Source: a virus (Duplodnaviria; Caudoviricetes). From it: 34,173 nt of DNA. A model generated the notes under the pieces. It had not been told where the DNA came from. It saw only the letters and a program-made list of their open reading frames with translations, and ran no database searches. The stretch spans positions 1 to 34,173 of IMG/VR virus record IMGVR_UViG_3300011338_000730. One strand, given 5' to 3'. A program made the translations under genes and the position numbers. Below are positions 1-34,173 of the stretch, piece by piece (position 1 is the stretch's first letter; each line of letters begins with the position of its first letter).

Positions 1-300
1 AAAGGAATCACTAGAACTAGGCAGAGTAAACAAGCTAGAATTCAAGGGCTTGTTCCTATGTTTGAATGGGGAAGAATGTTTCTTAATGACAATTGCCAAG
101 ATCTTTGTGAAGAATTATTAACATTCCCAAGGGGTAGTTTTGACGATTTAGGAGATTCTTGCGCGTCGCTTCTAGAAATAGTGTCACCTCCTCAACCGGA
201 GTCAAAAGAGATTCGTCAACCAAGTTCTGCGCACGATAAAGACTATGAGCGTTGGGTAATTCAACAAATGGTAAAACGTCAACAACAAGGAGACGACTAA
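1..300 (+). CDS. terL: Terminase large subunit, C-terminal nuclease domain (5'-truncated by window edge)
   Basis: Frame is open from base 1 (KGITRTRQSKQARIQGLVPMFEWG...). It has K..RI..L.P.FE.G and EELLTFPRGSFDDLGDS, the usual end of the terminase RNase H-like domain, and lies just upstream of the portal. Confidence 0.85.
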   Translation, partial: KGITRTRQSKQARIQGLVPMFEWGRMFLNDNCQDLCEELLTFPRGSFDDLGDSCASLLEIVSPPQPESKEIRQPSSAHDKDYERWVIQQMVKRQQQGDD

Positions 301-301
301 A

Positions 302-604
302 ATGGCAAAAGCCGAAGCAAAACCACAATTAGAAGCTGTAAATAAAGAAGAACGCGAAACCACGATGATGTTTATGCAAAAGATTGATGATGCATTAATT
401 AATGGTGATGATTGGGTAGAAACATCCCCTGAGATTGTTGCACATTACAATCGTAAGGGAATGGGTGCTCTTCCTTACTTCATTTACCGAGGTGTTAAAG
501 TTTGTGAGTACGGCAAAGCGGTATCTATTCAAAACGCATTAGACGCTGATTTAAATAGACTCATGCATGGAGCAAAAGAGGCGATGTTTGAGGGTAGAAA
601 ATGA
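302..604 (+). CDS. Hypothetical protein
   Basis: 100-aa ORF with GGAG RBS, in late operon. Confidence 0.7.
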   Translation: MAKAEAKPQLEAVNKEERETTMMFMQKIDDALINGDDWVETSPEIVAHYNRKGMGALPYFIYRGVKVCEYGKAVSIQNALDADLNRLMHGAKEAMFEGRK

Positions 605-840
605 CCGAGCTTGCACTCATTACTTTGTTGATTGTTTTTGTAGCAAGAGAAGTACTATTTCAAATTACTACACAAAGATTAATCAATAAAATCATGTCTA
701 GAAACTTCACAGAATACTCTCATGCAGTAGACCATTTAGAGATGACTAAGGTAGGATTAGCTAAAGAGAATCAACTAGATAAAGAGTTCGACGAAGAACT
801 CCAAAAGCAAGCTGATGTATTAAACGGATTAATTAGGTAG
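601..840 (+). CDS. Small protein with N-terminal transmembrane helix
   Basis: ATGA overlap with upstream gene; hydrophobic N-terminus LALITLLIVFVA. Confidence 0.7.
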   Translation: MTELALITLLIVFVAREVLFQITTQRLINKIMSRNFTEYSHAVDHLEMTKVGLAKENQLDKEFDEELQKQADVLNGLIR

Positions 841-848
841 GGTGACCC

Positions 849-2807
849 ATGGAAGGTTTTGAGACTAAAGAAGCGGCAGACGCTACAATGAAAGAGATCG
901 ACGAAGAGAAAATTTGTGGTCATGTTCGTTCTTTAGTTGAGGAACGTAGATCTCAAGCTTCTCGTATTGCTCATGAAGCAATTTGGATGACTAACATTGC
1001 AAGCATATTAGGGTTTAATGGCTTAACTTATAACTCTACAATGCGGCAATTCCAGCCTGTTAATCGTGTAAATTCTCGTTCATCATCATTACCAATTAAA
1101 GTTAATAAAATATTGCCTACGCTACAAAATAGACAGGCAAAGCTTTGTAAAAATCCACCACGTTATGACGTAAGGCCTGAGAGTAACGATACCGAAGATA
1201 AAGAAGCAGCAAGATTAGGTTTAGAAATACTTAAATGGGTGTGGGATAAGCAATCTATTGATGAGAAGCGTCTAGGTCTCATGATGTGGGTTCAACAATG
1301 CGGTCATGCCTACATGAAAGTATCTTGGGACCCATCACTCGGTAATGAAATGATTAATCCTGAGACTCAAGAGCTAGACTATGAGGGGGATGTAAAAGTT
1401 GATGTTGTATCAGCGTTTGAAATATTTCCTGACCCATTAGCTAAAACATTAGAAGATGCATCAGACATTATTCAAGCGACAGTTAGAAAACTTGATTACT
1501 TCAAGCTACGTTTTGGTGAAAAAGGTGCAAAAGTAAAACAAGAAGATGCTTGGTTATTGTCGCTTCAGTATGAGGATAGAATTAAATCTATTAATCAACG
1601 TGGGCCAAGTAATAGCGGTATGGCACAATCAATGAAGAATTGTGCAATTGAACTAGTTAAGTATGAGAGACGATCAAAAGATTATCCAAACGGTCGGATG
1701 ATTATTTGTGCTAATGGCGTGTTGCTTGAAGATAAGCCTTTGCCAGTAGGTGAGATTCCTTTCGCTAAGTTTGACGATATTATGATTGGTGGGAAGTATT
1801 ACTCTGAAGCAGTAACTACTCATATTAGACCGATACAAGATCAATACGATGAGACTATCCGTAAGCGCAGCACTTGGACGAATAGACTGTTATCAGGAAA
1901 GATGATTGCAGCGAGAGGTTCAGGCCTTGCTCAAGAATCTTTAAACGATCAGTCCGGTGAAGTAGTTTATTACGATGTAGTACCTAACGCGCCAAATGGT
2001 GGGGCACCTACTCCTTTACCGATGCCGAACATTCCTCAATATGCATACAACGAGGAAGAGCGCTTAGACTCAATGATTAATTATATTTCAGGCATTTCTG
2101 AAGTATCCAGAGGCACTATTCCTAGCGCATCTATTCCTGCTCTTGGTATGCAGATATTAGTTGAGCAAGATGATTCTCGTATTGGTGTTATGGTTGAGCA
2201 GCATGAGAGATCATATGCCCGTGTTGGTAGTTTAATACTTAAGTATGTAGAGAAGTATTACACAATGCCTAGAAAGCTTAAAATTGCTGGCAAGAATCAA
2301 AGTTACTTAGTCAAAGAAGTAACAGGGGAGATGATTAAAGGGAATCATGATGTAATTGTGATTCGTGGATCAACGTTACCAGGTTCTAAAGTATTAAGAC
2401 GACAAGAGATATTAAACGCATTTCAGCAAGGTTTACTTGGAGATCCAGCCGACCCTAAAGTCCGTGAACAAGTATTAAACTATCTTGAGTTTGGCGAAGT
2501 CGGTCAAATGTGGAAAGATCAATCTCTTGACGAATTCCAATTTATGCTTGGACTTAAGAAGATTGAAGCGGGTGAATTACCTCAGGTACACAAACTTGAT
2601 AACCATGCATTTTGGATAAGAGAACTTAATCGTTACCGAAAAGAAAAGACCGACGATTTAAGTCCGACACAAGCAGCATTAATACAAGCGGTAATAGATG
2701 AGCATCTACAATTCGAATTAGAGCTAAGTAATGCTATGGCAGAGCCTCCTTTGGCGCCACCTCCACCATTACCGCCTAAGCCTGAGATCACGTTACCAAT
2801 GGGATAA
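849..2807 (+). CDS. Portal protein (P22-like head-tail connector)
   Basis: 652 aa after terminase; motifs NKILP, PRYDVRP..DKEAA, VVSAFEIFPDPLA, ISGISEVSRG; Pro-rich tail. Confidence 0.9.
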   Translation: MEGFETKEAADATMKEIDEEKICGHVRSLVEERRSQASRIAHEAIWMTNIASILGFNGLTYNSTMRQFQPVNRVNSRSSSLPIKVNKILPTLQNRQAKLCKNPPRYDVRPESNDTEDKEAARLGLEILKWVWDKQSIDEKRLGLMMWVQQCGHAYMKVSWDPSLGNEMINPETQELDYEGDVKVDVVSAFEIFPDPLAKTLEDASDIIQATVRKLDYFKLRFGEKGAKVKQEDAWLLSLQYEDRIKSINQRGPSNSGMAQSMKNCAIELVKYERRSKDYPNGRMIICANGVLLEDKPLPVGEIPFAKFDDIMIGGKYYSEAVTTHIRPIQDQYDETIRKRSTWTNRLLSGKMIAARGSGLAQESLNDQSGEVVYYDVVPNAPNGGAPTPLPMPNIPQYAYNEEERLDSMINYISGISEVSRGTIPSASIPALGMQILVEQDDSRIGVMVEQHERSYARVGSLILKYVEKYYTMPRKLKIAGKNQSYLVKEVTGEMIKGNHDVIVIRGSTLPGSKVLRRQEILNAFQQGLLGDPADPKVREQVLNYLEFGEVGQMWKDQSLDEFQFMLGLKKIEAGELPQVHKLDNHAFWIRELNRYRKEKTDDLSPTQAALIQAVIDEHLQFELELSNAMAEPPLAPPPPLPPKPEITLPMG

Positions 2808-2820
2808 TGAAAGGGATATT

Positions 2821-3156
2821 ATGGAAGATAAAAAAGAGATGTTACTAAAGTTACTTGCTGCAAGAAAACCAAAGATTGAAATTGAAACAGATGAGATCAA
2901 GGAAGCTCCAGAAGCAGATGAGACAGATGAAACAAAAACCGATTTAGCCCCTGAGGGTAAGGTTATTTCTACAGAAAAAGAAGACCTTGAAGTACTACCT
3001 AAGGGTGAAATGGTTGAGCATGAAGATGAGGCGGAAGATATGGACCTTATCGCTGAAATGCTTGGTGGCATGGATAAGGAACAACTAGGTAAAGAGCCGA
3101 AAGGATTACGGGAAAGAGCTATTTTTGAAGCTTTGAAACGTAAAAAACAAACCTAA
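2821..3156 (+). CDS. Acidic hypothetical protein (head assembly region)
   Basis: Start moved to ATG 2821 (AAGGGA RBS); Glu/Asp-rich; between portal and scaffold. Confidence 0.7.
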   Translation: MEDKKEMLLKLLAARKPKIEIETDEIKEAPEADETDETKTDLAPEGKVISTEKEDLEVLPKGEMVEHEDEAEDMDLIAEMLGGMDKEQLGKEPKGLRERAIFEALKRKKQT

Positions 3157-3171
3157 TCACATAGGAAAAGT

Positions 3172-4062
3172 ATGACCATTGACGAAACAACAAATGACGC
3201 GCAAGATTTAGAGAGTACAGAAGTAGAGGCTACACCGGAACAGGTTGTTCCTGAAGCTAGGACGATAGCGGAAGCAACTAGTAGAGCAAGCAATGAAATG
3301 CAGGCAATACTAGACTTAAGCACAGCCCAAAAGGTGAAGCTAGACGGAAAAGAATACTCCATATCTGACATGAAAGAGTGGCAGAAAAATGGACTTCGAC
3401 AATCCGATTATACAAGAAAGACGCAGGAATTAGCAGCGGAGCGAAAGAAACTTTCTGAAGAGTACGAGCCTTATAAAAAGTACTCAGGAGAGAATTTGCT
3501 AGCTGATTTAATGAAAATCAAAAGTAATCCTGAGTTAATCCCTCAGTTTAAAGAGATTTACGGAGATAAGTATGCCCCAGCTTTAGATTTATTGGGTTTA
3601 ACTAATCAAGAGAAACGAGAACTAAAACAAGAAATGCAATCGAGTGGATTAGATCCACAAACGAGAGCTGAACTTGATGAGGTTTTAAGTCTAGGACGGA
3701 CACTCAAAGAAAGAGAAAGCCAAGCGATGGCTGCGGAGCTAGATGCTAGGTTCTCTGAAATGAGCAAAAAGTATCCCCACGTTGATGAAGAAATGGCGAT
3801 GACTCGCCTAGAATCTTTAGCAGCGAAAAAGGGAACTCTTGAGCCACAGGATTATGAAGCAGTTTATAGTCAGATGAACAAACGGATGACTGAAATTGCT
3901 GATTCGATTTATAAATCAAAGGTTACTGCGCAAAAGAATAGAAATGCTGAGGGAGCAGATGTTCGATCAGGTGGTGGGATTCCGGGCAATGCACCGAAAC
4001 AACCCCGTACTATCAAAGAAGCGCAAGATTTAGCTCTTCAAGCAATAATGAACCAACAATAA
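3172..4062 (+). CDS. Capsid scaffolding protein
   Basis: Acidic, helical; VKLDGKEY and GLRQSDYTRKTQELA motif typical of scaffolds; immediately upstream of the major capsid gene. Confidence 0.85.
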   Translation: MTIDETTNDAQDLESTEVEATPEQVVPEARTIAEATSRASNEMQAILDLSTAQKVKLDGKEYSISDMKEWQKNGLRQSDYTRKTQELAAERKKLSEEYEPYKKYSGENLLADLMKIKSNPELIPQFKEIYGDKYAPALDLLGLTNQEKRELKQEMQSSGLDPQTRAELDEVLSLGRTLKERESQAMAAELDARFSEMSKKYPHVDEEMAMTRLESLAAKKGTLEPQDYEAVYSQMNKRMTEIADSIYKSKVTAQKNRNAEGADVRSGGGIPGNAPKQPRTIKEAQDLALQAIMNQQ

Positions 4063-4079
4063 TTTAAAAAGGAATTTTT

Positions 4080-5300
4080 ATGGCTAATACATTTGCAAGT
4101 ATTAGTAATGCTTTAGGTATTCTAAAGAATTACTATGCAGGACCGATTGTTTCTCAGTTTAACGATGATATGCCGCTTTATAAGCATATCGAAAATGGTA
4201 AAGAAAAGTATAACGGTTTACAAGTTAACCGACCATTAAAAGTACGACGTAACCCTGGTATTGGAGCAACTTCTGACGGTGGTCAATTGCCTGTAATCGG
4301 TAAACAAACTACTTTACAAGCTGTTATCAATGCTAAATTCAACTATCTACGTTTCGGCGTAACTGGTCCGATGATTAAAGCATCACAAGGCGACAAGGGA
4401 AGTTTCGTAAACATTATGTCATACGAAATGGAACAAGGCCTTATCGATCTTAAAAAAGATGTGAACAGACAATTGTTTTGGAATGGTAACGGAGCTTTGG
4501 CTACTGTTTCCGCTAATGCTATTGCATCCAATGTTATCACAGTAACAGGCCGTGAATCCACTGAAGCAGGGAATAAGTTCCTTGATATTGGAATGGTAAT
4601 CGACGTTGTTAACACTTCTGGAACTGTAGTTGCTTCTGCCGTAGAAATTACAGCGCTTTCAGGCTCTACAACTGCAACTTTGACACTTTCCGCTGCTGTT
4701 ACAGTATCGGCAACTGACATTGTTGTTCGTTCTGGTGCTTATAACCAAGAAATTCAAGGGTTGTTAACTGCACAGGACGGGTTGACTACTTCTATTTTCG
4801 GTGTTGATCGAGCAACTTACCCTGTTTATCAAGGTAACTTACTTAACAATTCTGGAAACCAAATGACTTTGGATTTCTTGCAACAAATGTACAACGAAGC
4901 TACAAGACGAGGCGGAGCTAAAATCGATGCTATTTTCTCTGACTTTGATAGTGAACGTTATTACAACAAACTTTTGGTTGCTGATAAACGATTCGTAAAC
5001 ACTGTTGGCGGTAAAGTTAAAGGTGATGGCACTTTCTCTGATAAAGATAAATCTTATTTAGAGTTTGCTGGTGTTGCTTGGGTACCTGATCCAGATGCTC
5101 CGACAAGAACATTCATGATCGATTCTAAAACTTTCAAGAAGTACGTTTTAGCTGAACTTGAGTGGGCAGATGAAACAGGCAGTTATATGATTGCCCAAAC
5201 TTCAGCAGATGCATTCGAAGCACGTCTTCGTTTGTTTGCTAACTTATTCCCTGAGAAACCTTCTGCTTGCGCAGTAGGACGTAACTATATTTCTCCATAG
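4080..5300 (+). CDS. Major capsid protein (HK97 fold)
   Basis: 406 aa, AAGGA RBS; LKNYY.GPI..Q.N, D.NRQLF..G.G, GVDRATYP motifs; follows scaffold. Confidence 0.9.
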   Translation: MANTFASISNALGILKNYYAGPIVSQFNDDMPLYKHIENGKEKYNGLQVNRPLKVRRNPGIGATSDGGQLPVIGKQTTLQAVINAKFNYLRFGVTGPMIKASQGDKGSFVNIMSYEMEQGLIDLKKDVNRQLFWNGNGALATVSANAIASNVITVTGRESTEAGNKFLDIGMVIDVVNTSGTVVASAVEITALSGSTTATLTLSAAVTVSATDIVVRSGAYNQEIQGLLTAQDGLTTSIFGVDRATYPVYQGNLLNNSGNQMTLDFLQQMYNEATRRGGAKIDAIFSDFDSERYYNKLLVADKRFVNTVGGKVKGDGTFSDKDKSYLEFAGVAWVPDPDAPTRTFMIDSKTFKKYVLAELEWADETGSYMIAQTSADAFEARLRLFANLFPEKPSACAVGRNYISP

Positions 5301-5321
5301 TTTTTAAACAAGGTTGAGGCA

Positions 5322-5741
5322 ATGGATACATACGTTAAAAGACTTACTCAGGAAGTAAAATCGTACTCAAAAGACTTGTATGCGGATAGAAGTCCGAACG
5401 GAAGCGTTCAGATATATAGACGAGCGAGCAGGTATGAGAGTTACGAGTTTGATGGTAAGGTTTTGACAGTAAGTTTACCGTTACCTCAACTTGTTTTACA
5501 CTTAACGGATAACTGGCTACCGAGTGGGAAACCTGTAGAATGGGGAATTGAGCCTTTGTGTTCAAAGATACGTTCAATGGATTCTCATAGAGATGACAGT
5601 TATTTTGAGAAAATGGTTAAACAAAGAGAAGAGATCGATTCAATCAATAAACAATCAAGAACAAATGAATTTAAAGCTATTGCAATGGATATGAGGAAAG
5701 ACTTTGCGAAAGCTACGAATGACATTGTTGTTCAAAAATAA
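5322..5741 (+). CDS. Hypothetical protein
   Basis: 139-aa ORF with GAGG RBS after the capsid gene. Confidence 0.7.
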   Translation: MDTYVKRLTQEVKSYSKDLYADRSPNGSVQIYRRASRYESYEFDGKVLTVSLPLPQLVLHLTDNWLPSGKPVEWGIEPLCSKIRSMDSHRDDSYFEKMVKQREEIDSINKQSRTNEFKAIAMDMRKDFAKATNDIVVQK

Positions 5742-5753
5742 AGGAATATAAAA

Positions 5754-6191
5754 ATGGCAATAGTAAATAGAGACGTTCATGCTAGCGAACAAAAAGAAGT
5801 GTTATACTTTGTATCTCAAGGAGCAATTGCAACAGGTACAACTAAGGTATGTCATGTTATCCCATACCCATGTACTTTGGAAGGCATTAAAGGGTATGCC
5901 CTTGGTGTATCCAATGCAATGCAAGTTGCGTTTCAAGTATCTCGTTTCGCAGGTGGAGCAACCGCAATCGGACTTGGTATTTCCAATTTAATTCTTGTTA
6001 ACGCAGGAACATCAGGACCTTTGGGATATTCTGGACTTGCAGTACCAGGTTCTACACTACTTAGCTTACAAGCTGGCGACGTGTTACAATTTGTAACTTC
6101 AGTAGCCAACGGTAACGCAACTGACCTTTCTTTGAATTTTATTATTAAAAAGACTCAAGATATTGTCAGCTATAACGGCGTTGTAGCATAA
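5754..6191 (+). CDS. Putative capsid decoration / virion surface protein
   Basis: AAGGA RBS; beta-rich, Gly/Ala/Ser/Thr-rich; upstream of the terminator that ends the capsid block. Confidence 0.6.
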   Translation: MAIVNRDVHASEQKEVLYFVSQGAIATGTTKVCHVIPYPCTLEGIKGYALGVSNAMQVAFQVSRFAGGATAIGLGISNLILVNAGTSGPLGYSGLAVPGSTLLSLQAGDVLQFVTSVANGNATDLSLNFIIKKTQDIVSYNGVVA

Positions 6192-6248
6192 TTAAGGCGG
6201 CGGTCATTAAGACGTTTTTTCCTTGGTTATATTCAAATGTGAACGGGT

Positions 6249-6276
6249 GGGGGGAGAGTGGTTCTCCCCTCATTTT
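6249..6276 (+). terminator. Intrinsic terminator after capsid/decoration genes
   Basis: GGGGAGA-gtggt-TCTCCCC hairpin followed by tcatttt. Confidence 0.7.
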
Positions 6277-6290
6277 AAAAAGGATTTTAA

Positions 6291-6752
6291 ATGTTATTTT
6301 TCAATCAATCATCGCTTATTCCAGGTAATTTTTCTTTGAAATTAGAGGGTGGCAATGGTCATGGCGTAGTTAATACAAACATTAGACGTTATTCTAGCGT
6401 TGTAGGTAGTGATACCCTAAGTGCTTATGCTACCTATGCGGATAATGCGAATGATGGAATGAGCGTTACAATTCTTCAATCTGGTTGGTATATTATTTAT
6501 GTTGGAGACTTCAATTCGACCACCGATGCGGCGTACGGCATTTCACTTAATTCGAATCAATTAACGACAAGTATTAATTCAATTACAAATACAACTAGAA
6601 TGTGTGTTACCGATAACCCGAACGGGAATATTTGTTCTTCAACTGGAACTTTTAGATATTTTGTTGTTAACGATGTAATAAGAACGCACACAAACGGCAA
6701 TACAAACGGAATGGGTATTAAAGTTTGGTTTTACATGGCGAAGGTAGCGTAA
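6291..6752 (+). CDS. Putative fibre/receptor-binding beta-sandwich protein (C1q/TNF-like)
   Basis: GNGHG..NTNIRRY, SVTILQSGWYIIY, NDVIR and terminal FYMAKVA resemble C1q-like fibre tip domains. Confidence 0.5.
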   Translation: MLFFNQSSLIPGNFSLKLEGGNGHGVVNTNIRRYSSVVGSDTLSAYATYADNANDGMSVTILQSGWYIIYVGDFNSTTDAAYGISLNSNQLTTSINSITNTTRMCVTDNPNGNICSSTGTFRYFVVNDVIRTHTNGNTNGMGIKVWFYMAKVA

Positions 6753-6753
6753 G

Positions 6754-7395
6754 ATGAAAACATATTGGTTAAAATTTGGTCCTACTTCTGCAGCAGATTA
6801 CACGGGATTATTTCCGACACTTACAATTTTTAATAGTTTAGGTATTACAGCTTTGGCAGCCCCAGGGATAACAGAGATTCCGGCAGCGAGTGGGCTTTAT
6901 AGATTTCAATATAACCCGACAACTTCAATAGTGTTTCAATGTGACGGAGGAGCAACACTTGCTAGTGCATTAAGGTATATTGTAGGCTCATTAGATCCAA
7001 ACGATACAAACGACGAATCAATTACAGCATTAGGAACAAGTTTAGTAGCTTTGTCGACGACACAAATAGCAATGGGTGCGACTGTAGTATTTATTTCCCA
7101 AAGTGTTGGTGGGGTAGGTAGTACTACAATAGCAAATGGTAATACATTGGTTGCGATTGGTAATACAGTAATGGCATTAAATGGAATGCTAGGAACTACA
7201 GCGTCAAGCTTTGGAAGTACTGGAGCAGATCCGGAGACAATATTCGGAAGTGTTAAGAGATTGCAGGAGATACTAGAGGGTAATGCGACATACGATAAGT
7301 CCAACGGCACTTGGGATATCTATTCTCGTGGTTCTAGTACTTTACTTAGAAGCAAAACACTTACTGACGGTCAGACAAGCACTACAAAGCTTTAA
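6754..7395 (+). CDS. Ser/Thr/Gly-rich virion structural protein
   Basis: 213 aa, many G-x-S/T triplets, heptad-like middle segment, in structural operon. Confidence 0.6.
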   Translation: MKTYWLKFGPTSAADYTGLFPTLTIFNSLGITALAAPGITEIPAASGLYRFQYNPTTSIVFQCDGGATLASALRYIVGSLDPNDTNDESITALGTSLVALSTTQIAMGATVVFISQSVGGVGSTTIANGNTLVAIGNTVMALNGMLGTTASSFGSTGADPETIFGSVKRLQEILEGNATYDKSNGTWDIYSRGSSTLLRSKTLTDGQTSTTKL

Positions 7396-7440
7396 AATAA
7401 TCTTTACTTTGTTTAGATAAATTAAGAAATTAGGTCTCAC

Positions 7441-9627
7441 ATGAGAAAAAGACCTACTATTTCACTTTGTTTAATTGCTAAGAATGAGATCCATAACATT
7501 AAGCCCTTGTTTGATTCTATTGAAGGGTGTTTTGACGAGATTATCTTTGTTGATACTGGATCGAATGACGGGACACCTGATTTTGCAAAAGCTTTAGGTG
7601 CTAAGGTATATCATTTTGATTGGGTAAATGATTTCTCAAAAGCTCGTCAATTCGCATTCGATCAAGCTACTTGTGACTATATGTTTTGGTGCGACCTTGA
7701 TGATTCACTAAGTCATAAAGATGAGTTTATCAAGTGGCGCGATAATGTGATGAGTTTGGGTGATTATTGGATAGCAAACTATCATTACGCATACGACTTT
7801 GAGAAGGATATGCCGTTATGTACCTTTCCAAGAGAACGAGTAATCAAAAATGATAAGAGTAAATTTAAATGGAAGTACTTTGTACATGAAGGATTAATGC
7901 CGATTGATGGGCATGAGATTAGTCCACAATTTATTTCCACGTGGAACATTGTTCATCGTAGATCCCCAAAAGACTTTGAAGCTGATAGAAGTAGGAATCT
8001 AAATCTATTTGATGTTAACCAAGATAAACTTGATTCAAGAATGATGTTTTATTGGGGCAAGGAATTATATGAGAATGGAAAGATTAAAGAATGCATTCCC
8101 AAGCTTGCCCAGGCGTTTGAGCAATTAGATTTAGCGATTCATGATAGAGTGCTTTGCATTCAATATTTATGTTATGCATATTTAAAAGAAGGTGATTTTA
8201 ATAGAGCGTTTCAACTAGCTCAAGTGGGTATTAATCTTGATGCTAATAGAGCTGAGTTTCATATTGCCATGGGTGATGCTAAAATAGGAATGAAAGACTA
8301 TATTAATGCAATTCCATTCATGCACGCGGCAATGCACTGTAAAAAGAATGCTAATGTCGGTAGTCAGTTTGTATTTTCAAACATTGATGCTTACGGAACA
8401 TATCCGATTATTAATTTAGTGAAGCTTTACTTTCATACGAATCAACACGAAGAGGCTTATCGTTTTGCGATGACGTATAAACATCTTCTCGCTGATAATG
8501 AGGAGTTTAATAACATATTTAAGGAACTTGAGAGAATTCGTGAGTTAACAACCTTTGATTGGAAAGATGCAAAATATTGCGACGATATTATCATTTCATG
8601 TTTCCATAATGCCTATGAGTGGGATGGGAATATCTACCGTAACCAAGGTATAGGAGGTTCAGAGACGGCAGAGATTGAGCTTGCGGAATGGATGGCTAAG
8701 TTGACTAGCCGTAAAGTAATAATCTTTAATAGCGTACCTACTGAGCGGCACATTAATGGCGTAATCTATCGACCTATTGAGCTGATTAATCGATATGTGA
8801 AAGAGAATAAGCCTTGGCTTCATATCGCTTGGAGACATAACCAAAAGATTACCGATGCATTAACTATTGTTCATTCCCATGATTTACAAACTATAGGCAT
8901 TGAGAATTTATCTAACTTCGACAAGGTTGCAGTACTAACGCCATGGCATCGTGATTTTATGAATGCTACACAAGGTGTTCCTTTTGATAAGATGTTTTTA
9001 ACTAGAAATGGAATTGTACCCTCTCGTTTTGAAGCTAAAACAACAACAAAAGACCCATATTCGTTTGGGTTTTCAAGCTCGCCAGATAGGGGATTGGATC
9101 GAGCGATGTTAGTTTTAGATAAGGTGAGAGAGGTATACCCACAAATTACTCTTAAGGTGTTCTATGGAATTGAACATCTACCCAAGTATGGGCATCAAGC
9201 TTTGCATGATAAGCTTAAAGAAATGATGGCAGAGAGAAAAGAGTGGGTAACTTATTACGGGAAGACTGAACAAAAACAAATGATGAAACATTTTGAGAGC
9301 ATTTCATACGTTGTTCAACCGTCTAACTTTTTAGAAACTTTTGGCATCTCAGTACTTGAGCAAGTTTGTTCAGGTATTTACCCAATATTTAGACTTATTG
9401 GTGGGATAGCAGATACTCTGCAGCCTTTTGTTGATAAGGGTTTTGCATCTTTGGTTGATAGTGATTGTGTAACTGAGGAAGAATTTCAAAAATATATTGA
9501 TGAGGTTCTTTTAGTACTTAAAGAAAATAGAGCGGCAAACGTGAAAGTAGACCCTAGTCAATATTCATGGCAAAATGTTGCTAAAGAGTGGTTGGATGAG
9601 GTTAATAAACTAAAGGGGAATGCATGA
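7441..9627 (+). CDS. Glycosyltransferase: GT2 domain + TPR repeats + GT-B (GT4-like) domain
   Basis: N-term ISLCLIAKNE, VDTGSNDGT, DFSKARQ, DLDD, VHE (GT2); central TPR-like helices (FYWGKELY, RAEFH); C-term GIGGSET, SSPDRGL, ETFGISVLE (GT4-like). Confidence 0.92.
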   Translation: MRKRPTISLCLIAKNEIHNIKPLFDSIEGCFDEIIFVDTGSNDGTPDFAKALGAKVYHFDWVNDFSKARQFAFDQATCDYMFWCDLDDSLSHKDEFIKWRDNVMSLGDYWIANYHYAYDFEKDMPLCTFPRERVIKNDKSKFKWKYFVHEGLMPIDGHEISPQFISTWNIVHRRSPKDFEADRSRNLNLFDVNQDKLDSRMMFYWGKELYENGKIKECIPKLAQAFEQLDLAIHDRVLCIQYLCYAYLKEGDFNRAFQLAQVGINLDANRAEFHIAMGDAKIGMKDYINAIPFMHAAMHCKKNANVGSQFVFSNIDAYGTYPIINLVKLYFHTNQHEEAYRFAMTYKHLLADNEEFNNIFKELERIRELTTFDWKDAKYCDDIIISCFHNAYEWDGNIYRNQGIGGSETAEIELAEWMAKLTSRKVIIFNSVPTERHINGVIYRPIELINRYVKENKPWLHIAWRHNQKITDALTIVHSHDLQTIGIENLSNFDKVAVLTPWHRDFMNATQGVPFDKMFLTRNGIVPSRFEAKTTTKDPYSFGFSSSPDRGLDRAMLVLDKVREVYPQITLKVFYGIEHLPKYGHQALHDKLKEMMAERKEWVTYYGKTEQKQMMKHFESISYVVQPSNFLETFGISVLEQVCSGIYPIFRLIGGIADTLQPFVDKGFASLVDSDCVTEEEFQKYIDEVLLVLKENRAANVKVDPSQYSWQNVAKEWLDEVNKLKGNA

Positions 9628-9800
9628 TCAGTAAGTTTGATGTTGATTTATCAGGTTATGGCTTACTTACTTTTGGTTTAATGAATATCAATGAAGCGAT
9701 ATCAGGAGTTAATCTTGTCACGTTTGGTTTTGTTGATACAATAGAAACAACTTGGTACAATGCAGAGCCAAGCGTAACAACTACTTGGGGATATGTGTAA
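9624..9800 (+). CDS. Small hypothetical protein, 58 aa (not in ORF track)
   Basis: ATGA overlap with the GT stop, AAGGGG RBS; MISKFDVDLSGYGLLTFG...TTTWGYV. Confidence 0.6.
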   Translation: MISKFDVDLSGYGLLTFGLMNINEAISGVNLVTFGFVDTIETTWYNAEPSVTTTWGYV

Positions 9801-9849
9801 AGCCATTGGCAAAGTAGTATTTGCCTATTAGAATAATACAAAAAAGCAA

Positions 9850-9897
9850 AAGGCAACAATCGCAAGAACTGCCTTAAGATCGAAAGGTTTTGAGGTA
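9850..9897 (+). promoter_or_regulatory. RBS-sequestering hairpin with competing upstream stem
   Basis: CCTTAAGATC-GAAA-GGTTTTGAGG (9872-9895) covers the GAGG RBS; AAGGCA (9850-9855) can pair with TGCCTT (9870-9875) instead. Confidence 0.5.
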
Positions 9898-10556
9898 TGA
9901 CACTCACGCAATTAAAAACATTAGTTTCAGTTTGGCTAGACGACTTACAATTCGGATATTTTTCCGAGGCACAAGTTACAGTATGGTTAAACAATGCTCA
10001 AAGAGAGTGTCAAAAATTACTTTTGCAAGCAGGACAAAATTACTACGCAAAAACAATGGCAACAAGTTTAGTTGCTGATCAAAATGAATATATATTACCG
10101 GATGACTTTTTTGACTTGCACAGACTTGCGATTATACAATCAGGAAGTGGCGCTACCGCGACTCAATCGCCCTTGCAGTACATAACACTCAATCAAAGGG
10201 ATCTAGTCTCAAACCAGTCCGGAGTGCCACAATATTACACAATAGTTAGAAATAGACTAATTTTGTTTCCAGTGCCTAATTCTACTCAAACAATGTTACT
10301 GACTTATTCTTATATGGTTGAGGATATGGTGAACGGAATAGATATTCCAGACGTACCACCTGAGTATCATGAATATTTAGCAGTTCTAGCGACGCTTGAC
10401 GGGTTTTTAAGAGATGGCAGGGATATGGGGCCAATGCTTACAAAGAGAGCATACTACGAGAACATGATGAAACAAGCATCTCAAGAGCGTAACCTTGATG
10501 CGCCTAGATCGATTGTTGTTACAGAAAATTCAGCTTACGGATCATATTATTGGTAA
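9897..10556 (+). CDS. Head-tail adaptor / tail tubular protein A-like
   Basis: MTLTQLKT..WLNNAQ, EYILPDDF, GVPQYY, LFPVP, PPEYHEYL motifs; upstream of nozzle. Confidence 0.8.
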   Translation: MTLTQLKTLVSVWLDDLQFGYFSEAQVTVWLNNAQRECQKLLLQAGQNYYAKTMATSLVADQNEYILPDDFFDLHRLAIIQSGSGATATQSPLQYITLNQRDLVSNQSGVPQYYTIVRNRLILFPVPNSTQTMLLTYSYMVEDMVNGIDIPDVPPEYHEYLAVLATLDGFLRDGRDMGPMLTKRAYYENMMKQASQERNLDAPRSIVVTENSAYGSYYW

Positions 10557-10559
10557 TTT

Positions 10560-12689
10560 ATGGCATATGAAAAACTAAAATCAGAGAGCTATCAGTTACT
10601 AGGGGGGATGAATAACAAGGCATCTCCATACAATAATTCTCCAATGGAATTTAGAGAATTAACTAACATGCAATTTACTGCGCCGGGTGCGATAGATAAG
10701 CGCCAAGGTTCAACGCTTTTCTTTCAAGGTAGTAGTACAAAGATTCTAGGCTTATTTGAATATGAGAAGTTAGATGGCTCAAGTTACTTATTATTTAATG
10801 ATGCTAATGGAGTATATAAAACATCATTAGCGGGAAGCACTTTGCTTGGTGGGTATACAACAATGCCTGTATTCGGTAATTCATTTATTACCAATACAAG
10901 TGGTATTACCACTGCTGGAAATATTAGTGGTAAGGCAGATATAACGTCTTTTGTTGATTGGTCCTTTTTTGCACTAAGCAATAACGAAACAACAAATGAA
11001 ACAAATACATTTAATTTAAGAAAATCAGATGGAAGCACTTTGTTTTTGTTTGGTTTACCAAGACCGCCATCTTTTGGATTAAATTACTCAGGCTCTTCCT
11101 TGGCTGGGGCTTTTGGTTTTGTTGCCAATGCAGGAACAACATTTACAGGGGCTTCATTATCAACTGGTTTATATAAGGTTGCATATTCGTATATTAATAA
11201 TCGTGGGTATATAGGCCCTTCCACTGTAAATAAAATACTAGCGACAAGCACAACGATTTTAACGGGTAAATATATTGATAATTATATAGATAACATTGCG
11301 AATGAGTATTCGCTTGTATTAGGTGGGATAGCATCCCCTCCTGATTTTGTTTATGGAAGTACGGCCATTCAAGTAGATACACCATTAGCTCTTGAAAAAT
11401 ATCCAATGTTTGGAATTTCTTATATTGCAATATTTTGCTCTTTAGTTAATCAATCAACTCCGTTTTATTTAACAAGCATTCCACTAGGAACTGCTACTTT
11501 TATTATTAGGAATTTATCTAATTTATCCGAAATACCTGCAAACGATTATGGTCAAGTTACCGTGTCGGTGTCAGATAATAGGCCCGCTTATATAGATTCT
11601 AATTTAGTTTATTCTCCCAAATGGATTGAAATTTATAACAATAGATTATTTCTTTTTAATCTTGTTTCTACAGATAATAAGTTTACTCCCAGGTTTTTAG
11701 TTAGTGGAGGAACAACAACCGACCCATCTGCGAGTGTAAAAACATTTTCAGCCTCAGAGGCTAAAAGTAGTTTTGTATATTCCGAGCTAGGTGAACCTGA
11801 AGCGATTGATTATTCTAATTTAACAGAAGTGCGAACAAATGACGGCGATGAAATAACAGGAGCTAAGTCTTACAATAATGCTCTAGTAATTACCAAAAAC
11901 AGATCAATTCATCAATTAAACGGACAAGACCCAGATAACTTTGTTCTCAATCAGGTAACCGATCAATACGGATGCGTAAATAATCGAGCAATGGTTATAT
12001 TTGAAGATGTTTTATGGATGTTAGATCGCAAGGGCATCATTCAATACAATGGCGCAAATGTCATTATTGCATCTACAAAAATGGATTCTATTTTTGCTAG
12101 AATGAATTATAAATATGCACAAAGAGAAGCGTGTGCAACTTATCATAAAGCAATTAATCAAGTGTGGTTTTCTTTTCCTGTTGATGAATCAGAAGAAAAT
12201 AACATGACAGTGGTATTTGATATTATCACAAAGCAATGGACTAAATTTGAAGGGTTTAAACCAGCGGTAACAACAATTGCACAAAGTTCATTATCAAAGC
12301 CACAAATGTTTTATGGCGGGTATAGTGGAGGGATATTTCATTTCTCTGAAAGCTATATGGTTGATTATGGAGCAAGTGGAATGACATGTTTATTTCAAAC
12401 TCCGTACTATGCGCCGACAGGACATACTACAGAAAGACAATTTAGAAGGTTTTACTTAGATGTCGATCCTATAACGGGTTCATCAGTACCAATTCAATTA
12501 AACTTTTTACCTAACTTTGGAACTACTGTAGGGCATACTGCTCAAATATATCAAAACCCATTTCAATCTAGGATTGATTTTGGAATTCCAGCGAAGAGCT
12601 TATCAGTACAGGCTAAATTCTTTTCGGCGACTCATTCACTAAAGGTTAATGGATATACTTTCGAATCAAGATATCAAAGGAATGTGTAA
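10560..12689 (+). CDS. Tail nozzle / tail tubular protein B (P22 gp10-like beta-propeller)
   Basis: 709 aa; GGMN, KRQGS, YSELGEPE, GDEITG, GCVNNRA, QWTKF propeller motifs. Confidence 0.8.
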   Translation: MAYEKLKSESYQLLGGMNNKASPYNNSPMEFRELTNMQFTAPGAIDKRQGSTLFFQGSSTKILGLFEYEKLDGSSYLLFNDANGVYKTSLAGSTLLGGYTTMPVFGNSFITNTSGITTAGNISGKADITSFVDWSFFALSNNETTNETNTFNLRKSDGSTLFLFGLPRPPSFGLNYSGSSLAGAFGFVANAGTTFTGASLSTGLYKVAYSYINNRGYIGPSTVNKILATSTTILTGKYIDNYIDNIANEYSLVLGGIASPPDFVYGSTAIQVDTPLALEKYPMFGISYIAIFCSLVNQSTPFYLTSIPLGTATFIIRNLSNLSEIPANDYGQVTVSVSDNRPAYIDSNLVYSPKWIEIYNNRLFLFNLVSTDNKFTPRFLVSGGTTTDPSASVKTFSASEAKSSFVYSELGEPEAIDYSNLTEVRTNDGDEITGAKSYNNALVITKNRSIHQLNGQDPDNFVLNQVTDQYGCVNNRAMVIFEDVLWMLDRKGIIQYNGANVIIASTKMDSIFARMNYKYAQREACATYHKAINQVWFSFPVDESEENNMTVVFDIITKQWTKFEGFKPAVTTIAQSSLSKPQMFYGGYSGGIFHFSESYMVDYGASGMTCLFQTPYYAPTGHTTERQFRRFYLDVDPITGSSVPIQLNFLPNFGTTVGHTAQIYQNPFQSRIDFGIPAKSLSVQAKFFSATHSLKVNGYTFESRYQRNV

Positions 12690-13018
12690 TGAAGCTTAAG
12701 GCATTTAATCTTTTTAACTTAAAGGATTTAGATCAACTCGCACGATTCACAACAATAATGATGAATGACATTTTACGTGTGGTGAATGGTAATCTAAGTT
12801 TTGAAGATAATTTTAATTCTCGCTTTGTTGATGTTTCTTTTACTGCGGCAAACACTGAAGTTTATGTTCCTCATACGTTGGGTAGAATCCCTCAAGGGTA
12901 TATACTTACAAAAACGAATGCGGCTGCGAGTATTTATTCAGGGACTACAGCTTTTACAGATGGGGCAATTTATTTAAAATCGTCTGCTATTGCAGAAGTG
13001 AGTATATTAATTTTTTAG
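12689..13018 (+). CDS. Putative tail protein
   Basis: TAATG overlap; NGNLSF.DNF and HTLGRIPQG motif seen in tail-associated proteins. Confidence 0.55.
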   Translation: MKLKAFNLFNLKDLDQLARFTTIMMNDILRVVNGNLSFEDNFNSRFVDVSFTAANTEVYVPHTLGRIPQGYILTKTNAAASIYSGTTAFTDGAIYLKSSAIAEVSILIF

Positions 13019-13029
13019 GAGAATGACAG

Positions 13030-13959
13030 ATGGCTGGTAATGCATTTAAAGGTACGATGACAACTGGAGCGCCAGGAAGTGAAAACATTCTATCTGGACT
13101 TCATGGCTATTACGATAGCATTGAGCATTTAACTAATAGTAAAGAATTTAAAAAGTTACCCTCTTTTGCAAGAGAATCATTTTTAACAGCATGGAAGAAT
13201 AATGCTAATATTACTCAAGTTTCAAATGAATTAGATGATTTAACAAAAGCAGCAAAAGAAGCACTAGCCGCACAACAAAAAGCGATTGAAGATGCTGAGA
13301 GAGCACGAGTAGATGCAGAAAATAGAAGGCTAGCTAAACAAGAATTAGATGAACGACTAGCGCAAGAACACGCTGCAAATATAAAGCGTGAGTTAATAGG
13401 GCAATCAGAGGAGTTTGAGCGTAACAAGGCTGGCTTAGGCCAAAGAATGGCAGCTCTTGCTGGTGAAGACACTCGGTTACAATTAGGTGAACAACTTAAA
13501 GATGTAGAACAAGCGGCAAACAGAAGAGGGCTTCTTTATTCAGGGATGAAAGAAAGAGCATTAGGACAAACAAGGGGTGCTGCAAGTGCTGACTTAATGG
13601 CAAAACAACAAGCGATTAATGAAGACATACAAGCTCAATCAGATGCTTATAAGCAACTAGCTTCACAAGGAGTTAGGCAGAATGAAGGCCAAATATTTGC
13701 AAACATGGGGCAAAGACAAGCGAACGCATTAAATTCATATCAACAAGGATTACAAGCGAGACGAGCAAAGCTTGCAGGTAATCAAAATACTAGAGGCCTT
13801 ACTGAAAATGCTTTTAAGCTAAATCAAGGTTACAAAAACTTTATGGAAGGTGAGCCAGATACGGGCTATTATCCAGCGGCATTTCAAGCGGGTGGGCAGA
13901 TATTGGGTGCGGGTATTAGTGCTTACAATAATAGAGATAAAGGAAAGACTACGACATGA
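13030..13959 (+). CDS. Putative internal virion / ejection protein
   Basis: Ala/Gln-rich coiled coil, ANRRGLLYSG motif, after tail genes. Confidence 0.6.
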   Translation: MAGNAFKGTMTTGAPGSENILSGLHGYYDSIEHLTNSKEFKKLPSFARESFLTAWKNNANITQVSNELDDLTKAAKEALAAQQKAIEDAERARVDAENRRLAKQELDERLAQEHAANIKRELIGQSEEFERNKAGLGQRMAALAGEDTRLQLGEQLKDVEQAANRRGLLYSGMKERALGQTRGAASADLMAKQQAINEDIQAQSDAYKQLASQGVRQNEGQIFANMGQRQANALNSYQQGLQARRAKLAGNQNTRGLTENAFKLNQGYKNFMEGEPDTGYYPAAFQAGGQILGAGISAYNNRDKGKTTT

Positions 13960-14642
13960 GTGTTTCAAATTTAGCTGATTTATCAATTCCTAATATGAGC
14001 GAGCAGGATAAGGCACTCCTTAAACAAAGGCAGGCGGATTTATTACGATCTCGGGAAGACATTGTATCGCAAGGGATGGGTAATGTAGCGAATACAGCTT
14101 CTATTGGTTCTGGCCCTGTAAATCCTAATAATGCTGCGGTAAATGCGATTCGAGCGAGATCGGCACAAAAGTTTAATGCTGATTTAAACGACATCATGCA
14201 GAAGCAGCAATATGCATCTTATGGTAAGCGGGCAAAGAATGTCGCTACTGCTTTTGATGAGGCTTCTTCTGATTATGAATCTTTAATGAAAAAGAATGCT
14301 GCAATAAATGATTTAGCCTCAAAAAGAGATCAATTAAAAATTGATGAATTAGGTTTAGATTTTCAAGAAATCCTTGATGCTAAGTATGAAAGACTAACAC
14401 AATTAAATCAAAGAATTATGATTGATACTGACATTGAGAATAAACGCAGAAAAGCAGAAGAAGCTAAGAATGCTATTTTAAAAGGTATCTTAGGTTCAGT
14501 GGGTATGATTGGCGGAGCGGTAGCGGGTGGATTAATGGGCGGGCCTGTGGGTGCTGGCGTAGGCGCGGGCGTAGGTTCACAAGCAGGAAATTTAGCAACG
14601 GGATACGACCCAACAAGTGCACCACGAAGAGGAGACTATTAA
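13956..14642 (+). CDS. Putative ejection protein with C-terminal glycine zipper
   Basis: Coiled coil plus GGAVAGGLMGGPVGAGVGAGVG. Confidence 0.6.
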   Translation: MSVSNLADLSIPNMSEQDKALLKQRQADLLRSREDIVSQGMGNVANTASIGSGPVNPNNAAVNAIRARSAQKFNADLNDIMQKQQYASYGKRAKNVATAFDEASSDYESLMKKNAAINDLASKRDQLKIDELGLDFQEILDAKYERLTQLNQRIMIDTDIENKRRKAEEAKNAILKGILGSVGMIGGAVAGGLMGGPVGAGVGAGVGSQAGNLATGYDPTSAPRRGDY

Positions 14643-14643
14643 C

Positions 14644-15885
14644 ATGGGACTAGAAACAGCGGGAAATATAGCAGCATTATTCGGTGGTGCAGTTAAAGGG
14701 TATCAAGACCAAAGCGAAATTGAATTAAAAAAGCAGCAACTAGCGAGAGATGAGGAATTAAAACGCTTACAAATTGAAGCTGGTTTAATGGAAAAAGGAC
14801 TAATTAAGTCCGCAAATGGCGGTTGGGAATATAGTCCAGAAGAGTTAGATAAAAGAAAATTAGACAGAGATTATAAACAAGCACAAATTGGAGCTACTGA
14901 AGCACTTGCGGAATATAGAAAAACTGGCGGTAATGATTTAAAATCTGCTCAAGCTGGTTTTGAAAAAGACCCATTAGGCAACTTGGTTGAATCAGATTAT
15001 TTAAAAAGAAAAAGACAGCTAGAATTAGATTATCAGGCAGCACAAGCTAAAAAATCTTTAGGGTTAGTTAATGTACCCGAGGCCGCATCTGTAGAGGCCA
15101 AAAATAAAGTGGAGGCCGACTTAAAATCTGCTGAACTTTTAGAGAAGGGATTTACGTTATTACCCGATGGCAAATGGCTTGCGCCGGATGAGTCTAAAAA
15201 ACCTTGGAATAAAGAAGAACAAGACGTTAGAAAATATTATCGTGAAGAATTGGGCGTGGAGTTTAATCCTAGGACAGGCAAAAAAGAAAAAATTGAGGGA
15301 TGGAGACCGAAAAAAGAAAATAAACCTAAAGAAAAAACAATCATTGAAGACACCATGGAAAGGGAAATCGCTAAAAAAGTAGCGGTTCAAGCCACTATTC
15401 ATAGCCAAATAATGCCAGTTATAAAAACATTTGAAGACCCGAATATTAGCGAGAAGCAAAAAATTGCAGCTGGTGACACTATTGCTAAATCAATTAATTC
15501 ATCTGCTGGTAGTTGGGATGCCGTAACTGGTGGCGAAGCTGAGAGGGCGTTAGGGCAATTAGATATTTTACCAAATAAACACAAATTAAAATTTGGAGCA
15601 GATACGCAAGAGTTTTTAAAATCTATAAAAAATCTAAATAAGCGTATTGCTAATACAATAAGTTCTAATGAACGAATATTAAAAGGAGTGAGAAGCGGAG
15701 TGGGAGTTAGTGGACTTATTGAAAAAGATAACATTCCAGTGCCACCAGATAAAAAAGAAAATGAACCCCCCGTAATGAGTACTGATAAAGTCATTAGAGC
15801 TAAGTCTGTTTTAAGTGACCCTAAGGCGACTGAAAAAGCTAAACTAGGGGCTAGAAAATACTTAAATCAATTAGGAGTTAAATAA
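14644..15885 (+). CDS. Putative ejection protein with internal repeats
   Basis: Start moved to ATG 14644 (GAGGAG RBS); N-term AALFGGAVKGY; repeated G..K...G....S.....KR.L..DY..AQ. Confidence 0.55.
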   Translation: MGLETAGNIAALFGGAVKGYQDQSEIELKKQQLARDEELKRLQIEAGLMEKGLIKSANGGWEYSPEELDKRKLDRDYKQAQIGATEALAEYRKTGGNDLKSAQAGFEKDPLGNLVESDYLKRKRQLELDYQAAQAKKSLGLVNVPEAASVEAKNKVEADLKSAELLEKGFTLLPDGKWLAPDESKKPWNKEEQDVRKYYREELGVEFNPRTGKKEKIEGWRPKKENKPKEKTIIEDTMEREIAKKVAVQATIHSQIMPVIKTFEDPNISEKQKIAAGDTIAKSINSSAGSWDAVTGGEAERALGQLDILPNKHKLKFGADTQEFLKSIKNLNKRIANTISSNERILKGVRSGVGVSGLIEKDNIPVPPDKKENEPPVMSTDKVIRAKSVLSDPKATEKAKLGARKYLNQLGVK

Positions 15886-17936
15886 TGGCTACAAAAAAAG
15901 TAACCCCTAAAAAAGTTGAGCCGGACTATTCAGAGTTTGAGGCCATAGCTGATGAGCCGGATTATTCAGAGTTTGAAGCGATGGCCGATGATGATAATAT
16001 ATTAATGCAATCAGTTAAAGATACTTATACAGGACTCAAGACGGTTGGTGGTTGGGGTTTAGAGGGTTTAAAGTATGTGGCTGAAAAAAAAGAAAAGTAT
16101 TTAGATGCGCCATTTAGACAAACGATTAGCGATACGATTGAAGGCAAGCCAATTACTGGTTTAATTTCTGGGTTAAAGCAAATAGGAGGCGACCCAAAAC
16201 AAGCACCTACAGGCGCGCAGATAGCTTCTCAATTGGGGGTTAAAGACCAAACTCCTTTAGTTAATCCAGAAGGAACTACAGCCGGACTTTTAAAAGAGTA
16301 TAACATTCCGTTACCCACTAAACAAAATATTGCGGGCCTAGGGGTGGAGCTTGCGGCTGATCCATTATTCTTTGGTAAGCCAATAACAGGCGCAATTAAA
16401 ACGGTTGGTGGTATAACTAAGGGATTAATTAAAGGGGCCTCAAAAGTAGGCGACCTTGCTTTAGGTGAAGGTGTTATTTCAAGACCTGTAGAGGCTACGG
16501 GTAGAATCTTTAATGCCGCTATTGGTGAGGGATTTAACCCAATAAAAACTGAATATGCAGATAGAATGATTAATACAGCCAAAAGTATTGGAATACCCGA
16601 GGAAGAATTGTCGGCGGCTACTAAGTACGGTCCTGAAAGTTTATTATCTCAAACTGAACGGGCAACAATGCAATCACCGGCTGGTAAAGATATAGTAAAA
16701 ACACACCAACAAACAAATAGTAAAATTACAAAAGCCATTTATGAAGAAATTGATGATATTGCGCCACCAACAAAAAAATCTGAGGTTGGTGAGATCATTA
16801 GATACACGGTAAAAGATGCTCAAGATAAATTATTAAAAGATGTAGAAGGCGCTACGATGGCACAAGCTAGTAAAAAAGCGCCGTTAAGTAGTTTAAAAAT
16901 AACAGAGCCTAAAAAACCTACTGTTTTTGAAGAAATGAAAGCCTGGATAACAAATAAACCAATTAAAAAGGAGTTACCAAAAAGACCTTATTTAGAATTA
17001 GACACAAAAGCCACAACTCCTTTGCAGCAAAGCTTAAGTGCTTCTAAAAAGCTTATTAATGATGAGCTAGTAAGTGGAAGAAGTACGCTTGCTGCGGGTG
17101 AAATTTCAGAATTAGACAAGGTGGTAAAAATAGCCGAAAAAGCACAAAACTATGACGACGCAGTAAAAGCGTTAAAACAAATTGGCAAGGTAGCTTTTGA
17201 TGATATTCCAAAGGCTACAAGACTAGGTCAAGTCTCAGCACCTAAAGAAGAAGTAATGAAACTATACTTTGGACTACAAGATGCAATTATAGGCACCATA
17301 AGAAGTAAAATATCGCCTGAACTAGCTGATAGTGTTGTAAAAAACAATATTATGATGACAAGTTTTTTCAGAGATAGAAACTTGTTTATGGATGTTTTAG
17401 AAAATGCAAAAGTAGATGGCGAAGCTGTTTTCAATAAACTTGTTGGGCCTGGTAAGTCTCAAAATATAAAGGCATTAAAAAACATACTCCCTGACGAAAC
17501 ATTTAATGAGTTATCATCTACCTATATTAATTCACTTATTAAGAAAAATGCCACGGGCGAATTACTTTATGCTTCGACGTTAAAAAATATAGAATCTAAA
17601 AAAGATTTTCTTTTGAACTTTATACCAGAGAAAAAATTAGAAAAATTAATAAATACTTTAGAGCTAGGAGTAAGACAGGGGGCTGATAAACTTAACACTT
17701 CTGGAACTCAGATTTCTGAAATGATTAACAAAGGACTTGCCGGCCTACTTACAGCCGGAAGAACTCGCTCGGGTTATGAGATGTTAAAAAAACGGGCAGC
17801 AAAAGAGAGTGGCGCTGCTACTCCCATAATTGGAAAGGGTGGTTATATAGGACCACAGGCACCAAGTAGGTTTGAAAATAGCGTTAGAGCGGCGGGATTA
17901 ATAAACAGGTATAATCAACAAAAGGAGAGAGAATAA
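15885..17936 (+). CDS. Large putative ejection / internal virion protein
   Basis: 683 aa; YLDAPFR and GLGVELAADPL motifs typical of podovirus internal proteins. Confidence 0.6.
   Translation: MATKKVTPKKVEPDYSEFEAIADEPDYSEFEAMADDDNILMQSVKDTYTGLKTVGGWGLEGLKYVAEKKEKYLDAPFRQTISDTIEGKPITGLISGLKQIGGDPKQAPTGAQIASQLGVKDQTPLVNPEGTTAGLLKEYNIPLPTKQNIAGLGVELAADPLFFGKPITGAIKTVGGITKGLIKGASKVGDLALGEGVISRPVEATGRIFNAAIGEGFNPIKTEYADRMINTAKSIGIPEEELSAATKYGPESLLSQTERATMQSPAGKDIVKTHQQTNSKITKAIYEEIDDIAPPTKKSEVGEIIRYTVKDAQDKLLKDVEGATMAQASKKAPLSSLKITEPKKPTVFEEMKAWITNKPIKKELPKRPYLELDTKATTPLQQSLSASKKLINDELVSGRSTLAAGEISELDKVVKIAEKAQNYDDAVKALKQIGKVAFDDIPKATRLGQVSAPKEEVMKLYFGLQDAIIGTIRSKISPELADSVVKNNIMMTSFFRDRNLFMDVLENAKVDGEAVFNKLVGPGKSQNIKALKNILPDETFNELSSTYINSLIKKNATGELLYASTLKNIESKKDFLLNFIPEKKLEKLINTLELGVRQGADKLNTSGTQISEMINKGLAGLLTAGRTRSGYEMLKKRAAKESGAATPIIGKGGYIGPQAPSRFENSVRAAGLINRYNQQKERE
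15918..15989 (+). repeat. 36-bp in-frame tandem duplication (EPDYSEFEA[I/M]AD x2)
   Basis: gagccggactattcagagtttgag... repeated at 15954. Confidence 0.85.
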
Positions 17937-17937
17937 A

Positions 17938-18315
17938 ATGGAACTATCAGAACTAATTAAAGAGAGAAGACTAGCGGCGGCAAAGGCAGCACCAAAAGAT
18001 GAGGAGACTGTTTTTGAGAAGGTGTCGAGTAAATATAAAGAAAAGACACCTGAATTAACTAAAGAAGCGTCGATGAAAAAAACAAAAATTAAGCCGGATG
18101 TAACAGACGGTGAATTAGATGCAATTTCAGCGAGACAAAAAGCTAAAATGTCAGACTATCCTGAAGACATGAAAATGAAACCTAAGCGTTTCAGAGATAT
18201 TGATGATCGAGTTATTCAAAGATTAAAAGAGAGAGAAGAAGAAGCGGATATTCTCAGAGGTAAGGGAGTACCGGAGTGGAAGATTCAACAAAGATTAGAG
18301 ATGCGTGAAGAGTAG
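17938..18315 (+). CDS. Charged hypothetical protein
   Basis: 125-aa Lys/Glu-rich ORF. Confidence 0.65.
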   Translation: MELSELIKERRLAAAKAAPKDEETVFEKVSSKYKEKTPELTKEASMKKTKIKPDVTDGELDAISARQKAKMSDYPEDMKMKPKRFRDIDDRVIQRLKEREEEADILRGKGVPEWKIQQRLEMREE

Positions 18316-18318
18316 TTT

Positions 18319-18489
18319 ATGAATAAACTTGCCAATATTTCCAACAGTGAAGGATTACTAAAGATATATACGGGCAATAGTTCCTTGGCTGATATGCTTC
18401 GAAAAAAGCTAAAGAAAATGGCAGAGAATCGAGGCATCGAAGTGAAAGACAAGCCAGAGGAGAAGGTTAATGGAACTAATAAGCGCTAA
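18319..18489 (+). CDS. Small hypothetical protein, 56 aa (not in ORF track)
   Basis: MNKLANISNSEGLLKIY...; fills the gap in the operon. Confidence 0.45.
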   Translation: MNKLANISNSEGLLKIYTGNSSLADMLRKKLKKMAENRGIEVKDKPEEKVNGTNKR

Positions 18490-18673
18490 AATAGTATTTG
18501 AAGTATTGTTATCGTGTCTTGGGACTTTGTGTGTGTTTTTCTTTAATCGCATAAGTAAGGATATTGGTCGCATGACTGATTCGGTAGAGCAATTGAATGT
18601 TAAGGTTGCAGTTGTGTGCGAAAAAATAGAAAATCATGATAATCGAATAAAAGCGATTGAAAGGAAAATGTAA
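18470..18673 (+). CDS. Holin-like single-TM + coiled-coil protein
   Basis: GAGGAG RBS, hydrophobic N-terminus then coiled coil; lysis cassette position. Confidence 0.55.
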   Translation: MELISAKIVFEVLLSCLGTLCVFFFNRISKDIGRMTDSVEQLNVKVAVVCEKIENHDNRIKAIERKM

Positions 18674-18921
18674 TGTTAGATTGGATATTAAGTTTTGCGG
18701 TTAGTTTAATGAATTCTCACCCAGTGTTTGGGACTGTACTCATGGTAATGTCCTTACTTCGAGTAATTTTTAAACCTTTGATGGGTATTATCGATGCTTA
18801 TACAAAGTGGAGTGATAATAAGACAGACGATAAGTTATTCGCTGATTTTATTGCGTCTCCATTTTATACAACTTTTGTATATATATTAGATTATTTTGCA
18901 TCGATCAAGATTAAGAAATGA
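18673..18921 (+). CDS. Putative holin
   Basis: Hydrophobic segments, T..KTDD motif, basic C-terminus; overlaps endolysin start. Confidence 0.6.
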   Translation: MLDWILSFAVSLMNSHPVFGTVLMVMSLLRVIFKPLMGIIDAYTKWSDNKTDDKLFADFIASPFYTTFVYILDYFASIKIKK

Positions 18922-19397
18922 CACGAGACGAAGTTAAACAAAACATAATTGAGCAATGCTTGGAGTTTGGGGTTGATGAGACTTTGGCTTTGAGTATTGC
19001 TCGAATAGAATCAAGCTACAACGCATACGCTATTAAGTTTGAGCCTGATTTTAGGTATTCTTTGTCGATTGATGTCTTTGCTAAGCAAAATATACTATCC
19101 TACGACACAGAAAAGGCCTTACAGTCGATGAGTATAGGGCCTATGCAAGTGATGGGGCTAGTAATTAGAGAACTAAGCTATAAAGGTAATCTCGCTGAGG
19201 TAATAGCCAATCCCAAGCTTGGTATTAAATACGGATTAATGAAACTTAAGTCATTATGTAATCGTTATGAGAATGAGGACCATGTTATCTCAGCTTATAA
19301 CGCGGGAAGTGTTAGAAAGATAAATGGTAAGTTTAGTAATCAGGCCTATGTCGATAAAGTGAAGGTCCATTTAAATAAGTTACGAAATAACCTTTAA
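18918..19397 (+). CDS. Endolysin, soluble lytic transglycosylase (SLT) family
   Basis: IARIESS (catalytic Glu), SIGPMQVM, ISAYNAG, YVDKV motifs. Confidence 0.9.
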   Translation: MTRDEVKQNIIEQCLEFGVDETLALSIARIESSYNAYAIKFEPDFRYSLSIDVFAKQNILSYDTEKALQSMSIGPMQVMGLVIRELSYKGNLAEVIANPKLGIKYGLMKLKSLCNRYENEDHVISAYNAGSVRKINGKFSNQAYVDKVKVHLNKLRNNL

Positions 19398-19588
19398 TTG
19401 ATGAATTTCTTTTTTCTGTTATTACATTGAGTACAAAACTTAGTTTGTAGAACAGTTTGCATGAACATTCTGTCACAGCCAGGGCATTTTGTTTTTCTGC
19501 AATCAACACAATACCCAGTGGCATTGTATCCTATTTCTTTTTTACATTTCATGCAGTTTGCTTTGTATTGAGTTTTGCTTCTTGGCAT
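19394..19588 (-). CDS. Cys-rich zinc-finger protein
   Basis: Four CxxC pairs in 64 aa. Confidence 0.6.
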   Translation of the reverse strand: MPRSKTQYKANCMKCKKEIGYNATGYCVDCRKTKCPGCDRMFMQTVLQTKFCTQCNNRKKKFIN

Positions 19589-19610
19589 AACCAAGAGAGT
19601 GACAGGTTAT

Positions 19611-19904
19611 TTATTCATTCTCAATCTTTCTTTGACAAATATGCACCATAAAATCCATGTCCGACTTCATTGTATCGTCAACTTTGCCTTCATAGTCTTC
19701 ACCAGGAAGCACGTTAATATACATTCGATGCTGAGAATATTTAGTAGTGCTCTCACCTAATAAAATATTAATTATCCTCAGTAACTCGGCGTCTGCGTAA
19801 ATTTCATTGTCGTAATTAGACTCTTGAATAACAGTTTTTCTGTTTTCATCTGACTTGTCTGTGATAATGTAACCATTGCCTACTTTTTCTATTATTAGTT
19901 TCAT
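19611..19904 (-). CDS. Hypothetical protein
   Basis: MKLIIEKVGNGYII start; ATGA overlap with upstream gene. Confidence 0.7.
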   Translation of the reverse strand: MKLIIEKVGNGYIITDKSDENRKTVIQESNYDNEIYADAELLRIINILLGESTTKYSQHRMYINVLPGEDYEGKVDDTMKSDMDFMVHICQRKIENE

Positions 19905-20155
19905 TCGTAGCAATTCTCATCTAAAAAGTTCTTTGTAAGGGCAAGAAATTGTTTTTCATCATCGTTTGCTCTTTTTCCATTTACTTTTTCTTCAGTTTTT
20001 AAATATATAAAAGCTACCATACACAGCATTTTTTGATGTTCTTCGAGGAGGGTTCCGGTTGTTAAATAAATAGAGTTATAATCTATTTTTTCAAACTCTT
20101 CTTCGAAGTCTCTATAAGAATCAAGCCATACTGATAATTTTTTTAAATGTTTCAT
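19901..20155 (-). CDS. Hypothetical protein
   Basis: 84 aa, ATGA overlaps on both sides. Confidence 0.65.
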   Translation of the reverse strand: MKHLKKLSVWLDSYRDFEEEFEKIDYNSIYLTTGTLLEEHQKMLCMVAFIYLKTEEKVNGKRANDDEKQFLALTKNFLDENCYE

Positions 20156-20313
20156 GTTTTCCTTGGTTTACAAGTACTGCAAGCCATTAAATCAGCTTTA
20201 ATCTTTTTCACTTTGGGGCCTGCGTGAATAGATTTAAAACGATTATCAGCAACCGAGACGCTTACCTCTTGAAGCTTAAAATTAGTGTCGCCACAGCGAG
20301 AGCATTCTTTCAT
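20152..20313 (-). CDS. Small zinc-ribbon protein
   Basis: MKECSRCG...CSTCK; ATGA coupling to upstream ORF. Confidence 0.6.
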   Translation of the reverse strand: MKECSRCGDTNFKLQEVSVSVADNRFKSIHAGPKVKKIKADLMACSTCKPRKT

Positions 20314-20528
20314 CCAGAAATCCAAAACTTCCACCATTTGCGCTTGTAAATATTGCAAGATTTTCTATCTTGTCTTACGTTAAAGCAGTCTTTTACGTTT
20401 CTATAAAATAACTCTTTTGAAATATGACATGAAAAAGTTTCTACGTTATAATAACAAAGAAAACTTGTTCTGTTTTCATATTTATTCACTCTATTAAAAC
20501 TACAATCAACACAGTAATTTTCTTTCAT
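20310..20528 (-). CDS. Cys-rich hypothetical protein
   Basis: MKENYCVDC...KRKWWKFW; ATGA overlap. Confidence 0.6.
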   Translation of the reverse strand: MKENYCVDCSFNRVNKYENRTSFLCYYNVETFSCHISKELFYRNVKDCFNVRQDRKSCNIYKRKWWKFWISG

Positions 20529-20668
20529 TTCAATAACCTTTGCAAACAAAATCCCGCACTAAATGCACTTAGTAACAAAATAAAACCAGTGCCGAAGCTT
20601 ACATTATGTTTATTCGCAACTAAACAAAACATTATCAAATTTAATACTGTAAAAACTTTATCAAACAT
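20525..20668 (-). CDS. Small two-TM membrane protein, 47 aa (not in ORF track)
   Basis: MFDKVFTVLNLIMFCLV...GFILLLSAFSAGFCLQRLLK; coupled to both neighbours. Confidence 0.55.
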   Translation of the reverse strand: MFDKVFTVLNLIMFCLVANKHNVSFGTGFILLLSAFSAGFCLQRLLK

Positions 20669-21006
20669 CATTCCTCAACCTCAATTTCGTGTGGGATTGT
20701 TTTTAATATTTCACGACAAGAATTCGCAAAAATAAAAGCACGTTCGCTTTCGTAAAGTTGTGACGTTATGTAGACGTTTTTGCCTTCATCAATATGATAA
20801 ACAAACTGATACATAGTTTTCTTCTTTTTCACCTTAGGAAGTGGCTCAAGTTCCCAGTCGTTTGCGAAAACATGCTCAAAGCATAAACAGTATCCGTCTT
20901 TATAACTTAAAAGTTCTACATCTAATAGAGCATATTTCGCCCAGTCTTTTCTCTTTATTTTTCGCCATTTTAAAATTTCTTCTTTCAATTCAAATAGTGT
21001 TGCCAT
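20668..21006 (-). CDS. Hypothetical protein
   Basis: 112 aa; KIKRKDW...ANDWEL pattern common in small phage proteins. Confidence 0.65.
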   Translation of the reverse strand: MATLFELKEEILKWRKIKRKDWAKYALLDVELLSYKDGYCLCFEHVFANDWELEPLPKVKKKKTMYQFVYHIDEGKNVYITSQLYESERAFIFANSCREILKTIPHEIEVEE

Positions 21007-21007
21007 C

Positions 21008-21124
21008 TTAATACTCTCTTATGGGTATTTTATTAAAATCACGAAAAGACATTTCTCCAATAGCCGCTTTTGTTTCCTCGTCGATCATAGCTTCTATTTT
21101 TTCGATTAATTGTTGCTTGTTCAT
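21008..21124 (-). CDS. Small hypothetical protein, 38 aa
   Basis: MNKQQLIEKIEAMID...; ATGA overlap with SPFH stop. Confidence 0.45.
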   Translation of the reverse strand: MNKQQLIEKIEAMIDEETKAAIGEMSFRDFNKIPIREY

Positions 21125-21897
21125 TTTGTAGCATCTTTTAAATCGATCATTGGCATTGAGCCATTACCGAGAATTATTTTAGGTAAAGCGCCATCCCATT
21201 TCTGAGCAATTTCATAACTTATCAAAGACTTATTAGTAGAAAGTGCTTGTGATTTAATTCGCATAGATTCCGCATCTGCTTTTGCAGTTAAAACACTTTG
21301 TTCAGCTTCTTCTCTTACTCTTACTGTAATATTTTTTGATTCTTGTGCTTGTTGAACAGCAACAACTTTTGCCTCAACTGCTTTTTCATATTCATCAGCA
21401 AAATCTAAGTTCACAAAATCAAGTCTAGTCACATTAATAAATCTTGATTTAAGAGCATCTTTCAGTGCTCGTTCTGTAGCTTGTTTAGCAGCTTCTCTTT
21501 TAGAGACTAAATCATCAGCAGCGTATTGCCCGATAGAGTCTTTTAAACTTCCAAGTACGGATGGGTTAATTAACTTGTCGGCGTAATTATTTCCAAACTG
21601 AATGTACAAAGAATCAATTTTAATTGGGTCTGGGTAATAAGTTACAGCATACTTAATTGAAACGCTCTGCGTGTCTTTTGTGAATGCCGTTGTCTCACCT
21701 TCTACTATTTCTTCTCTCACTGATAACTCACTAATGTTTGAAGAGATTGGATTATAGAAATAAATACCGGGAGTCATAGGCTCACCTTCTACCTTACCCC
21801 ACACTTTTTTCAAACCACGATGCCCCTCATCGATTTGTTCAATACCACAAGCAGACATTGATAACGCTAAAACTAATAATCCAATAATATTTTTCAT
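21121..21897 (-). CDS. SPFH / prohibitin (band 7) domain lipoprotein
   Basis: Lipobox LSMSAC; GHRG, PGIYFYNP, YEKAVEAKVVAVQQA, KWDGALP. Confidence 0.9.
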   Translation of the reverse strand: MKNIIGLLVLALSMSACGIEQIDEGHRGLKKVWGKVEGEPMTPGIYFYNPISSNISELSVREEIVEGETTAFTKDTQSVSIKYAVTYYPDPIKIDSLYIQFGNNYADKLINPSVLGSLKDSIGQYAADDLVSKREAAKQATERALKDALKSRFINVTRLDFVNLDFADEYEKAVEAKVVAVQQAQESKNITVRVREEAEQSVLTAKADAESMRIKSQALSTNKSLISYEIAQKWDGALPKIILGNGSMPMIDLKDATK

Positions 21898-21983
21898 TTT
21901 CTTTTCCTTTCAATAAATAACAAAACTCTATGAATAATAAATCCTGTTAAAATAATCCACGCTATCGCTATAAAAGCAGTCAT
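21894..21983 (-). CDS. Small single-TM peptide, 29 aa
   Basis: GGAG RBS; MTAFIAIAWIILTGFIIHRVLLFIERKRK; ATGA overlap with SPFH. Confidence 0.5.
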   Translation of the reverse strand: MTAFIAIAWIILTGFIIHRVLLFIERKRK

Positions 21984-21996
21984 AACACTCCAAAAT

Positions 21997-22099
21997 AAAA
22001 AAGGGCTGGCTCCGCAAAACCAACCCTTTTTTAATTCATACAACATTGAGGGTTAACATGAATTAAAGTCTAATTAAAATAAACAGCGTTTGCGGACGC
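21997..22099 (-). promoter_or_regulatory. Three-hairpin leader ending in a terminator, with complementary loops
   Basis: Hairpins 22086-22099, 22031-22066 and 21997-22032; TCCGCAAA (22011-18) is the reverse complement of TTTGCGGA (22089-96). Confidence 0.65.
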
Positions 22100-22219
22100 G
22101 ATTTCTTTTAATCATCAGTGAGATGAAAAAGAAACAAAACAAGTGTTAATTGTTTTTAAGAAAGATTGGTTCTTCAATTCTTTTAGCTTATTTTTTATAC
22201 ACGTTTTAATAAAAAGCTT

Positions 22220-22453
22220 TCACAAAAGATGAAGCTCTTCATCAAGTGCATCATGATATCTAGCTTTAAGCAATATTATTAAGTCATTTGAGTAAGTAGC
22301 TAGACTCATGAAATATCGTTTAGCTTTAGCTTTAGAACTATACTTTAAAATGCTTGGATTCTTTTTAAGAAATTCAACAAAGCTACACTCGTGTTGTTTC
22401 AATGCTAATTTCTTATGTAACCTGCTTAGTGCTCTTTTTGTTTTTTCATTCAT
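22220..22453 (-). CDS. Basic hypothetical protein
   Basis: 77-aa ORF downstream of replication genes. Confidence 0.55.
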   Translation of the reverse strand: MNEKTKRALSRLHKKLALKQHECSFVEFLKKNPSILKYSSKAKAKRYFMSLATYSNDLIILLKARYHDALDEELHLL

Positions 22454-22498
22454 AAGTGTTAATTATTTTTAAGTTTCTTCATTATTTCGGCTATTATT

Positions 22499-22897
22499 TC
22501 AGATAGTGGTGTAAGCATTTTGGTCGCATTCTTCACAAATTAAAAAAGAACCATAATTAGAATCTCTTTTTATTGTTAATTTAGTTTTTCTATCACCACA
22601 CCTTGCACATGATTTCTCTATTACTGATTGTTTTTTTTCTCTTTCGTTTCTATTCATCATATAAAACGCATCTGATAAATCGACTCGTTTCGGTTGAGTA
22701 TTTAATTGTTTATATATATTATTTAAATGTAATAATTTATTATATAATAAATTGGTGTCTTCGTCGGTCATTTTTGTGTTTAACTCATAATTATCTAAAG
22801 CTTTCTGCCATGGATCGTCTGGTAAATTGCCATAAAACCCAACCGCACCAATAGCATATTCGCGTGCCATATTTTCCATAAACTCACTAAACTTCAT
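22499..22897 (-). CDS. Hypothetical protein with C-terminal zinc finger
   Basis: CARC...CEEC; ATGA overlap with helicase. Confidence 0.65.
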   Translation of the reverse strand: MKFSEFMENMAREYAIGAVGFYGNLPDDPWQKALDNYELNTKMTDEDTNLLYNKLLHLNNIYKQLNTQPKRVDLSDAFYMMNRNEREKKQSVIEKSCARCGDRKTKLTIKRDSNYGSFLICEECDQNAYTTI

Positions 22898-23742
22898 TTT
22901 TTTACTTCCCCGTATCGACCGTTTGTATATCTAAATATAATAGGTTTATTTATATTTATTCCGCGCTTTCTAATTTTTTTAAAAACTATTTCTCTATTGA
23001 GCCAATCGTATTTACCGGAATCAATGTCTTCTTTTTTAGGTCTGTTCATCAAGATGACGTTTGATGCTTCCTGAACCGCTGTTGATGAGCCCTTTATATC
23101 AAACTCACTCTCAACTCTGCCTCCGTCTGTTTTCTTTGGATGAACAACAAGAAGGGTGTGAACTGGTATATGTTTGGCGGCTATTACAAAAGCATGGACT
23201 GCTTGGTCCATCTCAACAAGTTGATCGCGTGCATTTTTTACATCTAAAAAAAAGTTAAGATTATCTAACACTGCTATTTTAACGCCATACCTTTGCTGAG
23301 CGAATGCTATGCGCGTTATAATATCGTCTACTGAAACTCTGTTTTCATATGTAGCAAAGATAATTTTTTCATCTAAAATTGGCGAGTATTTTTCGTATAG
23401 TTTTTGAACGAATTCTAGTGAGTAATTTTCGTGCTCGTTTAGGTCAATTCCTTCCCATTGAGAAATGACTCTTTTTAAAAAATCATGCGGCCCTGTTTCA
23501 ATAGAAGCAACAAACACTTTGACATCATGCTTAACTAAGTGAGCAACTAATGACGCAAGCCATTGTGTTTTCCCACATCCAGTTGGCGCACAAAACAGCG
23601 AGAGTTCGTTTAGCCTCATACCCCCCAGGTACTCTCCGAATTGCGGAAAGAACGGCGTTTTTGTCGCTGTAGAGGGTATTAATAATTGTTCTATCGTTTC
23701 GATTAAGATTTCTTTGTCTGTTTTTGTTGTTCCGTCACTCAT
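22894..23742 (-). CDS. SF4 (DnaB/T7 gp4-like) replicative helicase, RecA-like domain only
   Basis: Walker A APTGCGKT, SIE, VLDNL, LVVHPKK, DIKGSS, KKIR; start moved to ATG 23742. Confidence 0.88.
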   Translation of the reverse strand: MSDGTTKTDKEILIETIEQLLIPSTATKTPFFPQFGEYLGGMRLNELSLFCAPTGCGKTQWLASLVAHLVKHDVKVFVASIETGPHDFLKRVISQWEGIDLNEHENYSLEFVQKLYEKYSPILDEKIIFATYENRVSVDDIITRIAFAQQRYGVKIAVLDNLNFFLDVKNARDQLVEMDQAVHAFVIAAKHIPVHTLLVVHPKKTDGGRVESEFDIKGSSTAVQEASNVILMNRPKKEDIDSGKYDWLNREIVFKKIRKRGININKPIIFRYTNGRYGEVKK

Positions 23743-24586
23743 AGTAAATTTCCTGTTCACTTGGTGGCTTGAATTTCTGTGAACTCTTGTTTGTCGCTTC
23801 GTCTAAAATTTTTGTTGAGTTCTCTGGTTCTAATAACCAATCAAAATTTGCCTTCCAGCCGCTTTTAGAATCTCCGGTATAAAACTTCTCTTTTGAAATG
23901 AAATCCACAGCAAGAGAAAACTCCTCTTCGTTGAGTGGGTTTTCTTTTCTTAGTTGAATAAGTTTTAATAAACGCTTTGTACTGCCAGCTAATTTTATTT
24001 CACTTACCTTCGCCAGCTTCTCTCCGCTTTTTTCATTCCAAAGTTTAACACACACCCACAAAGCGTCAGCGTCACTTTTCGATGAATCTGCTGTATGTGT
24101 ATTGTTTTTTGTATTTGAGGAAGAGAAAGAGTAAGAGTAAGAGGCTGAATTCCGTTCGTCGGGAGTCGTCGGGAGTCGTCGGGAGTCGTCGGTTGATCGT
24201 CGGGAGTCGTCGGGTGATCGTCGGGAGTCGTCGGTTGATCGTCGGGAGTCGTCGGTTGACGACCCAGAAGCATTTATTATTTTTGCTCCTTTTCTTCCCG
24301 CGTTACTGCGCTGCTTTATCCAAGCAAATTGATCATGAGTGCCGGCTAAATAAACGCCGCTTTCTTGTTTGATGGCCAACCCACATTCAATTAAAGCATC
24401 ATTTAGTTTTCTTTTTTGCCAAACCTCAAAAGGTATACAGCCGTCGTTTTTTAAAAAATATTCTTGAGCCACAACCCAAGCTAAAACAACGTCTCCTAAT
24501 GCTTGACTATAATTCCCGATTTTAACAACTAAATCTAAAAAGCGACTATCTTTAAAAAGCGAGTCTTCAATATTTAATCTAGCCAT
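23735..24586 (-). CDS. Replication initiator (lambda O-like architecture)
   Basis: N-terminal domain ending RSNAGRKG, low-complexity repeat linker, C-terminal GWKANFDWLL motif; upstream of helicase. Confidence 0.8.
   Translation of the reverse strand: MARLNIEDSLFKDSRFLDLVVKIGNYSQALGDVVLAWVVAQEYFLKNDGCIPFEVWQKRKLNDALIECGLAIKQESGVYLAGTHDQFAWIKQRSNAGRKGAKIINASGSSTDDSRRSTDDSRRSPDDSRRSTDDSRRLPTTPDERNSASYSYSFSSSNTKNNTHTADSSKSDADALWVCVKLWNEKSGEKLAKVSEIKLAGSTKRLLKLIQLRKENPLNEEEFSLAVDFISKEKFYTGDSKSGWKANFDWLLEPENSTKILDEATNKSSQKFKPPSEQEIYYE
24156..24260. repeat. Tandem 10/11-bp repeats inside the initiator gene (candidate iterons / origin)
   Basis: GTCGGGAGTC and GTCGGTTGATC units, about 10 in total; the 21-bp period encodes STDDSRR. 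Confidence 0.85.
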
Positions 24587-24599
24587 CAACCCCCCGGTT

Positions 24600-24723
24600 A
24601 AAAAAAAAGGGACAGTGTTACTAGCACCATCCCTTGGAATCTCACCTAACCTAAGAAACGGTAGCTAGGTGTGAAAAACATTTAATTTATTGTGGTGTTT
24701 CTTATCTGCTAGTAACAGATGAG
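24600..24723 (-). promoter_or_regulatory. Multi-hairpin leader of the initiator gene ending in a terminator, with complementary loops
   Basis: TGTTACTAGCA (24616-26) is the reverse complement of TGCTAGTAACA (24707-17), each centred on a hairpin loop; U-tract on the minus strand just before the RBS. Confidence 0.7.
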
Positions 24724-24819
24724 CATTAGTTATTTCGCTGAAATAAATTTGTAAACAAAACAATAATTAATATATTTTAACAGTGTATAAAAATTGAAAT
24801 AAATACTGATAACCGACCT

Positions 24820-25330
24820 TGATGATATCCATTTAAAAAATGGCTAGTATTATTAACATCTTTAAACCAATTAAGCATGTACATTTCAATATGACGCATG
24901 CCTTATTGACCCCTTTCTACATGGAACCGCCATTCTTCCTACTGACTGACTAAGGCAGGCTTGGTGTGCTACTTTAGTAATCAGGTTCGAATGAATATTT
25001 TGAATGTCTTTATCTTTATTTGATTGAGCTCTTCGTTACCTGACTTGTTGTAACGGCCAAAGCTAAGCGAATACTTTGGTTCATCTACTTTTAAATAGAT
25101 GCGTCTTGGTGGAGAACTGAATCAATAACCTACTCCCGGATTCCTAAGCATCATGCTCCGGCTCCTAGAGACTCTCTCAAATAAATTTAAAACAATTGCA
25201 CAGCCGACGGCGCTATTTCATAGATAGTTTAGGTTGCGGTTCCGAGTTGATTCTAACCAAGGCCAATACTGCTACTGACGTCCCTACTATTTATAATGCC
25301 GCCTATTGGGTGTTATTAACATAATCCCGT
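24820..25330 (-). ncRNA. Large structured non-coding RNA candidate (strand and ends tentative)
   Basis: No ORF in the track; at least 9 stems plus long-range pairings (GGAACCGC 24923-30 with GCGGTTCC 25236-43); recurring AGUAG on the minus strand. Confidence 0.6.
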
Positions 25331-25432
25331 ATCGTGTTTTACGACTTAACGATAAATTTTCGGAGTATTAAGAATTTAATGCTTGAACTGTGAACTCGTT
25401 AAGAGTTAAGAAGTGATTAATTCTAAATAATC

Positions 25433-25491
25433 AACCCTTGTTTAACGAAGCTTAGCCGAAAGGTAAAGTAGAAACTAGACAAGGGTTTTTT
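25433..25491 (+). terminator. Long hairpin with GAAA-capped inner stem and U-tract
   Basis: AACCCTTGTTTA / TAGACAAGGGTT + TTTT; inner CC-GAAA-GG. Confidence 0.65.
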
Positions 25492-25746
25492 AATTTAAAG
25501 AGGACTGGCACCCACTCGATAACCAGCCCCCCACCTGAAGGAAAAAACTAAGCTGTCTGGAACTTAGTTAATATAAGTTTACATTGTTTAGTTAAATTAT
25601 TAAATGAATCAGTTTAAAAATAGTGCTTTTAATTTCTGTAAAACAAGTTATTAAAGTTTCAAAAGCCTCATGTTGTATATTTTATGCTCGGCTGACGGGT
25701 TTCGAGCTTCCCGTCTGCTTTAACGCTATCCTTGAAGGGATTGAAT

Positions 25747-26283
25747 ATGTCTGACGAAAATAAATCACTGTTATCACTAGCTCTTAATCTTGAGCGACTA
25801 TTAATCGAAAATGAAGGCGAGTTGAATGATGAGATCGAAGCACTTATCAAAGTTAACGAAACCGATCTCGCTACCAAGATTGATTCTTATTACTACATAA
25901 TCGAGCGGATGAAGAATGCTGCCGCATACTACAAAGCCGAAGCAGAGAAGCTAAATAACATAAAGAAGTCTTGTGAGGCCTTAGAAGACCGTTTAAAGAC
26001 GCGTTTAAAAGAGACCATGCAATTTACCAACAGAACTGAGGTCGCAGGTTTAAGGCATCGTTTTGTGCTTACTGATAGCCAACCTAAATTAATCATCACT
26101 GATGAGAGTAAAATTCCCAACGAATATAAGATAATTAAGACTGAAATAGATAAATCAGCGCTGCGTGTTGCATTGGTTCACGGTGTGAAAACTGAAGGCG
26201 CTAGATTAGAGCAAACTTGCGCCCTCAGAAGTTTTAAGGTTAATCCGGCATCCAAAAAATCCGAATTAACAGAAGGAAAGTAA
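25747..26283 (+). CDS. Siphovirus Gp157-family protein
   Basis: KIDSY, LK.RLKETM, I.DESKIPNEY, IDK.AL, GARL motifs; start moved to ATG 25747. Confidence 0.85.
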   Translation: MSDENKSLLSLALNLERLLIENEGELNDEIEALIKVNETDLATKIDSYYYIIERMKNAAAYYKAEAEKLNNIKKSCEALEDRLKTRLKETMQFTNRTEVAGLRHRFVLTDSQPKLIITDESKIPNEYKIIKTEIDKSALRVALVHGVKTEGARLEQTCALRSFKVNPASKKSELTEGK

Positions 26284-26286
26284 ATC

Positions 26287-26931
26287 ATGAGTGTAGATAG
26301 TTTCAAAACAAAAACTGGCCTAGAATTACCAATTGTTTACTTGAAAGGTAAACCATATCTACAAGTGGCGCACAGAGTGGCGTGGTTTCGTTCAGAAAAA
26401 CCAGAATGGACGATAAGAACAGAAGTTGTTTCTACTAACGACAAGATGACTATCGCTAAAGCAGAAATAATAAATGAAAGCGGGCGATTAATAGCAGATG
26501 GCTATAAGCAAGAAACAGCTCAACACTTTGGTGACCACCTAGAAAAGGCGCTTACAGGATCGATTGGAAGGGCACTCGCTTTATGTGGCTACGGAACTCA
26601 GTTTGCTGAAATAGACTTCGAAGAAATGCCCCGTATTGTCGATGGCCCCGTTGATCCAGTAAAGCCACCTAAACCCGACTACGCCGCCGCCAAAACAGCA
26701 ATTAAACAAAAAGAGGCACCAGTGATTGCACCTAATCCCGTTCTACAACTTCAAGAAGCTGCAAAAGTAAACGCTTGGACAGGTGAGCAGATGAGAACTG
26801 TGATGATTGCTAAAATGCAAAAGATGCTAGTTAAAGATTTATCGCAAGCACAAGTGATTGAGCTTTGCGAGATAATGAAAACTAAAACATTTGCAGAAGT
26901 AGATGCTGAAATGAAAGGAAGTGTTAAGTAG
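26287..26931 (+). CDS. Single-strand annealing protein (Sak/Rad52-like)
   Basis: LKGKPYLQVAHRVAWFR, EKALTGSIGRALALCGYG; between Gp157 and SSB. Confidence 0.75.
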   Translation: MSVDSFKTKTGLELPIVYLKGKPYLQVAHRVAWFRSEKPEWTIRTEVVSTNDKMTIAKAEIINESGRLIADGYKQETAQHFGDHLEKALTGSIGRALALCGYGTQFAEIDFEEMPRIVDGPVDPVKPPKPDYAAAKTAIKQKEAPVIAPNPVLQLQEAAKVNAWTGEQMRTVMIAKMQKMLVKDLSQAQVIELCEIMKTKTFAEVDAEMKGSVK

Positions 26932-26932
26932 T

Positions 26933-27337
26933 ATGGTAAATAGAATATTGTTAGTAGGTAACATCGTTAGAAAACCAGAGTTCAAGGCTTTACCAAGTGG
27001 ACACTCAATCGCTGAGTTTACGCTAGCTCAATCAGAGAAAAGCAAAAAAGGTGATAAGTCATATTTCTTTAATTGCGTAGTGTTTGGTAAAACAGCTGAG
27101 TTTATGTCTCAATACGGTGATAAAGGCCGCAAGGTTTATGTCGAGGGTTCTTATAAGCCGGAGCAGTATACTAACAAAGATGGGCAAAAAGCTTACTCAC
27201 ATAAAATTCAAGTATCAGAGTTTCAATTTTTAGACTTTGTGAAAGATGAGCAACCAACACGGCAAAACTTTCAAGCTCAAGCGCCTTTCGTTGTTGATAC
27301 TAATTCTAACTTTGGTGAAGGCGATATTCCTTTCTAA
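26933..27337 (+). CDS. ssb: Single-stranded DNA-binding protein
   Basis: NRILLVGN, FGKTAE, KGRKVYVEG, acidic tail GDIPF. Confidence 0.95.
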   Translation: MVNRILLVGNIVRKPEFKALPSGHSIAEFTLAQSEKSKKGDKSYFFNCVVFGKTAEFMSQYGDKGRKVYVEGSYKPEQYTNKDGQKAYSHKIQVSEFQFLDFVKDEQPTRQNFQAQAPFVVDTNSNFGEGDIPF

Positions 27338-27391
27338 CATGTTTATATATCAACAAAGTTTCAATGTGTTTAGATGTCAGGAGAATGAAAT

Positions 27392-28084
27392 ATGGAAAAC
27401 ATGATTACAATTATAGAAGGTAGTGAATTTTGTGTCGATGCCCGTGAGTTATATGAAAAGCTAGAATCAACAAGACGATTCGATAAATGGATTGAACATA
27501 GATTAGAGCGGTCAGAATTGGACAAAGGTAAGGATTATGTGGCCATTCGGAGTACATCGGTCGGGTATTGGTTAACTTTAGACGCCGCAAAACATATTTG
27601 CTTAATGGAGCGTAGCGTGAAGGGAAAGCAAATTAGGCAATGGTTTATTGATAGAGATAAAAAACTGCGAGATATTGAAAAACATAGTACGCACAATCAT
27701 ATACAGATGTCTCCTGTTCAAAGATTGGAATTAGAATTACAAATTGCCAGGCAGTCAGAAGAGAATGCGAAAAAAATAAAAGCATTAGAGATACAAAATG
27801 ATGACATTCGTAAGCTAGCGGTTCAAGCGAACGAATACAACAGCGGTAAAAGTGGTTTTTACACAATTCGAGGATACGCAAAAATAACAAACCTTAAAAC
27901 AAGCGTTAAAGAGGCAAAAGAAATTGCTTATATCGCTAGAAATATTTCTAAAAAATTAGGCTTAGAAGTACAGAAATGTAATGACGAGCGTTTCGGTAGT
28001 GTTAATCTTTATCATGAAGATGCACTAAAGAAAGCCTTTGATACTTATTTATCAGAAAACGAGCATGAAGAGTTTTTATTCTAG
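27392..28084 (+). CDS. AntA/AntB-family antirepressor
   Basis: VDARELY..L, F.KWI..R, Y.LTLDAAKHICLMERS.KGKQIRQWFI. Confidence 0.88.
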   Translation: MENMITIIEGSEFCVDARELYEKLESTRRFDKWIEHRLERSELDKGKDYVAIRSTSVGYWLTLDAAKHICLMERSVKGKQIRQWFIDRDKKLRDIEKHSTHNHIQMSPVQRLELELQIARQSEENAKKIKALEIQNDDIRKLAVQANEYNSGKSGFYTIRGYAKITNLKTSVKEAKEIAYIARNISKKLGLEVQKCNDERFGSVNLYHEDALKKAFDTYLSENEHEEFLF

Positions 28085-28091
28085 GTGACTC

Positions 28092-28301
28092 ATGGAAAAA
28101 ACTTACAAATGCACAACGTGCAAAGAATATAAAGTACTTGGTGAATTCTATAAAAACGCTTCCACCAGCACAAAGCGCGCAACTAAATGCAAAATATGTA
28201 TGCGCACTGATAATATCGAGCGCGATAGACTAAGTAGAGTTAAACGCGAAGAAGCAAAGAAAGCTAAACAAGAAAGATTTATTTATTATGGGAATGAATA
28301 A
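28092..28301 (+). CDS. Small zinc-finger protein
   Basis: CTTCKEYK..EFYK...CKIC. Confidence 0.65.
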   Translation: MEKTYKCTTCKEYKVLGEFYKNASTSTKRATKCKICMRTDNIERDRLSRVKREEAKKAKQERFIYYGNE

Positions 28302-28389
28302 AGAATTAAGAAAGTTCTCTTTCATGATGTTTCTTATGGGTTTTATTGCTGGAATTTGTATTTTTTATGGGCTTGAATCTTTTAAATGA
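28294..28389 (+). CDS. Small membrane peptide, 31 aa
   Basis: MNKELRKFSFMMFLMGFIAGICIFYGLESFK; coupled to next ORF. Confidence 0.45.
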   Translation: MNKELRKFSFMMFLMGFIAGICIFYGLESFK

Positions 28390-28493
28390 AATATAAAATA
28401 CTTTCCTATTTTGTTTGTTTTTATTTCCTCGGTGTAATTTTTATCGTTCCTTCGTTGATTATTTTAGTTTTATTAGATTTACTTAACTTATGA
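28386..28493 (+). CDS. Small membrane peptide, 35 aa
   Basis: MKYKILSYFVCFYFLGVIFIVPSLIILVLLDLLNL; ATGA overlaps at both ends. Confidence 0.5.
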   Translation: MKYKILSYFVCFYFLGVIFIVPSLIILVLLDLLNL

Positions 28494-28834
28494 AATTATC
28501 AACTGATGAGGCTTATAATGTTGTGCTTGATTCCGCTGAACACTTTGGACTTGGTCACCAAACAATGAAGCTTTGCGAAGAGATGTCAGAGTGTACCGCC
28601 GCCCTGCTTAAAGGCACTAACGGTGATCATATGATTGAAGAAATCTTTGATGTTTACATAGTGTTGATTCAAGTCATGGCGATCATGAATTTAGATATTA
28701 GCGATCCAGTTTGTTTGAAGAAAATTTTAAAACTAAAAGGCATTTTAGAAACCGATAAAAAACTAAAAGCTAAAACAATTGTTAAAAGCAAAACTATTAA
28801 ATCAAAAAATAAAAAAGCTAACATGTTCATGTAG
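28490..28834 (+). CDS. MazG-like nucleotide pyrophosphohydrolase
   Basis: Q..KL.EE.SE...A..K and IEEIFDV acidic motif. Confidence 0.7.
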   Translation: MKLSTDEAYNVVLDSAEHFGLGHQTMKLCEEMSECTAALLKGTNGDHMIEEIFDVYIVLIQVMAIMNLDISDPVCLKKILKLKGILETDKKLKAKTIVKSKTIKSKNKKANMFM

Positions 28835-28843
28835 GCTATAGAC

Positions 28844-29206
28844 ATGAATCAAATTGAACTAATTATAATGGGAAAACCTAAATCAGCAAATCAGCTTTTG
28901 GGACAAAATTGGTACAAACGAAAAAAGAATGCTGATTATTTTAAGTCTACTGTAGCTTATCAAATTAAAGTTAAAAACCTTATTCAAAAACCACTATGGT
29001 CAAAATGTTCTCTCTCTTTTGTTGTTTATCGATCTCGGTTTATGGACTTTGACGGCGTTGTTTCAACTTTAAAACCCATCGTCGACGGTCTAAAGGGTTT
29101 AATACTAACAGATGACTCGTGGGAAGTGACTGGTCCTTGGGTAATAGATCAAAAAAAATGCAAGCGCGGTGATGAATGCGTGATTTTGCAAGTAAAAAAT
29201 GGTTAG
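28844..29206 (+). CDS. rusA: RusA-like Holliday junction resolvase
   Basis: PKSAN, DFD....KPIVDGL.G.I..DD motif. Confidence 0.75.
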   Translation: MNQIELIIMGKPKSANQLLGQNWYKRKKNADYFKSTVAYQIKVKNLIQKPLWSKCSLSFVVYRSRFMDFDGVVSTLKPIVDGLKGLILTDDSWEVTGPWVIDQKKCKRGDECVILQVKNG

Positions 29207-29231
29207 GCTTTCAAAAACAAAGGGGTAGCTT

Positions 29232-30152
29232 ATGTGGAAAGTGTCTTTTTTATTATTAATTAGTATATGCGCAAATGCTTCTGAACATGAAGACATAATT
29301 AGAGCAATGAAAAGGCCTAGAGCCCAAAACGAGGTAATGACTAAACACAAAAGTGCAGTCACTATTTTACTAAAAGACTTACTTAAAAAAGAAGAACTAA
29401 AAGAATTAGACAAACAAAAACTAGACGAAACCCAAACAATAATCCCAAGTCCAAAGCCACATTCTTCTCTTTTTGATCGAGTATCAAACTCATACGCGAA
29501 AAAAGCCTACGCGTTTGCCCCCGCTACACCTACTCCATTACCCACTTTCGTTAGTTTAAAATCAAATGACACTCCTGTTATAACGCAGTGGAACGGAACG
29601 TGCACAGCACATGCATCAATAGCTGCTATGGAAAACATACTAAAAGCGTCAAACAATCTTTCAGAGCGTCACCATTGGTCTACTTATGAGCAATATTCCT
29701 CTCACGAGTCCGTAAAAGCTGCACAGTCAAAACCAATTGAACAGGAATACGTTTGGCCACATAATTCCATCACACCAAAACTAGAACTAGGAAAAGGCGA
29801 AAGATTTAAGTTATCTAAAGTTGAATACATTGGTTACAACCCCTCACGCTTGCAAGAACACTTATCTAAAGGCCTACCGGCTATCGTCGCGATGACGGTC
29901 CCCAAAGACCTAGGCGCATGTCTCCCCGTCGTTCGTGAGGCCTCAGAAGTAGATACAAACGCAGGTCATGCAATGGCAGTCGTTGGCTACGGACTAGACT
30001 CTTCTCTTCAATCTAAAGGCTATTTCACTGTTAAAAACTCGTGGGGTGAAAACTGTCACGCGAAAGGTTATGCATCTATTCCCTATAACCAATGCTTAAA
30101 GCCTAACGCTTATTGCGCTTTCTGGCTTTTTACGTCAGTAGAAAAACTATAA
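29232..30152 (+). CDS. Papain-like cysteine peptidase (C1) with signal peptide
   Basis: QWNGTCTAHA (Gln/Cys), GHAMAVVGY (His), VKNSWG (Asn); N-term MWKVSFLLLISICANA. Confidence 0.9.
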   Translation: MWKVSFLLLISICANASEHEDIIRAMKRPRAQNEVMTKHKSAVTILLKDLLKKEELKELDKQKLDETQTIIPSPKPHSSLFDRVSNSYAKKAYAFAPATPTPLPTFVSLKSNDTPVITQWNGTCTAHASIAAMENILKASNNLSERHHWSTYEQYSSHESVKAAQSKPIEQEYVWPHNSITPKLELGKGERFKLSKVEYIGYNPSRLQEHLSKGLPAIVAMTVPKDLGACLPVVREASEVDTNAGHAMAVVGYGLDSSLQSKGYFTVKNSWGENCHAKGYASIPYNQCLKPNAYCAFWLFTSVEKL

Positions 30153-30175
30153 CAAAATTAGGAACCTTACCCAAA

Positions 30176-30463
30176 ATGTCTAATATTTTAGTCTATACGC
30201 AGCAAGTAATGGATCGAGTCCGAGAAATTCATAAACAAAACGAGATGTTGCTCACTACGCAAGAAATGTATCTCAAAAAAGAGATGCAACTCATGCTTGA
30301 AATAGAAAAGCTTAAACAAGAACTGCACCAAGCTAAAGTTCAATCTAAAAAACAAGAAGAACAAAAAGAACGCGAAGAAAAGCTAAAGCAAAATGATGTT
30401 AACTTTCAAGAGCTTCTCGCTGATCACATCAAGCATCAAAAACAAAAAGGCCTAGCAGTATGA
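30176..30463 (+). CDS. Coiled-coil hypothetical protein
   Basis: Gln/Glu/Lys-rich; start moved to ATG 30176. Confidence 0.6.
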   Translation: MSNILVYTQQVMDRVREIHKQNEMLLTTQEMYLKKEMQLMLEIEKLKQELHQAKVQSKKQEEQKEREEKLKQNDVNFQELLADHIKHQKQKGLAV

Positions 30464-30690
30464 AGCATAAATCGTCATTTCGTAGACGACAAAAGAAAGC
30501 TGATTACAAATTTAAACAAAACATACTACAAAATAAAACCCCTAAAGAAGATACAATCAATCAAGTAATTAAAATATTAGGAGAAAAAGGAATTAAAGTA
30601 AGCTTTCATGATAACGTCTTTACTATTACCAGAACTGGCGAAACTTTTTCTTTTGATGATGTTATTAGTATTATTGCCGGAACTGTTTAG
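30460..30690 (+). CDS. Hypothetical protein
   Basis: 76 aa, ATGA overlap. Confidence 0.6.
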   Translation: MKHKSSFRRRQKKADYKFKQNILQNKTPKEDTINQVIKILGEKGIKVSFHDNVFTITRTGETFSFDDVISIIAGTV

Positions 30691-30707
30691 ATAATTTAAC
30701 ATTTCTT

Positions 30708-30790
30708 AGGGCGTTAATTTAGTGGTAGAATTTTCCGGGTGTACTAGTTCACTCGACGGCGCGGGAGTTCGATTCTCTCACGCCCCGCCA
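30708..30790 (+). tRNA. tRNA-like gene with atypical anticodon arm (identity undetermined)
   Basis: Acceptor GGGCGT/ACGCCC, D loop AGTGGTA, T arm GGGAG-TTCGATT-CTCTC, encoded CCA; anticodon arm non-canonical. Confidence 0.75.
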
Positions 30791-30994
30791 TTTATTCTCT
30801 AGATATTTAAACATACCGTAAATTAAACAAACACTTATTGTTAATTTTGGAAAATAAACAACTACACCAACAATGGCACAAACCATAATTGCAGCTATAA
30901 TTAAATAATAAATAACCTGAATAAGTACATAACCGATTATAATTAAAGCTGGGCAGACCGCTATTAATATACAAAAAAGTAAAAAAGTAATCAT
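30749..30994 (-). CDS. Small multi-TM membrane protein
   Basis: Very hydrophobic, AGGT RBS; 3' end overlaps the tRNA antisense. Confidence 0.55.
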   Translation of the reverse strand: MITFLLFCILIAVCPALIIIGYVLIQVIYYLIIAAIMVCAIVGVVVYFPKLTISVCLIYGMFKYLENKWRGVRESNSRAVE

Positions 30995-30999
30995 ACCAA

Positions 31000-31197
31000 C
31001 TACCTAAAATATCTGACAGGATATAACTCACATAATTCTGCAACCATGTCTTTTATCTCACGTATCGTCAGAACATCATAAGCTTCAATACATTGATTGA
31101 ATATTTTATGGTATGCGTCGCAAGCTGGTGATACATCTAAGTTTGCAAGCTCTTTTTTGATTAATGTATAAGCTACGTTATATTTTACGTTATTCAT
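31000..31197 (-). CDS. Hypothetical protein
   Basis: 65 aa with GAGAG RBS. Confidence 0.55.
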   Translation of the reverse strand: MNNVKYNVAYTLIKKELANLDVSPACDAYHKIFNQCIEAYDVLTIREIKDMVAELCELYPVRYFR

Positions 31198-31291
31198 TTT
31201 ATTTCTCTCTTTTTTTACATCAACTTTAGCGTTGCTGCGTTAAACAACTTATGCACAACAATTATTACTTTTACAATAAAACAATTGTTAA

Positions 31292-31393
31292 TTGCGTCAT
31301 TTTATTCTTAACACTTGCAAAAACATACAAAACAAGTACAGAATTGTTGATAACTTCGCATAAGTATTACTAATGTCTAACTTGCGTCATTTT
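31292..31393. repeat. 12-bp direct repeat TTGCGTCATTTT upstream of terS
   Basis: Copies at 31292-31303 and 31382-31393 in an AT-rich divergent intergenic region. Confidence 0.7.
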
Positions 31394-31423
31394 TTGAATA
31401 ATTAAAGTAAATTTGGGTAAAAA

Positions 31424-31774
31424 ATGAAACCAGGACCAAAACAGTCTGAATTTCGTGTTGAAAAAGAACATAAAAAAACGTTCAGAGATAACTTAAAAAG
31501 ACTAAGTAGAGATTTAGCTCTGCATCAACGATTTAAGCTTGAAATAGAGCGGCTAGATGAGATGCAAAAAGAAGCTAGAAACGCTGGCGAATATAACAAC
31601 GAACTAAACATTATTAAAACTAAGATGGCAGCTTACTTTGAGCTGATGCCGTATCTTTTACCTAAGCTTGCAGCTATTCAAATTGATCAAACCAAGCAAA
31701 CGACAGTTACAGCGGAAGAAGCTGAAGCAACGTTGCAATTAATGATTGCTGATCAAGTTAACTTAATAAAATGA
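31424..31774 (+). CDS. terS: Putative terminase small subunit
   Basis: 116 aa directly upstream of and coupled to the terminase ATPase; ELMPYLLPKL motif. Confidence 0.6.
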   Translation: MKPGPKQSEFRVEKEHKKTFRDNLKRLSRDLALHQRFKLEIERLDEMQKEARNAGEYNNELNIIKTKMAAYFELMPYLLPKLAAIQIDQTKQTTVTAEEAEATLQLMIADQVNLIK

Positions 31775-32421
31775 GTAGAGAATTAAAACTTGCACAAATA
31801 GCAGCGATTTACAGAAAAAGCCTTTATCACTTTTGCAAGTACGGACTTGGTATGAAAGACATTAATATAAAGACTCACGGAGGTGTTATCAGAAACCTTG
31901 AGAGCCAAGCTACAAGGCAATTAATAGTTCTCCCACGCGGAAGTCTCAAAAGCTCGTTAGCTGTTACTGGTTACTGTATTTGGAGATTAATTAGAAACCC
32001 AAATGATAGAATACTAATTGACTCAGAAGTTTACGAGAATAGTAAAAACTTTATACGAGAAATTAAAGCTTATATGCAAAGCCAACACTTGATCGACGTA
32101 TTTGGTGATTTTAAAGGTGAAATATGGAGTGAGGGCGAAATTACTATTAAGCAAAGGACTAAGCCATATAAAGAAGCATCGGTAACAGCGGGAGGCGTGA
32201 ATACAGTAAAGGTCGGCCAGCATTATAGTTGCATCGTGTCAGACGACTTAAATAGTGGAAATAATTCAGGAACTCCAGAAGCTAGGGCTAAGGTTTTGCA
32301 GCATTACAGACTAAACGATGCAATTCTAGACCCGGGGGGAACGTATGTCGTCATCGGCACTAGATATAGTGACGATGACGTAATTGGAAACATACTTAAA
32401 AACGAAATAGGAATAAAATGA
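31771..32421 (+). CDS. terL: Terminase large subunit, N-terminal ATPase domain only
   Basis: Walker A-like PRGSLKS, G.H...IVSDD (Walker B), VIGTRY..DD (coupling motif); stops at 216 aa. Confidence 0.88.
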   Translation: MSRELKLAQIAAIYRKSLYHFCKYGLGMKDINIKTHGGVIRNLESQATRQLIVLPRGSLKSSLAVTGYCIWRLIRNPNDRILIDSEVYENSKNFIREIKAYMQSQHLIDVFGDFKGEIWSEGEITIKQRTKPYKEASVTAGGVNTVKVGQHYSCIVSDDLNSGNNSGTPEARAKVLQHYRLNDAILDPGGTYVVIGTRYSDDDVIGNILKNEIGIK

Positions 32422-33182
32422 CAAACGTAACAGTAGTTTTGACTCATCACTTAAACGAAAACGACAAGTACTTACAGCTAGCTATAAACGGCATAGCTTG
32501 GCAGATGAGGCATAACTTTAATATGCACTGTTACATAGTAAGTAGTGCAGTTAATAGCCCAAGCGTTACATTTAATAATAGCTTTACGCTTATACATAAA
32601 CCCGAACTCTACAACGCTACAGTAAAGTTTCAGCATGTTTACGAGTTAACTAAAGCTAACACTGATAAATACCTTTTACACTCCGATGACGTAATTATGT
32701 CGGCCAAGTGTCTAGGTAATATGGTAATGGCATCACAAAGCGTTAACATTACATTTATTCAAAACCCTTTATGCAATGGTGACGTACCAAGTAAGTATAT
32801 CACTCCGTTATGTATACAACACGAAGGCAAGCTTGAGCTTGTGCCTCAAACAATGGACTACGATTGGTCAGAGACTAGGCTCACAGGAATACACTCACCG
32901 CCTCCTAGGGACATGCTACTATGTCCTTTCCCGTTTGTGAGTTTCTATTGCACACTGATTGATAAAGATCTTTTTGAGCGAATAGGGGGCTTGGACGAAA
33001 GGTTAGACTATAAAAACAATGACGTAGACTTTTGCTTTAGAGCAGCTAAGCAAAACGTACCAAGTATGGTTAATTTTGGCGCGTTAGCTTTACATTTTGG
33101 CAGTAAAACGCTTAACATTGTTAAGACTAAAGAAGACGACGAGTTAGCCGATAAGATTTTTAAAGAGAAGCATAATTTATAG
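32418..33182 (+). CDS. Glycosyltransferase family 2
   Basis: LLHSDD, FYCTLI, IGGLDE, DVDFCFRA, HFGSKT motifs. Confidence 0.85.
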   Translation: MTNVTVVLTHHLNENDKYLQLAINGIAWQMRHNFNMHCYIVSSAVNSPSVTFNNSFTLIHKPELYNATVKFQHVYELTKANTDKYLLHSDDVIMSAKCLGNMVMASQSVNITFIQNPLCNGDVPSKYITPLCIQHEGKLELVPQTMDYDWSETRLTGIHSPPPRDMLLCPFPFVSFYCTLIDKDLFERIGGLDERLDYKNNDVDFCFRAAKQNVPSMVNFGALALHFGSKTLNIVKTKEDDELADKIFKEKHNL

Positions 33183-33190
33183 GAGACTAC

Positions 33191-33508
33191 ATGAGCCAGC
33201 AAAGAGACGATGTATTTAGTTTATATCCAGAAACGCTTGTTATTGGAGCGAGTTTAACTGCTTTGATTAGCCCATTGCCTGGGCAGAATTTCACTGCGAT
33301 TAAATCTGCATTTGGTTCTAGTATTAGCTTAATAGCTGGTGCGACGAACGCTTATGGTTGTAGTTTTGCAGTCTCGCAAGCTTACCCGATCGGTCAGACT
33401 GAAATATTTCACTGGAATAACTCAGGGTCCTTAAAGTTACAAACAATCGGAGCGACTGCCACTGTGTATCTCGTGCGTGGTCTAACGGCTGGGTTTACTC
33501 AATTATAG
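33191..33508 (+). CDS. Small beta-rich putative virion protein, G-x-S/T rich
   Basis: AGGAG RBS; 8 of 10 Gly followed by S/T at +2. Confidence 0.6.
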   Translation: MSQQRDDVFSLYPETLVIGASLTALISPLPGQNFTAIKSAFGSSISLIAGATNAYGCSFAVSQAYPIGQTEIFHWNNSGSLKLQTIGATATVYLVRGLTAGFTQL

Positions 33509-33517
33509 AGGTGAATT

Positions 33518-33964
33518 ATGAGAAGTTTTTCAAATCAACTGGATTCATTTCAAAATAACAATGACTTTTTTGCGTCAAGCCAAAGAATCAACGTTTTGCA
33601 GTCAATTCCACACCATGCTCAGACAGCTTATTTAAACAATGAAAATGTAGTCAATCCTTTTGGTGTTTACAACGCGACAACAGGCAAATTTACAGTACCG
33701 CAAGACATGACTATAACAAGTACTTTTTTTTGTATTTTAACGGGCTTAACTCCTGGGGTAGGGCAATTTCATGTTCGCTATGCAATAGATGGCAGTCTCG
33801 TCGTTTATCCTTATTGGGGCTTTGCGATTGAGACAGCGGAACCGCAAGTGGTCGCAACTGTTCAATTACGTCTAACGGCAGGGCAAACATTTGAATGGGT
33901 TGTGTATCAAAACAATGGAGCGGCTAGAAACTCGGCAGGTCATGTAAGTTTTAAAAAAGGATAA
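33518..33964 (+). CDS. C1q-like domain protein (fibre tip candidate)
   Basis: YNATTGKFTVP, LRLTAGQ, VYQNNG motifs. Confidence 0.7.
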   Translation: MRSFSNQLDSFQNNNDFFASSQRINVLQSIPHHAQTAYLNNENVVNPFGVYNATTGKFTVPQDMTITSTFFCILTGLTPGVGQFHVRYAIDGSLVVYPYWGFAIETAEPQVVATVQLRLTAGQTFEWVVYQNNGAARNSAGHVSFKKG

Positions 33965-33967
33965 CTC

Positions 33968-34173
33968 ATGAAAAAGTATGCAATCGTTTTAGATGGGACT
34001 GTCATAGATGTTATTACATGGGCTCAAAACACTCCAGTTGGTTTACCGAAATTTGGTTCTTTCGCGGTAATTGGTCCAAGTGATGTAGAAGCTGGCTGGT
34101 CGTATATAGACGGAGTTTTCGCCCCACCTATAGCAATAATGGCCGAGCCTAAGGCTACTAAAAAGAAAAAATA
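33968..34173 (+). CDS. Tail-fibre-assembly-like protein (3'-truncated by window edge)
   Basis: MKKYAIVLDGTVIDVITW...AGWSYIDGVFAPP resembles Tfa-type proteins. Confidence 0.55.
   Translation, partial: MKKYAIVLDGTVIDVITWAQNTPVGLPKFGSFAVIGPSDVEAGWSYIDGVFAPPIAIMAEPKATKKKK

Follow-up and report, generated by a model that had tools for sequence, protein, structure and literature searches.

A probable structured non-coding RNA with a predicted antisense partner in the early region of a podovirus-like phage, possibly an RNA-primed replication origin

The window analysed here (the whole stretch of 34,173 nucleotides, our record G000, a 34-kb podovirus-like phage genome that is 90% complete) carries in its early region a structured, so far uncatalogued RNA for which an antisense partner is predicted, and we consider it likely that this is a real element. 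The long RNA, hereafter RNA A, corresponds to a conserved block free of open reading frames at 24921-25363 (minus strand; its 5′ end may lie further to the right), whose minus strand probably gives rise to a folded transcript of, in our model, 440-580 bases. Our preferred reading, to which we would give a probability of roughly 0.42, is by analogy: RNA A may be a pre-primer like RNA II of ColE1 and the MRB plasmids, controlled by an RNA I-like antisense regulator. We found no description of the element in the main texts of the open-access literature.

Results

The element lies in a gap of 1.15 kb. To its left are the leftward genes of an O-like replication initiator (23735-24589, minus strand; PHROGs, Atlas and a repeat search, with internal iteron repeats at about 24155-24265) and a DnaB-like helicase (22894-23760, minus strand; PHROGs), and to its right is a rightward Gam-like/SSB operon, whose Gam-like gene (Sipho_Gp157; 25741-26283, plus strand) is the right neighbour and served as bait for relatives. 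An A+T-rich segment at 25568-25655 (strand unassigned), common to the window and to the relatives G001, G003 and L415 discussed below, likely contains divergent early promoters. Behind this shared segment we predict, from the alignment and from hairpins seen by eye, a small RNA at 25500-25580 (minus strand) made of a hairpin, an anti-Shine-Dalgarno-like U-rich stretch (UUU(A/U)UCCUUC) and a terminator-like hairpin. The motif is kept in all four aligned phages (the window, L001 3700-3790, L415 2745-2820 and L251 10460-10545) and is a candidate trans-acting translational repressor.

A scan of 45 window proteins revealed neither an integrase nor a repressor, and ARAGORN found no tRNA genes in the window. 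Elsewhere in the window the terminase large subunit appears to be in separate pieces (31771-33182 and 58-300), a two-domain glycosyltransferase (7441-9627) stands among the virion genes, and there are an SPFH/Band 7 protein (21121-21897) and a papain-family peptidase (29232-30152); the terminase of G001 (L248 11461-13233) looks, by eye, intein-bearing. All four RNA-library runs examined gave short contigs on the element region (depth 3-7, two of them ending at 25284), which are shallow, unstranded and no proof of transcription, one of the runs covering other genes too.

A sequence-only reading of this DNA had proposed a structured non-coding RNA of about 500 nt at 24820-25330. The element is there, with the conserved unit shifted to 24921-25363. 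In G001 (83% complete; reached through its Gam-like protein, locus L001) the block has 95.3% identity over 443 nt, against 64-83% in the 13 other segments of that genome that match the window. Between the two copies there are 15 substitutions and a single 6-nt deletion (25126-25131), and no open frame is kept in both on any strand. The edges are sharp, and the flanking sequences of the window and G001 show no alignment; to the left of the block, a gene for a plain HNH/NinG-like protein of 135 aa is present in G001 and absent from the window.

Collecting homologs, as had been proposed from the sequence, yielded this single one. Rfam gave three unrelated chance matches at E<=5 and none at the gathering score, whether to GOLLD, ROOL, group I and II introns or any other family. 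Among the matches listed from DNA-pattern searches of viral contigs (three patterns that covered 54, 24 and 57 of 64 parts of the contig set, plus a fourth pattern; verified by nhmmer/blastn) G001 was the only homolog, a metagenome pattern search gave no matches, a genome pattern search gave one chance match and no homolog, and blastn against phages and plasmids gave no match to RNA A. Only G001 among 44 Gam-related loci has the block, and our models R1 and R2 matched none of 49 other related records (the 50 records searched all come from the 44 Gam-related and 70 capsid-related loci). Of the runs in Logan/SRA, 13 contain at least half of the words. Other known classes were also considered and rejected. 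For group I and II introns, tmRNA, RNase P and HDV-like ribozymes, for which the core motifs of each were the criteria of comparison, there was no Rfam or ARAGORN match, resemblances seen by eye came without the core pairs, and no gene is interrupted; for HEARO/omega RNA, no IscB/IsrB-type nuclease follows the element either in G001, with its plain HNH/NinG-like neighbour, or in the window.

Compared with shuffles, the block folds at z = -1.88 on the minus strand and -0.39 on the plus strand, and the G001 copy at -3.41 and -0.58. For most 150-nt windows within the block the z-score does not reach significance (best -2.32), and the interval first proposed (24820-25330), which had been expected to fold better than shuffled controls, does so modestly (z -2.52 minus, -1.77 plus). 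When the 15 substitutions are placed on the minus-strand model, two form a compensatory pair (A-U to U-A at 25290/25220, in domain I), in three cases a wobble preserves the pair, four create additional pairs in G001 and the other six are not in helices. The resulting consensus energy was matched by only 3/400 and 8/400 random substitution sets on the minus strand, against 54/400 and 142/400 on the plus strand, where it is not significant. The covariation in RNA A rests on two sequences, and the fold model was derived from those same two; since a single compensatory pair alone arises in 59/400 random sets, we take the evidence for conservation of the fold as moderate, and much of the 95% identity can be due to a recent exchange of DNA.

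With this qualification, the model supports a large multi-domain, pseudoknotted non-coding RNA on the minus strand with two multi-way junctions. Domain I (25206-25303, minus strand) would contain a junction, closed by a long irregular helix (25303-25284/25227-25206), that holds a 7-bp hairpin and the 5′ strand of a pseudoknot. This hairpin (25279-25273/25268-25262), kept by the two wobble changes at 25266 and 25267, replaces on the minus strand a stem that had been proposed at 25263-25309. Domain II (25015-25185, minus strand; wobble-kept change at 25028) would be closed by helices of 9 and 7 bp around a junction with three hairpins (25101-25034), already recognised by the sequence-only reading and kept in G001, and the stem 25161-25136, which it had also listed. 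Domain III (24942-24984, minus strand) is a predicted hairpin whose tip has 5/5 pairs in G001 and 2/5 in the window; it competes with a pairing of ACCTGA and TCAGGT that had been suggested earlier and is kept in G001 (8/8 pairs on the minus strand). There is also a long-range pairing, a predicted pseudoknot when domain I is formed, whose 5′ strand (25230-25243, minus strand) pairs with 24932-24923 and 24941-24938 in both copies. Its main part, GGAACCGC/GCGGTTCC, has 9/10 pairs in the window and 10/10 in G001, plus a 4-bp extension (14 pairs in G001). The 3′ strand (24923-24941, minus strand), at the block boundary, carries a purine-rich GUAGG(A/U)AG motif that recurs at the 3′ ends of the elements of L415 and G013 described below, and the end of the block coincides with the end of this helix.

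All the complementarities and hairpin arms from which that first reading was built are present where it had placed them, and conservation separates them. An 8-bp match between a bulge (25236-25243) and a loop (24923-24930) is kept in G001 and is the one at the block end, but the TGCCTTA/TAAGGCA hairpin to which the loop was assigned has its TGCCTTA arm (24899-24905) outside the conserved block, as is the stem at 24875-24901. In the nested helix 25105-25132/25230-25261, G001 has GAATCAA/TTGATTC intact (7/7) and CTTGGT/ACCAAG with one pair lost, and AACCTA/TAGGTT falls to 1/6 because of the 6-nt deletion. The six AGUAG repeats of the minus strand do exist (as CTACT), although G001 keeps only four of them; six in 443 nt, with 35 in the whole window, compares with about 0.45 expected, a probability of ca. 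0.015 by our own arithmetic after allowing for all 5-mers and both strands.

A very different account of these data would be a recent swap by recombination, possibly aided by the HNH nuclease adjacent to the block in G001, in which the DNA has a role of its own or none and the fold is incidental. The existence of only two copies, the modest z-scores and the crossover of modules at the 34-nt motif (with a third left flank in run X20, see below) would agree with it. The substitutions nevertheless fit the fold in a strand-specific way, the boundary falls at a helix end and a covarying sister RNA is found in the same slot, so that we regard a mere swap as quite improbable.

At the right end of the block there is a 34-nt motif with GUAAAAC (25330-25363, strand unassigned), identical in the window, G001 and L415, at which left and right modules cross over and which is a candidate promoter of the antisense RNA. 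The latter is predicted at 25364-25497 (plus strand), with a length of about 130 nt, stem-loops and an intrinsic terminator (about 25431-25497; ΔG -21.8). The segment folds on the plus strand at z = -3.9 in the window, -6.0 in G001 and -2.7 in L415, and the alignment indicates that the structure of the terminator is kept while its sequence changes. Besides the contigs already mentioned, one of run X20 at window 25330-25450 joins a third left flank (79 loose letters) to the 34-nt motif, which suggests more cassette types.

The same layout, a short stem-loop RNA with an intrinsic terminator opposite a long ORF-free RNA, is predicted in all five long elements (window, G001, L415, G013 and G006). 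An opposite-strand terminator of -20.5 to -26 kcal/mol stands 126-174 nt from GTTTTAC in each, delimiting predicted antisense RNAs of 108-156 nt; of 73 control GTTTTAC sites in 13 family records, eight had a terminator of <=-10 kcal/mol and two of <=-20 kcal/mol. The five elements amount to four sequence-distinct units, as G001 and L415 share one. G006 was chosen by its gap and motif, not by its terminator, and its unit folds as 108 nt with three stem-loops.

The sense/antisense arrangement is also that of a type I toxin-antitoxin pair, in which the long RNA would be the folded mRNA of a 22-aa ORF (25084-25016) silenced by the antisense RNA, and the sole change within that ORF is synonymous. 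Yet this region hardly varies in any case, the peptide has no strong hydrophobic character and, in the frame that is open in L415, the sister element of G013 lacks a start codon; we give this very little credence.

What lies in the slot to the left of the motif varies among relatives. G003, with a capsid protein 87% identical, is without the block and has behind the same A+T-rich segment a replication-initiation gene, on the other strand. At the start of this gene (L251 11180-11230) we noticed an opposite-strand terminator-like hairpin with a GAAA loop, which suggests antisense control there too. L415 (Gam 56% identical; the locus covers 6.4 kb only) shares the ca. 130 nt to the right of the motif with G001 only, as an antisense unit of about 160 nt including the motif, and has to the left a different non-coding segment of ca. 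410 nt with no detectable similarity to RNA A. A homolog of this segment (score 65 vs. 27.5±3.8) immediately precedes an O-like gene in G013, and the two segments make up a second uncatalogued RNA family of about 400 nt in the same slot (L415 2170-2610 and G013 17860-18240, the latter L529 1360-1740, both minus strand), without Rfam match. There are five two-sided and three one-sided changes in its 22 hand-set pairs, and the segments fold no better than shuffles (z -1.1 and -0.6). Protein similarity between their frames was rejected, because, in a count by eye, codon positions 1-2 hold most of the mismatches, and because G013 lacks a start codon.

We likewise rejected homology between RNA A and the segment of L415: the similarity is not above shuffles, a model match covers only the first 67 nt, and model R3, made from the L415/G013 core, matches only its source and does not detect RNA A. 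Grouping these RNAs therefore rests on position, two short motifs and layout. The elements of the window, L415 and G013 open with GUAAAAC and close 338-393 nt later with GUAGG(A/U)AG, and a search with the pattern GTAAAAC-330/360-GTAGGWAG retrieved G013 only. G006 has a further, unrelated gap of about 600 nt starting with the same motif (L253 5723-6339, plus strand), a purine-rich, gene-free region rich in GAAA loops that folds at z = -4.0 (-2.2 for the last 511 nt). Other gene-free gaps of family genomes fold at z from +1.4 to -4.1 and match neither of the two RNAs nor Rfam; the regions L513 4242-5022 (G017), L518 9943-10405 (G020), L511 7510-7889 (G016) and L493 657-1581 (G042) are mutually unrelated by nhmmer, and three of them fold at z = -2.4 to -4.1.

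It is conceivable, with odds somewhat short of even, that we are looking at a set of unrelated, uncatalogued pseudoknotted phage RNAs of about 400 nt behind a shared antisense module, replacing a protein initiator or standing beside one, i.e., RNA-primed origins swapped as cassettes at the 34-nt motif. The gene that follows the element also varies, being O-like in the window and G013, HNH in G001, and a methylase in L415, with a 73-aa ORF as the fourth kind. This bears on another explanation, in which the element is a long 5′ leader, an attenuator or antiterminator under antisense control, through which expression of the leftward early operon (in the window, O and DnaB) is set. In all five cases the element heads an operon on the same strand, lying 43 nt from the start of the HNH gene in G001 and ca. 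70 nt from that of the methylase gene in L415, the RNA of G001 does not end in a terminator of its own, and a strong terminator stands just ahead of the O-like gene start in the window. That terminator (24635-24607) belongs to a candidate attenuator in the leader of the O-like gene (24598-24723, minus strand), where its loop is complementary over 11/11 nt to the hairpin 24723-24701. Against this, the downstream genes differ, the window and G013 have separate leaders of 170-330 nt with hairpins of their own, close O homologs in G009 have no such element upstream, and the pairing leaves the ribosome-binding site uncovered. Overall, we find the leader explanation rather unlikely.

Neither the adjacent antisense RNA nor the swapping of the slot with other RNAs or a Rep gene had been part of the sequence-only reading, and together they speak for a unit in which a sense/antisense pair controls replication rather than for a nanocage RNA acting alone. 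An ornate RNA that works by itself in trans, whether a GOLLD/ROOL-like scaffold or a decoy for a host-defence protein, with an independent small RNA next door, would suit the size, the two multi-way junctions and the long-range pairings. It would also suit the optional presence of RNA A (absent from G003 and from the 49 other records searched with two models) and its preservation whatever the downstream gene. The Rfam result, the missing tRNA array and the want of an own terminator in G001 speak against it, as do the recurrence of the antisense layout with unrelated RNAs and a search of both the window and the G001 genome, in which no target-like complementarity of >13 nt to RNA A was found elsewhere. 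We therefore hold a stand-alone function to be improbable.

Discussion

Under the origin reading, the folded minus-strand RNA of 440-580 bases would act as the RNA II-like pre-primer of a protein-independent origin, and the opposite-strand RNA of ca. 130 bases as an RNA I-like antisense brake for copy control, with the two RNAs presumably overlapping. The purine-rich 3′ end might form an R-loop, host enzymes would do the priming, and the origin would be used in a plasmid-like prophage state, the O/DnaB module of the window phage being a second, lytic replicon. Some phages, such as P1, do keep separate plasmid and lytic replicons.

We prefer this pre-primer with antisense copy control on account of the ColE1/MRB-like layout, the precedents for RNA origins and the results for initiators in G001 and G006. 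No initiator was found among 21 early proteins scanned of G001 (further small ORFs of <=99 aa were only listed) or among 19 of G006, and neither genome has a homolog of the window O; a 206-aa protein of G006 is without assignment. PHROGs missed the O gene of G013, so an initiator can go unseen and its absence from G001 and G006 is soft evidence.

Several observations count against the origin reading. Immediately downstream of the element there is an O-like initiator gene both in the window, where it contains iterons, and in G013, and for RNA A a single homolog was found. Overlap of the two RNAs needs the long one to start to the right of 25497, where no sigma-70-like promoter was found, and a terminator-like hairpin at about 25500-25535 is in the path of the long RNA. 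RNA A also has no long G-tract, whereas RNA II of ColE1 carries one.

RNA-initiated replicons are rare, the examples described being ColE1, the MRB plasmids and some mycobacteriophage prophages (PMC3035462, PMC7157519). If the origin reading is true, these phages would be an independent set, in which a single exchangeable slot takes at least two long RNAs unrelated to each other, beside a Rep-gene alternative; the minimal needs of an RNA primer and the divergence of antisense specificity would become testable, and many gene-free “ornate RNA” candidates of phage early regions would gain a concrete job. Should it prove wrong, there would still be a structured RNA, not catalogued so far, and its antisense regulator.

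Among known systems, GOLLD and ROOL are likewise large, multi-junction, pseudoknotted, phage-borne and optional, with a mean of 581 nt for ROOL and many GOLLD over 800 nt in the figures given for them (bioRxiv 10.1101/2024.12.08.627333, PMC5737381). RNA A is shorter, has no model match and has a predicted antisense partner. Nor does it lie in a tRNA island, the sole tRNA of G001 being 5.4 kb away; the suggestion that it is a member of such a class or a new one thus survives as a large pseudoknotted RNA without Rfam family, not as GOLLD or ROOL. The ARRPOF plasmid, as described, can do without its rep gene, a gene-free region then serving for replication (PMC5737381), and it offers a pseudoknotted replication-linked RNA in an element that also carries a rep gene (PMC5737381, PMC12990946); that RNA is about 255 nt and plasmid-borne, and its model has no match here. 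Closer in habitat, some extrachromosomal mycobacteriophage prophages (Alma, LadyBird, RedRock) are reported to have a non-coding RNA origin of 400-500 bp in place of the RepA of sister phages (PMC7157519). They resemble our case in having an RNA region in the role of a Rep gene and no integrase, and differ in that here there is no adjacent parABS cassette, no match in the phage collection and an unrelated phage group.

ColE1 has, like the elements described here, a long folded RNA with a multi-stem antisense RNA at its 5′ end (predicted, at ca. 110-150 nt, in our case), and loops that vary between relatives (PMC3035462, PMC7157519), although here there is no Rfam match of any family and no long G-tract, and two of the carriers have O-like genes. 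For the MRB replicons of the pB1067 family, an ORF-free unit of ca. 500 bp has been described in which a long RNA of about 465 nt is opposed by a short stem-loop RNA with promoter and terminator (PMC3035462). Our elements, known from sequence alone, differ from them in being on phages, in having no plasmid sequence match and in the predicted length of the antisense RNA (108-156 nt vs. 68 in MRB). The pattern of sharing is nevertheless alike, L415 having in common with G001 only the antisense unit and the motif, just as pES213 is described as sharing only a 110-bp RNA I core with other MRB origins (PMC3035462).
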